A DNA stretch of 64,000 bases, taken from assembly GCA_947493885.1 (NCBI GenBank), contig CANLTE010000013.1:1772-65771 (forward strand), written 5' to 3'. This document shows positions 1 through 64,000 of the stretch, piece by piece (within the stretch, counting starts at the first letter, position 1; every line of letters begins with the position of its first letter). Source of the stretch: an uncultured Maribacter sp. (GTDB lineage: Bacteria > Bacteroidota > Bacteroidia > Flavobacteriales > Flavobacteriaceae). Below the pieces are notes generated by a model. That model saw only the letters and a list, made by a program, of their open reading frames with translations. It had not been told where the DNA came from and searched no databases. The position numbers and the translations under genes are program-made.

Positions 1-351
1 CTTTTACTAGAGCACACTGGTGGAAATTTCCCGCTTTGGTTAATCCCTGACCAAGCAATAGTACTGCCTGTTGGAGAGAAACATGAAAAATATGCTAAAA
101 AAGTTTTAAATTCCTTAGAAAATAACGAAATTCGCGCCCTCATTGACAACAGAAATGAAACTGTTGGAAAGAAAATACGAGAAGCAGAAATGAATAAAAT
201 ACCATTTATGCTGATTGTTGGGGAAAACGAAGAAGAAGCCAATACCATTTCTGTTCGCAGACATGGTGGAGACGATTTAGGTTCTCTGAGCGTTACAGAT
301 TTTACAGACTTGGTCACTAACGAAATAAATAGTACCTTAAAGTCGTTTTAG
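1..351 (+). CDS. thrS: Threonyl-tRNA synthetase, 3' end (partial; not in ORF track)
   Basis: Frame 1 reads LLLEHTGGNFPLWLIPDQAI...DNRNETVGKKIREAEMNKIPFMLIVGE...VRRHG to TAG at 349-351. This is the ThrRS anticodon-binding domain, and it precedes infC. Confidence 0.95.
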   Translation, partial: LLLEHTGGNFPLWLIPDQAIVLPVGEKHEKYAKKVLNSLENNEIRALIDNRNETVGKKIREAEMNKIPFMLIVGENEEEANTISVRRHGGDDLGSLSVTDFTDLVTNEINSTLKSF

Positions 352-387
352 AAAACAAATTTTAAGTTTAATTAAAAAACAAAAGTC

Positions 388-942
388 ATAGCAATACGAA
401 AGAGATTTAGGCCCCAACCTAGAAGAGAAAACAAAAACCCTCATAAAATCAATGAGAATGTTATCGCACCAAATGTAAGATTGGTGGGAGACAACGTTGA
501 AGTAGGTGTTTATCCATTGCGTCAAGCAATGGCAAAATCAGAAGAGTTAGGATTAGATTTGGTTGAAATTTCGCCAAATGCTGACCCTCCGGTTTGTAAG
601 ATTATAGATTACAAGAAGTTCTTATACGAACAAAAGAAGCGCGAAAAGGTTATGAAAGCCAAAGCGTCTAAAGTTGTTGTAAAAGAAATTAGATTTGGTC
701 CTAATACGGACGACCATGATTATGAATTTAAAAAGAAACATGCTGAAAAGTTCCTAAAAGAGGGTGCTAAATTAAAAGCATATGTATTTTTTAAAGGAAG
801 ATCAATTGTTTATAAAGATCAAGGTGAAATATTATTATTGCGTTTAGCTTCGGAATTAGAAGAAATAGGTAAAGTAGAGCAAATGCCTAAACTTGAAGGA
901 AAGCGTATGACAATGTTTATAGCACCTAAAACAAAAAAATAA
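388..942 (+). CDS. infC: Translation initiation factor IF-3 (probable ATA start)
   Basis: IF3 motifs [13 protein letters not shown] and [10 protein letters not shown]. The frame stays open upstream of the tracked start (481) to ATA at 388, giving (M)[22 protein letters not shown]. Confidence 0.95.
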
Positions 943-1058
943 AGTTCATTCAGAAGTCTATTTAGATTTCTTTTGAATATAAAAAACACTGAACATCTGC
1001 CTACAAAATGTGGGCAGTTTCAGCATAGTATAGTGAGATAAATTAATAAATAGGAAAA

Positions 1059-1256
1059 ATGCCTAAACAAAAAACAAAATCTAGTGCTAAAAAGCGTTTT
1101 AAGCTTACCGGTACTGGTAAAATCAAAAGAAAGCACGCTTTTAAGAGCCACATTCTAACGAAGAAATCTAAAAAGCGTAAGCTAGCGTTAACACACTCTG
1201 CATTGGTACACGATTCAGACGTTAACAGTATTAAAGAACAATTACGTTTAAAGTAA
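1059..1256 (+). CDS. rpmI: 50S ribosomal protein L35
   Basis: [36 protein letters not shown]; infC-rpmI-rplT synteny. Confidence 0.98.
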
Positions 1257-1348
1257 ATTGTTTTTTTCGGTAATTAAATATTAACCCTGGAGTTAGGCTT
1301 TTAAAGTGTCAAAAAAAATGACCGCCTACTACAAAAAAAAGTAAAATT

Positions 1349-1693
1349 ATGCCAAGATCAGTAAATGCAGTAGCTTCAAGAGCCAGAAGAAAAAAGGTAA
1401 TGAAGCAAGCCAAAGGTTACTTTGGAAGACGTAAAAACGTTTGGACAGTAGCCAAAAATGCGGTTGAAAAAGCAATGTTATATGCTTATAGAGACCGTAG
1501 AAATAAAAAGAGAACTTTTCGTGCTCTTTGGATTACTCGTATTAATGCGGGAGCCAGATTACACGGAATGTCTTACTCACAGTTTATGGGTAAAGTAAAA
1601 GCTAACAACATAGAACTTAACAGAAAAGTTCTTGCTGATTTAGCCATGAACCACCCTGAGGCTTTTTCAGCTATCGTAAATAAAGTAAAGTAA
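1349..1693 (+). CDS. rplT: 50S ribosomal protein L20
   Basis: [16 protein letters not shown]...[14 protein letters not shown]...[10 protein letters not shown]. Confidence 0.98.
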
Positions 1694-1714
1694 AACTAAC
1701 AATATATCTCACTT

Positions 1715-1749
1715 AAAAAATCCCGATTCTTTCGAATCGGGATTTTTTT
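1715..1749. terminator. Bidirectional intrinsic terminator (rplT / glpF)
   Basis: AAAAAATCCCGATTC-TTTC-GAATCGGGATTTTTTT between convergent genes. Confidence 0.9.
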
Positions 1750-1770
1750 ATATCTAATATTTACTTTTAA

Positions 1771-2505
1771 CTACCCAAGTAAAAACATGTACAACCCAGC
1801 AGCAATTATCGCTCCTAAAATTGGACCAACAACCGGAATCCAACCGTAACTCCAATCGCTACTTCCTTTTACAGGAAGAATTGCATGCATTATTCGAGGA
1901 CCCAAATCTCGAGCTGGATTAATAGCATAGCCCGTAGTGCCTCCTAAAGCTAAACCTATTACCCATACTAAAAAAGCTACTGGCAAAGCTCCTATAGAAC
2001 CTAAGCCAATTTTGGCGTTTGTGTCATTAGCTATTTCAATTTCAGAGCCAGTGAGATAAAAAATAACAAACACCAAAACAAAAGTTCCTATAAGCTCGCT
2101 AATAACATTAGAAAAAGGATTTCTTATTGCTGGCCCAGTACTAAAACATGCTAATTTACCAGCTTCATCCTGGGTTTGCGCAAAATGATCTTTATAAAAC
2201 AACCATACTAAAAAAGCGCCCAACATTGCCCCTATCATTTCTCCCGCTAAATATTCTGGAACTGCCGCCCATGCTATTTTTCCTGCTACAGCTAAACCAA
2301 CGGTAACTGCAGGATTCAAATGAGCTCCACTATATGGAGCTGCCACTACCACACCAACAAATACAGCCAACGCCCAACCAGTTGTTATAACAATCCAACC
2401 AGAGTTATTACCCTTAGTACCATTTAAAACCACATTTGCCACTACCCCATTCCCTAATAAAATGAGTAACATTGTTCCGAGTATTTCTGCTGCTAATAAA
2501 GACAT
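1771..2505 (-). CDS. glpF: Glycerol uptake facilitator (MIP family)
   Basis: Two NPA motifs (SGAHLNPAVT, GYAINPARDLGPR); adjacent to glpK. Confidence 0.93.
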   Translation of the reverse strand: MSLLAAEILGTMLLILLGNGVVANVVLNGTKGNNSGWIVITTGWALAVFVGVVVAAPYSGAHLNPAVTVGLAVAGKIAWAAVPEYLAGEMIGAMLGAFLVWLFYKDHFAQTQDEAGKLACFSTGPAIRNPFSNVISELIGTFVLVFVIFYLTGSEIEIANDTNAKIGLGSIGALPVAFLVWVIGLALGGTTGYAINPARDLGPRIMHAILPVKGSSDWSYGWIPVVGPILGAIIAAGLYMFLLG

Positions 2506-2524
2506 ATTGTGCTTTTTTTTTAGA

Positions 2525-4021
2525 TTATTCTTCTATCCAACTTTGTGAACATTTAACTGCTTTATGCCAATAATGGAGCATTTTGTCCACTTTTTCCTTC
2601 TCTAATTTAGGGTAAAATTTCTTACCTACAATCCATTGCGACTGAATTTCATCAATACTATCCCAATATCCTACAGCTAAACCAGCCAAATAAGCAGCTC
2701 CCAAAGCAGTTGTTTCAATGGTTTTTGGACGAACAGTTTCAAATCCAAATAAGTCTGATTGAATCTGCATAAGCAAATCGCTGGCAGCCGCACCACCATC
2801 GACTCTCAACTCCAAACTTTTAGATTTAGCGTCGGCTTCCATAGACTTTACAACATCATACACTTGAAAAGCAATTCCTTCTAAAGTAGCACGGGCAATA
2901 TGACCATCAGTTGTTCCTCTAGTAATACCCATAACTGCCCCTCTGGCGTATTGATCCCAATACGGAGCTCCCAAACCAGTTAATGCAGGAACAAAGTAAA
3001 CACCTCCATTATCTTCAACGGTTTCGGCTAAATGATTTATTCCAGGCGCAGTCTTAATTACCTTAGCCCCATCTCTTAACCACTGAATAGCAGCTCCACC
3101 AACAAATACACTTCCTTCTAACGCATAGGTAGTTTTTCCATTAATTTTCCATGCCACTGTGGTGAGCAAATTATTTTCAGAATATACCGCTTCCTCTCCT
3201 GTATTCATAAGTAAAAAACACCCTGTACCGTATGTGTTTTTCACCATACCTGGTTTTGTACACATTTGTCCGAAAAGTGCTGCCTGTTGATCACCAGCAA
3301 TGCCAGAAATTGGAATTTTAGAGGAAAATAATGTAGTAGCGGTTTCTCCATAAACCTCGCTACTCTCTTTTACTTCTGGCAGTATTGATTTTGGAATATT
3401 GAACAATGACAATAATTCATCATCCCACGACATTGTATGAATGTTAAACAGCATTGTTCTACATGCGTTTGTAACATCAGTTATAAACATGTTTCCTCTT
3501 GTAAGTTTCCAAACCAACCAAGAATCAACCGTACCAAAACACAATTCACCAGCTTCTGCCTTTTCTCTTGCCCCTTCTACATTATCTAATATCCATTTTA
3601 CCTTGGTTCCCGAAAAATAAGCGTCCAAAACAAGTCCTGTTTTTTTCTTGATAAGGTCCACATGACCTTTTTCCTTTAATTCATCGCAATATTTGGAGGT
3701 TCTACGGTCTTGCCAAACAATAGCATTACAAATAGGTTCGCTCGTTTTTCTATCCCAAACTACGACGGTTTCTCGTTGATTAGTAATTCCAATTGCAGCG
3801 ATATCCGCACCAGTAATTCCTGATTTAGCTACAACTTCTGCGGCAACTGATATTTGTGAAGACCATATTTCATTTGCATTATGTTCTACCAATCCAGGTT
3901 CAGGAAAAATTTGCTCAAACGGTTTTTGAGAAATTTCTACAATTTCTCCATTATGATTGAATAAAATTGCTCTTGATGAAGTTGTTCCTTGATCTAAAGC
4001 TAAAATTAATTTTTCTTTCAT
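2525..4021 (-). CDS. glpK: Glycerol kinase
   Basis: [43 protein letters not shown] motifs. Confidence 0.97.
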
Positions 4022-5640
4022 TTTGCAGTTATTAAATTGGTTACACTATTTTCTTTATCCGATGAAGCATAATCCACCAACAAATATCCTTTTGCCAGTT
4101 GAATAAATTCTGCCTCTTGTTTTTCTATCCAGTTTTCTTCCCTATCTAGTTCTTTAGCCATAATAGTAGCCACTTTACCAGCAATATCAATTGCAGCCCT
4201 AGCGTCTAAAAACAATAATCGTACTCTTCTTGCCAAAACATCTTCTACAGTCTGCGCCATTTCATTTTGTACTGCCCAAATAACCTCTGCTACTGTATAT
4301 GGGTATTCTGGATGCAGTTTTTCACTATATTCTGAATTTTTATTTTGTAACTCCTTTATACCGGGAATATCCGCTCCATATACATAAAGATAATTGGATC
4401 TATCCACTTCATTTACAGGAATATTACCATGAATTGAAAAATTCTCCGTTACACATTGTTTTTTAGGTAGTTTTTTAGCCTTTACAGCTGTATCAACCAC
4501 ATCTTCCGCCATTTGCCTGTAAGTTGTCCATTTACCTCCAGTTATTGTTACCAATCCCGTATCTGACACTATTACTTTATGACTTCGTGAAACTTCTTTT
4601 GTTTTGGTTCCTTTTCCTTCTGGAGCAGCAAGAGGTCGTAATCCCGCAAACATTGAGAGAACATCTTCTCGTTTTGGTTTTTTTGCCAAAAACCTTCCAG
4701 CAGTTTCTAAAACAAAATCTACTTCACTACTTAACGCTTTTGGTTCAAAACTAGGGTTATCTATTAAAGTATCCGTCGTACCTACAACCACCTTATCATG
4801 CCACGGAACTGCAAAAAGTACTCTACCGTCACTAGTTTTAGGAATCATTAGCGCATCATCACTGGGTAAAAAAGATTTATCCAAAACCAAATGTATTCCC
4901 TGACTAGGAACAACAAATTTTCCATGCTTAGGATTATCCATATTTAGTATTTTGTTTGTAAAAACGCCTGTGGCATTAATTACCACTTTACTTTTGACGG
5001 TATAATTTTCATCAGTAAGTACACTTAAAACACGCACTCCATCTACCTCTCCTGTTTCATTTTTAGTTAAACCTATTACTTTATTATAATTAAGCACACT
5101 ACCTCCCTGTTCTTCAATACTTTGAGCAAGATTAATTGCAAGTCTAGAATCATCAAACTGGCCGTCATTATATACAACTCCACTAACCAATTTGTCATCA
5201 TTTATAGTTGGTATTCTAGAAATTGTTTTTTTCTTATTAATATACTTAGTCTTACCTAAACTTAACTTACCCGCGAGCATATCATAAATGGAGAGTCCAA
5301 ACTTATAATATGGACCTCCCCACCAATTATAATTAGGGATGATAAATTTTTGATTTTTCACTAAATGAGCTGCATTTTTCGCCATTAAACCCCTTTCTTT
5401 TAAAGCCTCTCTAACCAACGAAACATTTCCTTGAGCCAAATATCTAACTCCACCATGAACCAACTTAGTACTTCTACTTGAAGTACCTTTGGCAAAATCA
5501 TGAGATTCTAACAATAATGTTTTGTATCCTCTAGTAGTAGCATCCAATGCAGACCCTAAACCACTGGCTCCTCCACCAATAATAACAAAGTCCCATTCTG
5601 GAACTTCTTTTACCTTTTCTATTTTCTCAACCAGTTTCAT
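4018..5640 (-). CDS. glpD: FAD-dependent glycerol-3-phosphate dehydrogenase
   Basis: [44 protein letters not shown] motifs. Confidence 0.95.
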
Positions 5641-5676
5641 TTATTTTCTTTTTAAATTTCTTTATCTTTCTTTTTT

Positions 5677-5700
5677 CAAAAATAACGAAAGAAAACGAAA
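5677..5700 (-). promoter_or_regulatory. glpDKF -7 promoter element overlapped by a tandem repeat (candidate GlpR operator)
   Basis: Minus-strand TATTTTTG (TAnnTTTG) at 5677-5684. AACGAAA occurs at 5684-5690 and 5694-5700, a 10-bp period. Confidence 0.55.
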
Positions 5701-5774
5701 CTTCATAATTTTCACAACCTATCTTTTTTTGTACCTTGCGTAATAATTCATAAACATATTACCTATCTTAATCT

Positions 5775-6539
5775 ATGGCAAAGCTAAACGAACGGCATAC
5801 TCAAATTTTAGATCTAATAAAACCTAGCGGTTTTGTATCTGTGCAGGAGCTAAGTCAAAAACTAAATGTCTCGCTGGTTACCATTCGAAAGGACTTAAGC
5901 TATCTAGAAAAAGAAGGTTTTTTATACCGAACGCATGGTGGCGCGAGTAAAAATTCTACTTATGCTTACGAAAAAAACGTAATCGAAAAAGAGGGTATTA
6001 ATACCGAACAGAAACAAAAAATTTCGAAAGAAGGAATTAAACTTATTCAAAATAACGATTTTATTATCCTTTCTTCTGGAACCACCATTCATTATTTAGC
6101 AAGAATTTTAGAAGATTTTGAAAAGCTTACGGTTTTAACATCTTCATTAAGTGTTAGCATTGAGTTGTGTCAAAAGCCTAATATTGATGTTATTCAGCTT
6201 GGCGGTGAAATCAGAAAAAATTCTACTTCCGTTATCGGAGCCATATCTGAATCCGTTTTAGAACAATTCTCGTGCAACAAGCTTTTTTTAGGTGTAGATG
6301 GAATTGATGTTAACTTTGGCATAAGTACTTCCAACGCAGCAGAGGCGCACCTGAATCAAAAAATGATGGAAAGTGCTGATAAAATAATAGTTCTAGCCGA
6401 TTCCACTAAAATTGGAAAAAGAGGATTTGGAAGAATTTCTTCATTATCCAAAATAGATGTCCTTATTACAGATGACAAAATCACCGATGATTCATTAAAT
6501 AAATTTGAAGAAATTGGTATCGAAGTAATAATTGCCTAA
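5775..6539 (+). CDS. glpR: DeoR/GlpR-family transcriptional regulator
   Basis: N-terminal HTH (VSLVTIRKDLSYLE...RTHGGA) plus DeoR C-domain; divergent from the glp genes. Confidence 0.85.
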   Translation: MAKLNERHTQILDLIKPSGFVSVQELSQKLNVSLVTIRKDLSYLEKEGFLYRTHGGASKNSTYAYEKNVIEKEGINTEQKQKISKEGIKLIQNNDFIILSSGTTIHYLARILEDFEKLTVLTSSLSVSIELCQKPNIDVIQLGGEIRKNSTSVIGAISESVLEQFSCNKLFLGVDGIDVNFGISTSNAAEAHLNQKMMESADKIIVLADSTKIGKRGFGRISSLSKIDVLITDDKITDDSLNKFEEIGIEVIIA

Positions 6540-6623
6540 ATAGCCTCATAACATAAACTTTATCATTTCTGTATCCGTTATTTACCAATAACTAATACCT
6601 TTAACGTTTTTACTTCAAACAAT

Positions 6624-7421
6624 ATGGATTTATCTCAAGTAAAAATGGTGGTTACCGATATGGACGGTACGCTATTAAATAACAAGCATCAGGTCAGCAA
6701 TCGTTTTTTTGAGCAATTTAAACAGCTTAAAGAAAAAGGAATTTTATTTGTTGCTGCCAGTGGAAGACAGTACAGTAGTATTATTGATAAACTCCATAGC
6801 ATTAAAGAGGAAATTATTGTTGTTGCAGAAAATGGTGGTTTTGTAATGAAAGATGACAATGAAGTGTTTTCTACCCCTTTGAACCAGCAAGCTAAAAACG
6901 AAATTTTAGATACCATTGCTGATTTAGAAAATGTGAACCCTGTTTTATGTAGTAAAAACAAAGCATATTTATTAAACGATTCTTCTGGTTTTGTACATCG
7001 CTTGAAGGAATTTTATAATAAATATGAGATTTTGGAGGACTTAAAAAACCACTCCGGAGAAATTTTAAAAATTGCAATATACCACCCTGAAGACTCTGAA
7101 AAATATATTTACCCATTAGTTAAACACTTCAACAAAAACTTAAAAGTAAAAGTATCTGGACAAAATTGGGTTGATCTCTCTGAAAACGATGCGAACAAAG
7201 GCTATGCTATAGAAAAACTGCAACAACAATACAATATTACTCCAGAAGAAACTATGGTTTTTGGGGATTATAACAATGATTTGGAAATGATGGGAAAAGC
7301 TAAATATAGTTTTGCCATGGCCAATGCGCACCCAAATGTTATAAAAGCTGCTAACTATAAAACAAAAAGTAATGAAGAGTATGGTGTTGAAGAGGTTTTA
7401 GAACAATTAATACTATCATAA
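6624..7421 (+). CDS. Cof-type HAD-IIB sugar-phosphate phosphatase
   Basis: DMDGTLL, ASGR, KGYAI, FGDYNNDLEM, AMANA motifs. Confidence 0.92.
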   Translation: MDLSQVKMVVTDMDGTLLNNKHQVSNRFFEQFKQLKEKGILFVAASGRQYSSIIDKLHSIKEEIIVVAENGGFVMKDDNEVFSTPLNQQAKNEILDTIADLENVNPVLCSKNKAYLLNDSSGFVHRLKEFYNKYEILEDLKNHSGEILKIAIYHPEDSEKYIYPLVKHFNKNLKVKVSGQNWVDLSENDANKGYAIEKLQQQYNITPEETMVFGDYNNDLEMMGKAKYSFAMANAHPNVIKAANYKTKSNEEYGVEEVLEQLILS

Positions 7422-7841
7422 TTACACCCCATAGGCGGTGATAACAATTTTTCTAGAGCCTCCATTATTTCTATGTTCACATAAATAAATACCCTGCCAT
7501 ATTCCTATATTTAAACTTCCGTTTGTAATCGGAACTTGAACAGAAGCTCCCATTAATGAAGACTTAATATGCGCGGGCATATCATCAGCTCCTTCATATG
7601 TATGTGTGTAATATGATGCATTTTCAGGAACTATTTTATTGATATGACTTTCAAAATCAACTCTAACACTTGAATCTGCATTTTCGTTTATCGTTAAGCT
7701 TGCAGAGGTATGTTTTATAAAAACTTGTAAAAAACCTGTTGTAATATTTTTTAACTCCAAAAAATTACTCAAAATTTCACTGGTAATTAAATGAAATCCT
7801 CTTGACCTAGGTTTTAATGCTATCTCTTTCTGATACCACAT
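7422..7841 (-). CDS. YjbQ / UPF0047 family protein
   Basis: HTSASLTINEN, HTYEGADDMPAHIKSSL, GIWQGIYLCEHR. The start is probably the ATG at 7841 (MWYQKEI) rather than 7895. Confidence 0.9.
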   Translation of the reverse strand: MWYQKEIALKPRSRGFHLITSEILSNFLELKNITTGFLQVFIKHTSASLTINENADSSVRVDFESHINKIVPENASYYTHTYEGADDMPAHIKSSLMGASVQVPITNGSLNIGIWQGIYLCEHRNNGGSRKIVITAYGV

Positions 7842-7851
7842 GCTTATAAAA

Positions 7852-9150
7852 CTATGTTTTTTGTTTCTTTTTTTGCGCTGCAGGAAACAAAACATTATTT
7901 AAAATTAATCGATATCCTGGTGAAGTTGGATGCAATTCTAATTCCGTTTTTGGATCACCTACTCTATGTTGATAATCCTCAGGATCATGCCCCCCATAAA
8001 ATGTAAAAAAGCCTTTACCTTTTATGCCATGAATATACCTTGCCTCTCCATTAATTTTATTCTCACCTAAAATTAACACTGTAGGCTTAATATTATCACT
8101 ATTAAATGCTGTAGTTTGCCCCATAAACCCTTTAACCAAAGAGGTATGATTTTGACATAACATTGTTGGAACTGGATCCCATTTCGCAGAAAAATCCATC
8201 AAAGAAAAATAATCGGATTCTTTTGCGACTCTTCCTCTTTTTTTCGTCATATCTATAGACGAAAACTCATATTCAAGCGGATTTCTTTCCAAAGTAAAAT
8301 TGGTAAATGCGAAAGTTTTATTAAAATTTAATTTGTTTTGATAATTAGATTCTGAGGGGTCACCATCAAACATGGGCTCACAAATATCAACCCCATCTGC
8401 GGATAAAGCAATATCAAAACTATCAGTAGCAGAACACATAGCAAACATAAATCCGCCACCTATTACATAATTTCTAATTTTCAAGGCAACGGCACCTTTC
8501 TCTTCCGAAACTTTAGCAAACCCCAGCTCGTTTGCCAAATTTTCCGCTTTTTGTTTTCCCTCAATATACCATGGAGCAGCTCTATACGCTCCATAAAACT
8601 TACCATACTGCCCAGTAAAATCCTCATGATGTAAATGTAGCCAATCATAAAGGGCTAACTTATCATTGATAACTTCTTCATCGTATACCGTTACATAAGG
8701 AATTTCGGCGTACGTTAACACCATGGTAACAGCATCATCCCAAGGCTGATTGCCTTTTGGAGTGTATACGGCAATTTTAGGTGCTTTTTCTAAAATCACC
8801 GCTTCTTGATTCTGAGAAGGGCTACTTATATTATCCAAAATTGAGGCCGTTTCTTCATTAGATATCACTTCAAAAGACACTCCCCGAATTTGACATTCTT
8901 TACGGATGCGTTCTCCATCTGGTAATAAAAAAGATCCCCCTCTATAATTTAACAACCATTGTACTTTTTGCTGATGAGATAACACCCAATATGTAATTCC
9001 GTATGCTTTTAAATGATTTTTTTGACTTTCCGCATCCATTGGTATTAATATTGAGGAAGCAAAAATTTGAGTACTACCGAAAAGAAAAAGAAACATTAAA
9101 ATGTTTCTTAAAGTAAACTCTCTAAAATATAATTTTAGTTTCAAAGACAA
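7852..9150 (-). CDS. Conserved Bacteroidota exported protein of unknown function (glutamine amidotransferase-like fold suspected)
   Basis: Long ORF with a hydrophobic N-terminus, YDWLHLHHEDFTGQYGKF and GGFMFAMCSATD. The start is uncertain (ATG at 9096 is possible). Confidence 0.75.
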   Translation of the reverse strand: MSLKLKLYFREFTLRNILMFLFLFGSTQIFASSILIPMDAESQKNHLKAYGITYWVLSHQQKVQWLLNYRGGSFLLPDGERIRKECQIRGVSFEVISNEETASILDNISSPSQNQEAVILEKAPKIAVYTPKGNQPWDDAVTMVLTYAEIPYVTVYDEEVINDKLALYDWLHLHHEDFTGQYGKFYGAYRAAPWYIEGKQKAENLANELGFAKVSEEKGAVALKIRNYVIGGGFMFAMCSATDSFDIALSADGVDICEPMFDGDPSESNYQNKLNFNKTFAFTNFTLERNPLEYEFSSIDMTKKRGRVAKESDYFSLMDFSAKWDPVPTMLCQNHTSLVKGFMGQTTAFNSDNIKPTVLILGENKINGEARYIHGIKGKGFFTFYGGHDPEDYQHRVGDPKTELELHPTSPGYRLILNNVLFPAAQKKKQKT

Positions 9151-9160
9151 ATTTTAAGCT

Positions 9161-10708
9161 TTAAAAAGGAACATCACTATCATCCAAATCAGAATCATTA
9201 TTCATTGAGCTTCCAAAAGCATCATTAGGGTTTGGAAGGTTTTTGGTTATAAAAGGATTATCCTCATTGTCATTCATTTTAGATTGAAACTCGAAAGGAG
9301 AATCAAAGTCATCTAAGTTATCAAATTTACCCTGATTACCGATAAACTTAAGTCTAATGTTTTCTAAACCACCATTCCTATGCTTAGCCACAATAAATTC
9401 ACCCTGACCAGCTGTAGGCGAGCGTTCTTCATCATCCCACTCATCAATTTTATAATATTCTGGACGATATATAAAGGATACAATATCCGCATCTTGCTCA
9501 ATTGCACCGGATTCCCTTAAATCTGAAAGTACTGGTCGTTTACTTCCTCCACGAGTTTCAACTGCACGTGAAAGTTGCGATAATGCTATTACTGGAACAT
9601 TAAGTTCTTTTGCTAGAGCTTTTAAGTTTCGCGAAATTGTAGAAATCTCTTGTTCACGATTACCTCCTTTTTGGGTTCCTCCCGCTGTCATCAACTGTAG
9701 GTAATCAATCATAATCATTCTAATGCCATGTTGCGAAGCTAGCCTTCTTGCTTTTGCACGTAAATCAAAAATAGATAGTGACGGGGTATCATCAATAAAC
9801 AATGGTGCTTTTTCTAGGGCTTTTACTTTAACATTTAGTTGTTCCCACTCATGTTTTTCTAGCTTTCCCGTTCTTAATTTCTCTGAAGAAAGTCCTGTTT
9901 CAGAAGAAATAAGTCTAGTTATCAACTGCACAGAAGACATTTCTAATGAAAAGAATGCTACTGGAATTCCAGAATTAACCGCCATATTTCTGGCCATCGA
10001 TAAGGTTAAAGCTGTTTTACCCATACCAGGACGTGCAGCAACAATAATTAAATCACTAGGTTGCCAACCCGAAGTTAGTTTATCTAATTTATCAAAGCCA
10101 GATGGAATACCACTTAAACCCTCTTTATTTGAGATTTCTTCGATTTTCTTTTTAGCCATGATAACCAAATTCTGCGCAGTTTCGGCAGAACGTTTAAGGT
10201 TTCCTTGAGTTACATCGTACAACTTAGATTCCGCTGTATCTAAAAGGTCAAAAACATCGGTACCTTCATCATAGGCTTCCTCAATAATTTCACTAGAAAT
10301 CTTAATTAAACTACGTTGAATATACTTTTGAAGAATAATTCTTGCATGAAACTCAATATGTGCCGATGAAGCTACTTTTTGAGTAAGTTTTATGATATAA
10401 AAATCACCTCCAACTGCTTCAAGACGACCATCCCTTTTTAATTGGGCAGAAACCGTTAATAAATCGATTGGTTCTGATGCTTCAAACAATTTAAAAATAG
10501 CTTCGTAAAGATATTTATGCGCCTCTTTATAAAAAACATCTGGATGAAGAATATCAATAACCTCATCAACCCCTTTTTTATCAATCATCATCGCCCCTAG
10601 GACAACCTCCTCTAAATCAACAGCTTGAGGTGGTATTTTTCCTTTTTCAAGGTTAATAATTGTAGATTTATCAATCTTTCGACCGACAATCGGGTTTGTG
10701 TTCTCCAT
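9161..10708 (-). CDS. dnaB: Replicative DNA helicase DnaB
   Basis: PPQAVDLEEVVLG, Walker A AARPGMGKT, IDYLQLM, SQLSRAVE, SDLRESGAIEQDAD. Start taken as ATG 10708. Confidence 0.97.
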   Translation of the reverse strand: MENTNPIVGRKIDKSTIINLEKGKIPPQAVDLEEVVLGAMMIDKKGVDEVIDILHPDVFYKEAHKYLYEAIFKLFEASEPIDLLTVSAQLKRDGRLEAVGGDFYIIKLTQKVASSAHIEFHARIILQKYIQRSLIKISSEIIEEAYDEGTDVFDLLDTAESKLYDVTQGNLKRSAETAQNLVIMAKKKIEEISNKEGLSGIPSGFDKLDKLTSGWQPSDLIIVAARPGMGKTALTLSMARNMAVNSGIPVAFFSLEMSSVQLITRLISSETGLSSEKLRTGKLEKHEWEQLNVKVKALEKAPLFIDDTPSLSIFDLRAKARRLASQHGIRMIMIDYLQLMTAGGTQKGGNREQEISTISRNLKALAKELNVPVIALSQLSRAVETRGGSKRPVLSDLRESGAIEQDADIVSFIYRPEYYKIDEWDDEERSPTAGQGEFIVAKHRNGGLENIRLKFIGNQGKFDNLDDFDSPFEFQSKMNDNEDNPFITKNLPNPNDAFGSSMNNDSDLDDSDVPF

Positions 10709-10818
10709 AGTTACGAAAGTATGCAATTAACCTTAAGTTAACATAGAATACCCAATTTTGGATATTAACTGATAGTTAACAATAGCCTGTTTATAAGTTA
10801 CGATTTTATGTTGATAAC

Positions 10819-10852
10819 AAAAAAAATCCGGAAGTTTTATGTTCCGGATTTT
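10819..10852 (-). terminator. Intrinsic terminator of accA
   Basis: AAAATCCGGAA-loop-TTCCGGATTTT, with an A-tract on + that gives the U-tract on the minus strand. Confidence 0.8.
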
Positions 10853-10875
10853 AAGAAACTTCTTAGTATTCAGGG

Positions 10876-11829
10876 TTATCCATTAAAAACACCCATATTG
10901 GAATATTTTTCCATTCGTTGTTCCACCAATTCTTTTGGTGATAACTTTTCTAATTCCTTAAAATGGGTCACTATTTTGTTCTTAACGGTTTCGAACGTTT
11001 TTTCTCTATTAGAATGTGCTCCTCCTATTGGTTCTTTAACGATTTCATCAATCATTTTAAGTTTTTTCATATCAGGAGCAGTAAGTTTCAAAGCTTCAGC
11101 TGCTTGTTCTTTATACTCCCAACTTCTCCATAAAATAGAAGAGCATGATTCGGGAGAAATTACAGAGTACCATGTGTTTTCTAACATTAACACTTTATCT
11201 CCAACTCCTATACCTAAAGCTCCACCAGAAGCTCCCTCTCCTATAATAACAACAATAATTGGAACTTTAAGACGTGTCATTTCTATAATATTCCGTGCAA
11301 TTGCCTCTCCTTGTCCACGCTCCTCGGCTTCAATACCTGCATATGCTCCTGGAGTATCTACAAAACACACCACAGGAATGTCAAACTTTTCTGCGGATTT
11401 CATTAATCGCAATGCTTTCCTATATCCTTCCGGATTCGCCATACCAAAATTACGATATTGACGTGTTTTGGTGTTAAATCCTTTTTGTTGTCCAATAAGC
11501 ATAAAACTTTGGTCGCCAATTTTTCCAAGACCACCAATCATAGCTTTATCATCTCGTACCGTACGATCACCATGAAGCTCTAAAAACGTATCTCCACAAA
11601 TTGCTTTTATATAATCTAAAGTATAAGGTCTATTGGGGTGTCTTGAAAGCTGAACACGTTGCCAAGCTGTAAGTCCTTTATAAATTTCTTTTCTGGTTTC
11701 GGCAAGTTTTTTTTCGATTTGCTTACATGTTTCTGTAACATCAACATCGCTCTCCTCTCCTATAATAACGCATTTGTCTAACTGCTCTTCCAATTCTTTA
11801 ATCGGAAGTTCAAAATCTAAATATTCCAT
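10876..11829 (-). CDS. accA: Acetyl-CoA carboxylase carboxyltransferase alpha subunit
   Basis: [44 protein letters not shown]. Confidence 0.97.
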
Positions 11830-11892
11830 AAGCCAAATAGGTCTCGTTTGTTTAAGTCCACAAATATAAAACTTTAAAGCAAACCTTATTGT

Positions 11893-12783
11893 TTACTTAT
11901 TTTTTAATTTTAATCTACTTTTTAGTATTCCGTTTAGAACCACCACGGCAATTATTATAAGTGCTCCAATATAAAATGAGCCTGTTATTTGTTTATTTTC
12001 TCCTAACACAATAAATGCCAAAATAATACCATAAACAGGTTCTAAATTAATCGTTAGCATTACTGTATATGGAGATAGATAGCGCATTACTTTTACTGAG
12101 GCAATAAACGCATATGCAGTACAAATAGAGGCCAAAATAAAAAGGTATCCTATATCTACCAGGGAAAGTTTAAAGAAATCATCTGTGGTGAATTGTTGAT
12201 TTAATAAAAAATAAGACGATAAGAACAAAACACCAAATCCCAATTCAAACATAGAGATTATAGATGGTTTCTCCTCTTTTATAAGTTTACCATTGATTAA
12301 TGTAAAACTTGAAGCTAAAAACGCTGAAATTGTAGCCAGAACCATTCCATACCAATAGCCTGTGTCTACTTTAAAAATATAATACAGACCAAGAATAACT
12401 ACCAGTCCAAAAACCACTTCATGCTTAATAATTTTTCGCTTATACCATATGGGTTCCAAAAAAGCAGTAAAAAACGTTCCAATAGACATTGTAGCCAAAG
12501 CAACAGAAACATTGGAGACTTTTATTGCCATAAAAAAAGTAACCCAATGTAAAGCAATAATTACTCCTCCAATCATCATCCACAGTATTGTTTTCTTCGA
12601 AAACTTAAATTTTATTTTCCGAATTAAAACATATCCTAAAATAAGTACTGTTGCAATGAGCATTCTGTACCAGACTAAAGGTGCAGCATCAAGAGAAATA
12701 AGCTTACCTAAAACAGCGGTAAATCCCCAAATAAAAACTATGAAATGAAGATGAAATAAGTTTTTTAATCTATCGTTTTGCAT
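11893..12783 (-). CDS. EamA/DMT family transporter
   Basis: About 10 TM segments with two EamA repeats, LEPVYGIILA. Start probably ATG 12783, overlapping the upstream stop. Confidence 0.88.
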   Translation of the reverse strand: MQNDRLKNLFHLHFIVFIWGFTAVLGKLISLDAAPLVWYRMLIATVLILGYVLIRKIKFKFSKKTILWMMIGGVIIALHWVTFFMAIKVSNVSVALATMSIGTFFTAFLEPIWYKRKIIKHEVVFGLVVILGLYYIFKVDTGYWYGMVLATISAFLASSFTLINGKLIKEEKPSIISMFELGFGVLFLSSYFLLNQQFTTDDFFKLSLVDIGYLFILASICTAYAFIASVKVMRYLSPYTVMLTINLEPVYGIILAFIVLGENKQITGSFYIGALIIIAVVVLNGILKSRLKLKNK

Positions 12784-13846
12784 TTTGTAATAAATAAAAA
12801 GCAAGTGCTCCAAAAATTACATTTGGAATAACTACTGCAAGTAGTGGTGAGAAACCAGATTGCTCTGCTAGCGTGCTAAATACCTTATCAAAAAATATGT
12901 AAATAAATGCAATTAATATTCCAAAGGCAAGGTTTATCCCCATACCTCCTCTATGCTTCACTGAAGAAACAGACACTCCTATAATGGTTAAAATAAATGC
13001 TGCCAAGGGTAAAGCCCACCTTTTATATTTCTCCAAAATGTATTTGTTTAAATTGGAAGCTCCTTTTCGTTTTTGGTCTTCAATAAAATCGTTTAATTCA
13101 AATAAATTTTTAGTCTCTGCGGCATATGAGACTGGAGTAAGGTCATCAATTCTAAATGTGAAAAGTGTATCTAATCTTGGCTTAGCTTCTAAAATTGCAG
13201 TATCACCAACAATTTTTCTTTTCTTGAACGATGTTAGTCTATATATACTATCTACCCATCTAATATTAGAGGCTGAAATTTTAAATTCTAGTTGATTATC
13301 TTCTGAAAAACGTTCGAATGTAAAATTATACCCTATTTGTCTTGCGGGGTCAAAACTACTCACATAAATAAAATCGGTCTCATTAAGCTGATTAAAAATA
13401 TTAGTAGTTTCTCTTACTTGTCTACCCTTTTTCAGGTATTTAAACTTAAATTCATTAAAGCCTTGGCTAGCTCTAGGAACCAAAAACATGCTCAACACAA
13501 ACATAATAATAGCAATAATAGTTGCCCCAATAAAATATGGTCTTAAAAAACGACCGTAAGAAACACCTGAACTTAATATTGCAACAATCTCAGTGTTATT
13601 AGCTAGTTTGGACGTAAAAAAGATAACCGATAAAAAAAGGAATATTGGAAATAAAAGGCTACCTATATAAACCGTAAAATCAACATAATAAAGAACAACC
13701 TCATTTAAGGGAGCTTCATTATCTATGATTTTGGAAATTTGCTCCGCCAAATTAGCCATTATGCCAATAGGAATAAACAACATTAACATCACCGCAAATG
13801 TGAGTAAATATCGTTTTAATATGTACCTATCTAAAATGGTTAACAT
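12770..13846 (-). CDS. LptF/LptG family LPS export permease
   Basis: MLTILDRYILKRY start, NNTEIVAILSSGVS motif, three C-terminal TMs. Confidence 0.9.
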   Translation of the reverse strand: MLTILDRYILKRYLLTFAVMLMLFIPIGIMANLAEQISKIIDNEAPLNEVVLYYVDFTVYIGSLLFPIFLFLSVIFFTSKLANNTEIVAILSSGVSYGRFLRPYFIGATIIAIIMFVLSMFLVPRASQGFNEFKFKYLKKGRQVRETTNIFNQLNETDFIYVSSFDPARQIGYNFTFERFSEDNQLEFKISASNIRWVDSIYRLTSFKKRKIVGDTAILEAKPRLDTLFTFRIDDLTPVSYAAETKNLFELNDFIEDQKRKGASNLNKYILEKYKRWALPLAAFILTIIGVSVSSVKHRGGMGINLAFGILIAFIYIFFDKVFSTLAEQSGFSPLLAVVIPNVIFGALAFYLLQNAKR

Positions 13847-14976
13847 TATAATCTTTTATCCATTTGTTTTACCATCACGTTTTTCCAAGAAGCAAAATCG
13901 CCTGCTAAAATATGTTTTCTGGCCTCACGAACCAACCACAAATAAAAACCAAGGTTATGAATTGTCGCTATTTGTTTTCCTAAATATTCATTTGCTGCAA
14001 AAAGATGTCTCAAATACGCTTTTGAATACTCCCTATCCACAAAAGTGGTTCCCATTTCATCAATTGGAGAAAAATCATCTTCCCATTTTTTATTTTTGAT
14101 GTTTATAGTACCATGCGCCGTAAAAAGCATACCGTTTCTTGCATTACGTGTTGGCATAACACAGTCAAACATATCAATACCCAAAGCTATATTTTCCAAT
14201 ATGTTTATTGGTGTACCTACTCCCATTAAATATCTTGGTTTATCTTCAGGAAGAATTTCACAAACCACCTCAGTCATTGCATACATTTCCTCGGCAGGCT
14301 CTCCAACAGACAAGCCGCCAATTGCATTACCTTCTGCGCCTGAATTGGCAATATATTCAGCTGACTGCCTTCTTAAATCTTTATATGTTGACCCTTGTAC
14401 AATTGGGAAAAAAGTTTGAGCATAATCATAAGAATATGGTGTTTTTTCCAAATGCGCTATACAACGATCCAACCAACGATGTGTCATATGCATTGAACGC
14501 TTGGCATAATTGTAATCGCAAGGGTAAGGAGTACACTCATCAAACGCCATAATAATATCAGCGCCAATAGTGCGTTGTATTTCCATTACGTTTTCAGGCG
14601 TAAACATATGGTAAGAACCATCAATATGAGATTTAAACTTTACACCCTCTTCTTTTATTTTTCTTCTTCCTGAAAGAGAATATACCTGATATCCTCCGCT
14701 ATCGGTTAAAATATTTCTATCCCAACCCATAAACTTATGCAACCCCCCAGCTTTTTCTAGTATCCCTGTTTTAGGGCGCAAATACAAATGGTATGTATTT
14801 CCTAAAATAACATCAGGGTTTATCTCTTCCCTTAACTCCTTTTGATGAACTCCTTTTACAGAAGCTACTGTACCAACAGGCATGAATATTGGGGTTTCAA
14901 TTGGGCCATGATCAGTAACCATTGTTCCTGCCCTTGCCTTACTTTGCGAATCTGTGTTGTGTATGGTAAATTTCAA
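13846..14976 (-). CDS. tgt: tRNA-guanine transglycosylase (queuine)
   Basis: TPIFMPVGT, NTYHLYLRP, LTDSGGYQV, DECTPYP, FDCVMPTRNARNG. Confidence 0.97.
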   Translation of the reverse strand: MKFTIHNTDSQSKARAGTMVTDHGPIETPIFMPVGTVASVKGVHQKELREEINPDVILGNTYHLYLRPKTGILEKAGGLHKFMGWDRNILTDSGGYQVYSLSGRRKIKEEGVKFKSHIDGSYHMFTPENVMEIQRTIGADIIMAFDECTPYPCDYNYAKRSMHMTHRWLDRCIAHLEKTPYSYDYAQTFFPIVQGSTYKDLRRQSAEYIANSGAEGNAIGGLSVGEPAEEMYAMTEVVCEILPEDKPRYLMGVGTPINILENIALGIDMFDCVMPTRNARNGMLFTAHGTINIKNKKWEDDFSPIDEMGTTFVDREYSKAYLRHLFAANEYLGKQIATIHNLGFYLWLVREARKHILAGDFASWKNVMVKQMDKRL

Positions 14977-15120
14977 ATCTTATCTTAAAGTCGCAAAGAT
15001 AATGAACTCACCCTCATAAAAAACTTAAGAAAACAATAAAGATTTAGTGTAACCGTTGAGACTGTAACACACCTAAAGTAAACTTGTCTTTACTTTAATG
15101 AAATAAATAAAAACACAGTT

Positions 15121-15738
15121 ATGAAAAAAACACTCTTAATCTTAGTATTATCGCTTACCTCTGCAATAACTTTTGCGCAAAAAGAATCTGGCTTTGGAAT
15201 AAAAGCTGGTTTAAATTATGCTCAAAACGGAGATTTAACCCTTGAAAGTATTGGAAATGCTGGAGAAGATGTAATTGATGGCTCTGAAAGTAAAATAGGA
15301 TATCATTTAGGAGTATTCTATAAACTTAAGCTACCTATAATTTATTTGCGTCCGGAATTGATATACACAAAAACAAAAAGTAACTATACTATTAATGGTA
15401 GTGATGCTGCTTACGATGTTAGTAAAATTGATTTACCCGTACTTGTAGGTGTTAAAATAATTGGTCCTCTTGAAGTATTCGCTGGACCATCATTTCAATA
15501 CATTCTGGATTCGGATTTGGAAAAGGTACCTACTCTAAATGATTTAGAAAACGATTTTAGTCTTGGTCTACAAATTGGCGTTGGTGTTAGTTTAGGAAAA
15601 CTTGGGTTAGATGTTAGATATGAGCGAGGTTTATCGGAAAACGAGTCAAAATTTGTTGCAGACAATTCCAATACCTTGTCTGGTAGAGTAGACTCAAGAC
15701 CTTCTCAAATTATTTTTGGATTATCACTTAAATTATAA
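15121..15738 (+). CDS. Outer-membrane beta-barrel protein (porin-family / OMP_b-brl type)
   Basis: Signal peptide, FGIKAGLNY, alternating amphipathic strands, C-terminal FGLSLKL. Confidence 0.82.
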   Translation: MKKTLLILVLSLTSAITFAQKESGFGIKAGLNYAQNGDLTLESIGNAGEDVIDGSESKIGYHLGVFYKLKLPIIYLRPELIYTKTKSNYTINGSDAAYDVSKIDLPVLVGVKIIGPLEVFAGPSFQYILDSDLEKVPTLNDLENDFSLGLQIGVGVSLGKLGLDVRYERGLSENESKFVADNSNTLSGRVDSRPSQIIFGLSLKL

Positions 15739-15758
15739 AGAAGCCTCTAAAAATTTAT

Positions 15759-15794
15759 AAAGCCCGTTTATATGTAAACGGGCTTTTCTTTTTC
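15759..15794 (+). terminator. Intrinsic terminator
   Basis: AAAGCCCGTTTA-TATG-TAAACGGGCTTT followed by a T-tract. Confidence 0.85.
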
Positions 15795-15820
15795 GTTATT
15801 TTTGTACTTTATATAACATT

Positions 15821-16192
15821 ATGCGTATTGATAAGTATTTATGGTGCACACGCTATTTTAAAACTCGAAATTTAGCAACTACTGCCTGTAAAAAAGGTCA
15901 TATAAAAGTAAACAACCAGGTAGTCAAGCCCTCTCGAGAGGTTTTTCCATCCGATGAAATTACCGTTCGTAAAAATCAAATTAATTATCAACTTGCAGTT
16001 ATTGAAATTCCTCCAAATAGAGTCGGAGCAAAAATTGTTGGGTTATACCGAACCGATAAAACTCCGAAAACAGCATTTGAACATCAAGAGTTGTTGCAAT
16101 ATTCCAAAGACTATTATCGTAAGAAAGGAACTGGTAGACCAACAAAAAAAGACCGAAGAGAAATTGATGGTTATTTAGATGAGGAAGAATAA
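15821..16192 (+). CDS. hslR: S4-domain RNA-binding heat-shock protein Hsp15
   Basis: MRIDKYLWCTRYFKTRNLA, C-terminal GRPTKKDRREID. Confidence 0.88.
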   Translation: MRIDKYLWCTRYFKTRNLATTACKKGHIKVNNQVVKPSREVFPSDEITVRKNQINYQLAVIEIPPNRVGAKIVGLYRTDKTPKTAFEHQELLQYSKDYYRKKGTGRPTKKDRREIDGYLDEEE

Positions 16193-16235
16193 AGTACTAT
16201 GCTTTTTCTATATTTGAATAAGAAATACCAAGCAA

Positions 16236-16733
16236 ATGCAAAATAAAATTTTATCGCATCAAGAAATACAACATAAAATTAAACGAATTGCTTATCAAAT
16301 TTATGAGGCAAACGTTGACGAAAAAGAAATTGTTATTGCTGGTATTGATGGAGGTGGTCTAAAATTTGCAAAAAAAATTCAATCAGTACTTAAAAAAGTA
16401 ACTGATTCTGAAATTGTTCTTTGTAAAGTAAGTATGGATAAACAAAATCCGCTACAAAGTGGGGTTTCCACATCCATTCCTTTAGAAGAGTTAACGAATA
16501 AATCTATTGTTTTAGTAGATGATGTTTTAAACTCTGGAACAACATTAATATACGGTGTACATCATTTTTTAAAAACACCTCTTAAACGTTTAAAAACAGC
16601 AGTTCTAGTGAATCGTAATCACAAAAAATATCCTGTGAAAGCGGATTATAAGGGAATTTCTTTATCTACATCGTTACAAGAACATGTACATGTGCATTTT
16701 GAAGCAAAAAAAGATATGGTTTATCTAGACTAG
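16236..16733 (+). CDS. Phosphoribosyltransferase family protein (PyrR-like)
   Basis: PRPP loop IVLVDDVLNSGTT; IKRIAYQIYE N-terminus. Confidence 0.85.
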   Translation: MQNKILSHQEIQHKIKRIAYQIYEANVDEKEIVIAGIDGGGLKFAKKIQSVLKKVTDSEIVLCKVSMDKQNPLQSGVSTSIPLEELTNKSIVLVDDVLNSGTTLIYGVHHFLKTPLKRLKTAVLVNRNHKKYPVKADYKGISLSTSLQEHVHVHFEAKKDMVYLD

Positions 16734-17240
16734 TAAGGTCTTTATTTGGTCTACCATTTCGCTTACATTTCTATTTTTACTTTCAATAGCATGATGCGCT
16801 TGCATATAGTAAAAGCTCCTTTCAAATAAATGCTTACCTATAAAATCGGGTAACTCCTCGTCCGCAATACTTTTTACTAAAGGTCTAGAGTCCTTCTCAC
16901 TGGATAATCTTTGTACCAATTCTGGTATACTCACTTTTAGATAAAAAACATTTTTTGTTGCTTCAAGTATTTGGTTCATGTTATTTCCATAACAAGGTGT
17001 TCCTCCTCCGGTAGATAAAATAAAATTATTTTGGGTATTTAATACATCAATTAAACACTCGTTTTCTTTTTTTCTAAAAAAAATTTCACCTTTCTCAGAA
17101 AAAATTTCAGGAATGCTTTTTCCTGTATTTTCTTCAATATTTTTGTCTAAATCAATGAAGGTTGCATTTAGCTTTTTTGCAAGTATCTCACCCACAGTAG
17201 TTTTTCCGCTTCCCATATATCCTACTAAAACAATTTTCAT
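16725..17240 (-). CDS. aroK: Shikimate kinase
   Basis: GYMGSGKTT, DLD, GEIFFR, STGGGTP, RPL. Confidence 0.93.
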   Translation of the reverse strand: MKIVLVGYMGSGKTTVGEILAKKLNATFIDLDKNIEENTGKSIPEIFSEKGEIFFRKKENECLIDVLNTQNNFILSTGGGTPCYGNNMNQILEATKNVFYLKVSIPELVQRLSSEKDSRPLVKSIADEELPDFIGKHLFERSFYYMQAHHAIESKNRNVSEMVDQIKTLLV

Positions 17241-17337
17241 ATGATTTACTTTTGCTGCAAAATTGAGCTAATTTGTCATTAAATCAAAAAAAAATAAAAT
17301 TCTTATAAATTTGGCTTGTAAAATAAATTAATGCTCT

Positions 17338-17345
17338 TATATTTG
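17338..17345 (+). promoter_or_regulatory. Bacteroidota sigma-A -7 element of tRNA-Lys
   Basis: TATATTTG matches TAnnTTTG, ~37 nt before the tRNA. Confidence 0.75.
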
Positions 17346-17381
17346 CACCCGCAATCAGCAATATGCTTTGCTAAATTAAAT

Positions 17382-17457
17382 GACCTGGTAGCTCAGTTGG
17401 TAGAGCATCTCCCTTTTAAGGAGAGGGTCCTGGGTTCGAGCCCCAGCCCGGTCACCA
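17382..17457 (+). tRNA. tRNA-Lys (anticodon TTT), CCA encoded
   Basis: 76-nt cloverleaf folded by hand. Anticodon stem TCTCC/GGAGA with loop CTTTTAA; T-arm CTGGG-TTCGAGC-CCCAG. Confidence 0.96.
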
Positions 17458-17461
17458 CTTT

Positions 17462-17488
17462 AAAGCCCCTCTCTAAGGGGCTTTTTTT
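17462..17488 (+). terminator. Terminator after tRNA-Lys
   Basis: AAAGCCCCT-CTCTA-AGGGGCTTT-TTTT. Confidence 0.88.
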
Positions 17489-17584
17489 ATTTCTGAAACT
17501 TATATGTTAAGAGGCTTTAAATAGCTTACTGGTTTTTGTACCTTTTTGCTCCGATTTTTTAATAATAATTCCAATCTGAAAAAA

Positions 17585-19609
17585 ATGAAACTTAAACTAC
17601 CTCAGGCATTACTTTGTGCAGTACTAACGCTAAACATGGTTAATGCTCAGCAAAAAGAGTTTTGGGCAATACAAAGCAATACCGAAATTAATTTAGACGT
17701 CACCAATAAGGATAATATACCCTACGGAGATAACATTGAAATGGCTGGTAAGCGTGTGGCCGGAATTATTTCTTATAAAATTGATGAAAATAAAAAACTA
17801 TCTATTTCAAGAGAAATATTCTTTCCCCAACTAAGAACTTTTATAAAAACAAATGACCCTGAATGGAAACATTATAGAGCATATTTTAAAGACGTTTACA
17901 ATGATGACATTCTTCCGGATATTATCATTGATGATAAAATATACGTTCCTGGAGATGTAGAAAAGGTTATTATAAATGGAAAACTGCAATTTAAACACGC
18001 ACCTGTTCATGGAATTGCTCTTACAAGAACTTTTTACCCATCAATGTCACAACGAATTTTCGTTGAAGAGTGGAAACTTACAAACCTTTCGGAAAAAAAC
18101 ATTACGCTTTTCGGGAATAACACCTATAGAAAAAAAACAACCAAAGGCGTAAAGGGAGATTATAATGGGATTTCTACATCCAACATAAAAAACAGTTTTA
18201 CAATTAAACAAGGTGCTTCTTATAGTTTCTCCATAGGAATATCAGCCACCTTAAATGAAGAAAAAGAAATAGACATAACTAGTAATGAATTTTTAAATGA
18301 ACGCAACGATTACCTAAACCAAATAAAAAGTTCATTAAAATTAATAACACCAAATAAAACCTTAAATACTCTATTCGAGTTTTCCAAAATTAGGGCCTCA
18401 GAAAGTATTTTCGAATCTAAACTCGGGCTTATACACTCCCCTGGTGGTGGTAGATACTATGTTGGCTTTTGGGCAAATGATCAGGCGGAATATATTAATC
18501 CTTTTTTTCCATATCTAGGTTATGAAACAGGAAACATGGCTGCCATAAACATGTACGATTTGTATACTAAAGAAATCACCGATGATTATAAAAATATTCG
18601 CTATTCTTTTGAAATGGAGGGGGATGCTCCTATTAACACTTTAGACCGTGGAGATGCTGCAATGATAGCCTATGGAGCATTACAATACGCATTAACTTCA
18701 GGAAGCAGAACCACAGCAAAAAAACTATGGCCACTTATATCATGGTGTCTGGAATACAATAATAGAAACTTAAACAATTTTGGTGTTGTTTCATCAGACT
18801 CTGACGAAATGGAAGGACGAATTGAAACTGGTAATGCCAACTTATCAACTTCTAGTCTGTATTATGGGGCACTAAACCTGGCTGTAGATTTAGCTAAATC
18901 GTTACAAAAACCAGAGCTTGAGGTTCAAAAATATAACCTGCAAGCACGGAAGCTGTCCGAAGCTATAGAATCCTATTTTGGAAGCAATATTGAAGGGTTA
19001 AATACCTACAAATATTATAAAGAACACAATCAACTCAGACACTGGATTTGTTTACCCTTAGTTGTTGGAATATTCAACAGATCAACAGAAACCACAAAAG
19101 CACTTTTTGAAAATTTATGGACTAAAAATGGTGTCCATGTCGAAAAAAATCACCCCAAAAAATCTAATTCTGAAATTTTTTGGGATAGAGGAACACTTTA
19201 TGCGCTAAGAGGTACTTACCTTGCCGGTGCTACAGAATTATCTACCCAAAAGCTTATTGAATTTTCTACAATTAGATTATTGGGAGATCGCGTACCTTAT
19301 GTCGTTGAAGCTTACCCAGAAGGCAGTATGGCACACCTTTCCGCGGAAAGTGGTTTATATTGTAGAGTTTTTACTGAGGGAATGTTTGGAATTATACCTA
19401 CTGGTTTACGTAGTTTTAAATGTACTCCTAGATTACCTAAAAGCTGGAACCATATGGCCTTAGAAAACATAAAAGCTTTTGATAGTAACTTTAATATAAA
19501 TGTTACTAGAAAGGGCGAGAAGCTTCAGGTTAAAATAACAGATAAAGACTCCAAATTAATTTTTGACAAAAGTATTCAACAAGGAGATACTATTAATATT
19601 GCACTTTAA
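17585..19609 (+). CDS. Secreted six-hairpin (alpha/alpha)6 glycosidase-like protein, family unassigned
   Basis: Signal peptide MKLKLPQALLCAVLTLNMVNA. Segments HSPGGGRYYVGFWANDQAEY, RGDAAMIAYG, SDSDEMEGRI, FWDRGTLYALRG and VVEAYPEG...HLSAESGLYCR resemble (alpha/alpha)6 GH barrels. Family cannot be confirmed without a search. Confidence 0.65.
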   Translation: MKLKLPQALLCAVLTLNMVNAQQKEFWAIQSNTEINLDVTNKDNIPYGDNIEMAGKRVAGIISYKIDENKKLSISREIFFPQLRTFIKTNDPEWKHYRAYFKDVYNDDILPDIIIDDKIYVPGDVEKVIINGKLQFKHAPVHGIALTRTFYPSMSQRIFVEEWKLTNLSEKNITLFGNNTYRKKTTKGVKGDYNGISTSNIKNSFTIKQGASYSFSIGISATLNEEKEIDITSNEFLNERNDYLNQIKSSLKLITPNKTLNTLFEFSKIRASESIFESKLGLIHSPGGGRYYVGFWANDQAEYINPFFPYLGYETGNMAAINMYDLYTKEITDDYKNIRYSFEMEGDAPINTLDRGDAAMIAYGALQYALTSGSRTTAKKLWPLISWCLEYNNRNLNNFGVVSSDSDEMEGRIETGNANLSTSSLYYGALNLAVDLAKSLQKPELEVQKYNLQARKLSEAIESYFGSNIEGLNTYKYYKEHNQLRHWICLPLVVGIFNRSTETTKALFENLWTKNGVHVEKNHPKKSNSEIFWDRGTLYALRGTYLAGATELSTQKLIEFSTIRLLGDRVPYVVEAYPEGSMAHLSAESGLYCRVFTEGMFGIIPTGLRSFKCTPRLPKSWNHMALENIKAFDSNFNINVTRKGEKLQVKITDKDSKLIFDKSIQQGDTINIAL

Positions 19610-19797
19610 TAAAAACCATAGCTAGCGGTATTTAGGTTCCATGTTAAATAATACTCTATTTTAACCTAAAAACAGAGCATAAATCGTTATTACTTACAAA
19701 AACGTGCAACAAATCGTTAAAATAGGTTAGTTAGTATATCAATATTATATCAAATTTTGTAAAAACTGACAATTATCAATTTTTAATAGCGGTAACT

Positions 19798-20964
19798 ATG
19801 AAAAAAAGCGAACTTCCTGATCCGTTTAAAAATGCCCGTGAGGAAACTGGTATTGGTGAAATGAATGACCAAAATGACCCCGTAACAATGCTACTTCGTC
19901 ATAAAGATGTTAGAAAAGGGGCTCACAATTGGAAAACTTTTCAATCGGGAGCTGTTCCAGGAAGAATTGTTGTTCCTTCTGAGGTTAATATTCGAGATTT
20001 ACGTCAAATTCCTTTTGAAGTTGACCCTCCTCAGCACGCCGATTATAGAGCCTTAATTGAGCCTTGGTTTAGACGTCCTCTAGAAGAATCTTACACAAAA
20101 AAACTTAACGACATTATAACCAAGGTTATTGACGAAGCGCTTATCCTGGAATCCGTTGAAGTTGTAAATAAATTTGCATTGCCGCTTCAATCCAGAGCAC
20201 TAACATTATTAATAAATACCCCATTTTCTGAATCTGAAACCTGGATTTCTTGGGGGACTCATGTTTTTAGAAGTGAAGGAGACCCTTTAGATGGAGATAA
20301 GGCTGAAGTATTATATACCTATTTGGATGAAAAAATTGAAGAGGCTATAAAAACCCCTTCTGATGATTTGTACTCCAAACTTGCTGAATCGGAATTTGAG
20401 GGTAGAAAATTAACCAAAGCCGAAATTAAAGGAATTATGGTACTGACCTTTGCTGGAGGTCGAGATACAGTTATTAATGCGGTGACAAACTCAATTGCCT
20501 ATTTTGCGGAGCATCCAAAATCGTTACAACAAATCAAAGAAAATCCAGAGATTATTAATTCGGCTGTTGAAGAACTTATTCGGTACTTTTCTCCATTAAC
20601 TCAAATGGGAAGGGTTGTTACACAAGATACTCAAGTATGTGAGCATGCAGCAAAAGCAGATACCCGTATTAGTTTATGTTGGGCCTCTGCCAATAGAGAT
20701 GATGCGGTATTTAAAAATCCAAATGAAGTTATATTAGACCGAAAAATGAATCCACATGTAGGCTTTGGTTTTAGCCATCATAATTGTTTAGGCGCAACAC
20801 ACGCTAGACAAATAATGCGGACATTATTAAAAACCTTATCAGAAAAAGTTTCAACTATTGATATTATTGATTTCGAAGAAAATATTGAAAACCTTGACCA
20901 GTTTAAAAGAAAGGTAGGCTTTCATAAAATAAACGTTAAATTCAATTCAAAAAAAATAACATAA
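19798..20964 (+). CDS. Cytochrome P450, CYP236A-like (sugar O-demethylase)
   Basis: I-helix AGGRDTV, K-helix EELIR, heme motif GFGFSHHNCLG. The N-terminus MKKSELPDPF... is of the type I recognise from Flavobacterial CYP236A. Confidence 0.85.
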   Translation: MKKSELPDPFKNAREETGIGEMNDQNDPVTMLLRHKDVRKGAHNWKTFQSGAVPGRIVVPSEVNIRDLRQIPFEVDPPQHADYRALIEPWFRRPLEESYTKKLNDIITKVIDEALILESVEVVNKFALPLQSRALTLLINTPFSESETWISWGTHVFRSEGDPLDGDKAEVLYTYLDEKIEEAIKTPSDDLYSKLAESEFEGRKLTKAEIKGIMVLTFAGGRDTVINAVTNSIAYFAEHPKSLQQIKENPEIINSAVEELIRYFSPLTQMGRVVTQDTQVCEHAAKADTRISLCWASANRDDAVFKNPNEVILDRKMNPHVGFGFSHHNCLGATHARQIMRTLLKTLSEKVSTIDIIDFEENIENLDQFKRKVGFHKINVKFNSKKIT

Positions 20965-20973
20965 AAATACGAA

Positions 20974-21282
20974 ATGGCAAAAATCACATTTATAACAAAT
21001 GACGACGAAAAAATAACTTTAGAAGGTGCATCTGGTTCCGTAATGGCACTGGCTGTAGAAAATAATGTTAAAGGTATTGATGGTGATTGTGGTGGAGTAT
21101 GTTCTTGTGCAACCTGTCATGTTCATGTAGCTCCTGAAGATATCGAAAAAACAGGAGAGGCAAGCGAAATTGAACTGGATATGCTAGAATTGGATGATAA
21201 TACCAATGAATATAGTAGGCTTTGTTGTCAATTACAAATCACAGATGCGCTAGATGGCATAGTATTGAAAGTAGCTAAATAA
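20974..21282 (+). CDS. [2Fe-2S] ferredoxin (putidaredoxin type)
   Basis: GDCGGVCSCATCHVHV...SRLCCQ. Confidence 0.95.
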   Translation: MAKITFITNDDEKITLEGASGSVMALAVENNVKGIDGDCGGVCSCATCHVHVAPEDIEKTGEASEIELDMLELDDNTNEYSRLCCQLQITDALDGIVLKVAK

Positions 21283-21287
21283 AGATC

Positions 21288-22532
21288 GTGAAAAAAATTT
21301 GTATTGTAATTGGAGCAAGTCATGCTGGAGTTAGTTTAGCTTTTTACCTTCGTAAAGAAGGCTGGGAAGGCGATATTGTTTTATTTGATTCTGATCCAGA
21401 ATTGCCTTATCATCGTCCACCCCTATCAAAAGCCTACTTAACGGATACTAATGATATTCAAAAAATTCAGTTGCGATCTGCAGAAAGTTACAAAGCAGAA
21501 AACATTGAGTTACGCTTAGGAGTTACTGTAAAAAAAATAGACCGAGCCAATAAGTGTATTGTACTTGCTGATAACTCCCAACAAAATTATGATAAGTTGG
21601 TAATTGCTTCAGGGGCACGACCAATTATTCCTCCAATTTCAGGAATAGACACCGCAAAAAATATATTCCCCATACGAACGGCTGCTAACATTGCCGAAAT
21701 ACGCAATGCACTATCTAAAAGCAAAACTAAGAAAGTGGTTATCATAGGTGGAGGTTATATAGGGTTAGAGGCTGCTGCTTCATTAAAAAAATTAGGAGCC
21801 TCGGTTACTGTACTGGAAAGAGAAAAACGCATTTTAGCAAGAGTAACGGCTCCTGAAATGTCTGATTACTTTCAACAATTACATTATAAAAATAATGTAG
21901 AAGTACTAACCACTAAAAATGTTACTTCCATTTCGCATGAAAATAATCAAAACATAGTTAGCTGTCAGGATAATACACAATACAAAGCAGATATTATTAT
22001 TGTGGGCGTAGGCATTTATGTTAACAAAGAACTTGCCGAAGATGCCGCTATTTTATGTAACAATGGAATATGCGTAGACGAAACAACAAAAACCAATGAT
22101 AGTAATATTTATGCCATTGGGGATTGCTCTTTCCATTACAACCCACATTACGACAGACACATCCGTTTAGAGTCTGTACAAAATGCTATTGACCAAGCTA
22201 AAGTTACTGCTGCATCAATTTGTGATAGACCTATAAAATATGACACCATACCTTGGTTTTGGTCAGATCAATATGATATTAAACTGCAAATGGTAGGATT
22301 ATCTCAAGGGTACAACCAAATTATTTTACGAAAAGAATCAGGAGAAGGTATTTACGGTGATAGTTTTTCTGTTTGGTATTTTAGCAATGACACTTTATTG
22401 GCCGTTGACGCTGTCAACAACGCCAAAGCATATGTTATAGGCACAAAATTTATCAAAACAAGCCAAAAAATGAATAAAGAAAAATTAGCGAACACAGAAA
22501 CCGTATTAAAACCCGTAAATTTAATCGATTAG
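21288..22532 (+). CDS. NAD(H)-dependent ferredoxin reductase
   Basis: IGASHAG, PYHRPPLSK, IIGGGYIGLE, IYAIGD, RLESVQNA, PWFWSDQYD. Confidence 0.95.
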   Translation: MKKICIVIGASHAGVSLAFYLRKEGWEGDIVLFDSDPELPYHRPPLSKAYLTDTNDIQKIQLRSAESYKAENIELRLGVTVKKIDRANKCIVLADNSQQNYDKLVIASGARPIIPPISGIDTAKNIFPIRTAANIAEIRNALSKSKTKKVVIIGGGYIGLEAAASLKKLGASVTVLEREKRILARVTAPEMSDYFQQLHYKNNVEVLTTKNVTSISHENNQNIVSCQDNTQYKADIIIVGVGIYVNKELAEDAAILCNNGICVDETTKTNDSNIYAIGDCSFHYNPHYDRHIRLESVQNAIDQAKVTAASICDRPIKYDTIPWFWSDQYDIKLQMVGLSQGYNQIILRKESGEGIYGDSFSVWYFSNDTLLAVDAVNNAKAYVIGTKFIKTSQKMNKEKLANTETVLKPVNLID

Positions 22533-22586
22533 CTTTCTGGAATAATTATTTACCTCAAATAACTTTTTCATTCCTCAATACGTTTT

Positions 22587-22594
22587 TATATTTG
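22587..22594 (+). promoter_or_regulatory. -7 promoter element of tRNA-Leu
   Basis: TATATTTG 15 nt before the tRNA. Confidence 0.75.
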
Positions 22595-22608
22595 CCTGCT
22601 ATTAAATT

Positions 22609-22692
22609 GCCCACGTGGCGGAATTGGTAGACGCGCTACCTTGAGGGGGTAGTGTTCTTTTGAACGTGCTGGTTCAACTCCAGTCGTGGGCA
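22609..22692 (+). tRNA. tRNA-Leu (anticodon GAG), CCA not encoded
   Basis: Acceptor GCCCACG/CGTGGGC; anticodon stem CTACC/GGTAG with loop TTGAGGG; long variable arm; T-arm GCTGG-TTCAACT-CCAGT. Confidence 0.94.
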
Positions 22693-22693
22693 C

Positions 22694-22728
22694 AAAACCA
22701 CTTTTACAATATTGTAGAGGTGGTTTTT
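22694..22728 (+). terminator. Terminator after tRNA-Leu
   Basis: AAAACCACTTTTACAAT/ATTGTAGAGGTGGTTTTT hairpin with G-U pairs. Confidence 0.8.
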
Positions 22729-22861
22729 AATTTTAACTCCTATACCTACAAAAACTTTGTAAACATCTTGTATTTTTAAGAAAACTAAAAAACACGAGAT
22801 AAATTCTACCTCCTTTTTAGAAATTAATATTAAAATATAGTTGCTTTCTCATATATAATTT

Positions 22862-22885
22862 TAAATTTGTTTAAGGTTTTACAAA
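22862..22885 (+). promoter_or_regulatory. -7 element of the regulator-crt operon overlapped by an inverted repeat (candidate operator)
   Basis: TAAATTTG at 22862-22869; TTTGT-N10-ACAAA at 22866-22885. Confidence 0.5.
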
Positions 22886-22890
22886 AAACA

Positions 22891-23793
22891 ATGAACAGAG
22901 TTAAAAAAACTTTTAGCATAAAAGATCTGGAAAATTTGTCTGGGGTAAAGGCGCATACCATACGTATTTGGGAAAAAAGGTACGGTTTGCTCGCACCTGA
23001 GCGTACAAAAACTAATATTAGGTTATACAGCCTAAGTAGTTTACAAAAATTATTAAACATTGCCCTTTTAAATGAAAATGGTGTTAAAATTTCTAAAATT
23101 GCCAAAATCCCCGAGAGTGAAATCGCGGAGCATGTAAATCAAATTACTGAACATAACCGCATCAAACTAAAACCATTAAATGCTTTTAAAATGGCAATGG
23201 TAAATTTTGATGAAAAACTATTTATTGATACTTATAATGAGCTTAAAAACAGTGAATCTTTTGAAAACGTAATTACCGATGTTTTTTTTCCCTTTCTCAC
23301 TGAACTTGGTCTACTTTGGCAAACGGACAGTATAAACCCTGCACATGAGCATTTTATCACTCATTTAATTAAGCAAAAAATAATTTTAGAAACCGAAAGC
23401 CTACAAACAATTACTCCTTCAAAAAACGACAAGGTTTTTGTGCTCTTTTTACCAGAAAATGAAATACATGAAATAGGGCTTTTATATTTAAACTATGAAG
23501 TAGTTAGGCGCGGATATAAATCTATTTACTTAGGACAAGCGGTTCCATTAAGCATACTAACCAATTTAAAAGCGCATTATAGCAATTTAATTTTTGTGTC
23601 ATACTTTACAGTTTCACCAACAAAAGACCAGATTGAAAACTATGTGAATGATTTTGAAACAACTGTAAACACCAATGGAACATTTGAACTGTGGCTTCTA
23701 GGACAACAAACGCAATACCTAGGAAAACAGAAACTACCTAAACATATAAAAACATTTACATCAATTGAAGAATTGACAAAAAAAATGGCCTAA
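22891..23793 (+). CDS. MerR-HTH / cobalamin-binding regulator (CarH/LitR-like)
   Basis: FSIKDLENLSGVKAHTIRIWEKRY (MerR HTH); W-x9-EH (WQTDSINPAHEH) and ExHxxG (EIHEIG). Start taken as ATG 22891 because the tracked TTG start lies inside the promoter. Confidence 0.88.
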   Translation: MNRVKKTFSIKDLENLSGVKAHTIRIWEKRYGLLAPERTKTNIRLYSLSSLQKLLNIALLNENGVKISKIAKIPESEIAEHVNQITEHNRIKLKPLNAFKMAMVNFDEKLFIDTYNELKNSESFENVITDVFFPFLTELGLLWQTDSINPAHEHFITHLIKQKIILETESLQTITPSKNDKVFVLFLPENEIHEIGLLYLNYEVVRRGYKSIYLGQAVPLSILTNLKAHYSNLIFVSYFTVSPTKDQIENYVNDFETTVNTNGTFELWLLGQQTQYLGKQKLPKHIKTFTSIEELTKKMA

Positions 23794-23803
23794 CCAATCA
23801 TTT

Positions 23804-25264
23804 ATGAAAAAAAACATTGCAATAATTGGCTCAGGGTTTTCGGCGCTATCAGCTTCATGCTATTTGGCAAAGGAAGGGCACAATGTTTTTATTTATGAAA
23901 AAAACGATGTCATTGGCGGACGAGCACGTCAATTTAAAAAAGATGGTTTTACTTTTGACATGGGACCAAGTTGGTACTGGATGCCTGATATTTTTGAAAA
24001 GTTTTTTTCAGATTTTGGTAAAACACCATCGGATTACTATGAACTAGAAAAACTAAGTCCCGCTTACAAAGTATTTTTTTCTGATGACCAAGTTGTAATC
24101 GAAGACCACCTAGATAAAATTTGTGTTGAATTTGAACGTATAGAAAAAGGAAGTGCAATTAAACTAAGAAAGTTTATAAAAAAAGCGCAGCAGAATTATG
24201 ATATAGCTATTAATAAAATGGTGTATAAACCCGGAATATCACCATTAGAGTTGGTTAGTTCGGACACCGTTTTAAGAATAAATGAGTTTTTTAAAAGTAT
24301 TAGCAAAACTATTAGAAGGCTTTTTAAAAACCCTAAACTAATTGCCGTTTTAGAGTTTCCTGTACTTTTTCTTGGCGCCAAACCTCAACAAACTCCTTCA
24401 TTTTATAGTTTTATGAATTTTGCTGATTTCGGGTTGGGAACATGGCACCCCAAAGGAGGTATGCATCAAGTTATATCTGCTATGCAAAAATTAGCAAAAG
24501 AACTTGGTGTTGTTATTAACGCAAACAGTTCTGTTAGTAAAATACATGTTCAAAATAAAAAAACAACAGGAATCACCTGCAATGATGCGTTTATTTCTGC
24601 AGATATTGTCTTAAGTGGTGCTGATTACCATCACGCTGAAACTCTTTTAGATAAACAATACAAACAGTATTCTGAATCGTATTGGTCAAAAAAAACCTTT
24701 GCTCCCTCCTCTTTACTATTCTATGTGGGTTTCAATAAAAAAATTGAAAAAGTAGAACATCACAATCTTTTTTTTGATACCAATTTTGAAAATCATGTGA
24801 ACACTATTTACGACAAACCACAATGGCCTAAATCCCCCCTATTTTATGCTAATTTTCCATCAATATCTGATGAAACAATGGCTCCCTCTGGATATGAAAC
24901 CGGCTTCTTTTTAATACCAATAGCACCTGATTTAGAGGATACTCCTAAGCTAAGAGAAAAATATTTTAACATACTAATAAACAGACTGGAAGAAAAGACT
25001 AGTCAATCATTAAAAAACAACATTTTATTCAAAGAGTCATTTTGTGTGAACGATTTTAAATCTGAATACAATTCATATAAGGGCAATGCCTATGGCATGG
25101 CCAATACGTTATCACAAACCGCTTTTTTGCGGCCAAAACTAAAGAGCTCCAAAGTAAAAAACTTATTTTTTACGGGTCAATTAACGGTTCCTGGTCCTGG
25201 AGTGCCCCCAGCATTAATATCAGGAAAGTTGGCTTCTGAACTTATTATTAACACTTTACGCTAA
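23804..25264 (+). CDS. crtI: Phytoene desaturase
   Basis: IIGSGFSAL, GGRA, FTFDMGPSWYWMP, GQLTVPGPGVPPALISG. Confidence 0.92.
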   Translation: MKKNIAIIGSGFSALSASCYLAKEGHNVFIYEKNDVIGGRARQFKKDGFTFDMGPSWYWMPDIFEKFFSDFGKTPSDYYELEKLSPAYKVFFSDDQVVIEDHLDKICVEFERIEKGSAIKLRKFIKKAQQNYDIAINKMVYKPGISPLELVSSDTVLRINEFFKSISKTIRRLFKNPKLIAVLEFPVLFLGAKPQQTPSFYSFMNFADFGLGTWHPKGGMHQVISAMQKLAKELGVVINANSSVSKIHVQNKKTTGITCNDAFISADIVLSGADYHHAETLLDKQYKQYSESYWSKKTFAPSSLLFYVGFNKKIEKVEHHNLFFDTNFENHVNTIYDKPQWPKSPLFYANFPSISDETMAPSGYETGFFLIPIAPDLEDTPKLREKYFNILINRLEEKTSQSLKNNILFKESFCVNDFKSEYNSYKGNAYGMANTLSQTAFLRPKLKSSKVKNLFFTGQLTVPGPGVPPALISGKLASELIINTLR

Positions 25265-25270
25265 ATTATT

Positions 25271-26110
25271 ATGAAAGAGATTTTTGATACGGTGTCATAT
25301 AATTGCAGTAAAATAGTAACCGAAAAATATAGTACAAGCTTTTCTTTAGCTACAAAAATGTTAGCACCATCAATTCGCACTGACATATATAATATTTACG
25401 GATTTGTACGTTTTGCTGATGAAATTGTGGACTCTTTTCATGATTATGACAAGAGTACCTTATTCAGCAAATTTGAAGCCGATTTAAATGAAGCTTTAAC
25501 ACATAAAATTAGTCTTAATCCAATTTTAAACGCCTTTCAACACACCTACCACCAGTATGGTATCCCTTACGAATTGGTTTCGTGTTTTATGAATAGTATG
25601 CGCGCAGATTTAACCAAAAAAGTATACACTACAAAAGAAGAATATGAAACCTATATTCATGGCTCTGCAAATGTGGTTGGACTTATGTGCTTAAAAGTTT
25701 TTGTAAAGGGTGACAATAAAAAATACGAAACCTTAAAACAGTCTGCCATGGCGCTTGGTTCTGCCTTTCAAAAGGTGAATTTTTTAAGGGATTTAAAGGA
25801 TGACTCCGAAATTCTAAATCGTGCCTATTTTCCAGATGTTAATCTAAAACAATTAAACATGGCTTCTAAAACAAAAATTGTTAAAGAAATTCTACTAGAT
25901 TTTGAAAAGGCATACAAAGGCATAAAATCCTTACCAACCGAAGCCAAATTTGGCGTATATACAGCGTACAGATATTATAAAAGACTATTGTTTAAGCTCC
26001 AAAAAACTCCCCCTTTACAAATACAAAATGTAAGAATTCGTGTTTCTAATCACGAAAAAATTAGCCTGCTAGCAAGATCGTATATCAAGTATAAGCTAAA
26101 TTTGGTATAA
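25271..26110 (+). CDS. crtB: Phytoene synthase
   Basis: YSTSFSLA, YGFVRFADEIVD, FQKVNFLRDLKDD. Confidence 0.94.
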   Translation: MKEIFDTVSYNCSKIVTEKYSTSFSLATKMLAPSIRTDIYNIYGFVRFADEIVDSFHDYDKSTLFSKFEADLNEALTHKISLNPILNAFQHTYHQYGIPYELVSCFMNSMRADLTKKVYTTKEEYETYIHGSANVVGLMCLKVFVKGDNKKYETLKQSAMALGSAFQKVNFLRDLKDDSEILNRAYFPDVNLKQLNMASKTKIVKEILLDFEKAYKGIKSLPTEAKFGVYTAYRYYKRLLFKLQKTPPLQIQNVRIRVSNHEKISLLARSYIKYKLNLV

Positions 26111-26112
26111 CT

Positions 26113-26568
26113 ATGAAGACACTTTTAGGCATATTGCTTTTTTTAGCCACATTTTGGGGTATGGAGTTTATGGCATGGTTTACGCATAAATACGTTATGC
26201 ATGGGTTTTTATGGAGCCTTCATAAGGACCATCATAAAAAAAACCATGACTCTTGGTTTGAACGTAACGATGCCTTTTTTCTTTTCTACGCCGTGGTTTG
26301 CATGACACTTTTTGGTTTTGCCAGATATACCGATTTCTGGTATGGTTGGCCACTTGGGCTAGGTATTTTGGCATACGGTATTGCCTATTTTATGGTTCAT
26401 GATATTTTTATTCACCAACGATTTAAATTGTTAAAAAAAACCAACAATTGGTATGCTAAAGGTGTTCGTAGAGCCCATAAAATGCATCATAAGCATATCC
26501 AAAAAGATGATGGTGAATGTTTTGGAATGTTAATAGTTCCTTTTAAATATTTCAAAAAAAATAAATGA
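26113..26568 (+). CDS. crtZ: Beta-carotene hydroxylase
   Basis: His boxes HKYVMHG, HKDHH, HDIFIHQR, HKMHHKH. Confidence 0.92.
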   Translation: MKTLLGILLFLATFWGMEFMAWFTHKYVMHGFLWSLHKDHHKKNHDSWFERNDAFFLFYAVVCMTLFGFARYTDFWYGWPLGLGILAYGIAYFMVHDIFIHQRFKLLKKTNNWYAKGVRRAHKMHHKHIQKDDGECFGMLIVPFKYFKKNK

Positions 26569-27254
26569 ATTCTCTTTATTTATGGATTAACCTTGGAGCA
26601 TTTTCATTACCATTTTTATATAGCTTTCATCCAAAATTAAAGCTCTATAAACAATGGAAAGCTATTTTTTTAGCCATTGCTTTAACCATGTGTTTTTACA
26701 TTCCGTGGGATATTATTTTTACGCAAAATGAGTTTTGGGGATTTAACCAACTATATTATTTAGAAAAAACTGTACTTGGTCTTCCCATTGAAGAATGGCT
26801 ATTTTTTATTTGCATTCCGTATGCTTGTATTTTTACTCATTACGCCTTACTTTTTTATTTCCCGAACCTAGGTATATCAAAAAAAGCTCTTAAACCATTA
26901 AGTTATACTATTGCATTCGCATTAGTTATCTTATCACTAATTTATCGCTCTAATTGGTATACAGCTATTAATTTTTTCTACGGAGGAATTCTAATTTTAT
27001 TCTGTGTTAAAACTAACCCAACTCTACTTCAAAGGTTTTTTATTACCTATTTAGTAATTTTAATTCCATTTTTCATTGTTAATGGTTTGCTTACTGGAAG
27101 CTTTATTCCCGAAGAAGTTGTTTGGTATAGCGCAAATCAAATTATAGGTATTCGTTTATTTACCATCCCAATTGAAGATACTATTTATGCGTTTACAATG
27201 GTGTTAACTAATCTATGGTTGGTTGAGTTCTTTAAAAAGAAGTTTACTCGTTAA
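26565..27254 (+). CDS. crtY: Membrane-type lycopene beta-cyclase (two-domain CrtYcd type)
   Basis: Two repeats of the P[IL]EE/PIED motif (LPIEEWLFF, IPIEDTIY); hydrophobic; in the crt operon. Confidence 0.85.
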   Translation: MNSLYLWINLGAFSLPFLYSFHPKLKLYKQWKAIFLAIALTMCFYIPWDIIFTQNEFWGFNQLYYLEKTVLGLPIEEWLFFICIPYACIFTHYALLFYFPNLGISKKALKPLSYTIAFALVILSLIYRSNWYTAINFFYGGILILFCVKTNPTLLQRFFITYLVILIPFFIVNGLLTGSFIPEEVVWYSANQIIGIRLFTIPIEDTIYAFTMVLTNLWLVEFFKKKFTR

Positions 27255-27801
27255 TTAACCTGCTTAATAATTCTCGAGTACTTTTACTATTCCAATTTAT
27301 GGCTCCCGTTTCCACAACTCTTATTTTACCTTTTTTATCAATTATATAGGTTGTGGGCAACAATTTAGAGTTTAAGGCTTTAGGTTCTTCTGTTTTTGAA
27401 TAGTAAACAGGAAAATTATAATTCTCTTTTTTTAAAAATTGATTAACTTTTTTATAATCTTCCTTTGCCACAAATACAAACTCCATTTTATCGCCATAAT
27501 CTTTATATAATTTTTGCATACTAGGTATTTCTGCGACGCAAGGCGGACACCATGTTGCCCAAAAATTTACAAGAACAACTTTCTCTCTTAAAGTTTCAAA
27601 ATTAAAATCGAATCCATTTAAATCAACAAGCTTCCATGAATAGCTTTTTAAAAGAACTTGTTCTTCTTTTGCTTCAGTTACACTTGATGCAAATAACCTA
27701 GAAACCTGAACCTTAATTTTAAACCCTAAAGGTGTAAAAAGTAAAATACAAATACTAACAATAAACAACGCATTAGATATTTGCTTCTTAGTCAAACGCA
27801 C
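27244..27801 (-). CDS. TlpA-family thiol-disulfide oxidoreductase (WCPPC)
   Basis: LVNFWATWCPPCVAE, LPTTYIIDKKG, N-terminal TM. Confidence 0.92.
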   Translation of the reverse strand: MRLTKKQISNALFIVSICILLFTPLGFKIKVQVSRLFASSVTEAKEEQVLLKSYSWKLVDLNGFDFNFETLREKVVLVNFWATWCPPCVAEIPSMQKLYKDYGDKMEFVFVAKEDYKKVNQFLKKENYNFPVYYSKTEEPKALNSKLLPTTYIIDKKGKIRVVETGAINWNSKSTRELLSRLINE

Positions 27802-27803
27802 TA

Positions 27804-28358
27804 TTATTCCTTTATAAGATTTTCCAATAAATTAGTTATTGTAGTATTATCCCAATCGGAAATTCCTTCTTCCTTTATCACAATACCTCCTTTTTTGTCA
27901 ATAAGATAAGACGCAGGTGCTTCCAAAATTTTAAAAGGTGCTTTTTCTCCAATTATTAAATAGGTAACTGGAAATGTAAATTTGTTTTTTTTCATAAACT
28001 CTTCTACAGGGGCTCTTTCTTCATTTGTGATTATATAAAAATCTACTTTTTCTTTATAGTTATCATATAACCCTTGAATACTTTGCAACTCTGCGAGGCA
28101 AGGCAACCTCCATGAAGCCCAAAAATTAATGAATACTACATTACCTTTAGATTTTTCAAAAGGAAAAAAGTTCCATTCGGCATCCTTAAGCTTCCATTCG
28201 TAATTTGGCAGCTTAATTCTATTGGATGCTGTAATAACCTCAGGTGTACCAGCAAATATTCTGTTTAACAATACTTTTCCATAAAACCCTAACGGAGTAA
28301 CAAAAAAAGCAAGCACCAGTATAATTAGAAGAACATTGAGAATTGTTTTTTTTCGCAT
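27804..28358 (-). CDS. TlpA-like thioredoxin-fold protein with an atypical WRLPC site
   Basis: INFWASWRLPCLAE, APASYLIDKKG, N-terminal TM. Confidence 0.88.
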   Translation of the reverse strand: MRKKTILNVLLIILVLAFFVTPLGFYGKVLLNRIFAGTPEVITASNRIKLPNYEWKLKDAEWNFFPFEKSKGNVVFINFWASWRLPCLAELQSIQGLYDNYKEKVDFYIITNEERAPVEEFMKKNKFTFPVTYLIIGEKAPFKILEAPASYLIDKKGGIVIKEEGISDWDNTTITNLLENLIKE

Positions 28359-28388
28359 TTGGAAAGAATTGAGTAGTTTTTCAAAACT

Positions 28389-28419
28389 AAAAAACTCCTG
28401 ATCAATATCAGGAGTTTTT
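28389..28419 (-). terminator. Terminator downstream of the acnA 3' remnant
   Basis: AAAAAACTCCTGAT-CAAT-ATCAGGAGTTTTT. Confidence 0.85.
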
Positions 28420-28443
28420 ATTCATTATTTACAGAATACCTTT

Positions 28444-28599
28444 TTAAGAAACTGCATTTTCTTTTTTTATAACATTTAATGCTGAGCCTTCATTAAACCA
28501 ATCTATCTGAGATTGATTGTATGTGTGATTAGCAACGATTTTATCTTTACTGCCATCTGCATGTACAACCTCACGGGTTAATTGTTGCCCTACAGCAAA
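28444..28599 (-). pseudogene. acnA: Orphan 3' fragment of an aconitase A gene
   Basis: Manual translation gives FAVGQQLTREVVHADGSKDKIVANHTYNQSQIDWFNEGSALNVIKKENAVS*, 36/48 identical to the C-terminus of 31346..33613. There is no start codon before the upstream in-frame stop. Confidence 0.93.
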
Positions 28600-29098
28600 G
28601 TAAACTGCCAGTTTTTTCTTTCTAAATACTTTTAAATTTTTATTTGTAAAAAATTACAACTATATTTATAAGTTATATACTACGCATGTACAATTTCTTG
28701 ATAAGGGCTTCGTATAAGTATGTTGAATTATTTTTCGCTAGTCTAGGTCAAAAAATTAAAGCATAGCATTAGCTATGGTGTCATTTTTTAATATTAAGAA
28801 TAGATAAGGAAACAGCATATATGAGAAATGATTATTATAAATAACTATTTAATTGAACTATGCAAATGCTCCTTACTTTTAACGGGTATTCAGAACGATA
28901 ACCCGACCTAGATATCTGCTATAATAGTTCCAAAAAAAAAGCAGAAAGGAATTATTTAGAAGAAAACAATAATGATATTTTAAAAAAACAACTATTCAAA
29001 GCCTACTATTAGTAAAACCTTCAAAATCTTATATTTAATTTCATATTAAAACTAAAACGTAAGTACATTTTAAACCCAAATCTAAAATAAACTTAGTT

Positions 29099-31087
29099 AT
29101 GAAAAATTTATATCTCCTTTTTTTAAAAAAGAAAAAAAACCTATTAATATTATTCATTCTAAATACAGCAATAACCATTAATAGCCAAGTTATAGAAACC
29201 CCTTATGATGCTGAAGGCTGGAGTATTCTAGACGTTACAAATGTTACTAAAATAATTTATGTTAGTTCATCTGGAAATGATGCTACTGGAGAAACCTATT
29301 CAAGTTCAGATGTTGAAATTGGAAATACCCCTATTCTACCAACAGGAAACATTAGACCGTTTCAAACAATAAGTGCTGCTTATAATCAGGTTGTTGATGG
29401 CGAAGCTGCATGGATACTTCTTAGGAGAGGAGATATTTTTTTTGAAAGCCTCCGTATTAGGAAAAACGGTAATTCCTTAAATATGCCAATGGTTTATGCC
29501 TCGTATGGAACAAGCAATCAACCACCTTTACTTAAAACAGGAGCTAACAATGGTATTATTGCATGTTGTAGAAGCAGAAGACATATCTGGATAATAGGCC
29601 TTTCATTTTACGCACATACAAGAAACCCTAACGATGCTGATTACATTGATGCTACTGATGCCGATGGTTTTAATTTCTACGCCTCAGCAAATGAAACCAT
29701 TGAAAATATTTTAATTGAAGGCTGTACGTTCAATTTTTATAGAAGCAATGTAATGCAAGCAAACCCAAATGGTAATATTGGAAATATTAGATTTAGAAGA
29801 AATGTTATTAGAAATAATTACAGCACGCAAAGTCATTCTCAAGGCTTCTACACCAGCAATATAAAAAATGGTATTCTCCTTGAGGATAATATTTTTGATC
29901 ACAATGGTTGGTTTACAAAATCTTATAACGGTACAAGTAATAATGGACAAGCTACAATTTACAACCACAACACTTATTTCTATCATACCGAACATGCAAT
30001 TCTTAAAGGAAATACCTTTCATAGACCATCTAGCATTGGTAATAAATGGGCTACCAACGAAGTATCAGGAGTTAATGATATAACAATTGAAAACAACTTC
30101 TATAATGACTGTGAGGTAGCTATTAGTATGGGTGGAAATGATGATGACGAACCTTATCGTTTTAGAAATATTTTAATAAAAGACAATGTTATTACCTCAT
30201 CAGGGTTATCTCAGCAAACAAATAGAACCTTAGGATGGAACATTGGAATTAATGATTGGGACAATGGAGAGGTTACCAAAAACCTTATAATTAATCAAAC
30301 AAACGCATCTGTAGATAATGGAAGAGGAATTTTTATTACTGGAGAAAATAGAGACCTTACTATTAATGAAAACATTCTTTATAATTTAACAAACACCTCT
30401 TTTTTACACTTTAGAGCTTTAACTAATAACACTAATGTATCTATAAGAAACAATGAAATAAGTGAGTCTCCTTTAGGAAATAATTTCATGGTTTATATGT
30501 CTAGTGATAATTACACGTCTTTAATGAGGAATAACATGTACAATGTACAAAATACTGCTGCCAACAATTTTTATATAACTGGTAATCAATATTCTTTATA
30601 TAATTGGATAGGAAATTCTATGGAAACAGGAGCTACAAATACACTTCCCAATACTTACCCTGATCCTAGTCGTTCATTTGATAGATATGTTAACGAGATT
30701 CTTGGGTTAACTAATAGAGACGAATACTATCAAAACCTGGCTAATATGAACTATTTGAATTGGGATGAAAGTTATACCGCAAATGCTATTAACGAATGGA
30801 TAAAAAATGGCTTCTTTGAAAACGGAACTTTATCCACTATTAATAACAATCAAACTCCCCTACCTATTTTCGTTTACCCTAACCCTGGAAATGGCATCAT
30901 AAAAATTGAATCTTCTGTTGAAGGTAATTATATTGTATATAACCAACTGGGGCAAACTATACAATCTGAAAAATTCAATCAATTAACTGAAATAGATTTA
31001 ACAAAACAAGCCACTGGTATTTACATAATCAATCTTTACGACCTATCAAATAATTCAATCAAAATATTTAAATATTTGAAAAGGTAA
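29099..31087 (+). CDS. T9SS-secreted right-handed parallel beta-helix protein
   Basis: Signal peptide; IYVSSSGND and WILLRRGDIF; repeated I-x-I-x-x-N beta-helix coils; C-terminal IFVYPNPGNG...GIYIINL...KYLKR (type A T9SS CTD). Confidence 0.88.
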   Translation: MKNLYLLFLKKKKNLLILFILNTAITINSQVIETPYDAEGWSILDVTNVTKIIYVSSSGNDATGETYSSSDVEIGNTPILPTGNIRPFQTISAAYNQVVDGEAAWILLRRGDIFFESLRIRKNGNSLNMPMVYASYGTSNQPPLLKTGANNGIIACCRSRRHIWIIGLSFYAHTRNPNDADYIDATDADGFNFYASANETIENILIEGCTFNFYRSNVMQANPNGNIGNIRFRRNVIRNNYSTQSHSQGFYTSNIKNGILLEDNIFDHNGWFTKSYNGTSNNGQATIYNHNTYFYHTEHAILKGNTFHRPSSIGNKWATNEVSGVNDITIENNFYNDCEVAISMGGNDDDEPYRFRNILIKDNVITSSGLSQQTNRTLGWNIGINDWDNGEVTKNLIINQTNASVDNGRGIFITGENRDLTINENILYNLTNTSFLHFRALTNNTNVSIRNNEISESPLGNNFMVYMSSDNYTSLMRNNMYNVQNTAANNFYITGNQYSLYNWIGNSMETGATNTLPNTYPDPSRSFDRYVNEILGLTNRDEYYQNLANMNYLNWDESYTANAINEWIKNGFFENGTLSTINNNQTPLPIFVYPNPGNGIIKIESSVEGNYIVYNQLGQTIQSEKFNQLTEIDLTKQATGIYIINLYDLSNNSIKIFKYLKR

Positions 31088-31276
31088 AAACTATGTAAAA
31101 TAATTATAACCTATAGAAAAGTAAACCTAATATTGAGGTAATTTAAACTTACTTCAGTTCTGTTTTTAACATATTAACAATCAGAAATTTGAAACATCAG
31201 GTTTTAATCGAACTCAACTAACTTAGAAATTGCCTTAGCAAAATAAACCTATTATATACCTTTATTGGTAATACAC

Positions 31277-31314
31277 AACAAAAAATCCAACGTAAAAACG
31301 TTGGATTTTTTGTT
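31277..31314. terminator. Bidirectional terminator (T9SS gene / acnA)
   Basis: AACAAAAAATCCAACGT-AAAA-ACGTTGGATTTTTTGTT. Confidence 0.88.
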
Positions 31315-31317
31315 TAT

Positions 31318-31342
31318 AGATTCCTGCCTTCTCGGGAATAAC
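31318..31342. repeat. Single REP/dRS3-like palindromic unit
   Basis: AGATTCCTGCCTTCTCGGGAATAAC, i.e. ATTCCT-N8-GGGAAT. The reverse strand GTTATTCCCGAGAAGGCAGGAATCT resembles the GTCATTCCCGCGAAGGCGGGAATC-type intergenic repeats. Confidence 0.55.
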
Positions 31343-31345
31343 AGA

Positions 31346-33613
31346 TTAAACATTTTCCTTTTTAATCAAATTTAAAGCAGAACCTTCTTTAAACCATTCA
31401 ATTTGAGAATCATTATAAGTATGATTTAATTTAATGGTGTCTTTGCTACCATCGGTATGCACTACTTCAACAGTTAATGGTTTACCAGGTGCAAACTCGT
31501 TTAAATCTAAGAAGTTGAACGTATCATCTTCTTGAATTAAATCGTAATCAGTTTCATTTACAAAGGTTAAACCTAACATACCTTGTTTTTTAAGGTTAGT
31601 CTCATGAATACGAGCAAAAGATTTTACCAATACCGCTGCAACACCTAAATGGCGAGGTTGCATTGCAGCATGTTCTCTTGAAGAGCCTTCACCATAGTTG
31701 TGATCCCCAACAACAATAGTTTTAACACCTGCTGCTTTGTAAACACGTTGCACATCTGGCACACCACCATACTCACCTGTTAATTGATTTTTAACAAAGT
31801 TTGTTTTTTGGTTGTACGCATTTACGGCTCCGATTAAGGTATTGTTTGCAATATTATCTAAATGTCCTCTAAAGCGTAACCAAGGTCCCGCCATAGAAAT
31901 GTGATCCGTGGTACATTTTCCAAAAGCTTTAATTAGCAATTTAGCTCCCGTAATGGAATCTCCGAGAGGTACAAAAGGCGTTAATAGTTGTAAACGTTCA
32001 GAATTGTCTTTTACAACAACATTTACACCACTGCCATCTTCTAGTGGTTCTAAATATCCATTATCTTTTACATCAAATCCTTTCGGAGGTAATTCCCACC
32101 CTGTGGGTTCGTCCAGCATCACTTCTTCTCCATTTTCATTAATTAAAGCATCTTTTAACGGATTAAAGTCTAAACGTCCAGCTATAGCTATCGCTGCGGT
32201 TAACTCAGGAGAAGCCACAAAAGCATGGGTATTAGGGTTACCATCAGCACGCTTTGCAAAATTTCTATTAAATGAGTGTACTATACTATTTTTTGGAGCG
32301 TTTTTGGGATCGCTATATCTAGCCCATTGCCCAATACATGGACCACATGCGTTGGTAAATATTTTAGCGTCTAGCTTTTCAAATACTTCGAGAATTCCAT
32401 CACGTTCTGCGGTATAACGCACTTGCTCAGATCCTGGGTTAATACCAAACTCTGCCTTTGTCTTTAATCCTTTATCTAAAGCTTGCTGCGCTATAGATGA
32501 AGCTCGTGACAAATCTTCGTAAGATGAATTGGTACATGAACCTATTAATCCCCACTCTACTTGCAACGGCCATTCATTATCTGTAGCTTTCTTTGTCATT
32601 GCAGCACCAACTTCCGTTGATAAATCTGGAGTAAACGGACCATTTAATAAAGGCCCTAATTCTGACAAATTAATTTCAATAACCTGATCAAAATACTGCT
32701 CTGGATTTGCATACACCTCAGCATCAGCCGTTAAATAGCTTTTAACTTCGTTAGCTGCATCAGCTATAACCGCTCTATCCGTCGCACGCAAATAACGGTC
32801 CATAGAGTCATCATAACCAAATGTAGATGTGGTAGCTCCTATTTCAGCTCCCATATTACAAATTGTTCCTTTTCCCGTACAAGACATTGCTGTTGCTCCA
32901 GGTCCAAAATACTCTACAATAGCACCTGTTCCTCCTTTTACGGTTAGAATTTCGGCTACTTTTAAAATCACATCTTTAGGCGCTGTCCAGCCAGATAACT
33001 TACCTGTTAGCTTCACACCAATTAGTTTGGGGAATTTTAGCTCCCAAGCCATCCCTGCCATTACATCAACAGCATCAGCTCCTCCAACACCAATAGCAAC
33101 CATTCCTAATCCTCCAGCATTTACAGTATGAGAATCAGTACCTATCATCATTCCTCCAGGAAAAGCATAATTTTCTAACACCACTTGGTGGATGATACCT
33201 GCACCAGGTTTCCAAAATCCAATTCCATATTTATTAGAAACTGATTCTAAAAAGTTAAAAACCTCGCTACTTGTACTATTTGCATGCTTTAGGTCTTTAG
33301 CGGCGCCTTCTTTTGCCTGAATTAAGTGGTCACAGTGTACCGTAGTTGGTACAGCTACTTTACTTTTTCCAGCCTGCATAAACTGCAACAACGCCATTTG
33401 GGCTGTTGCATCTTGACATGCAATTCTATCTGGAGCAAAATCTACATAATCTTTACCACGTATAAATGCCCTGGTTGCTTTTCCATCCCAAAGATGATTG
33501 TACAATATTTTTTCGGAAAGTGTTAGTGGTTTACCAACAACTTCGCGGGCAGCATCTACACGTTCTTTCATTCGTGCATAAACTCCCTTTATCACATCAA
33601 TATCAAATGCCAT
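31346..33613 (-). CDS. acnA: Aconitate hydratase (mitochondrial-like AcnA)
   Basis: [66 protein letters not shown]. Confidence 0.95.
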
Positions 33614-33799
33614 TAAAGTATATTATTATTTTTTGCTTAAGTGCTCTCTAAGATACGAAATATGTATACGATTGAAAAACACAATTTAAGAGGTTTTACC
33701 AAGAGATAGGTTTTGTTTAAGCTCATGCCAATAACTTAGATTTATCAGAAAAATTACCGAACTTAGTTTAAAAATCGTTAGTAAATATTACCAAACTGG

Positions 33800-34858
33800 A
33801 TGCAAAAAGTAGAAAAAATTACACCAGAAATTAATAAAGTATACTTTATAGAGCGTCATACTCTATTTCATATTCTTTCTGGAAAAGGAAGCATTCAGGT
33901 TGATTTTAAAAATTATTTTGACTGGCAGGAAAAAGCAATTTTTTTAGAAAAAGGACAATACATTAAATTCTTGTCTGATGATTTTATTGTCAGGAGAATT
34001 GAATTCTCGAATGAAAGCAAGTTTTATAATAATGACGTAAGAGTATTGTTTAAACACCTAATTTCTTTAGGTTACATTGACTTATTAGAATGTGAAGAAT
34101 GTAGCGCTTTTCTTTCTGAATCGGCATTAACGGAAAATTCAGCTGATATTATTGATATATCTTCTAAACAATGGTTTTGGCAAAACCCTTTTAAGGCAAA
34201 TAAAGAAGAATACCAAGTTATTTTTGACACTAAGGATATTATTGACAAAGAATATTACAATAATTTAACTAGCAATGACTTAGTAAACCTTATTAATGAC
34301 AGAGGATATAATGCCCAGTCATTAATCAAAAATAAAGTTGGTTTAACAGTAAAAAATTTAATGACATCCAAAAGGCTTCAAGAAAGTCTTAAAGAAGTTG
34401 CCTTCACTAATAAAAATATTCAAGAGATTTCTTATGATTTAGGATATAAAGATGACGCTTATTTCAATAGAGTTTTTAAAAACTCAGTTGGCCAAACACC
34501 AAAACAATTTAGAAAAAATTTCGATTTTAAAAATAGAGATTTGTTCTCACAAGATATTTTAGAACTTCTACAAAAATATCATACACATGAGAGATCACTT
34601 GAGTTTTATGCTAATAAAATGAACCTTTCAATAAAAGTGTTATCTAATAAAGTTCAAGCTAAAATGAATACTACTTTAGGGCAACTCATACGTTTAGAAT
34701 TAATCAATTCTGCTAAATTAATGATTTTAGAAGGACAGTCCATTGCGTCAATTTCTAGACAACTAGGGTTTGAAGAACCAAATCATTTTTCGAGATTCTT
34801 TAAACATTATTCCAAAGTCACGCCCACGGAATTCAAATTGAAAAAGTACAATTCTTAG
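33800..34858 (+). CDS. AraC-family regulator with two tandem HTH_AraC domains
   Basis: Short cupin (HILSGKGSIQVDF), then IQEISYDLGYKDDAYFNRVFK...TPKQFR and IASISRQLGFEEPNHFSRFFK...TPTEFK. Confidence 0.9.
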   Translation: MQKVEKITPEINKVYFIERHTLFHILSGKGSIQVDFKNYFDWQEKAIFLEKGQYIKFLSDDFIVRRIEFSNESKFYNNDVRVLFKHLISLGYIDLLECEECSAFLSESALTENSADIIDISSKQWFWQNPFKANKEEYQVIFDTKDIIDKEYYNNLTSNDLVNLINDRGYNAQSLIKNKVGLTVKNLMTSKRLQESLKEVAFTNKNIQEISYDLGYKDDAYFNRVFKNSVGQTPKQFRKNFDFKNRDLFSQDILELLQKYHTHERSLEFYANKMNLSIKVLSNKVQAKMNTTLGQLIRLELINSAKLMILEGQSIASISRQLGFEEPNHFSRFFKHYSKVTPTEFKLKKYNS

Positions 34859-34929
34859 TCCTTTTTTTGTAGCATTTAAATTTCCTATCTCTCGCATCTT
34901 TGCATTGTATAATGATAAAAACAATCAAG

Positions 34930-35283
34930 ATGGATATTAAAGAACAAGTACTAAAAATGGATGCAGTAGTTTCTCAAGGTGCTATTGTCGATGCTGTAAA
35001 AGAATTCTTTGCCGACAATGCTAACACCTCAGATTACGGAAATGGAGGAACCACAGGCAAACCAGAAATGATTACAAAAATGGAAAGTTTTGCCAGTTCA
35101 ATTGCAAAAGTAAATGGTATAACACATCATCATTCTATTGTAGATAGAAATGTATCAGCTTCAGAATTTACATTCGATTTCGAAATGAAAGACGGCAGTA
35201 AGATTTACTGGCACGAAATCATTCGTAGAATTTGGAATGATGAAGGAAAAGTAATTCAAGAAGAATACTTCAACGCAGAATAG
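34930..35283 (+). CDS. SnoaL/NTF2-like fold protein
   Basis: ~117 aa with SEFTFDFEMKDG...WHEIIRRIWNDEGKVIQEEYF, a typical NTF2 C-terminal beta-hairpin. ATG 34912 is an alternative start. Confidence 0.75.
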   Translation: MDIKEQVLKMDAVVSQGAIVDAVKEFFADNANTSDYGNGGTTGKPEMITKMESFASSIAKVNGITHHHSIVDRNVSASEFTFDFEMKDGSKIYWHEIIRRIWNDEGKVIQEEYFNAE

Positions 35284-35375
35284 GGCTGAATGTTAAGAAA
35301 TTGTCCTGTGGATAATCTTAATGAAAAGCCCGCGACGAAGCTTTGGATAATAAATAACAATAAAAAAAAAGTAAA

Positions 35376-35849
35376 ATGAAAAATTTAATAAAAACAGCAG
35401 TTTTAGGATTAGTATTAATAATGAATTCAGCAGTATTTGCTCAAGATAAAATGGCAAATAACGTTGATAATAGTAGTATAGCATTAGAAGGTTACAGTCC
35501 TGTTTCATACCTAGATTTAGAATTAGCTCAACAAGGCAACAAAGCTTATAAATCGGAATACAATAAAGTAGTTTACTACTTCACATCTTCAGAACAAAAA
35601 GCAACATTTGATAATAATCCAGAGAAATATCTCCCTCAGTATGGTGGTTTTTGTGCATTTGGATGTTATGCAGGAGCAAAATTTAGAATTGACCCAAACA
35701 AATTTTTAGTAGAAGATGGAAAATACTATTTGTATTTAAACAATGTTGAACTCGATGCAAAACAACTTTGGTTGGCTGAAAACAATCATACTAAATTAAA
35801 AAGTGTTGCTGATAAAAATTGGAAAAAGCTTAGCAAGACTCACAATTAA
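35376..35849 (+). CDS. Exported YHS-domain protein
   Basis: Signal peptide; ALEGYSPVSY, YYFTSSEQKATFDNNPEKYLPQYGGFCAFG, IDPNKFLVEDGKYYL. Confidence 0.87.
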   Translation: MKNLIKTAVLGLVLIMNSAVFAQDKMANNVDNSSIALEGYSPVSYLDLELAQQGNKAYKSEYNKVVYYFTSSEQKATFDNNPEKYLPQYGGFCAFGCYAGAKFRIDPNKFLVEDGKYYLYLNNVELDAKQLWLAENNHTKLKSVADKNWKKLSKTHN

Positions 35850-35860
35850 ATACTGAAATT

Positions 35861-36214
35861 ATGAAATTTATAACCAAAAGAATACACGCATTTTTAGATT
35901 ATCCTGTAGCAATAGTACCAGCTGTACTTCCCTTTCTACTTGGGCTAGGAAATACAAACCCCTTAGCTTTACAACTTTCAGTTGCAACAGGAATAGCTGC
36001 TTTTATTTTAACATTACTAACAGACCATCATTTAGGAGTATTTAAAGTGATTTCATATAAAATGCATTTAATTGTAGATTTTTTTGTCGCAATAGTGTTT
36101 ATTATTGCACCGTTTATTTTTTCATTCGAGGGAATAGATGCCTATTACTATTGGATAAATGGAATTGCAGTTCTAGTTGTAGTGAGTTTACATAAATCAG
36201 AGGTAAGAATATAA
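35861..36214 (+). CDS. Small 4-TM membrane protein (SPW-repeat-like)
   Basis: HAFLDYPVA...HLIVDFFV duplicated H-x2-[LV]D pattern; four hydrophobic segments. Confidence 0.75.
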   Translation: MKFITKRIHAFLDYPVAIVPAVLPFLLGLGNTNPLALQLSVATGIAAFILTLLTDHHLGVFKVISYKMHLIVDFFVAIVFIIAPFIFSFEGIDAYYYWINGIAVLVVVSLHKSEVRI

Positions 36215-36241
36215 ATACCATTGATATTAACGTTTATCAAT

Positions 36242-36281
36242 AATAGCGATTTGAGTAAAAATTCAAATCGCTATTCTTTTT
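36242..36281 (+). terminator. Terminator of the AraC-SnoaL-YHS cassette
   Basis: AATAGCGATTTGA-loop-TCAAATCGCTATT followed by a T-tract. Confidence 0.85.
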
Positions 36282-36339
36282 ATTTTATAAATTACTTTCT
36301 GGAAAATAAACGTTAAGGATTCCAGTAACATTAAAAAGC

Positions 36340-36371
36340 AAAAAGTCCGAGCTTAAAAACTCGGACTTTTT
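36340..36371 (-). terminator. Terminator of acnB
   Basis: AAAAAGTCCGAG-loop-CTCGGACTTTTT. Confidence 0.85.
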
Positions 36372-36396
36372 AAAATATTATAATCGTAACCTAAAA

Positions 36397-39171
36397 CTAG
36401 CTCACTAATTGCTTCTGTGATGGTTTGAACTTAGTTAATACAATACCTTCTACAGCTGCTTCGTACTCTTCCATAGTAGGTGTTCTTCCTAAAATAGTAG
36501 ATAGTACTACCACTGGTGTTGATGATAATAAAGACTCCCCTTTTTTCTCTGCTGCATCTCTCACAACTCTTCCCTGGAATAAACGTGTAGATGTTGCCAT
36601 TACCGTATCTCCTGGTTCTGCTTTTTCCTGGTTCCCCATACATAAGTTACACCCAGGACGCTCTAAGTATAACATGTTTTCATACTTAGTACGTGCTAAT
36701 CCTTTTGGTGCATCATCATCAAACACAAAACCAGAGTATTTTTCTAATATTTCCCAATCGCCTTCTTCTTTTAGCTCATCTACAATATTGTATGTTGGTG
36801 GTGCTACTACTAAAGGTGCATTAAATACTACTTCTCCTTGTTGTGCTTCAACATTTTTAAGCATTTGTGCTAAAATTTTCATATCCCCTTTATGAATCAT
36901 ACAAGACCCAATAAATCCTAAGTCTACTTTTTTAGTACCTCCATAGAAAGATAATGGCTGAATGTTATCGTGTGTGTAACGCTTAGATACATCTTCGTTA
37001 TTTACATCTGGATCCGCAATCATTGGCTCCACAATCTTGTCTAAGTCAATTACCACTTCTGCATGGTACTCCGCATCTGCATCTGGTTTTAAAGCTGGTC
37101 TTTCTCCAGATTTTAACTCTGCAATACGCTTGTTTGCTTTATCTACTAATCCTTGCAATACTTTCTTATCGTTATCCATACCCTTATCTAACATAATTTG
37201 GATACGATCTCTAGAAATTACTAATGATTCTGCTAATGTATCGTCTTCAGATATACAGATAGATGCTTTTGCTTTCATCTCAGCCGTCCAATCTGTAAAT
37301 GTAAAGGCTTCATCTGAAGTTAAGGTACCTATATGCACCTCAATGATTCTTCCCTGAAAAACATTTTCTCCTCCAAACTGATTTAACATCTGCTCTTGCG
37401 TAGCATGTACTACATCACGGAAGTCCATGTACGGCTTCATATTCCCTTTAAAGGTTACTTTTACAGACTGCGGAATTGGCATAGTAGCTTCACCTGTTGC
37501 TAATGCTAAAGCAACTGTTCCTGAATCTGCTCCAAATGCTACTCCTTTCGCCATACGTGTATGCGAATCTCCACCAATAATAACATCCCAATCATCTACA
37601 GCGATATCATTTAATACTTTATGAATAACATCGGTCATTGGAAAGTATTTCCCCTTAGGATCACGACCTGTAATTAAACCAAAGTCGTTCATAAAACTCA
37701 TTAATCTTGGAATATTAGCCTTAGACTTATCATCCCAAACCGAAGCAGTATGACAACCCGATTGGTAACCCGCATCTACAATAGGAGAAATAACGGTTGC
37801 TGCCATCATCTCTAACTCTTGAGAGGTCATTAATCCTGTAGTATCCTGAGAACCTACAATATTAACTTCTACTCTAACATTAGATCCAGCATGTAATGTT
37901 TTTCCTGGTGTGGTTCCTACTGCATTTTTGTTGAATATTTTTTCAACGGCAGTTAAACCTTGCCCATCTATAGAAACTTCTTTTGCAGCAGCATATACTT
38001 GAGGTACATCTATCCCTAAAGCTTTACATGCAAAAGTTTGTAATTTTTTACCGAAAACAACGGCGTATGATCCCCCAGCTTTAATAAACTCCATTTTTGG
38101 AGGTGTTAATGCTGTAGAAATATCTTTAACGGCTTTACCGTCTTTATATAATTTTTTCTCTTTTGTATTTATAGTAAGTATTGTACCTGTATCTACAGTA
38201 TATACTTGCTCTAAAACTGGTTCTCCATCTGCATCATAAACGGTTTTACCGCTTTCGTCTTTTTTAGTAACCCAGTTTTTAAGATCAATACCAATACCAC
38301 CAGTTACCCCAACTGTTGTTAAGAAAATTGGTGCAATACCATTAGTACCAGCAATTACTGGTGCTATATTTATGAACGGTACATAAGGGCTTGAAGAAAC
38401 TCCTGTCCATAAGGCTACGTTATTTACACCAGACATTCTAGAAGACCCCACTCCCATAGTGCCTTTTTCCGCGATTAACATAACACGTTTATCTGGGTGC
38501 TGCTCTTTTAAAGCCAACACTTCTTTTTGCATTTCTTTATTATGCTCAAACATACACTGACCATGTAATTCGCGGTCTGATCTTGAGTGTGCATCTGCAC
38601 CTGGCGATAATAAATCTGTAGAAATATCTCCAACACCAGCGATATAAGTAACGATTTCTATTTCTTCTTCTACTTCTGGAAGTTTTGTAAAGAATTCTGC
38701 TTTCGCATAACTTTCTATAATTTCTTTTGCAATAGCACTTCCTGCTTTCATTGCCTCCTCTAAACGATCCGTATCTGCTTCATAAAGGAATACCTGAGTT
38801 TTTAAAACTTTAGCAGCCTCTGCAGCAATGCCTGCATCATTTCCTAAAGCTAAGTCTAATAATACTTCAATTGATGGGCCACCTTTCATGTGAGATAATT
38901 GCTCAAACGCAAAAGCTGGTGAAATTTCTTCTAAAACAGACTCACCAAGAATAATTTCTTTTAAAAATTTTGCTTTTACTCCAGCAGCACTGGTAGTTCC
39001 TGGCAAAGTGTTATAAATAAAAAACTTAAGAGAATCTTCGCGATGGGCGTTACCTGAATCTTTGATTTGCGAAATAATTTCGCTTAATAATTCAGCTCCA
39101 TCAATTGGCTTAGGATGAAGTCCTAGAGCTTTTCTTTCTTCGATTTCTTTGATGTAATCGTTGTAGTTCAT
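36397..39171 (-). CDS. acnB: Bifunctional aconitate hydratase 2 / 2-methylisocitrate dehydratase
   Basis: HEAT-like N-terminus (FIYNTLPGTTSAAGVKA), STDLLSP, GSQDTTG, GGDSHTR, FIGSCM, PGCNLCMGNQ. Confidence 0.95.
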   Translation of the reverse strand: MNYNDYIKEIEERKALGLHPKPIDGAELLSEIISQIKDSGNAHREDSLKFFIYNTLPGTTSAAGVKAKFLKEIILGESVLEEISPAFAFEQLSHMKGGPSIEVLLDLALGNDAGIAAEAAKVLKTQVFLYEADTDRLEEAMKAGSAIAKEIIESYAKAEFFTKLPEVEEEIEIVTYIAGVGDISTDLLSPGADAHSRSDRELHGQCMFEHNKEMQKEVLALKEQHPDKRVMLIAEKGTMGVGSSRMSGVNNVALWTGVSSSPYVPFINIAPVIAGTNGIAPIFLTTVGVTGGIGIDLKNWVTKKDESGKTVYDADGEPVLEQVYTVDTGTILTINTKEKKLYKDGKAVKDISTALTPPKMEFIKAGGSYAVVFGKKLQTFACKALGIDVPQVYAAAKEVSIDGQGLTAVEKIFNKNAVGTTPGKTLHAGSNVRVEVNIVGSQDTTGLMTSQELEMMAATVISPIVDAGYQSGCHTASVWDDKSKANIPRLMSFMNDFGLITGRDPKGKYFPMTDVIHKVLNDIAVDDWDVIIGGDSHTRMAKGVAFGADSGTVALALATGEATMPIPQSVKVTFKGNMKPYMDFRDVVHATQEQMLNQFGGENVFQGRIIEVHIGTLTSDEAFTFTDWTAEMKAKASICISEDDTLAESLVISRDRIQIMLDKGMDNDKKVLQGLVDKANKRIAELKSGERPALKPDADAEYHAEVVIDLDKIVEPMIADPDVNNEDVSKRYTHDNIQPLSFYGGTKKVDLGFIGSCMIHKGDMKILAQMLKNVEAQQGEVVFNAPLVVAPPTYNIVDELKEEGDWEILEKYSGFVFDDDAPKGLARTKYENMLYLERPGCNLCMGNQEKAEPGDTVMATSTRLFQGRVVRDAAEKKGESLLSSTPVVVLSTILGRTPTMEEYEAAVEGIVLTKFKPSQKQLVS

Positions 39172-39601
39172 AAAAGAATTATTTCAATGTTATATTGGCT
39201 TGACAAGTAATCTATAAATGGAACAGTGTCCTAACGTTTATTACAAGCGTATTCTCCCTTTCATTAAATCAAATATTACAATGCCAAATGGTGATTATAT
39301 TTTGCTCTAAAAAGCGACGCAAAATACGAATTTAATGCAAAGATTTAAAAATAATGACGAGAATACATTAACGTATTATATGAAATTATTATAGTACTAT
39401 TTTTAAATAAAATAATTGCTTTTTTAACAGAAAAAGTGATGAAAATTGAATTATTAATAAAATATGATGCTGTAAAATGTTTATTTACTCAAAAGTGCTG
39501 AACTAAAAAAATATTTTTTTTTAAAAGGAGAAAAAACCAACAAATAAAACATGCGATGTTATCAAAATGGTACTCCCTTAAATATTATAGATTTTACGTC
39601 T

Positions 39602-40555
39602 CTAAAAAAGGCTTGTAATTATTTGATTTTCCGAAATACCTTCCGCCTCTGCTTTGTAGTTTTTAATAATTCGATGGCGAAGTATACCAATTGCAACTGC
39701 TTTTACATCTTCAATGTCTGGAGAAAATTTTCCATTTATTGCTGCATGTGCTTTGGCTCCAAGTATTAAATTTTGAGATGCTCTAGGTCCTGCCCCCCAA
39801 TCAATATACTGTTTAACATAGGCTGTTGCCGTTTCTAAGTTTGGTCTTGTGCTATTTACAAGTTTTACGGCATATTCCACAACATTATCTGGTACAGGTA
39901 TGCGACGTACTAAGTGTTGTACTTCCAGAATTTCCATTGCATTAAAAAGAGCATCAATACTTACCGTGTTATCATTGGTAGTACTTTTTACTACTTGTAT
40001 TTCTTCTTCAATTGAGGGATACTCCAATTCTATAGCAAACATAAACCTATCTAATTGCGCTTCTGGTAAAGGGTATGTGCCTTCCTGCTCAATAGGATTT
40101 TGAGTTGCTAAAACAAAATAGGGTAAATCTAATTTATGCTGTTGCCCTGCAATAGTAACCGCACGCTCTTGCATAGCTTCTAATAATGCTGCTTGAGTTT
40201 TAGGAGGAGTTCTATTAATTTCATCCGCCAAAACAATATTAGAAAAAATAGGGCCTTTAATAAACTTAAATGTCCTGTTTTGATCTAAAACCTCACTTCC
40301 AAGAATATCGCTTGGCATAAGGTCTGGCGTAAATTGAATACGTTTAAAGTCTAAACCTAAAGTTTGGGCAATGGTATTCACCATTAAGGTTTTTGCTAAC
40401 CCAGGAACACCTATTAACAATGAGTGCCCACCTGTATATATTGATAACAGGATTTGGTCTATTACTGCTTCTTGACCTATAATAATTTTTCCTATTTCTT
40501 GCTTAAGCGCCTTATGCTTGGCTACAAGATTTTGAATTGCAGTAACGTCTGACAT
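39602..40555 (-). CDS. MoxR-family AAA+ ATPase
   Basis: GVPGLAKT, RIQFTPDLMPSD, DEINRTPPKTQAALLEAMQE, ATQNPIEQEGTYPLPEAQLDRF. Confidence 0.95.
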   Translation of the reverse strand: MSDVTAIQNLVAKHKALKQEIGKIIIGQEAVIDQILLSIYTGGHSLLIGVPGLAKTLMVNTIAQTLGLDFKRIQFTPDLMPSDILGSEVLDQNRTFKFIKGPIFSNIVLADEINRTPPKTQAALLEAMQERAVTIAGQQHKLDLPYFVLATQNPIEQEGTYPLPEAQLDRFMFAIELEYPSIEEEIQVVKSTTNDNTVSIDALFNAMEILEVQHLVRRIPVPDNVVEYAVKLVNSTRPNLETATAYVKQYIDWGAGPRASQNLILGAKAHAAINGKFSPDIEDVKAVAIGILRHRIIKNYKAEAEGISENQIITSLF

Positions 40556-40564
40556 GAACTTTAT

Positions 40565-42028
40565 TTATTCCTTAACCCAATTATTTGAAAAATCACACTC
40601 TTTATGTGTTTCACCAACACTTACATAAGTATCTTTAATGTGCTCTGCCATCCACTCTTTAATGGCATTAAATTGCTTTTCTGTAAGTGCTAACTGTTTA
40701 ATTTTAGTGTAATCTTTTGCATAATCTGCCGTATGCTCATCATACCTATTCGTGATTTTCAAAATTTTGTACTTTGTTGCTCCGCCACGTGGGTCTTTTT
40801 CTAAAATTGGATTAGAAACCTCATTATCTTTCAAATTTCTAATTTGATTATAAAAGGTAGGCTCCATTTTAGTAAGCTCAAATCTAGAATCTAAAGTTGC
40901 AGGGTTTCTTAATAAACCTCCATCAAATTTTGTTTCTTTTTCATCTGAAAAGTTAAGCGCAGCCTCAGCAAAAGTAAACTCATTGTTTAGAAGTTTAACA
41001 CGAATACTATCTAACTCTTTTTTTGCTTCAAGTAATGACTCTTCAGATATTTCGGGTTGCAACAATATATGTCGCAAGTCCAACTCTTGACCTCTAATTT
41101 TTTCGATATAAATTATGTGATATCCAAATTGCGTTTCAAAAGGTTCTGAAACTTCCCCTTCTTTTAAACTAAATGCAACATCCTTAAATTCTTTTACAAA
41201 TCCAGATTGTCTAGTTATACCATTATACAACCCTCCTTTAGATTTTGAACCTGGGTCTTGAGAGTATAAAATTGCCTTTACACTAAAACTTGACCCATTA
41301 TCATCAACATCCGCTTTTATACCATTAAGCTTATCTATTACTTTTTGAATTTCCTTTTCCGAAGGTTTTGCTTCTTTTACTATTTGAGAAATTTCCATTT
41401 CTGCTCCAAAAACAGGGCGTTCGTTTTCTGGTATTTTACTAAAAAACTGTCTCACCTCTTCTGGTGTTATTTCTATTTCTCCGACTATGCTCTGCTGCAT
41501 TTTTTCTGACAACATACGAAGCTTATTTATTTTAAAAAGCTCCTCTCTAAAACTTTGCTCATCTTCTTTTTTATAAAACTTGAGCACTTTTTCTATAGAA
41601 CCTACTTGTTGTACTAAAGATTGTAATTGTCTTTCACCTGTAGCATTTACTTCATCGTCTGAAACCAATATACTATCTTGCACCGCTTGGTGAGCATACA
41701 ACCTATCTTCCATTAATTTACCCAATAAACTGCAACGGGTAATATCTTCGGTTGAAGCTCCTTGACTTTTTAAATCTATAAAGGTTTTTTCAATATCGGA
41801 TTCTAAGATTACATAATCTCCGATAACCGCTGAAATACCATCAAGTTTTAACTTTTTAAACGTTTTTTTAACGGTATCTTTTTTAATATCCAAACTAGCC
41901 TCCATTACGGGCTCTTGTGGTTCAACCTGAGTATCTGGCAACTCTGTCTCCTGTGCTGTAATTAAACCTGTGACCATTAAAAATGTCAGGAATAGTATTC
42001 TTTTATTTATCATTAACATATACTTCAA
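40565..42028 (-). CDS. surA: SurA-like periplasmic chaperone / parvulin PPIase
   Basis: SurA N-domain (LDGISAVIGD) and two rotamase domains (YSQDPGS...GEVSEPFETQFGYHII; FSDE). Confidence 0.85.
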   Translation of the reverse strand: MKYMLMINKRILFLTFLMVTGLITAQETELPDTQVEPQEPVMEASLDIKKDTVKKTFKKLKLDGISAVIGDYVILESDIEKTFIDLKSQGASTEDITRCSLLGKLMEDRLYAHQAVQDSILVSDDEVNATGERQLQSLVQQVGSIEKVLKFYKKEDEQSFREELFKINKLRMLSEKMQQSIVGEIEITPEEVRQFFSKIPENERPVFGAEMEISQIVKEAKPSEKEIQKVIDKLNGIKADVDDNGSSFSVKAILYSQDPGSKSKGGLYNGITRQSGFVKEFKDVAFSLKEGEVSEPFETQFGYHIIYIEKIRGQELDLRHILLQPEISEESLLEAKKELDSIRVKLLNNEFTFAEAALNFSDEKETKFDGGLLRNPATLDSRFELTKMEPTFYNQIRNLKDNEVSNPILEKDPRGGATKYKILKITNRYDEHTADYAKDYTKIKQLALTEKQFNAIKEWMAEHIKDTYVSVGETHKECDFSNNWVKE

Positions 42029-42902
42029 ATTCTTTTTCTTTAATGGCTTCGTCTATAACCTCTGTTTCTATTTGCCTCATATAAGCCAATTTTCTTCGAT
42101 TTAATATTACCTGCCTAATGGTGGGCTCTACAAATGAAAGGGGTGCTACATCATTAATTTCTTTTACCTCAACTATTTTTGCCAAATATACCCCTATTGA
42201 ATCCTCCAATTCAAAAAATTGTGATTTTTTTAAGTACTTATCCTGATTTTCAAATGTTAAGGGTGCTATTTCCTGAATTACTCTTGAAGCTGTTACCCAG
42301 ATAGAATCGTTAAAATTTAGTTTTTTGAATTGCACACCTACAGAATCTAAATACCTAACATCTTCTTTTTCAAAATCTTTTAATTTCTGAATTACAACAT
42401 CTTTATCAATAAATTGTTTTGGCAGCTCAATAAAACGCAATCTAACAACTCTTTCTTTAAGCTTAAAATTTTCTTTCTGAGTTTCGTAAAACGAATTCAA
42501 CTGATGGTTTGTAATTACAGAATCTGTGCCTTTTTGAATTAGTGCATCTTTATAAGCTCTGGTGTACAAATCAGTTTTGTACTCATCCACCAAAGCATCA
42601 AATTTTGTTAATTTTTCTTCAGGAAGGTTAATTTTGGATTTTGAAAGTAATATTTGTTTAGCAGCCCAATTGTTTATATATCCATTAACTAAGGTGGTGC
42701 TGTCTTCTTTGGAAATTCCTTTATTTAAAAAAGGAGCAACATCTTCAATATACAAATAAGACTCACCTACTCTAGCCAAGGGTTTCCCCTCTTCTTTTTT
42801 CTTCCAAAATTTACTACAGGAAAAAACCAATAACAATATTCCAAAAGATAATAAGAAGCGTAATTTTATTTTCAAAAAAGTATTCAATTTCAAACTAAAC
42901 AT
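42003..42902 (-). CDS. Lipoprotein, PPIase-like (rotamase_2) partner of SurA
   Basis: Lipobox VFSC, LARVGESYLY, APLSFVEPTIRQVILNRRK. Confidence 0.75.
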   Translation of the reverse strand: MFSLKLNTFLKIKLRFLLSFGILLLVFSCSKFWKKKEEGKPLARVGESYLYIEDVAPFLNKGISKEDSTTLVNGYINNWAAKQILLSKSKINLPEEKLTKFDALVDEYKTDLYTRAYKDALIQKGTDSVITNHQLNSFYETQKENFKLKERVVRLRFIELPKQFIDKDVVIQKLKDFEKEDVRYLDSVGVQFKKLNFNDSIWVTASRVIQEIAPLTFENQDKYLKKSQFFELEDSIGVYLAKIVEVKEINDVAPLSFVEPTIRQVILNRRKLAYMRQIETEVIDEAIKEKEFEVYVNDK

Positions 42903-43017
42903 CTCACAAAAGTAACAATAAGTTAATGCTTAACAAGCGTTACCTTTATTCATTAACAATTTTTAAGTTATAAACTTTAAAAATAGCTACCTTTAATCTT
43001 ACAAATATCATTAAATA

Positions 43018-43254
43018 GTGGCGAGACAAATTAAACTTATTTGGGATTTTAAAGGTCCTGCGGCAGCGCAAACTGCAATACATCATGAAATTCATCTTAA
43101 AGAATATATTACTTTAGAGAAAATCACTCCTGAAATCACTGGGCACGAAAATGTTAACGATATGCATAGTATTGCATATATGGTGGTTGACGAAAGTAAT
43201 ATGATTAACGTTCGTGATAAATTAAAGCCACATAGAGGTCAAGTTTATGAATAA
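43018..43254 (+). CDS. Conserved hypothetical protein (78 aa)
   Basis: ORF with KLIWDFKGPAAAQTAIHHEIHL; overlaps the start of the next gene. Confidence 0.75.
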   Translation: MARQIKLIWDFKGPAAAQTAIHHEIHLKEYITLEKITPEITGHENVNDMHSIAYMVVDESNMINVRDKLKPHRGQVYE

Positions 43255-44389
43255 AAAAAATCCTCTATTTTACCTTTTTGGTATTGTATTGTTTCTTACT
43301 TCTTGCAATACCAATCGAGAAAGTATAAACCCTCTTAAACACGTTTTAAACACCAACAACCCTTACATAAAAAAAGTAATGGATAGTGTTGCAGATTATG
43401 AAGTGCAAATACGTTACACCCAAATAAACCGAATTAAAGATAGTATTAGCTTTAAGGATTTTGATTTTCAGGTGAACGCTAACAATTATTTTTACCCTGC
43501 CAGCTCAGTAAAATTACCTATAGCTGTTTTAGCTTTAGATAAATTAAGTGGCATCGACACCTTAAATCGGAATACTACGTTTTATATTGAAGGCGACTCC
43601 ATAGAAACCACTTTTGCAAAAGAAATTGTCAAGATATTTGTTATAAGCGATAACGCTGCATATAATAGACTATTTGAGTTTTTAGGTGAAGATGCTATTA
43701 ATAACAGGCTAAAAAAAATTGGAATACACAATACAAGAATTTCGCATCAATTGGGTATAGAAGAACATGACATTACCACAAAGCCCTTAATTATTTATTT
43801 AAACGATTCTACAATATCCAGTTCTGAGTCTATCATAAACACCTCCGCAAAACCACTGGATTTAAAGAGAATAAAAAAAGGTATTGGTTATTACGAAGAT
43901 GATGAATATATGGGTGAGCCTTTTGATTTTTCACTAAAAAACCATTTTCCTTTGCATGATCAACATGAATTATTAAAGCGAATTATTTTTCCTGAAAAAT
44001 ATGTGGAGTCAAAAAAACTTAATCTTAACAAAAATCAACTTAATTTTTTATTGGATGCCATGTGTGTTTTACCAAAAAATGCAGGCTATAACAATGACAA
44101 ATACCCAGATGGATATTGCAAATTTTTTATGTACGGTGATTCCGAAGAAAAAATTCCAGAGCATATTAAAATATACAACAAAGTTGGTTTTGCATACGGA
44201 ACACTAACTGACTGTGCTTACATAAGGGATACTAAAAATAATATTGATTTTATGCTTACCGCAACAATACTGGTTAACAAAAATAAAATATTCAATGACG
44301 ACACTTATGAATATAACAAAATAGGGCTTCCGTTTTTAGCCGCGCTGGGAAGAGAAATCTATAACTATGAGTTAAATAGAAAAAAATAG
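43247..44389 (+). CDS. Lipoprotein serine hydrolase, class A beta-lactamase-like fold
   Basis: Lipobox LTSC; SxxK (ASSVK), SDN, KVG motifs. Confidence 0.85.
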   Translation: MNKKNPLFYLFGIVLFLTSCNTNRESINPLKHVLNTNNPYIKKVMDSVADYEVQIRYTQINRIKDSISFKDFDFQVNANNYFYPASSVKLPIAVLALDKLSGIDTLNRNTTFYIEGDSIETTFAKEIVKIFVISDNAAYNRLFEFLGEDAINNRLKKIGIHNTRISHQLGIEEHDITTKPLIIYLNDSTISSSESIINTSAKPLDLKRIKKGIGYYEDDEYMGEPFDFSLKNHFPLHDQHELLKRIIFPEKYVESKKLNLNKNQLNFLLDAMCVLPKNAGYNNDKYPDGYCKFFMYGDSEEKIPEHIKIYNKVGFAYGTLTDCAYIRDTKNNIDFMLTATILVNKNKIFNDDTYEYNKIGLPFLAALGREIYNYELNRKK

Positions 44390-44483
44390 ATATAAAATAG
44401 ACCCTTTGGTTAGTTAAAAATTAATAATCTTCAGAAGTAGGCTCCTTGTAAAAAGAAATGTAAAAGGCTAAATTTGCATCCCA

Positions 44484-45215
44484 ATGAATGAGCCCAAAAC
44501 AACTCGAATAAATAAATACCTCAGTGAAGTTGGTTATTGTTCTCGCAGAGCAGCTGACAAACTATTGGATCAAGGCAGGATTACTATTAACGGAAAAGTA
44601 CCTGAAATGGGTACTAAGGTATCAGAGGACGATATTGTTAAAGTAGATGGAGAACTTATTTCCGAACCCAAAGAGCAGCCTGTTTATCTGGCTTTTAATA
44701 AACCAATAGGTATTGTTTGTACTACAGATACCAGAGTTGAAAAAGATAATATCATTGACTTTATTAATTATCCTAAAAGAATTTTTCCAATTGGACGATT
44801 GGACAAACCCAGCGAAGGACTTATTTTTTTAACGAACGATGGTGATATTGTAAACAAAATTTTAAGAGCTCGAAACCATCACGAAAAAGAATATATAGTT
44901 ACTGTCGACAAGCCTATAACCTCAACATTTATTAGTAAAATGAGTAATGGTATTCCAATTTTAAACACCGTTACAAGAAAATGCGTAGTAGAAGAAATTA
45001 GTAAGTATCAGTTTAAAATCATTCTTACTCAAGGGCTTAATAGGCAAATTAGGCGCATGTGTGAATATTTGGGATACGATGTAAAAAAATTGAAACGTAC
45101 GCGTATTATGAATATCAAATTAGATGTGCCAATTGGCAAATGGAGAGACATCACATCTGATGAACTTAATGAGATTAAACGTTTGGTAAATGACTCGTCT
45201 AAAACCCATGACTAA
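44484..45215 (+). CDS. rluF: 23S rRNA pseudouridine synthase (RluF-like)
   Basis: S4 domain [15 protein letters not shown]; [10 protein letters not shown]; [10 protein letters not shown]. Confidence 0.85.
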
Positions 45216-45323
45216 GTCTCTCCGAAAAACTCTAAAAATCCATCCATTATCTGCCTTAAAATCACTAACTTAGTTACACATATCACTTTACAACATTTAA
45301 ATTTAATTATAACAGAAGAAGTT

Positions 45324-46631
45324 ATGACACCAAATATTATATTCCGCAGAAAAAAATCGTTTGTTCTGGCTATATTATTATTACTATTTGTTGGAGTTTC
45401 TACGTATGCTCAACAAGATGAACAAATAACCTTTAATGAATACAAAGGAGATGTTCTTGATAAGGATTCTAAAAAACCTTTAGTATTTGCTACGCTAACC
45501 GTTAAAGGAACTAATATTAGCACGGTTACCAATTCAGAAGGTGAATTTGCACTAAAAATTCCTACAAACATTACAGATGCTATTGTTGATGTTTCCTTCC
45601 TTGGATATAAACCCAGAACAATACCTTTAAGTGAGTTTAAAGGCAAAAACTCGAAAATATATATGGAGGTCTCTGTTACGGTATTATCGGAAGTAAATAT
45701 TAGTATCCCAAAAGATGCCAAAGATTTAGTTAAACAAACGCTAAAACTGCGTGCCGACAATTATTTTGATGACCCTACCTTAATGACTGCATTTTACAGG
45801 GAGACCATTAAAAAAAGAAAACGAAACGTATCCCTTTCTGAAGCAGTTGTTAACATATACAAATCTCCATATACGTCTTATAAAAAAGATGCCGTACAAC
45901 TGTACAAAGCCAGAAAGAGTACTGATTATAGCAAACTTGATACTGTAGCCCTAAAACTGCAAGGCGGTCCTTTTAATGCTTTATACATTGATGTTATGAA
46001 GTACCCAGAGCTTATATTTTCGGAAGAAACGTTGGATAAATATATGTTTTCCTATAGTGGTTCTACCATTGTTAATAACAAATCCGTTTATATCATTAGC
46101 TTTAAACAATACCCAGGCATTGCTGAACAGTTGTATAAAGGAGAATTATATATAGATGCAAAAAATAAAGTATTAACAAGTGCCATTTATGCTTTAAATA
46201 TTACTAATAGCGAGTTAGCGTCAAGGCTATTTGTTCGTAGAAAACCTAGCAATGCTAAGGTATGGCCCACCGAAGTCGCCTATAGAGTAGATTATAGAGA
46301 AAAAGATGGAAAATGGCACTACGGTTACAGTAATGTTTTATTAACCTTTAAAGTGAATTGGGACAAAAGATTATTCAATTCTATATACACTATGACGTGT
46401 GAAATGGCAGTTACCGATTGGGAAAAAAATCTTGAAAACAACCTCCCAAAAGCTAAAGAAAGAATAAAATCCACAATTATTTTAAGTGATGAAGCAATTG
46501 GTTTTTCTGACCCGGATTTTTGGGGGGAATATAACATTATAGAACCCGAAAAGTCAATTGAATCTGCCATCAAAAAAATTCAGCGACAATTAAAGCGTAC
46601 AAAATCTAAAAGTAAAGCTGCTAACCCATAA
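45324..46631 (+). CDS. Exported protein with CarboxypepD_reg-like N-terminal domain
   Basis: Signal peptide; PLVFATLTV...STVTNSEGEFAL...SFLGY; C-terminal DPDFWGEYNIIEP. Confidence 0.82.
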   Translation: MTPNIIFRRKKSFVLAILLLLFVGVSTYAQQDEQITFNEYKGDVLDKDSKKPLVFATLTVKGTNISTVTNSEGEFALKIPTNITDAIVDVSFLGYKPRTIPLSEFKGKNSKIYMEVSVTVLSEVNISIPKDAKDLVKQTLKLRADNYFDDPTLMTAFYRETIKKRKRNVSLSEAVVNIYKSPYTSYKKDAVQLYKARKSTDYSKLDTVALKLQGGPFNALYIDVMKYPELIFSEETLDKYMFSYSGSTIVNNKSVYIISFKQYPGIAEQLYKGELYIDAKNKVLTSAIYALNITNSELASRLFVRRKPSNAKVWPTEVAYRVDYREKDGKWHYGYSNVLLTFKVNWDKRLFNSIYTMTCEMAVTDWEKNLENNLPKAKERIKSTIILSDEAIGFSDPDFWGEYNIIEPEKSIESAIKKIQRQLKRTKSKSKAANP

Positions 46632-46752
46632 AACTTATGTTTACAAATATAGCTGTAACACTGGTAGGTTTATAAATGCAATTTTTAGAAATCATATGTC
46701 ACTAAAATTGTATATGTAGGTAGCTATATTTTCCCAAGGGAAGTAGCACCCG

Positions 46753-46798
46753 TAAATAAAAAAGAGGTTTAAACATGTTTAAACCTCTTTTTTATTTA
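46753..46798. terminator. Perfect 46-bp palindrome / bidirectional terminator
   Basis: TAAATAAAAAAGAGGTTTAAACA|TGTTTAAACCTCTTTTTTATTTA between convergent genes. Confidence 0.88.
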
Positions 46799-46811
46799 TT
46801 CTAAGCGTCTC

Positions 46812-49004
46812 TTAATGTGCAACTTCGCTCATAAATTTAAGACGATATAATCGTAATTCCTCATCTTCATAATCACCATCAAATTCTTCCATTGCAGCTT
46901 CAATACTATCGGTATCTGCTTCTAAGAAATAATCATGTAACTCTTCCTGTTGGTCTTCATCCAAAACTTCATCTATCCAGTAACCAATATTTAGCTTTGT
47001 ACCACTAAATACAATTTGCTCCATAGCTTTTATAAGTTCTGGTGTCTCCAAACCTTTAGCCGAAGCAATATCACTTAAAGCTAATTTTCTATCCACATTT
47101 TGAATAATATACAACTTAAGACCTGAGTTTGCCCCAGTACTTTTCACAACCAAATCATCTGGCCTTAAAATATCGTTTTCTTCAACATACGCGGTAATAA
47201 ACTCTATAAATGGTTTTCCATATTTTTTTGCTTTACCCTCACCTACTCCATGAATATTAAGCATCTCTTCCATTGTTATAGGATACTTTAAAGCCATATC
47301 CTCTAACGATGGATCTTGAAAAACTACAAACGGGGGTACTTCCAATTTATCCGCCTGTTTTTTCCTTAAATCTTTAAGTTGTTTTAAAAGTTTTCCATCG
47401 GATGCTCTTCCTGCTTTGGCTGCTCCTACAATGGCATCACTATGTGCTTTGCTATATTCATGATCCTTAGTCATCATAAAAGATATAGGATTTTTTAAAT
47501 AAGCTTCTCCTTTTTTCGTCAACTTTAAAATTCCATATTGCTCAATTTCTTTTTTAAGATATCCAGCAACAAGTGATTGCCTAATTAACGCCATCCAATG
47601 TCCCTCTTTTTGATCGGAGCCTATACCAAAAAATGGCTTTTCATTGGTTTTATGAGAAGTGATAAGCGCATTTGTTGTACCTGTTAGGGCTTTTACAATT
47701 TCTTTTGATTTAAACTTTTCCACGGTGCCTTTCACCACGGTAATTAACTTTACCAAATCGTCTTTGGCTTCCTGTTTTGGTTTTGGGTTACGAGTATTAT
47801 CATCCATATTAGCCCCTGCGCCATTAACCTCATCAAAACTCTCACCAAAATAATGAAGCATAAATTTTCTTCGCGACATTGACGTTTCCGCATAGGCCAC
47901 CACTTCTTGAAGTAACGCGTTACCTATTTCCTGTTCTGCAACCGGCTTTCCAGACATGAACTTTTCCAGTTTTTCAATGTCTTTGTATGAATAAAAAGCA
48001 AGACAATGACCTTCGCCACCATCTCTTCCTGCTCTTCCTGTTTCTTGGTAATAACTTTCAATACTCTTAGGAATATCGTAATGTATCACAAAACGAACAT
48101 CTGGCTTATCTATTCCCATACCAAATGCAATAGTAGCTACAACAACATCAACATCTTCCATCAAGAACATATCTTGATATTTTGCTCTTGTTTTAGCATC
48201 AAAACCTGCGTGATATGGCACAGCACTAATTCCGTTTACCTGTAAAACTTGAGCAAGTTCTTCAACCTTTTTTCTACTCAAGCAATAAATAACACCTGAT
48301 TTATTTTGGTTTTGCTTTATGAAACGAATAATATCAGCATCAACATTTGCTGTTTTTGTCCGTACTTCATAAAATAAATTTGGCCTATTAAATGATGCTT
48401 TAAACACTTTAGCACCAGTTATACCCAAATTTTTAATAATATCTTCTTGAACTTTTGGAGTCGCGGTAGCAGTAAGACCAATCATTGGAATATTATCCCC
48501 TAACCGTTCAACAATAGTTTTAAGATTACGGTATTCTGGTCTAAAATCGTGCCCCCACTCCGAAATACAGTGCGCTTCATCTACGGCAACAAAAGATAAT
48601 TTAACCGATTTTAAAAAATCTACATATTCGTCCTTCGTCAGGGATTCAGGAGCAACGTATAGTAATTTTGTTACTCCATTTACAATATCTTCTTTTACCT
48701 GTTTTACTTCCGTTTTATTCAACGACGAATTTAAAACATGTGCAATACCATACTCTGAAGAGACTCCTCTAATAGCATCAACTTGATTCTTCATTAAGGC
48801 TATTAATGGAGAAACAATTATTGCTGTTCCTTCTTGCATTAGAGCTGGTAATTGGTAACAGAGCGACTTTCCGCCACCTGTTGGCATAATAACAAAACTG
48901 TTATTTCCCTTTAAAATGTTTGTAATTACCTCTTCTTGAAGACCTTTAAATTGGGAAAACCCAAAATACTTTTTTAAAGACCCGTGCAAATCAATATCAA
49001 TCAA
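46812..49004 (-). CDS. recQ: ATP-dependent DNA helicase RecQ
   Basis: MPTGGGKSLCYQLP, VDEAHCISEWGHDFRPEY, ATIAFGMGIDKPDVR, YYQETGRAGRDG; HRDC domain. Confidence 0.96.
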   Translation of the reverse strand: MIDIDLHGSLKKYFGFSQFKGLQEEVITNILKGNNSFVIMPTGGGKSLCYQLPALMQEGTAIIVSPLIALMKNQVDAIRGVSSEYGIAHVLNSSLNKTEVKQVKEDIVNGVTKLLYVAPESLTKDEYVDFLKSVKLSFVAVDEAHCISEWGHDFRPEYRNLKTIVERLGDNIPMIGLTATATPKVQEDIIKNLGITGAKVFKASFNRPNLFYEVRTKTANVDADIIRFIKQNQNKSGVIYCLSRKKVEELAQVLQVNGISAVPYHAGFDAKTRAKYQDMFLMEDVDVVVATIAFGMGIDKPDVRFVIHYDIPKSIESYYQETGRAGRDGGEGHCLAFYSYKDIEKLEKFMSGKPVAEQEIGNALLQEVVAYAETSMSRRKFMLHYFGESFDEVNGAGANMDDNTRNPKPKQEAKDDLVKLITVVKGTVEKFKSKEIVKALTGTTNALITSHKTNEKPFFGIGSDQKEGHWMALIRQSLVAGYLKKEIEQYGILKLTKKGEAYLKNPISFMMTKDHEYSKAHSDAIVGAAKAGRASDGKLLKQLKDLRKKQADKLEVPPFVVFQDPSLEDMALKYPITMEEMLNIHGVGEGKAKKYGKPFIEFITAYVEENDILRPDDLVVKSTGANSGLKLYIIQNVDRKLALSDIASAKGLETPELIKAMEQIVFSGTKLNIGYWIDEVLDEDQQEELHDYFLEADTDSIEAAMEEFDGDYEDEELRLYRLKFMSEVAH

Positions 49005-49197
49005 ACTTCAATAATATTTAATGTTAATGGTTAAATAGACGTATAAAAATACGCATAAAACCTAACTTTTAGATTTATTAAAACAACAAATCAATTTCTT
49101 AACCTATAAATATCTTATAAAATTAAGATTACGTAATTTTGTCAACTTAAATATAATACATTCTTTTAGGTTTTCAACCTATAATTCAAATAATACA

Positions 49198-50163
49198 TTG
49201 AGCAACACTAAAACAATATTAGCACTAGCAAAAAAAACAATTGAGTTACAAGGTGTGTCCATTAATAACTTAATTTCTTTACTAGATGACAATTTCTGTG
49301 ATGCAGTTAACTGCATTCTAAAATCAGAAGGGAGAGTTGTAGTTACAGGAATTGGAAAAAGTGCAATAATAGCCACCAAAATTGTAGCCACTCTTAATTC
49401 TACTGGTACTCCAGCGATTTTTATGCATGCAGCGGATGCTATTCATGGAGATTTAGGAACCATCCAAAAAAACGATGTTGTCATATGTCTATCTAAAAGT
49501 GGAAATACGCCAGAAATTAAAATGTTAGTTCCTCTTATTAAAAGAGGCAAAAACAACCTAATTGGTATTACCGGAAATCCTGATTCTTTTTTAGGAAAAC
49601 AAGCCACTTTTGTGCTTAATACTTTTGTAAACAAAGAGGCGTGCCCTAACAATTTAGCCCCAACAACAAGTACAACCGCACAATTGGTAATGGGAGATGC
49701 TCTTGCAGTATGTCTTTTAGAACTTAGAGGTTTTAGTAGTGCAGACTTTGCTAAATATCACCCTGGCGGAGCTTTGGGTAAAAGATTATATTTAAGAGTT
49801 TCCAATATTGTTGAAAACAATGAAAAACCTCAAGTTGATGAAGATTCAGATATTAGAGAGGTTATTGTAGAAATTTCTGAAAAAATGCTTGGTGTTACCG
49901 CAGTTATTAAAGAAAATAAAATTGTAGGTATTGTTACTGATGGTGATATTCGAAGAATGCTTAACAAGTATGATAATATTAATGGCTTAACCGCAAAAGA
50001 TATTATGACCAAAAATCCGCAGACCATTGAAAATAGTGTTTTAGCTATCAAAGCTTTGGAAGCTATGCAAACTAATGGTATCTCACAATTACTAGCCGTA
50101 GAAGAAAACAAATATGTTGGGGTTGTACATTTACACAACCTAATTAATGAAGGAATACTATAA
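49198..50163 (+). CDS. kdsD: Arabinose-5-phosphate isomerase (KpsF/GutQ, SIS + CBS)
   Basis: TGIGKSA, HGDLG, SKSGNT, EACPNNLAPTTS, HPGGALG, two CBS domains; TTG start. Confidence 0.92.
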   Translation: MSNTKTILALAKKTIELQGVSINNLISLLDDNFCDAVNCILKSEGRVVVTGIGKSAIIATKIVATLNSTGTPAIFMHAADAIHGDLGTIQKNDVVICLSKSGNTPEIKMLVPLIKRGKNNLIGITGNPDSFLGKQATFVLNTFVNKEACPNNLAPTTSTTAQLVMGDALAVCLLELRGFSSADFAKYHPGGALGKRLYLRVSNIVENNEKPQVDEDSDIREVIVEISEKMLGVTAVIKENKIVGIVTDGDIRRMLNKYDNINGLTAKDIMTKNPQTIENSVLAIKALEAMQTNGISQLLAVEENKYVGVVHLHNLINEGIL

Positions 50164-50996
50164 TGGGCAAAAAAAATACTGTTGAGCCAAATGAAATGTC
50201 TTTTTTAGACCATTTAGAAGAATTGCGTTGGCACCTAATACGAGCAACTTTAGCGGTAGTTATTATAGGAAGTGTTGCTTTTTGTGTTCCTGATTTTATT
50301 TTTGACACTGTTATTTTTGGTCCTAAAAAACCAGATTTTCCAACTTACGATATTTTCTGCAAGCTTTCTAAAATGTTAGGTTTTAGCGAAGCTTTTTGTA
50401 GTGATGAACCCATGTTTAGAATACAGAGTAGAGTAATGGCAGGACAATTTTCGGCTCACATCTGGACCTCTATTTGGGCTGGCTTTATCATTGGTTTCCC
50501 TTTCATATTATATGAAATGTGGAAATTTATAAGTCCAGGTCTTTATGAAAAGGAACGCAGAAATTCTAAAGGCTTCATTTTTATTGCTTCAATTCTGTTT
50601 TTTTTAGGAGTGTTGTTTGGCTACTATATAGTTACACCGCTTTCCCTTAATTTCTTAGGTAGATATTCTGTAAGTGCAGAGGTTTTTAATGATATTGATT
50701 TGGCTTCGTATATCTCCACCGTTAGAGCTTCTGTTATTGCTTGTGGGCTTATTTTTGAGTTACCTATTATTATTTTCTTTTTAACCAAAATTGGTTTAGT
50801 TACACCGGAAATTTTAAAAAAATATCGAAAAATATCACTCGTGATAGTATTAATTCTTTCTGCAGTTATTACGCCACCAGATGTGGCAAGTCAGATTGTT
50901 GTTGCTGTACCAATTTTAATCCTTTATCAAGTAAGTATTTACATTTCGGGCTATGTACTGCGTAAAGAAGCTAAAAAATTGAAAAAGAATGCCTAA
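50163..50996 (+). CDS. tatC: Twin-arginine translocase subunit TatC
   Basis: EMSFLDHLEELR, YEMWKFISPGLY, FELP, ITPPD. Confidence 0.95.
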   Translation: MGKKNTVEPNEMSFLDHLEELRWHLIRATLAVVIIGSVAFCVPDFIFDTVIFGPKKPDFPTYDIFCKLSKMLGFSEAFCSDEPMFRIQSRVMAGQFSAHIWTSIWAGFIIGFPFILYEMWKFISPGLYEKERRNSKGFIFIASILFFLGVLFGYYIVTPLSLNFLGRYSVSAEVFNDIDLASYISTVRASVIACGLIFELPIIIFFLTKIGLVTPEILKKYRKISLVIVLILSAVITPPDVASQIVVAVPILILYQVSIYISGYVLRKEAKKLKKNA

Positions 50997-51339
50997 TCAA
51001 ATTGAAGAATTTAATGCCTATCGTTCTAAAATGAACGATAAATTATTATCCGATAACAACAAAATTATTAAGCGCATATTTAATTTAGACACTAATGCTT
51101 ATGCTAAAGGTGCTTTAGATGTAAAAACTAAAGAACTATTAGGTCTTGTTGCTTCGGCAGTTTTGCGATGCGATGATTGTGTAAAATATCACCTAGAAAG
51201 TTCTTATAACGAAGGCGCTTCAAAAGAAGAAGTTATGGAAACCCTGAGTATTGCCACCTTAGTAGGAGGTACAATTGTGGTTCCGCATTTACGAAGAGCG
51301 TACGAGTATTGGGAGGCGTTAGAACAGCAAGAAGGTTAA
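50989..51339 (+). CDS. Carboxymuconolactone decarboxylase / AhpD-like protein
   Basis: LDVKTKELLGLVASAVLRCDDCVKYH (CxxC). Confidence 0.88.
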   Translation: MPNQIEEFNAYRSKMNDKLLSDNNKIIKRIFNLDTNAYAKGALDVKTKELLGLVASAVLRCDDCVKYHLESSYNEGASKEEVMETLSIATLVGGTIVVPHLRRAYEYWEALEQQEG

Positions 51340-51390
51340 AATTAATATAATTACTTTCGTTAAAAACCAATTAGGTTTAGATTTGAAAAC

Positions 51391-52131
51391 ATGAAGCTAA
51401 GAGCAGATAATATAATGAAGGCCTATAGAGGGCGAAAAGTAGTAAGAGGCATTTCTTTAGAAGTTAATCAAGGAGAAATTGTTGGATTATTAGGCCCAAA
51501 TGGTGCAGGAAAAACTACGTCATTTTATATGATTGTGGGCTTGGTTAAACCCAATGGAGGGCATATCTACTTAGATGATATGGAAATCACCAATTTTCCG
51601 ATGTACAAAAGAGCGCAAAATGGCATTGGATATTTAGCGCAAGAAGCTTCGGTTTTTAGGAAACTTACAATCGAAAAAAACATTTTAAGTGTTCTTCAGC
51701 TTACAAAGTTGAGTAAAAAAGAACAGCTCATGAAAATGGAATCCCTAATAGAAGAGTTTGGACTAGGCCATATTCGTAAAAACCGAGGAGATTTACTTTC
51801 TGGAGGAGAGCGTAGACGTACTGAAATTGCTCGCGCTTTGGCAACTGACCCTAAATTTATTCTTCTTGATGAACCTTTTGCTGGTGTAGACCCTGTAGCA
51901 GTTGAAGACATTCAGCGTATTGTTGCTCAACTAAAAGATAAAAATATTGGGATTTTGATTACCGATCACAACGTGCAAGAAACACTTGCTATTACTGAAC
52001 GTTCATATTTAATGTTTGAAGGAGGTATTCTAAAATCTGGTATTCCAGAAGATTTAGCAGCTGATGAAATGGTACGTAAAGTATATTTAGGTCAAAACTT
52101 TGAGCTCCGTAAAAAAAAGTTGGATTTTTAA
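51391..52131 (+). CDS. lptB: LPS export ABC transporter ATPase
   Basis: [48 protein letters not shown]. Confidence 0.96.
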
Positions 52132-52138
52132 ACACTCA

Positions 52139-53125
52139 TTAAGAATTTAGTCCAGAATTTTTATAACCAATCTTCCATTTTTGCCTCCAGGTATTTTGTT
52201 CTTTATCCGTCAGGAAGGACCAAGCTAGAATTCTACTTTTTTTGTTTCCTTGTCCCATTGGTATTACCTTAACGGTAAAAGCATCTACTTTCTGTAAGAC
52301 TTTTTTCATTTTCCGAACATTAGATTCCTTAGAAACTAATGTAGAAAACCATAAGCATTGTTTTGAGTAATTTCTGCTTTGATAAATCATGTTTTTCATG
52401 AACCGTTCCTCTCCTCCTTCGCACCATAACTCATTACTTTGACCTCCAAAATTTAACCTTGGGATTGCAGATTTCTCACCCTTTAAGTTTTTTAACTTAC
52501 GTCTTGAACCCTTTTGAGCATCAGCGAGGGATTCATGAAAAGGGGGATTACAAATAGATACATCTATTTTTTCTCCCACATTGATTATATTTTTAAAAAA
52601 ATCTCTTGAATTGGTCTGATGCTTAATGCTTATATTATTTATCAAAAAGGTGTTTCTGTCAACAATTTTCATAGCTGAAGTTACTGCTTTTTCATCAATA
52701 TCAGCGCCAATAAAAGTCCATCCATATTCCGAAATACCAATAATTGGGTAAACGCAGTTAGCACCAACCCCAATATCCAAACATTTTACATTTTCAGGGA
52801 TTTCACCTTCTACGCTACCACATATCAAATCCGCAATGTTATGAATATAATCAGCGCGTCCAGGAATTGGCGGACACAAATAACCATTTGGAATATCCCA
52901 ATAATCTATATTATAGTGCAACCTTAATAACCCTTTATTAAGCGCTTTTACAGCTTTTGGGTTAAAAAAATCTATAGATTCATCTCCAAAATCATTTAGT
53001 TTAACAAAACTCTTTAAATCAGGATTAACCCCAATTAACTCTTTAAAATTATATCTTAATCGGTGCTTATTTCTAGGGTGTAACGATGGTTTTTCCTCCG
53101 GGTGTTTTCTTTTATTAGTCAGCAT
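52139..53125 (-). CDS. rlmF: 23S rRNA m6A1618 methyltransferase
   Basis: LHPRNKH, LCPPIPGRADY, LDIGVGANCVYP, CNPPF, ELWCEGGE. Confidence 0.93.
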   Translation of the reverse strand: MLTNKRKHPEEKPSLHPRNKHRLRYNFKELIGVNPDLKSFVKLNDFGDESIDFFNPKAVKALNKGLLRLHYNIDYWDIPNGYLCPPIPGRADYIHNIADLICGSVEGEIPENVKCLDIGVGANCVYPIIGISEYGWTFIGADIDEKAVTSAMKIVDRNTFLINNISIKHQTNSRDFFKNIINVGEKIDVSICNPPFHESLADAQKGSRRKLKNLKGEKSAIPRLNFGGQSNELWCEGGEERFMKNMIYQSRNYSKQCLWFSTLVSKESNVRKMKKVLQKVDAFTVKVIPMGQGNKKSRILAWSFLTDKEQNTWRQKWKIGYKNSGLNS

Positions 53126-53133
53126 ATAAATAA

Positions 53134-53877
53134 CTATTGCTTACTCAATAAAGAGCTAATAATATAAAACACAATAATCACAGGAATAGCGACAAATTTC
53201 ATAGTTATGACCAGTACCAAACTCACTATTAAAAATATGTATCGTACAGCATTATCTTTAAACCCCCAGTTTTTAAATTTTAATGCAAACAATTTTATTT
53301 TAGCATTTAACACAAAAGCACTTAATAAGGTAACCGATATTAAAAACCATTGATTTAAAATTATTGCGTTTAAAAAATCGTTATTATGGTAGAGTAATAT
53401 TAAGGGTAACGATAAAATTAAAAGTGTATTTGCAGGTGTCGGTAAACCTGTAAATGAAGATTGTTGTTCAGCATCAATATTAAATTTTGCCAACCTATAA
53501 CCAGAAGCCAGCGTAATTAAAAAACCTAAAAAAGGCAATGGAGCTATCTTTAATCCTACCCAAAAAGTATCGTCAGCAGCTTCAGAAGACAAATCTACGT
53601 TCCATCCGCCGGACATAGACATTGCCAATAATTGAAACATTACAATACCTGGAACCAATCCACTAGTTATCATGTCAGCAAGCGAATCTAACTGTAACCC
53701 TAAAGGACTCTGTACTTTTAATAACCGGGCAGCAAAACCATCAAAAAAATCGAATAAAACTCCTAAAAAAACAAAAAAAGCAGCAAATTCTAATTGATTA
53801 AGAACTGCGAAAATTACAGCTACACAACCGCAAAATAAATTCATTAAGGTTATAAGATTCGGAATATGTTTTTTCAT
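53134..53877 (-). CDS. pssA: CDP-alcohol phosphatidyltransferase (phosphatidylserine synthase-like)
   Basis: PNLITLMN, DFFDGFAAR...GLQLDSLAD, RLAKFN, GLPTPA. Confidence 0.85.
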   Translation of the reverse strand: MKKHIPNLITLMNLFCGCVAVIFAVLNQLEFAAFFVFLGVLFDFFDGFAARLLKVQSPLGLQLDSLADMITSGLVPGIVMFQLLAMSMSGGWNVDLSSEAADDTFWVGLKIAPLPFLGFLITLASGYRLAKFNIDAEQQSSFTGLPTPANTLLILSLPLILLYHNNDFLNAIILNQWFLISVTLLSAFVLNAKIKLFALKFKNWGFKDNAVRYIFLIVSLVLVITMKFVAIPVIIVFYIISSLLSKQ

Positions 53878-54006
53878 GACAAGTACTTTGCGTAAAAGTA
53901 AGACAAATTTTAAATTTAACTTTCCGGAATACTTATAGTCTATCTATTTTTCATCAAATTACTTTAACAAGAAGTAAACATCTTAAAACGCAAATACATT
54001 TTTTTT

Positions 54007-55227
54007 ATGCTGATATTTGTAAAACTATATAAGTCGTACATGATGAGTTTTAAAAATTTATTTTTAGTTGTTTCATTCTTTATAGGTACTATTTTATACG
54101 GACAAAAAAAAATAGAACTCTCCCCTGACTCAAAAATTAGTATTCTAACTATTGGTACAGCCGATGAACTACATTCCAAATTTGGTCATACTGCAATACG
54201 CATTCTTGATAACGAATTAGGCTTCGATGTTGTATACAATTACGGTCATTTTGATTTTAACACACCTGGGTTTTATACCAAATTCACACGTGGAAAGCTA
54301 CTGTACTCTTTAGCAATGCACAGGTATAGTAACTTTGTTCAAGGATATAGAATAGAAAGGCGTTGGGTAAAAGAGCAAGTTTTAAACCTATCACAAACCG
54401 AGAAACAACAACTGCTTAATTTTTTAATTCAAAATCACTTACCCGAAAATAAGGATTATAAATACGATTTTTTATTTGAGAATTGTGCTACCAAAATACC
54501 CGAAATTCTACAAGAGGTTTTAGGAGATAAACTAACTTACAACTACAAGCATATTAAAGAACCATATACTTTTAGAGAACTTATTCATCAGAATTTAGAA
54601 CTAAACTCCTGGTCTACCTTTGGAATAGACCTAGCACTTGGCTCAGTAATAGATAGCGATGCGACCCATTGGGAACATCAATTTTTACCAATATATGTAT
54701 ATTATCAATTACAAAACACCTCTAAAAATGGAAAGCCTTTAGTTATCGATGAAAACCAGCCCGTTTTGGTATCGGAAGAATCTAAAAGCAGTAATTTTAT
54801 AACAACGCCCTTGTTTTGGCAAATACTATTGCTTAGTGTTGTTTTATGGGTTACTTACAAAGATTATACTGCCAAAAAACAAAGTAAATGGTTAGATTTT
54901 GGACTATTCTTTGTAAGCGGTTTAGCAGGGCTGTTAATTTTCTTCTTGTGGTTTTTAACAGATCATACTGCTACCGCTGGTAATTTAAATTTGCTTTGGG
55001 CTATTCCTTTAAACGCGTTAGCTGCATTTTATGTAGTTAAAAATCAACACCCTAATTGGATTAAAAAATATCTTTATATAGCTTTAGGGCTCATTGTTGT
55101 TATGTTAATTGTAGCGCTTTTAAAAATTCAAATATTCTCTCCTTTGATTATCTTTGTGGTTCTTGCTTTAGGCATTAGATATGTTTTTCTATTGCGTTTA
55201 CCTGTGCTTGTAAAGTATAAGCAGTAA
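54007..55227 (+). CDS. DUF4105 / Lnb-type lipoprotein N-acyltransferase
   Basis: FGHTAIRI, YNYGHFDF, YKYDFLFENCAT; C-terminal TMs (FFLWFLTDH). The start may be 54040. Confidence 0.78.
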   Translation: MLIFVKLYKSYMMSFKNLFLVVSFFIGTILYGQKKIELSPDSKISILTIGTADELHSKFGHTAIRILDNELGFDVVYNYGHFDFNTPGFYTKFTRGKLLYSLAMHRYSNFVQGYRIERRWVKEQVLNLSQTEKQQLLNFLIQNHLPENKDYKYDFLFENCATKIPEILQEVLGDKLTYNYKHIKEPYTFRELIHQNLELNSWSTFGIDLALGSVIDSDATHWEHQFLPIYVYYQLQNTSKNGKPLVIDENQPVLVSEESKSSNFITTPLFWQILLLSVVLWVTYKDYTAKKQSKWLDFGLFFVSGLAGLLIFFLWFLTDHTATAGNLNLLWAIPLNALAAFYVVKNQHPNWIKKYLYIALGLIVVMLIVALLKIQIFSPLIIFVVLALGIRYVFLLRLPVLVKYKQ

Positions 55228-55255
55228 TTTTTATTATCAAAAAAACCTTTTCAGT

Positions 55256-57130
55256 TTGAATTTACTTACCGTAGAAAATATCAGCAAGTCGTATGGCGAA
55301 TTAGTGCTTTTTAATGACCTTTCATTTGGAATTAATAAAGACCAAAAAATTGCCTTAATTGCTAAAAACGGAAGCGGAAAAACTTCTATTTTAAACATTC
55401 TGTCAGGCGCTGACACTCCAGATACAGGTAAAGTTAATTACAGAAAAAGTATTCGGGTTTCTTTTTTAGAACAAGAGCCCAAACTTAATGCTGATTTAAC
55501 TATTGAAGAAACTATTTTTACCTCGGATAATGAGGTTTTAAAAGTGCTTAAGAATTACGAAAAAGCGCTAAAAAACCCTGAAGACGAAGAAGCATACCAA
55601 AAAGCTTTTGAAGCCATGGACCGTTTCAACGCCTGGGATTTTGAGACACAATACAAGCAAATACTTTATAAACTAAAATTAGATGATGTAAGTGTAAAAG
55701 TTGGCTTGCTTTCTGGTGGACAAAAAAAGAGACTCACACTAGCAAATGCACTAATTAACAAACCTGATTTATTAGTGCTGGATGAGCCAACCAACCATTT
55801 AGATTTAGAAATGATTGAATGGTTAGAAAAGTTTTTTGCTAAAGAAAACATGACCCTTTTTATGGTCACACACGATCGTTACTTTTTGGAGCGTGTTTGT
55901 AACGAAATTATAGAGCTAGATAATGGAAACTTATATTCTTATAAAGGTAATTACTCGTATTACTTAGAAAAAAAGGAAGCCCGAAAAGAGCAAGAAGCTG
56001 TTGAAAATCATAAAACAAAACTTTTATTCAAAAAAGAATTGGACTGGATGCGCAGACAACCCAAAGCGCGTACAACAAAATCTAAATCTAGAATTGACGA
56101 TTTTTTTGAAATAAAAGAAAAAGCACATAAACGAAGACAAGAACATGAAGTTCAGCTAGAAATTAATATGACCCGCATGGGAAATAAAATTCTAGAACTA
56201 CATAAACTTTCAAAATCTTTTCCTGACAAACCCATTTTAAATCAGTTTGATTATAACTTCACTAAAGGAGAACGCATAGGGATTATAGGAAAAAATGGTA
56301 CTGGAAAATCTACCTTTTTAAATATTCTAACAGGCAAAATAAAAGCGGATAACGGAAAAGTTGTTATTGGTGATACTATTAAATTTGGGTACTACACGCA
56401 AAAAGGAATAGAAATTAAGCAAGGTCAGAAGGTAATTGATGTTATTCGCGATTTTGGTGATTATATTCCATTAACAAAAGGCAGACAAATCTCCGCTCAG
56501 CAATTACTAGAACGCTTTTTGTTTGACCGTAAAAAACAATATGATTTTGTTGAAAAATTAAGCGGAGGAGAACGTAAAAGGCTGTATTTATGTACCGTTT
56601 TAATTCAAAACCCCAATTTTTTAATTTTAGATGAGCCTACCAATGACCTAGACATTGTTACCCTAAATGTTTTAGAAAGTTTTTTATTAGATTTTCCCGG
56701 ATGTTTAATCGTTGTTTCGCACGACCGTTATTTTATGGATAAAATTGTTGATCACCTTTTTGTCTTTAGAGGAAATGCGGAGATTGAAATTTTTCCAGGT
56801 AACTACTCCGATTACCGCTCGTATGAAGACAGTCAGATTATTGAAAAAAGAGAACAAAAAGAACAGGCCGCCACTACTACAAAAAACACATGGAAAACCA
56901 ATAACACTGGAGGCAAACTCTCTCATGAAGAGCAAAAAGAATATAAAAAACTAGAGCGCGAAATTCAAAAATTAGAAGAGCAAAAAGAAGAAATTCAAAA
57001 ACAATTTTTAGACGCTTCGCTCTCAGTAGAACAAATTAAAGAGCTCTCTATTCTCTTAGAAGATGTTAATACTAATATTGACACCAAAACGGAGCGATGG
57101 TTTGAACTTTCCGCATTACTTGAAGCCTAG
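55256..57130 (+). CDS. ABC-F family ATPase (Uup-like)
   Basis: Two NBDs (AKNGSGKT / GKNGTGKST, LSGGQ / LSGGE, LDEPTN), PtIM linker, coiled-coil C-terminus; TTG start. Confidence 0.93.
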   Translation: MNLLTVENISKSYGELVLFNDLSFGINKDQKIALIAKNGSGKTSILNILSGADTPDTGKVNYRKSIRVSFLEQEPKLNADLTIEETIFTSDNEVLKVLKNYEKALKNPEDEEAYQKAFEAMDRFNAWDFETQYKQILYKLKLDDVSVKVGLLSGGQKKRLTLANALINKPDLLVLDEPTNHLDLEMIEWLEKFFAKENMTLFMVTHDRYFLERVCNEIIELDNGNLYSYKGNYSYYLEKKEARKEQEAVENHKTKLLFKKELDWMRRQPKARTTKSKSRIDDFFEIKEKAHKRRQEHEVQLEINMTRMGNKILELHKLSKSFPDKPILNQFDYNFTKGERIGIIGKNGTGKSTFLNILTGKIKADNGKVVIGDTIKFGYYTQKGIEIKQGQKVIDVIRDFGDYIPLTKGRQISAQQLLERFLFDRKKQYDFVEKLSGGERKRLYLCTVLIQNPNFLILDEPTNDLDIVTLNVLESFLLDFPGCLIVVSHDRYFMDKIVDHLFVFRGNAEIEIFPGNYSDYRSYEDSQIIEKREQKEQAATTTKNTWKTNNTGGKLSHEEQKEYKKLEREIQKLEEQKEEIQKQFLDASLSVEQIKELSILLEDVNTNIDTKTERWFELSALLEA

Positions 57131-57137
57131 CAGAAAA

Positions 57138-57635
57138 ATGATATTCCGTATAATTTCTTATATCAAATTTCTACTTAGGTCTACAAATCATCATGGTGTG
57201 CACTCCCCTTTTATCTATAGCTACATTACTAAGTGCATTTACGGTCAAAAAAAACTTCATAAAGATAAGTTCGCGAACCTTGTTTTAATAAGTTGTGTAT
57301 ATTTCAACCCTTCTCAAGTTAATGTGAATAAATGCCCATCGGCTTTACAGAACAGCATTCAAAAAAAACTTAAAAATCTACACGAAAAAAAATCAAAATA
57401 CAACATAGTATGTTGGCCAAATCCGTCATACAATTTTAAAACTATTGATTTTAATGCCATTCACCCCAGTACTATAATTATCATTAATAATATCCGAGAA
57501 AATACACAACAGCTTAACAGCTGGAATGCAATAAGAAAACAAAAAAACATTACTGTTTCAATTGACTTTTTTTCACAAGGAGTTCTTTTTTTTAGAAAAG
57601 AACAAGAGAAACAACATTTTGTAATTCGCTCTTAA
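57138..57635 (+). CDS. Shortened methyltransferase-like conserved protein
   Basis: STNHHGVHSPFIY at the N-terminus and TVSIDFFSQGVLFFRKEQEKQHFVIR at the C-terminus. No obvious SAM-binding GxG motif. Confidence 0.65.
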   Translation: MIFRIISYIKFLLRSTNHHGVHSPFIYSYITKCIYGQKKLHKDKFANLVLISCVYFNPSQVNVNKCPSALQNSIQKKLKNLHEKKSKYNIVCWPNPSYNFKTIDFNAIHPSTIIIINNIRENTQQLNSWNAIRKQKNITVSIDFFSQGVLFFRKEQEKQHFVIRS

Positions 57636-57697
57636 AAAAGAACCCATACAAATTTTGTATTTTTGAAATTACTTTAACCCTCTTAAATGTACTTCAG

Positions 57698-57838
57698 ATG
57701 AACAACACTATTTATATAATTTTTGGAGTATTGGCTGTAATTTATCTTTTTATTTCGATGAATAATAGAAGACAATCTAAAAAAAGAAAGTCTAAAAGAT
57801 TTATGGACGACTATCAATCTAAAACAAAAAAAGATTAA
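57698..57838 (+). CDS. 46-aa single-pass membrane protein (missed by ORF track)
   Basis: MNNTIYIIFGVLAVIYLFISMNNRRQSKKRKSKRFMDDYQSKTKKD*: one TM followed by a strongly basic tail. Confidence 0.7.
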   Translation: MNNTIYIIFGVLAVIYLFISMNNRRQSKKRKSKRFMDDYQSKTKKD

Positions 57839-57873
57839 CCTAAACATACCTTTAACACGGTTTATCTATAGCT

Positions 57874-58449
57874 ATGAAAATATATACCAAAACAGGAGAT
57901 AAAGGCACAACAGCTCTTTTTGGAGGCACTCGTGTACCCAAACATCATATTAGAATTGATAGTTACGGCACCGTAGATGAACTTAATACTTGGCTGGGAT
58001 TAATTAGTGACCAAGAAATAAACAAACACTATAGTACTGTTTTACATAAAATACAAGCCAAACTTTTTACCGTAGGAGCTATTCTGGCAACGGACCCTGA
58101 AAAAGAGGTTTTAAAAAGTGGCAAAAGCCGATTAAACATCGAAAAAATTACCTCTGAAGATGTATCGTTTTTAGAAAATGAAATGGATACTATGGAAGCT
58201 TCACTTCCACCCATGACACATTTTATTTTACCTCACGGACACACTACCGTGTCATACTGTCATATTGCCCGTACTGTTTGTCGCAGAGCCGAAAGGCTTG
58301 TTACTGCTTTAAACGAAGTAGAGCCTTTTGAAAATAATGTTATTGCATATATCAACAGGCTTTCAGACTATATTTTTGTATTGGCACGAAAATTGTCTAA
58401 AGATTTAAACGCGAAAGAGACAAAATGGATACCTGAGAAAAAAGGCTAA
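57874..58449 (+). CDS. PduO-type ATP:cob(I)alamin adenosyltransferase
   Basis: MKIYTKTGDKGTT, YGTVDELN, FILP, RTVCRRAER, NRLSDY. Confidence 0.95.
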   Translation: MKIYTKTGDKGTTALFGGTRVPKHHIRIDSYGTVDELNTWLGLISDQEINKHYSTVLHKIQAKLFTVGAILATDPEKEVLKSGKSRLNIEKITSEDVSFLENEMDTMEASLPPMTHFILPHGHTTVSYCHIARTVCRRAERLVTALNEVEPFENNVIAYINRLSDYIFVLARKLSKDLNAKETKWIPEKKG

Positions 58450-58582
58450 TAAATTCGTTTTTTATTCGTTATCAATTTATTAAATACATAATTGTTAAGT
58501 TTTTTATGCAATAACGACTGAAAAAACTTGGCAGTTTGCTTTAAAAAATTATTTTTGCAAAAAATTAAAATTAGTTATAAAC

Positions 58583-58807
58583 ATGTACTGGACATTAGAA
58601 TTGGCTTCTTATTTAAGTGATGCACCATGGCCGGCCACCAAAGATGAATTAATTGATTACTCAATACGAACAGGAGCTCCGCTTGAAGTTGTAGAGAATT
58701 TACAATCAATGGAAGAAGAAGGTGGGGAAATATATGAGTCTATTGAAGAAATTTGGCCAGATTATCCCACCGAAGAAGATTACCTCTGGAACGAGGACGA
58801 ATATTAA
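58583..58807 (+). CDS. DUF2795-family small acidic protein
   Basis: MYWTLELASYLSDAPWPATKDELIDY...GAPLEVVENL. Confidence 0.88.
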   Translation: MYWTLELASYLSDAPWPATKDELIDYSIRTGAPLEVVENLQSMEEEGGEIYESIEEIWPDYPTEEDYLWNEDEY

Positions 58808-58828
58808 TAATATTATCAAATTTGCTAT

Positions 58829-58857
58829 AAAAAAGTCTCCTTGGAGGCTTTTTTTTT
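58829..58857 (+). terminator. Intrinsic terminator
   Basis: AAAAAAGTCTCC-TT-GGAGGCTTTTTTTTT. Confidence 0.75.
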
Positions 58858-59007
58858 ATGTAATTTTGGCAGGCTAACAGGTATTTTTGGCTATTTTGAG
58901 TTATGGAATACCTTTTGATATTTGGTAAGGTATAAAAATGCATACCTAAACAGTGATTATTCAGAGCGCAAAACCGCTTGAAAAATCAAATAAACATATT
59001 ATAGATT

Positions 59008-62000
59008 ATGAGTTTTATAAATTCAATACTAAAGGCTTTTGTTGGAGATAAATCTAAGAAAGATGTAAAGGAACTTCAGCCATTAGTAGACAAAATAAAA
59101 TCTTTTGAAAATCAATTAGAAGGTCTGGGGCATGATGAACTTCGAAATAAAACAAATCAATTTAAACAGTTATTAAAAGATAACTGTAAAGAAATTACTG
59201 ATAAAATTGATGTACTTACTAAAGAAGTAAATGAATCTACAGATATTGATAAAAACGAAGATATCTATGGCGAGATAGATAAACTTAAAGAAGAAGCTTA
59301 CAAAATATCGGAAGATACCTTAAATGATATACTTCCTGAAGCTTTTGCAGTAGTTAAAGAAACCGCTAAACGTTTTACAAATAACACTACGCTTACGGTA
59401 ACCGCTACTCCTTTTGACAGAGAAATATCGGGTAGTAAAGATTATGTTACGCTTGATGGTGATAGCGCTACCTGGAAAAACTCTTGGGACGCAGCTGGTA
59501 AAGAAGTAACCTGGGACATGATTCATTATGATGTTCAGCTTATTGGAGGTATTGCACTGCACCAAGGTAAAATTGCTGAAATGCATACTGGAGAAGGTAA
59601 AACGCTTGTAGCAACATTACCTGTTTATCTTAACGCATTAACCGGCAACGGAGTGCATTTGGTAACGGTAAACGATTATCTAGCAAAACGAGATAGTGCG
59701 TGGATGGCCCCTATTTTTGAGTTCCATGGTTTATCCGTTGACTGTATAGATTACCACAAGCCAAATTCTGAGGGACGAATTGCAGCCTATAATGCTGACA
59801 TTACATACGGTACTAACAACGAATTTGGTTTTGACTATCTAAGAGATAACATGGCGCATACACCAAAAGACTTAGTACAAAAACCACATAATTATGCCAT
59901 TGTGGATGAGGTAGATTCCGTACTTGTTGATGATGCCCGTACACCTTTAATAATTTCAGGTCCCGTACCAGAAGGTGATCGTCATGAATTTAATGAGCTT
60001 AAACCAAAAGTGGGTGATATTGTTCAAAAACAACGTCAACATCTTACCGGAGTTTTAGCAGAAGCCAAAAAATTAATTACTGAAGGAAATACTAAAGAAG
60101 GAGGTTTTCTTTTACTTAGGGTATACAGAGGTCTTCCAAAAAACAAAGCACTTATTAAATTTTTAAGTGAAGAGGGGGTTAAACAACTACTTCAAAAAAC
60201 GGAAAACTTCTACATGCAAGACAACAATCGTGAAATGCCTAAAGTAGATGAAGATTTACTTTTTGTTATTGACGAAAAAAATAATCAAATTGAGCTTACT
60301 GATAAGGGGGTAGAATATATTTCAGGAGATCAAAACAAAGACTTTTTTGTAATGCCAGATATTGGTGGTGAAATTGCAAAAATTGAAGAACAAAACCTTG
60401 AAATAGAGCAAGAAGCAGAACTTAAAGATGAGCTGTTTAAAGACTTTGCAGTAAAAAGTGAGCGTATTCACACCATGAGTCAGTTACTAAAAGCATATAC
60501 ACTTTTTGAAAAAGATGTTGAATATGTGGTAATGGACAATAAAGTAATGATTGTTGATGAGCAAACGGGTCGTATTATGGACGGTCGTAGATACTCAGAC
60601 GGTTTGCACCAAGCAATTGAAGCTAAAGAGAATGTAAAAATTGAAGCATTAACACAAACTTTTGCGACGGTTACCTTACAAAATTACTTTAGAATGTACA
60701 GCAAGCTTTCTGGTATGACAGGTACTGCAATTACAGAAGCTGGTGAATTCTGGGAGATTTACAAATTAGATGTTGTAGAGATTCCAACCAATAGACCTAT
60801 TGCCCGTGATGACCGTAACGATTTAATTTACAAAACAAAAAGAGAAAAATATAATGCTATTATTGACGAGGTCACCAATCTTTCGCAATCTGGCAGACCT
60901 GTATTAATAGGTACAACCTCGGTAGAAATTTCAGAATTACTTTCTCGAATGCTTAATATTCGTAAAGTACCACACAATGTTTTAAATGCTAAGCTGCATA
61001 AAAAAGAAGCAGATGTAGTTGCCGAAGCAGGTAAAGGCGGTATTGTAACTATTGCAACCAATATGGCAGGTCGTGGTACCGATATTAAATTATCAGATGA
61101 AGTTAAAGCCTCGGGAGGTTTGGCAATAGTAGGTACCGAGCGTCATGATTCCAGACGAGTAGACCGTCAGTTAAGAGGTCGTTCAGGTCGTCAAGGAGAT
61201 CCAGGAAGCTCGCAATTCTATGTTTCTTTAGAAGACAACTTAATGCGTTTATTTGGCTCCGATAGGGTTGCTAAAATGATGGATAAAATGGGACTTGAAG
61301 AAGGCGAAGTTATCCAACACAGTATGATGACAAAATCTATTGAACGTGCGCAGAAAAAAGTTGAAGAAAATAACTTTGGTGTTCGTAAACGTCTATTAGA
61401 GTATGATGATGTAATGAACGCGCAAAGAGAGGTTGTTTACAAACGAAGAAGACATGCATTACAGGGCGAACGCCTTAAAGTAGATATTGCCAATATGGTT
61501 TATGATACTTGCGAAGTAATTGCAGATACCAATAAAGGTGCAAACGATTTCAAAAACTTTGAGTTTGAGTTAATCAAGTATTTCTCAATCACCTCACCTA
61601 TTTCTGAATCGGACTTTGAGAAACTTAGCGTACAAGAAATTGCAAGTACCGTTTATAAAATAACATACGATTCATATCAAGAAAAAATGGAGCGTAACGC
61701 AGCTTCTGCTTTTCCCGTAATAAAACAAGTTTACGAAGATAAATCGTCAACGTACGAACGTATCGTGGTTCCGTTTACGGATGGTATTAAAACCTTAAAC
61801 GTTGTGACCGATTTACAGGGTGCGTATGAAAGTAATGGAAAACAATTAGTAAACGATTTTGAAAAAAATATTTCGCTTGCAATTATTGACGATTCTTGGA
61901 AAACGCATTTACGTAAAATGGACGAGTTAAAACAATCTGTTCAGCTTGCGGTACATGAACAAAAGGATCCTTTATTAATTTATAAATTTGAAGCCTTTAA

Positions 62001-62370
62001 CCTCTTCAAAAATATGATTGATGATGTTAATAAAGAAATTGTATCCTTTTTATTCAAAGGAGAATTGCCTTCAGAAAATCCAAACAATATTCAAGAAGCG
62101 CGAAATGTTCGTAGGCCAAAAGAAAATTTAAAGACTTCAAAAGAAGAAATTCCAAATAGCGATGAGTTGGCTGCGCAAAACAGAGCCGTAGGTCAAACAC
62201 AAGGTCAACGCCCTCAAATTACAGAGACTATTACCAGAGAACACCCAAAAATTGGTAGAAATGATAAAGTTACTATCAAAAATATAATGTCTGGTGAAAG
62301 TAAAACCGTAAAGTATAAACAAGCTGAACCTCTGATTAACAAGGGAGAATGGGTTTTAATTGAAAGTTAA
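59008..62370 (+). CDS. secA: Preprotein translocase ATPase SecA
   Basis: EMHTGEGKT, VTVNDYLA, VDEVDSVL, GRRYSDGLHQAIEAKE, TNMAGRGTDI, QLRGRSGRQGDPG. Confidence 0.98.
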   Translation: MSFINSILKAFVGDKSKKDVKELQPLVDKIKSFENQLEGLGHDELRNKTNQFKQLLKDNCKEITDKIDVLTKEVNESTDIDKNEDIYGEIDKLKEEAYKISEDTLNDILPEAFAVVKETAKRFTNNTTLTVTATPFDREISGSKDYVTLDGDSATWKNSWDAAGKEVTWDMIHYDVQLIGGIALHQGKIAEMHTGEGKTLVATLPVYLNALTGNGVHLVTVNDYLAKRDSAWMAPIFEFHGLSVDCIDYHKPNSEGRIAAYNADITYGTNNEFGFDYLRDNMAHTPKDLVQKPHNYAIVDEVDSVLVDDARTPLIISGPVPEGDRHEFNELKPKVGDIVQKQRQHLTGVLAEAKKLITEGNTKEGGFLLLRVYRGLPKNKALIKFLSEEGVKQLLQKTENFYMQDNNREMPKVDEDLLFVIDEKNNQIELTDKGVEYISGDQNKDFFVMPDIGGEIAKIEEQNLEIEQEAELKDELFKDFAVKSERIHTMSQLLKAYTLFEKDVEYVVMDNKVMIVDEQTGRIMDGRRYSDGLHQAIEAKENVKIEALTQTFATVTLQNYFRMYSKLSGMTGTAITEAGEFWEIYKLDVVEIPTNRPIARDDRNDLIYKTKREKYNAIIDEVTNLSQSGRPVLIGTTSVEISELLSRMLNIRKVPHNVLNAKLHKKEADVVAEAGKGGIVTIATNMAGRGTDIKLSDEVKASGGLAIVGTERHDSRRVDRQLRGRSGRQGDPGSSQFYVSLEDNLMRLFGSDRVAKMMDKMGLEEGEVIQHSMMTKSIERAQKKVEENNFGVRKRLLEYDDVMNAQREVVYKRRRHALQGERLKVDIANMVYDTCEVIADTNKGANDFKNFEFELIKYFSITSPISESDFEKLSVQEIASTVYKITYDSYQEKMERNAASAFPVIKQVYEDKSSTYERIVVPFTDGIKTLNVVTDLQGAYESNGKQLVNDFEKNISLAIIDDSWKTHLRKMDELKQSVQLAVHEQKDPLLIYKFEAFNLFKNMIDDVNKEIVSFLFKGELPSENPNNIQEARNVRRPKENLKTSKEEIPNSDELAAQNRAVGQTQGQRPQITETITREHPKIGRNDKVTIKNIMSGESKTVKYKQAEPLINKGEWVLIES

Positions 62371-62386
62371 AACCATAAAAACTAAT

Positions 62387-62416
62387 AAAAAGGCAACAAT
62401 ACTGTTGCCTTTTTTT
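62387..62416 (+). terminator. Terminator of secA
   Basis: AAAAAGGCAACA-ATAC-TGTTGCCTTTTTTT. Confidence 0.88.
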
Positions 62417-62626
62417 GTTTATGCCTTCAAATATTTCCCTAACTTTAAGATTCTAACATATAGCAAATACACTAAAACCTATTAAAAATTCACAAGTGAA
62501 GGTTTAAGAAGTTTAGTTAACTTCCATTTTAAAATGGGAAACAAGTTGCAATATTTAGAAAAAAGTTCTTGGTTTTAATGCCAAAACATAAGTAGCTTTA
62601 CACTGTAAAAATACGCTGACCACGTT

Positions 62627-63844
62627 ATGAATTTAAATAACCCAACCATAGATAAAGAGCGCTTAAAGGACAAAACAAAACTTGTCTTAAAAGTAAATTA
62701 CATATCGTCAGGCATTGCCATTCTCTTTGGACTTGCCTGTTATTTTTTTCTCAACATAACCGAGATAATTCCGCATACCCTAGTTGGCTTCGGAATTATT
62801 AATCTTATAAATACATTTGCGTTTAACGCCCATAAAAATCTAGAGTTTACATTTACCACCTCCTCCATCATTGCGGTTATAAGCGCTTTTATTATTATCT
62901 TATATAGTGGAGGCATTAATAGCTCCTTTATTTTTATTCTGCCCCTTATTGTATTTGCGGGTTATGTTACCACAAGAAAATATGGCCAAATTTATTTAAA
63001 TCTTATTTTTTTATTCATTATTGCAGTCTACTCGCAAAGCATTCCTGATTTTACATTTACCTATAATGTAATACCTCAAGAATCTCAAAATGTATTTAGT
63101 CTGTTTAGTATTTTGTTTTCTATTTATCTTCTCGGAAATGTTTTTGGTAAAAACCTATTGCGCACTCACCATAACCTATATCGCACCAAAAGTGCTTTAG
63201 TTAAAGAACTAGATGAAAAAGAAACCCTATTGCAAGAAGTTCACCATAGAGTAAAAAACAACCTACAAACGGTTTCTAGTTTATTGAGCTTACAATCTAG
63301 AGCTATTGAAGACCAAAAAACAAAAGAACTAATTAAAGCTACCCAAAACAGAGTAATATCTATGTCAATGGTTCACGAAATGCTTTATATGCGAAGTGAT
63401 ATTTCTAAAATTGAATACAAATCGTATGTTCAAGAGTTAAGTGAATTTTTAATTAAATCTATTAAAGGAATCGAAAATAAAATTGAGTTGAATATAGATA
63501 TCCCTAACATTAAGTTGGGCATTGATACTGCTATTCCGTTAGGGCTATTAATTAACGAAACCATTACAAACTCTTTAAAGTATGGTATCTGCGATGACGA
63601 CCAAGGCGAAATACATATTGCCTTAAAAAAAGACCCTAATAAAGACTACGTTTTAAATATTGGAGATAACGGTATTGGCTTTCCAGAAACCGTGGATTTC
63701 AAAAATACCAAATCGTTAGGACTAAAACTCATACACAACCTCACTCGACAATTACGAGGGTCTGTAACCCGAGATAATTCTAAAAAGGGAACTAATTATG
63801 TGATTAGGTTTCAAGAAATTGATAAAGAATTTTCGGCAATATAG
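62627..63844 (+). CDS. Membrane sensor histidine kinase (HisKA_2 / HWE-related)
   Basis: About 6 TMs; EVHHRVKNNLQ H-box; NETITNSLKY; DNGIG; SLGLKLI. Confidence 0.92.
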   Translation: MNLNNPTIDKERLKDKTKLVLKVNYISSGIAILFGLACYFFLNITEIIPHTLVGFGIINLINTFAFNAHKNLEFTFTTSSIIAVISAFIIILYSGGINSSFIFILPLIVFAGYVTTRKYGQIYLNLIFLFIIAVYSQSIPDFTFTYNVIPQESQNVFSLFSILFSIYLLGNVFGKNLLRTHHNLYRTKSALVKELDEKETLLQEVHHRVKNNLQTVSSLLSLQSRAIEDQKTKELIKATQNRVISMSMVHEMLYMRSDISKIEYKSYVQELSEFLIKSIKGIENKIELNIDIPNIKLGIDTAIPLGLLINETITNSLKYGICDDDQGEIHIALKKDPNKDYVLNIGDNGIGFPETVDFKNTKSLGLKLIHNLTRQLRGSVTRDNSKKGTNYVIRFQEIDKEFSAI

Positions 63845-63868
63845 CGTTACGAGAATATAACCTAAAAT

Positions 63869-63899
63869 AAAAAAACCTTTCTGTTGAGAAAGGTTTTTT
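63869..63899. terminator. Bidirectional terminator
   Basis: AAAAAAACCTTTCT-GTTG-AGAAAGGTTTTTT. Confidence 0.85.
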
Positions 63900-63924
63900 A
63901 ATATGGTTAAACTGGGTTATAGAT

Positions 63925-63999
63925 TTATTTTTTGTTTTTTACACGAACCCTAATAGGTTTCAATGTTGGTTTTTTTATCGTCGATAAAAAAATAGCGGT
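63925..63999 (-). CDS. Possible 3' end of a gene entering from the right edge
   Basis: The minus frame reads TAIFLSTIKKPTLKPIRVRVKNKK* toward the bidirectional terminator. Too short to identify. Confidence 0.3.
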   Translation of the reverse strand, partial: TAIFLSTIKKPTLKPIRVRVKNKK

Positions 64000-64000
64000 A

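Follow-up and report, generated by a model that had tools for sequence, protein, structure and literature searches.

The window analysed here is a 64,000-nucleotide stretch of DNA from an uncultured Maribacter species. Within it, four genes with the same orientation were found to be the sole content of the interval between a gene for tRNA-Lys (anticodon TTT; 17382-17457, + strand; Rfam 67.5 bits) and a gene for tRNA-Leu (anticodon GAG; 22609-22693, + strand; Rfam 51.6 bits). This arrangement was described in an initial annotation made from the sequence, and it is borne out both by ARAGORN, which predicts the two border tRNAs, and by a list of ORFs of at least 90 aa, in which four ORFs pass the cut-off within the interval, all on the + strand. 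No RNA elements besides these tRNAs were recovered by searching Rfam over the interval. A G+C hairpin that, with its T run, resembles a terminator (17462-17484, + strand) lies directly 3' of tRNA-Lys, between this tRNA and the first of the four genes, and another terminator-like hairpin (22694-22727) is located directly 3' of tRNA-Leu. Since scanning for sigma-70 promoters is not informative in Bacteroidota, the motif TAnnTTTG was sought instead, and clear matches were obtained only before tRNA-Leu. The promoter-like motif TATATTTG at 22587 is tRNA-Leu's own; TATATTTG can also be read by eye upstream of tRNA-Lys, and a bare TTTG is present upstream of the first gene and of the P450 gene described below. 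The genes that flank the interval in the window are housekeeping or carotenoid genes, and no SusC/D genes were found among them, such that the four-gene block indeed resides outside any SusC/D locus.

Cytochrome P450s that share more than 55% amino-acid identity with a named member are assigned to the same subfamily. The second gene of the interval (19798-20964, + strand) encodes a P450 monooxygenase of 388 aa (PF00067) that is labelled ‘mgd’, for a predicted 6-O-methyl-D-galactose demethylase. Its identity to the crystallised CYP236A2, also called P450ZoGa (PDB 6G5O), is 74% over 384 ungapped residues (E = 4.6e-202), which exceeds the subfamily rule, and therefore the protein is, as judged by its sequence, a genuine CYP236A enzyme, as was originally suggested. 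The catalytic core is kept, including the GGRDT acid-alcohol motif of the I-helix at position 220, the ExxR motif (ELIR at 259), and the heme-thiolate Cys330 within FGFSHHNCLG, which is the same as in 6G5O. Eight residues of P450ZoGa contact 6-O-methyl-galactose (G6Me), namely V58, E62, R66, Q70, F73, G220, L267 and M270 (PMC6292453), and all eight are identical in the Maribacter protein. Because the G6Me-binding residues match in this manner, a different methyl sugar is disfavoured as the substrate, and the earlier proposal that the enzyme might extend the subfamily to a new one is left unsupported.

The third and fourth genes encode the redox partners of the P450. One is a [2Fe-2S] ferredoxin of 102 aa (20974-21282, + strand; PF00111, Fer2) that carries Cys39, Cys45, Cys48 and Cys84/85, and the other is an FAD-dependent ferredoxin-NAD(P)+ reductase of 414 aa (21288-22532, + strand) with the domains PF07992 (Pyr_redox_2) and PF14759 (Reductase_C), whose best NCBIfam models are ferredoxin-NAD+ reductases. 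The domain assignments agree with the view that the P450 is accompanied by a cognate ferredoxin and reductase, as does the preservation of the CYP-ferredoxin-reductase order in 52 of 53 CYP236A loci (a ferredoxin follows the P450 gene in 49-52 of the 53). These three genes, hereafter the triad, make up a bacterial system of a familiar and unremarkable kind for demethylating a red-seaweed sugar.

In the most common CYP236A neighbourhood, the triad is preceded by an AraC regulator gene on the opposite strand and followed by genes for an alcohol dehydrogenase (ADH) and an esterase, and the same gene context appears in the literature (PMC10033563). GH2 and GH16 genes often belong to this canonical cluster as well. 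Homologs of the ADH, esterase and AraC proteins encoded elsewhere in the genome under study lie no more than 10 kb from the P450 gene in 38, 36 and 38 of the 53 loci, respectively. The AraC regulator, the zinc-dependent ADH and the esterase are all absent from the interval between the tRNAs, and thus the canonical cluster with these genes next to the triad is not seen here. They are found together on another contig (C4:261.6-264.6 kb, with AraC on the - strand), where the ADH is 74% identical to the conserved ADH that neighbours CYP236A genes. Their neighbours on C4 code for SusC/D, GH2, GH43/GH117-like, MR_MLE, Aldedh, SDR, mutarotase and KduI proteins. This agar/porphyran locus (C4:259-290 kb), with its SusC/D, GH16-like, GH117-like and GH2 genes, has a gene set that is consistent with a 3,6-anhydro-L-galactose pathway.

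The first gene of the interval (17585-19609, + strand) encodes a secreted six-hairpin glycosidase-like protein, termed GHL, which is 674 aa long when read from its ATG; an alternative upstream TTG start is possible at 17546. A signal peptide, MKLKLPQALLCAVLTLNMVNA/QQ, can be recognized by eye. The gene was initially described as unassigned and it retains this status, as there is no match above threshold in Pfam (searched to E 10), in NCBIfam, or among PDB sequences with either phmmer or a profile built from 47 sequences, and only sub-threshold noise was returned. On this basis, GHL is not a sequence member of any described GH family. Among the candidates that were set aside, Bac_rhamnosid6H reached its cut-off for just a single homolog, GH65_C was sub-threshold (E ~0.07), and the profile match to the methylmannose-polysaccharide hydrolase MmpH (7QSJ; E = 0.91) was not significant despite its methyl-sugar theme. 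More than 6,693 homologs were counted. The AF2 model (pLDDT 87.7, pTM 0.89) predicts a beta-sandwich, an (alpha/alpha)6 domain and a second beta-sandwich. Foldseek returned 137 PDB matches at E ≤ 0.001, and the matches listed are six-hairpin GHs or phosphorylases of the GH94, GH65, GH15-like, GH95, GH78 and GH63 families, at ~10% identity. With its (alpha/alpha)6 barrel, GHL is a predicted member of the six-hairpin glycoside hydrolase clan, and a hydrolase is favoured over a phosphorylase because of the signal peptide. Many acidic residues are invariant, and the general acid and base carboxylates expected in the barrel may be among them; they are D299, E302, E343, E345, D354, D357, D407, E408, E410, E520, D534, E575, E579, E588 and E598.

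Homologs of GHL are located directly after an MGH1/GH63-like gene in 10 of 11 independent contexts outside this lineage. All eight relatives with annotated surroundings reside in clusters with GH89 and GH20 genes, to which GH88, sulfatase, PL8 or M60 genes are added in varying combinations. Compared with the cluster members that were examined, GHL itself shows 57-70% identity. Judged by these neighbours, the context of the family is one of hexosamine/uronate or glycoprotein glycan; a literature search on the family, or on its GH89/GH63/GH20/GH88 cluster, returned nothing relevant. MGH1-like, NAGLU and M60 genes are absent from the present genome. The GHL ORF is intact here and in a 92%-identical sister genome, all family-invariant residues are kept, and GHL deviates at 4 of the 248 columns that are strongly conserved in the family, a number that matches the median for its members. 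Between these two genomes, dN/dS is 0.078 at a dS of 0.57, which indicates purifying selection. Given that GHL is still selected though its usual partners have been lost, it must have some stand-alone role in this organism.

Comparison of eight genomes of the genus confirms that the tRNA-Lys/tRNA-Leu interval is a variable spot whose contents differ among congeners. In all five genomes that carry the P450 gene, the triad is located directly after aroK and tRNA-Lys; the ADH gene is present in the same five genomes, always at a separate site. Among the eight genomes, GHL is confined to two of these five (the genome under study and its 92% sister), and the other three carry the triad at this site with no GHL gene. 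Two tandem copies of tRNA-Lys occupy the site in the six other congeners, compared with one copy in this genome and its sister. The spacer between GHL and the P450 gene (19610-19797, + strand) has a 3' portion of ~150 bp that includes the TTTG at 19756 and is conserved upstream of the P450 gene in all five CYP-positive congeners, regardless of whether GHL is present. This portion is likely to be a promoter or operator region for the P450, and we infer a separate P450 promoter from its conservation.

The observed identities, synteny, distribution and selection lead us to consider it probable that the triad serves the C4 agar/porphyran locus in trans, and that GHL is a recently inserted, unrelated periplasmic glycosidase. 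The interval would then hold two unrelated units, CYP236A-ferredoxin-reductase and GHL. The triad would function as a class I P450 system that hydroxylates the methyl carbon of 6-O-methyl-D-galactose in the cytoplasm, and the hemiacetal product would decay to D-galactose and formaldehyde. Within this genus of Maribacter-like Flavobacteriaceae, the triad appears to have become separated from its usual neighbours, with AraC, ADH and esterase having stayed together at C4. Because these three genes reside there, inside an agar/porphyran locus, we propose that the glycosidases of the C4 locus release G6Me and that the triad acts on it in trans. GHL probably arrived as a single-gene insertion in the ancestor that this genome shares with its 92% sister, at a point between tRNA-Lys and the intact P450 upstream region. 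It would be a chance neighbour of the triad that stems from an unrelated cluster for sugar degradation. Its most likely role would be that of an inverting exo-glycosidase that acts in the periplasm on a glycan of the hexosamine/uronate or glycoprotein type, outside the methyl-galactose route.

The initial annotation had proposed that the four genes form a ‘release then demethylate’ module. In this model, GHL has been recruited as the ‘release’ enzyme and would split an O-methylated sugar (G6Me or another) from algal oligosaccharides in the periplasm, the P450 system would then demethylate it, and all four genes would make up one functional operon. The genes do share one orientation and, because no terminator-like hairpin was found in the spacer at 19610-19797, read-through co-transcription from GHL into the P450 gene is possible. 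Purifying selection on GHL in a genome that lacks its usual partners also suits this proposal, as does a modest co-occurrence of the two families at the level of genomes. In a sample of 150 genera, the P450 was present in eight, GHL in eight and both in three (3/8 versus 5/142 genera, Fisher p = 0.005; the co-occurring genomes are mostly large). In these three genomes the two genes are never adjacent: they are found on separate contigs or at a distance of 34 kb, and their contexts are unrelated. The proposed linkage is not conserved across genomes more broadly, as GHL is near CYP236A in only one of the 53 CYP236A loci, which is that of the 92% sister, and the pairing is missing from all 11 GHL contexts that were inspected beyond this lineage. 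Moreover, three congeners manage with a same-site triad and no GHL, positions conserved in the family are not substituted in GHL more often than expected, GHL has 57-70% identity to the members from GH89/GH20 clusters, the P450 pocket is identical to that of a G6Me-specific enzyme, and canonical GH16, GH2 and GH117-like enzymes are encoded elsewhere in the genome. We therefore regard the recruitment of GHL as a release enzyme as improbable.

A more specific version, to which we assign a slightly smaller chance still, is that in this one lineage GHL has been captured beside the G6Me demethylase operon. It would be transcribed with that operon by read-through and act as a periplasmic exo-glycosidase on red-algal oligosaccharides that are beyond the reach of ordinary GH2 beta-galactosidases, freeing 6-O-methyl-galactose or some other methylated residue. 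If true, this would provide a first activity for the GHL family, and the four genes would be a naturally occurring cassette for demethylation in two steps.

The two bracketing tRNA genes, together with contents that differ between congeners and include only a LacI-like gene in one CYP-negative congener, could also suggest that the whole four-gene block is an islet of horizontal origin, brought in by en bloc integration at a tRNA gene. We judge this to be very unlikely. Variable cargo within conserved flanks is indeed observed, but no integrase gene was found in the interval among the ORFs or by Pfam, the search for direct or inverted repeats around GHL or the interval as an insertion signature gave chance-level matches only, and the G+C content of the interval (0.34-0.36, versus 0.334 in the window) gives no compositional sign of foreign DNA. 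In addition, GHL and the triad are distributed differently, and the triad is found after aroK and tRNA-Lys in every one of the five CYP-positive congeners, with an identity (76-77%) like that of the flanking housekeeping genes (64-81%), which fits vertical descent. It is equally hard to credit that GHL is a stranded remnant in the course of being lost and without current function since, apart as it is from every gene to which it is usually linked, its ORF is intact in both genomes, under purifying selection and complete in its family-invariant residues.

The triad is another clear CYP236A system, and it shows that, throughout a genus, the demethylase gene need not be physically linked to the AraC, ADH and esterase genes that usually accompany it. 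This uncoupling advises caution when operon structure is used to assign functions to the AraC, ADH and esterase partners, which are still puzzling. The more useful lead is a by-product, the GHL family, whose more than 6,600 homologs are confidently predicted to be six-hairpin glycosidases and include no characterised member. In nearly every context examined, a member is paired with a GH63-like enzyme, and those with annotated surroundings reside in clusters with GH89 and GH20. Characterisation of the two enzymes together might establish a new glycoside hydrolase family.

The locus invites comparison with three known types of system. As in tRNA-adjacent variable regions and genomic islets, the cargo varies from one congener to the next within borders that are conserved, with aroK and tRNA-Lys to the left and tRNA-Leu, redoxins and aconitase to the right. 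Unlike such islets, there is no integrase, attachment-site repeat or compositional signal, and the cargo has been altered gene by gene rather than en bloc. GHL resembles the six-hairpin GHs and phosphorylases (GH65, GH94, GH15, GH63, GH78 and GH95) in its predicted three-domain architecture with flanking beta-sandwiches (Foldseek probability 1.0). The best balanced structural match is the GH65 alpha-1,2-glucosidase 7FE3 (TM 0.65/0.66), and GH94 phosphorylases give TM values of 0.62-0.66, yet structural identity is ~10% and no sequence or profile match is significant. Finally, the triad can be set beside the system of Zobellia galactanivorans, in which P450ZoGa/CYP236A2 operates with a ferredoxin and a ferredoxin reductase (Robb 2018, PMC6292453; PDB 6G5O/6G5Q), and the CYP236A system of Formosa agariphila (Reisky 2018, as cited in PMC10033563). 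It differs from both in its placement after tRNA-Lys, here and genus-wide, apart from ADH, esterase and AraC, and in having an unrelated glycosidase-like gene upstream of the P450. A true RuMP 3-hexulose-6-phosphate synthase, which could act as a formaldehyde sink, is absent from the genus, which in this respect resembles F. agariphila and not Zobellia (PMC9400963). The CYP-Fdx-FdR order is common to all, as is a genomic complement of ADH, esterase, AraC regulator and agar/porphyran enzymes, and the Maribacter P450 shares with P450ZoGa its contact residues, heme cysteine and I-helix motif at 74% ungapped identity.

The interval between tRNA-Lys(ttt) (17382-17457, + strand) and tRNA-Leu(gag) (22609-22693, + strand), both detected with ARAGORN and Rfam and the only two tRNA genes that ARAGORN reports in the whole window, is filled by four ORFs, all on the + strand. 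These encode a six-hairpin glycosidase-like protein, termed GHL (17585-19609; 674 aa counted from the ATG), a P450 (19798-20964; 388 aa), a ferredoxin (20974-21282; 102 aa) and a ferredoxin reductase (21288-22532; 414 aa). The ORF scan and tRNA searches thus bear out the initial annotation, which described four co-oriented genes as the sole content between the two tRNA genes. A terminator-like hairpin lies 3′ of each tRNA, and none was found between the four genes. The upstream flank is of a housekeeping nature (tgt, an outer-membrane beta-barrel protein, an S4-domain protein, a phosphoribosyltransferase and shikimate kinase), and there is no SusC/D among the flanking genes. Downstream, a carotenoid cluster (MerR/B12-crtI-crtB-lycopene cyclase, 22867-27254) stands between tRNA-Leu and two redoxin genes (27244-28358). 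In congeners, redoxins and aconitase directly follow tRNA-Leu and the carotenoid cluster resides on a separate contig, and therefore this cluster, too, was moved into the hotspot in the window's lineage.

The closest solved relative of the P450 (PF00067) is P450ZoGa of Zobellia galactanivorans, or CYP236A2 (PDB 6G5O/6G5Q, E = 4.6e-202). The alignment with 6G5O shows 74% identity over 384 residues without a gap, and the second-best PDB match is far weaker (E = 6e-42). In P450ZoGa, 6-O-methyl-D-galactose (G6Me) is held by V58, E62, R66, Q70, F73, G220, L267 and M270, and mutation of these contact residues abolishes or cripples binding (Robb et al., PMC6292453). All eight, as well as the heme cysteine, are identical in the window P450. 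The next two genes encode a [2Fe-2S] ferredoxin and a reductase with Pyr_redox_2 and Reductase_C domains. Among 53 CYP236A loci from species-representative genomes, each taken with flanking sequence of up to 10 kb, this gene order is kept in 52, and the remaining locus is broken by a contig end. The three genes (the triad) are a standard CYP236A demethylase system, and the earlier assignment of the P450 to CYP236A with a cognate ferredoxin and reductase is correct. Nothing points to a substrate other than G6Me.

The initial annotation further proposed that the glycosidase and CYP236A are functionally paired in a ‘release then demethylate’ module, and it named conserved linkage as one measure of this proposal. 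A GHL homolog lies near CYP236A in only one of the 53 loci, that of a 92%-identical sister genome (an uncultured Maribacter isolate), and this count is unchanged at E ≤ 0.01; the pairing is therefore unsupported. The same conclusion is reached from the GHL side, where the loci of relatives hold other neighbours instead. In all eight nearest-relative loci inspected (57-70% identity; Zobellia, Arenibacter-like, Polaribacter, Maribacter and Flavivirga genomes and three metagenome assemblies), an MGH1/GH63-like gene directly precedes GHL. The clusters around this tandem contain GH20 in eight of eight cases and NAGLU/GH89 in six; their further members vary and include GH88, sulfatase, PL8, peptidase M60, GH92, GH31 or an MFS transporter. 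The tandem also occurs in two more family-level genomes, and across the homolog loci L002, L080-L087, L099 and L100 the MGH1/GH63-like glycosidase almost always immediately precedes GHL. MGH1-like, NAGLU and M60 genes are all absent from the window's genome. One Maribacter-like locus (L098, G105:C3:650000-669900) carries the GHL homolog after an S10 serine carboxypeptidase, with S8, M1 and S41 peptidases and fructosamine kinase around it, a setting that hints at substrates of a glycopeptide and not a polysaccharide kind. When 150 genera besides the window's own were sampled with one genome each, CYP236A and GHL each occurred in eight and together in three (Fisher p = 0.005). In those three genera the genes reside on separate contigs or at a distance of 34 kb, with unrelated surroundings, and we read their co-occurrence as co-residence in polysaccharide-rich genomes, not coupling.

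The label ‘unassigned secreted glycosidase’ is a fair one for GHL. Its N terminus carries a signal peptide, MKLKLPQALLCAVLTLNMVNA|QQ (judged by eye), and searches of Pfam, NCBIfam and PDB with the single sequence or a profile gave no significant match. Its homologs number more than 6,693 and bear the NCBI name ‘six-hairpin glycosidase-like protein’. A confident AlphaFold2 model (47 homologs as input; pLDDT 87.7, pTM 0.89) predicts an N-terminal beta-sandwich, an (alpha/alpha)6 barrel and a C-terminal beta-sandwich. Foldseek matches to this model, at about 10% identity, include the GH65 alpha-1,2-glucosidase 7FE3 (TM 0.65/0.66), GH94 phosphorylases, GH15-like, GH95, GH78 and GH63 proteins and human PGGHG. 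GHL is thus predicted to be a six-hairpin enzyme, and its family is uncharacterised; its export makes a hydrolase more likely than a phosphorylase. Its dN/dS is 0.078 (at dS 0.57, window versus sister), comparable to the values for the P450 (0.048) and reductase (0.074). GHL departs from its family at four of 248 columns with ≥ 90% conservation, exactly the family median. By these measures GHL appears to be a functional, unmodified family member at a new location, neither a pseudogene nor an enzyme that has obviously been retooled, most likely acting as an inverting periplasmic exo-glycosidase on a hexosamine/uronate- or glycoprotein-type glycan. The family is a candidate for a new GH family and, with its partner, for an enzyme pair directed at such glycans.

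The history of the interval can be followed through the eight genomes of the GTDB genus (G000-G007), of which five carry CYP236A and two, the window's and its sister, carry GHL. The triad directly follows aroK and tRNA-Lys in all five CYP-positive congeners. In one congener the genes ahead of tRNA-Leu are rmlD, the triad, a sulfatase and a mutarotase; in two others the triad is accompanied by a sulfatase, a GLAA-B-type protein and further sulfatases; and a CYP-negative congener has a LacI-type gene alone between two tRNA-Lys genes and tRNA-Leu, followed by redoxins and aconitase. Because its content differs in this way, the interval is a genuine variable spot that has changed piecemeal. The cargo after the triad in L077 (14296-16212) and L078 (14300-16219), in which the GLAA-B protein is of a beta-barrel/beta-helix type, is of a sulfated-galactan type and is missing from the window's lineage. 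In six congeners (L077, L078, L079, L095, L096 and L097), aroK is followed by two tRNA-Lys(ttt) genes in tandem, separated by about 95 bp; a single copy is present in the window and its sister, and GHL sits where the second stands elsewhere. Triad identity across the genus is 76-77%, similar to that of flanking genes. Within the genus the triad is long established, GHL is the most recent arrival, and sulfatase and mutarotase genes have been lost in the window's lineage. A stretch of approximately 150 bp 5′ of the P450 gene, with a TTTG 42 nt ahead of the ATG, can be aligned across the five CYP-positive genomes irrespective of the presence of GHL, which suggests that the P450 retained its own control region. 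No integrase, flanking repeats or G+C anomaly was found at the interval.

The commonest arrangement among the 53 loci is AraC(-) CYP Fdx FdR ADH esterase, sometimes with GH2 or GH16 interleaved, in agreement with the published neighbourhood (PMC10033563). Of the 53 loci, 38, 36 and 38, respectively, have a homolog of the ADH, esterase and AraC of the window's genome no more than 10 kb from CYP236A. In the window's genome, AraC(-), the zinc ADH (74% identical to the conserved CYP-neighbour ADH) and the esterase are together at C4:261.6-264.6 kb, without the triad. They belong to an agar/porphyran-type locus on another contig (C4:259,000-290,000; L088, L089). Pfam-level assignments there comprise LacI, KduI, a 3-keto-disaccharide-hydrolase-like gene, a GH16-like gene, SusD/SusC, a RhaT-like transporter, mutarotase, MR_MLE cycloisomerase, aldehyde dehydrogenase, SDR, a second Zn-ADH, IclR, a GH43/GH117-like gene, GH2 and another SusC, which we take to be the set expected of an agar/porphyran locus with 3,6-anhydro-L-galactose catabolism. 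The ADH and P450 are confined to the same five of eight congeners, and in all five the ADH is apart from the P450, always as AraC(-)/ADH/esterase. That the two are present or absent together, yet at separate locations, is the strongest indication available that the triad serves the C4 locus in trans.

The P450 system is a further instance of the known CYP236A type. Its genus-wide detachment from ADH, esterase and AraC is modestly interesting, as is the GHL family, which is large, uncharacterised and partnered by a GH63-like enzyme. The C4 locus, together with other GH16/GH2 genes, would provide for the cleavage and import of porphyran or agar, and G6Me would enter the cytoplasm. There the reductase would pass NAD(P)H electrons to ferredoxin and on to CYP236A, which would hydroxylate the O-methyl carbon to give a hemiacetal that yields galactose and formaldehyde. 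Since 3-hexulose-6-phosphate synthase (TIGR03128) is missing at the family cut-off from all eight genus genomes, this formaldehyde must, as judged from gene content, take some route other than RuMP. In such handling of formaldehyde without RuMP, the genus resembles F. agariphila and not Zobellia, for which the RuMP pathway has been shown (PMC9400963).

Follow-up and report, generated by a model that had tools for sequence, protein, structure and literature searches.

Why should the 3′ end of a housekeeping gene occur twice at one locus, with a gene for a secreted protein between the two copies? This question is raised by the aconitase gene, acnA, of an uncultured Maribacter sp., which we examined within a 64-kb window (the whole stretch of DNA analysed).

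An orphan acnA tail and its terminator

The window contains an intact acnA gene (31346-33613, 755 aa) and, at 28444-28599 on the minus strand, a remnant that corresponds to the final 51 codons of an aconitase (28447-28599, with the stop codon at 28444-28446). Translation of positions 28420-28680 on the minus strand yields FAVGQQLTREVVHADGSKDKIVANHTYNQSQIDWFNEGSALNVIKKENAVS followed by a stop. The remnant is identical to the C-terminal end of the intact protein at 36 of 49 amino acids, and the similarity does not reflect chance, because a six-frame whole-genome search with acnA as query recovers it with E = 4e-16 and 75% identity. No acnA similarity was found upstream of the remnant, and no start codon within 28420-28680 (minus strand) opens a reading frame of at least 40 aa. 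Behind the remnant is stranded a bidirectional hairpin terminator (28390-28419, minus strand; 13-bp stem and T-run, z = −3.9). The first-pass annotation had described an aconitase tail on this strand with a terminator of its own, and both features were recovered here. They are followed by genes for a pair of TlpA-like thiol-disulfide oxidoreductases (27244-28358, minus strand; Pfam Redoxin and AhpC-TSA), the native downstream neighbours of acnA.

Native and foreign ends of acnA

The 3′ part of the remnant (28444-28549, minus strand; codons ~724-757 plus stop) matches the native acnA end of the sister-species genome G001 at 41/48 and 48/56 nt, values comparable to those of the flanks, whereas it matches the intact copy at just 30/48 and 42/53 nt. 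In a FastTree phylogeny of 93 sequences, this part is the sister of the G001 native end (support 0.98). The terminator at 28390-28419 is near-identical to the hairpin located 3′ of the intact acnA in G001, and remnant, terminator and tlpA pair are collinear with that genome, where acnA abuts tlpA without an insert. The same direct succession of acnA and the tlpA pair, which had been put forward as a check, is seen in G003, G005 and G007 as well as G001, and a tlpA homologue lies 3′ of acnA in 33 of 80 other Flavobacteriaceae loci; on the basis of these gene orders, this arrangement would be the ancestral state. The phylogeny and the collinearity thus identify the remnant as the host's own, displaced acnA end, as had been proposed.

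The 5′ part of the remnant, which we term R5 (28550-28599, minus strand; codons 707-723), travels with the cargo block described below. It is identical at 45 of 46 positions to the corresponding remnant in assembly GCA_947501755.1, and at 31 of 46 to each of the G001 native end and the intact copy. At its start, the remnant has 11 nt (TTTGCTGTAGG) that are unlike every acnA, replace P709 and lie inside a 17-nt repeat. The open frame and synonymous differences of the remnant are no proof of alleles kept by selection; the copy in GCA_947501755.1 carries two frameshifts, which indicate that the orphan tail is decaying.

The intact gene is a composite. Its body (31536-33613, minus strand) is of the native type and is itself a mosaic: residues 1-700 are 98% identical to those of G001, and nucleotide mismatches are patchy, ranging from 0 to 26 per 100 nt. 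The breakpoint scan that had been called for places a break between nt 2079 and 2088 (max-chi2, p ≤ 0.0005), with G001-like sequence upstream. Beyond it, the 3′ end that completes the gene (31346-31535, minus strand; nt ~2080-2268, codons ~694-755) is 28% diverged from G001, compared with ~7% upstream, and the last ~185 nt group in the tree with loci of Mariniflexile, Aquimarina, Gaetbulibacter, Lacinutrix and Dokdonia. The best nucleotide match to this tail is 85%, and no closer donor was found; the intact copy retains all 16 invariant C-terminal residues. Divergence and phylogeny thus mark the intact end as foreign. The earlier view of a foreign acnA therefore stands for the last ~185 nt, whereas the rest of the gene is native-type.

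The duplication boundary lies 31-40 nt downstream of the point at which the foreign tract begins, and resident nt ~2088-2118 are missing from both acnA copies, with the joint at codon 707. The only exact sequence shared at the boundary is the 5-nt TTTGC (GCAAA on the plus strand), just as the first reading had it in finding no clear att core.

The DNA between the two tails

The sole gene between the two terminators, and between the two acnA tails, is the cargo gene (29099-31087, plus strand), which encodes a 662-aa protein. This carries a Por_Secre_tail domain (PF18962, residues 592-654, E = 9e-8), and its AF2 model (pLDDT 88.6) has an N-terminal hydrophobic helix at residues 5-27, a right-handed beta-helix at ~50-500 and a beta-sandwich C-terminal domain at 590-661. 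The protein is accordingly predicted to have both the sorting domain and the N-terminal signal sequence of a T9SS cargo. Foldseek aligns its model only weakly with the folds of GH136, PL6 and GH110 (TM 0.30-0.38), which does not place it in these or other characterised beta-helix CAZyme families, and its sequence has no match among PDB sequences. We regard it as a candidate carbohydrate-active enzyme that is probably secreted and acts on polysaccharides. Outside the block, its nearest homologue shares 65% amino acid identity and occurs in unrelated contexts.

An AT-rich spacer (28600-29098, ~25% GC) precedes the cargo gene; it has no other sequence match and no Rfam family at threshold. Between cargo gene and intact acnA lies a second bidirectional terminator (31277-31314; 17-bp perfect stem, z = −6.1 and −6.6), shared by two convergent genes, the chimeric acnA and the cargo gene. 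Its lack of a counterpart in G001 indicates that it arrived with the foreign DNA. An orphan T9SS gene and a second terminator between the acnA ends, both noted previously, are thus present. Exactly bracketing the spacer and cargo gene are two copies of a 17-nt imperfect direct repeat, one spanning the remnant/spacer junction (28589-28605, plus strand) and the other 23 nt past the cargo stop codon (31110-31126, plus strand). They match at 15/17 positions, have no further copy in the window, and sit away from the acnA-homology boundaries. No repeat of the block was found elsewhere in the genome, and the 68-kb contig yielded no PF00589 integrase.

Exchange with a sister species

Assembly GCA_947501755.1, which was made independently, has the same layout, and the arrangement is therefore not an assembly artefact of the present genome. 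This strain is conspecific with G001, with an identical TlpA2 and with crt and tlpA genes that are 96-100% identical at the nucleotide level. Between the two species, a tract at 28550-31801 appears to have been exchanged recently, as it differs at 37 of 3252 nt (1.1%). It comprises the first 50 nt of the remnant, the spacer, the T9SS beta-helix gene, the terminator and acnA nt ~1813-2268. Only one of the four assemblies with identical TlpA2 has the block; the other three sister assemblies are without it.

The tract in GCA_947501755.1 contains G000-type SNPs at acnA nt ~1861-2086, which argues that it came from a G000-like lineage. Outside R5, the orphan of GCA_947501755.1 is of its own host type (53/54 and, downstream, 92/92 positions identical to G001). 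The two remnants are therefore different mosaics, with downstream crossovers at different points within the orphans. The middle 48 nt of the GCA_947501755.1 orphan match the intact foreign copy at 46/48 positions, and an additional gene conversion or a third donor is needed to account for them. From these mosaics we conclude that ordinary homologous recombination transferred the block between two related marine species.

Proposed history of the locus

We propose, with a probability of roughly 0.7, that two kinds of recombination acting on a ~3-kb block, and no self-mobile element, gave rise to this locus: a homology-facilitated illegitimate insertion, and then spread by double homologous recombination in which the orphan tail provided the downstream arm. 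In the first step, linear DNA from a different Flavobacteriaceae genus would have entered an ancestor or donor lineage, bringing the last ~185 nt of acnA, a terminator, the convergent T9SS beta-helix gene and the 0.5-kb spacer upstream of it. Homologous pairing within acnA would have anchored this DNA, with a crossover at nt 2079-2088, and its far end would have been joined illegitimately to resident acnA near codon 707 through the 5-nt microhomology TTTGC. Some 30-40 nt of resident sequence would have been replaced; acnA would have stayed whole, with a foreign tail, while the resident tail, terminator and tlpA pair were shifted 2.9 kb downstream, leaving the tail as an untranslated orphan that, in this explanation, would be without function.

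In the second step, which the sequence mosaics show, ordinary double homologous recombination carried the block between two species that share ~90% identity, with one crossover upstream in the acnA body and the other downstream, within the orphan tail paired to the acnA tail of the recipient. The recipient thus loses nothing and gains the cargo and a new tail, its own tail becoming the next chimeric orphan. The first-pass annotation had weighed an integrated element against homology-facilitated recombination. The latter is the best fit, because Campbell-type integration does not predict the 31-40 nt offset between foreign tract and duplication boundary. Three observations count against our explanation. 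The original donor is unsampled (the foreign tail and cargo gene reaching 85% nt and 65% aa identity at best, with a microhomology of only 5 nt), so the first step cannot be reconstructed base by base; the 17-nt repeat around spacer and cargo is not predicted by a one-step model; and the middle of the GCA_947501755.1 orphan equals the intact foreign copy.

A bolder interpretation, which we think rather unlikely, assigns a role to the orphan or to the repeats. The orphan tail might be a portable homology arm that lets the cassette enter any genome with acnA through RecA alone, independently of synteny, with its layers (R5, middle and 3′ part) recording past hosts; or the 17-nt repeats might mark an undescribed trans-acting cassette-insertion system in Flavobacteriaceae.

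We consider it improbable that the block is a decayed site-specific integrative element, whether e14-like or cis-mobilisable, that brought a surrogate tail to the 3′ end of acnA and subsequently lost most of its genes, the integrase among them. Hill et al. reportedly described in 1989 how prophage e14 resides in E. coli icd, with icdC left as a pseudogene. The architecture of icd, e14 and icdC (PMC13626634) is that of acnA, in that incoming DNA completes a housekeeping gene and the native C-terminal fragment persists at the far end as a pseudogene; a direct repeat flanking the cargo cassette would also suit such an element. However, the 15-kb prophage e14 encodes an integrase and has a defined att core that coincides with the duplication boundary, whereas at acnA a single cargo block of 3 kb is present, with one gene between the tails, no PF00589 integrase on the contig, and a 5-nt exact match in place of an identical att core. 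Campbell integration predicts coincident ends, but the foreign tract extends past the boundary, and the 17-nt repeats lie off the acnA-homology boundaries. In the second species, the block ends at ordinary crossover points, which differ in position. Nor is the target used recurrently: we found no duplicated acnA end in ~520 other genomes (40 relatives, 400 family genomes and 80 further loci), and hence no trace of a family of elements directed at acnA. The same survey speaks against the earlier suggestion that acnA is a cargo-acquisition hotspot across Flavobacteriaceae, and our finding does not establish the gene as a general integration hotspot.

Two separate events are likewise improbable in our estimation. 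A short foreign patch (acnA tail, terminator and ~200 nt) might have displaced the native tail before a 2.5-kb spacer and T9SS cassette was inserted exactly at the junction, with the 17-nt repeat as target or microhomology, for example by a single crossover of a circular intermediate. Such a course would account for the precise placement of the repeat, for which a rough post-hoc chance estimate is 0.001-0.01, and for the unusual 11 nt that replace P709 within it. Yet similar 17-nt repeats of 88% identity are common in this AT-rich stretch, the motif was not found near 59-65% homologues of the cargo gene, the intermediate state was seen in no genome, and two rare events would be required at one spot. 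An assembly error or an old tandem tail duplicate that diverged in place is very improbable, even though both genomes are draft assemblies: two independent assemblies share the same order at 1.1% divergence with private orphan indels, in-place divergence cannot give an orphan with the tail and terminator of the sister species beside an intact tail that matches other genera, and the duplicate is absent from seven same-genus species and three strains conspecific with G001.

Relation to known systems

Homology-facilitated illegitimate recombination is a process demonstrated by experiment in Acinetobacter, Streptococcus pneumoniae, Pseudomonas stutzeri and E. coli conjugation (PMC3240628; references in PMC5361080). 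The acnA locus shares with it one homologous anchor in a conserved gene, visible as the one-sided crossover at nt 2079-2088; a single illegitimate joint at a few bases of microhomology, with foreign DNA trapped between the two and a short resident stretch replaced, would be further points in common. The locus differs in being deduced from a natural footprint in a housekeeping gene of Flavobacteriaceae, for a process known mostly from laboratory transformation. We view the locus as a clear-cut natural case of a known process and not as a new kind of element. The process offers marine Flavobacteriaceae an integrase-free route to genes resembling those for secreted polysaccharide enzymes. For annotation, unannotated gene-tail fragments beside conserved genes can flag imported DNA that lacks mobile-element genes.

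The same displacement logic has been proposed for orphan 3′ ends and immunity genes of the Vibrio cholerae T6SS and for Rhs loci (PMC5361080). As in the sequential displacement of T6SS effector-immunity modules and in Rhs/CDI orphan ends, the 5′ part of acnA is constant, a new 3′ end arrives with cargo, its predecessor is moved downstream and becomes an orphan, and later exchange proceeds by plain homologous recombination. In contrast to these polymorphic toxins, acnA encodes a TCA-cycle enzyme with no immunity gene, the diversity of its tail is not selected, and a single orphan is present instead of an array.

Accessory 'islets' are exchanged through recombination in flanking core genes. Oliveira et al. 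are said to have provided, in 2017, an example of such islets or hotspots between conserved genes. The acnA block resembles them in its presence in one of four assemblies within a species, in its variable crossover points, and in the jump in identity from 79-93% to 99-100% at its borders: the tract is 98.9% identical to GCA_947501755.1, compared with ~87% (79-98%) in the downstream flank and ~93% in the acnA body. It differs in that its downstream arm is supplied by a fragment displaced from the same gene and not by the next core gene. The displaced tail thus lets the insert move between species by plain homologous recombination, and the block could enter any acnA-bearing genome, whatever lies downstream.

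An AraC cassette on the opposite side of acnA behaves in a similar manner. It had been thought possibly part of the block, but it is present in G001, which has no block, and absent from the strain that carries one; this distribution indicates a separate, independently exchanged unit. Both flanks of acnA are variable locally, within this genus only.

Organization of the acnA locus

The window (GC content about 32%) lies on contig C13 of G000, the genome of a marine member of the Flavobacteriaceae. A carotenoid operon on the plus strand (22867-27254) is followed by genes for two TlpA-like redoxins on the minus strand (27244-28358) and by a hairpin terminator (28390-28419). Next to this terminator is an acnA tail that carries no annotation (28444-28599, minus strand), which we term the remnant or orphan. 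A spacer of 0.5 kb with 25% GC (28600-29098), a plus-strand T9SS cargo gene coding for 662 aa (29099-31087) and a bidirectional terminator (31277-31314) separate the remnant from the intact acnA gene (31346-33613, minus strand, 755 aa). On the far side of acnA are an AraC regulator with three small genes (33800-36214, plus strand) and acnB (36397-39171, minus strand).

Translation of the remnant gives FAVGQQLTREVVHADGSKDKIVANHTYNQSQIDWFNEGSALNVIKKENAVS followed by a stop, which is identical to the intact acnA tail at 36 of 49 positions and is recovered at E=4e-16 in a six-frame search of the whole genome. Folding is much more favourable for both terminators than for shuffled sequence. What the first-pass annotation had observed of the second acnA 3′ end was right in every detail. 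Directly past the native terminator, upstream of tlpA2, the sequence TAGTTTTG (28358-28389, minus strand) fits TAnnTTTG, the −7 promoter motif of Bacteroidetes. Because of this match, the tlpA promoter is probably located below the remnant, undisturbed by the insertion.

The remnant as the resident tail

The first-pass annotation had asked whether acnA of related genomes runs straight into the TlpA pair. It does so in G001, the closest species representative, where the same pair begins 88 nt after acnA, and likewise in three other species of the genus (G003, G005 and G007); none of the four carries the T9SS gene or a second tail. A tlpA homologue also follows acnA in 33 of 80 further Flavobacteriaceae loci. 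In a three-way alignment, the remnant, its stop, the hairpin and the start of tlpA are collinear and near-identical with the intact 3′ end of G001, and the sequence past the stop of the intact G000 acnA has no counterpart in G001. Once its first 46 nt are set aside, the remnant agrees with G001 at 41/48 and 48/56 nt, whereas agreement with the intact copy falls to 30/48 and 42/53. In a FastTree phylogeny of 93 tails, built on just 101 nt and used only for the placements of these two sequences, the remnant and G001 come out as sister tails (support 0.98) in a clade with the genus's other species, and the intact tail groups with loci of Mariniflexile, Aquimarina, Gaetbulibacter, Lacinutrix and Dokdonia (support 0.84). 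This is the outcome foreseen at first pass, that the remnant would be closer to the native acnA of relatives. Synteny, nucleotide matches and tree placements together identify the remnant as the resident tail and the working acnA tail as foreign to the genus. The remnant has diverged from G001 by about 14%, equal to the divergence of the adjacent tlpA genes.

Recombination breakpoints within acnA

Between the acnA proteins of G000 and G001 there are 12 differences in the first 700 residues, against 13 in the last 48. The nucleotide comparison reveals a mosaic: mismatches range from 0 to 26 per 100 nt, and divergence in the final 174 nt is 28%. A scan for breakpoints, also suggested at first pass, was made by the maximum chi-square method with G001 ('native') and the nearest foreign-type loci as parents. 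It places a switch from native to foreign between acnA nt 2079 and 2088 (window 31526-31535; permutation p ≤0.0005), and the ratio of native to foreign informative sites is 92:9 to its left and 8:30 to its right. The duplication does not begin until nt 2119 (window 31495), so the foreign tract extends 31-40 nt beyond its boundary, and resident sequence of that length is missing from both copies. An overshoot of this kind is consistent with a homologous crossover combined with a separate illegitimate joint, but not with Campbell integration at one core.

A second strongly divergent patch of acnA (nt 781-900, window ~32714-32833) differs from both strains of the G001 species at 28 of its 120 nt and brings six amino acid changes in residues 269-302. 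As neighbouring stretches have 0 mismatches, acnA has probably been struck by further recombination imports. In acnA, G000 and G001 are also nearer to G019 and G015, members of two other genera (90% aa), than to the other species of their own GTDB genus (84-87%), which may reflect older gene transfer or uneven rates.

A block shared between two species

Among 5.8 billion proteins the cargo protein has a single match at 98%, encoded by GCA_947501755.1; the next match is at 65%. Gene order in that assembly is the same, with the tlpA pair, remnant, spacer, T9SS gene and acnA in succession. The window and GCA_947501755.1 share 83-95% nucleotide identity in the carotenoid and tlpA genes and 93% in the acnA body, and over the tract 28550-31801 they differ by 37 mismatches in 3252 nt (98.9% identity). 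GCA_947501755.1 is a member of the G001 species; its TlpA2 protein is identical to that of G001 (GCA_947498505.1), and the two share 96-100% nucleotide identity over the carotenoid/tlpA region and acnA nt 1-1860. The block is absent from three other assemblies of this species. The imported tract of GCA_947501755.1 takes in acnA nt ~1861-2086, and the presence there of all 13 G000-type variants indicates an origin in a G000-like lineage. In the remainder of its 64 kb the window aligns collinearly to G001, at 89-91% identity. G000 and G001 therefore belong to distinct species, and the block is a recent transfer across species. An exact-protein look-up of TlpA2 found no other strains of the window's species.

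The remnants of G000 and GCA_947501755.1 are different mosaics. Both start with a 46-nt segment, R5, which is 45/46 identical between them but has no match to G001 or to the intact copy, scoring only 31/46 against either. Past R5, the G000 remnant is of the resident type. In the remnant of GCA_947501755.1 (locus L050, 7342-7503), the middle 48 nt correspond to the intact foreign copy (46/48, with one base inserted), and the last part corresponds to G001 (53/54, with a 2-nt deletion), as do the next 92 nt downstream, which are identical. From the shared R5 and the differing host-type parts that follow, the right-hand exchange point lies within the orphan, differently placed in the two genomes, and the distal part derives from the recipient's own tail. 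The intact-like middle suggests that one tail copy was converted by the other, or that a third donor contributed. Selection on the orphan, as might be read from its open frame, was rejected because the copy in GCA_947501755.1 carries two frameshifts. The synonymous bias of the orphan would be the expected residue of divergence before displacement, and the open frame and mostly synonymous differences of the G000 orphan are as expected of a young relic.

Probable mechanism of insertion and spread

We infer that a homology-facilitated illegitimate insertion built the order of foreign tail, cargo and orphan. The mosaics show how the unit has spread since, by double homologous recombination. One arm is the acnA body, and the other is the orphan, pairing with the acnA tail of the recipient. 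Because these two targets adjoin in a naive genome, the recipient would lose nothing on receiving the block. The same logic has been proposed for the displaced T6SS effector ends of V. cholerae and for Rhs orphans (PMC5361080), which the acnA block resembles in its displaced end. The mechanism is of a known kind, and the acnA locus is an unusually legible natural example.

Alternatively, the tail may have been displaced first and the cargo inserted there later, in a separate event. The spacer and the cargo gene are enclosed exactly by an imperfect direct repeat of 17 nt, CCTACAGCAAAGTAAAC (28589-28605) and CCTATAGAAAAGTAAAC (31110-31126); its copies, 15/17 alike, are the only two in the window, and one lies across the remnant junction. 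However, a repeat of this kind could have arisen by chance in AT-rich DNA. The arrangement also resembles that of e14, icd and icdC, which relies on an integrase and an att core (PMC13626634), both of them missing at acnA: contig C13 carries no tyrosine integrase, the insert is a single gene, and exact sharing of sequence at the boundary is confined to TTTGC. A repeat element was ruled out, the block being single-copy in the genome. Homology-facilitated recombination, one of two options offered in the first-pass annotation, is supported with corrections, one being that the AraC cassette is set apart.

A second exchanged unit between acnA and acnB

The AraC cassette (~33682-36390) encodes a double-HTH AraC regulator, a 127-aa protein, an exported YHS-like protein and an SPW-repeat membrane protein. 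Its ~2.7 kb show 100% identity between G000 and G001, though these genomes are ~90% identical. In the block-carrying GCA_947501755.1, and also in G003 and G005, the cassette is absent and acnA abuts acnB. Its absence from a strain with the block and its identity in G001, which has no block, contradict the earlier suggestion that it formed part of the incoming DNA, and mark it as a second, separate unit, recently and independently exchanged on the other side of acnA. G007 has a different gene of 1067 aa, with no Pfam match, between acnA and acnB (locus L040, 14380-17583). This intergenic site seems to be variable in the genus. Over the 64 kb, gene content differs solely on the two flanks of acnA.

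Distribution of the block and nature of its cargo

The proposal that acnA is a family-wide cargo hotspot found no support. Among 40 relatives only G000 has a second acnA tail, and none was found in 80 further loci; nor did any of these 80 have a T9SS homologue in the 6 kb around acnA. Six genomes of 400 Flavobacteriaceae species (296 genera) gave a second match to the acnA C-terminus, but all six proved to be distant 670-aa paralogues. A search of GTDB genomes for the donor of the foreign tail reached at best 89% aa and 85% nt identity, the spacers gave neither a match nor an RNA family, and the original donor of the block was not found among the genomes sampled.

The only Pfam domain of the cargo protein is the T9SS sorting domain, and the protein has no sequence match in the PDB. 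Its AlphaFold model (pLDDT 88.6) has a signal-like helix at the N-terminus, then a long right-handed beta-helix and, after a short helical stretch, a CTD with a beta-sandwich fold. Structures matching this model do so weakly (TM 0.30-0.38); they are GH136 lacto-N-biosidases, PL6 alginate lyases, GH110 and phage tailspikes. From this model, it is reasonable to consider the cargo a candidate secreted carbohydrate-active enzyme. Homologues of 59-65% identity occur in other marine isolates (loci L051, L052 and L053) in unrelated neighbourhoods, each with a non-coding stretch of 400-800 bp upstream, as though a gene of this type commonly moved alone, together with a promoter region of its own.
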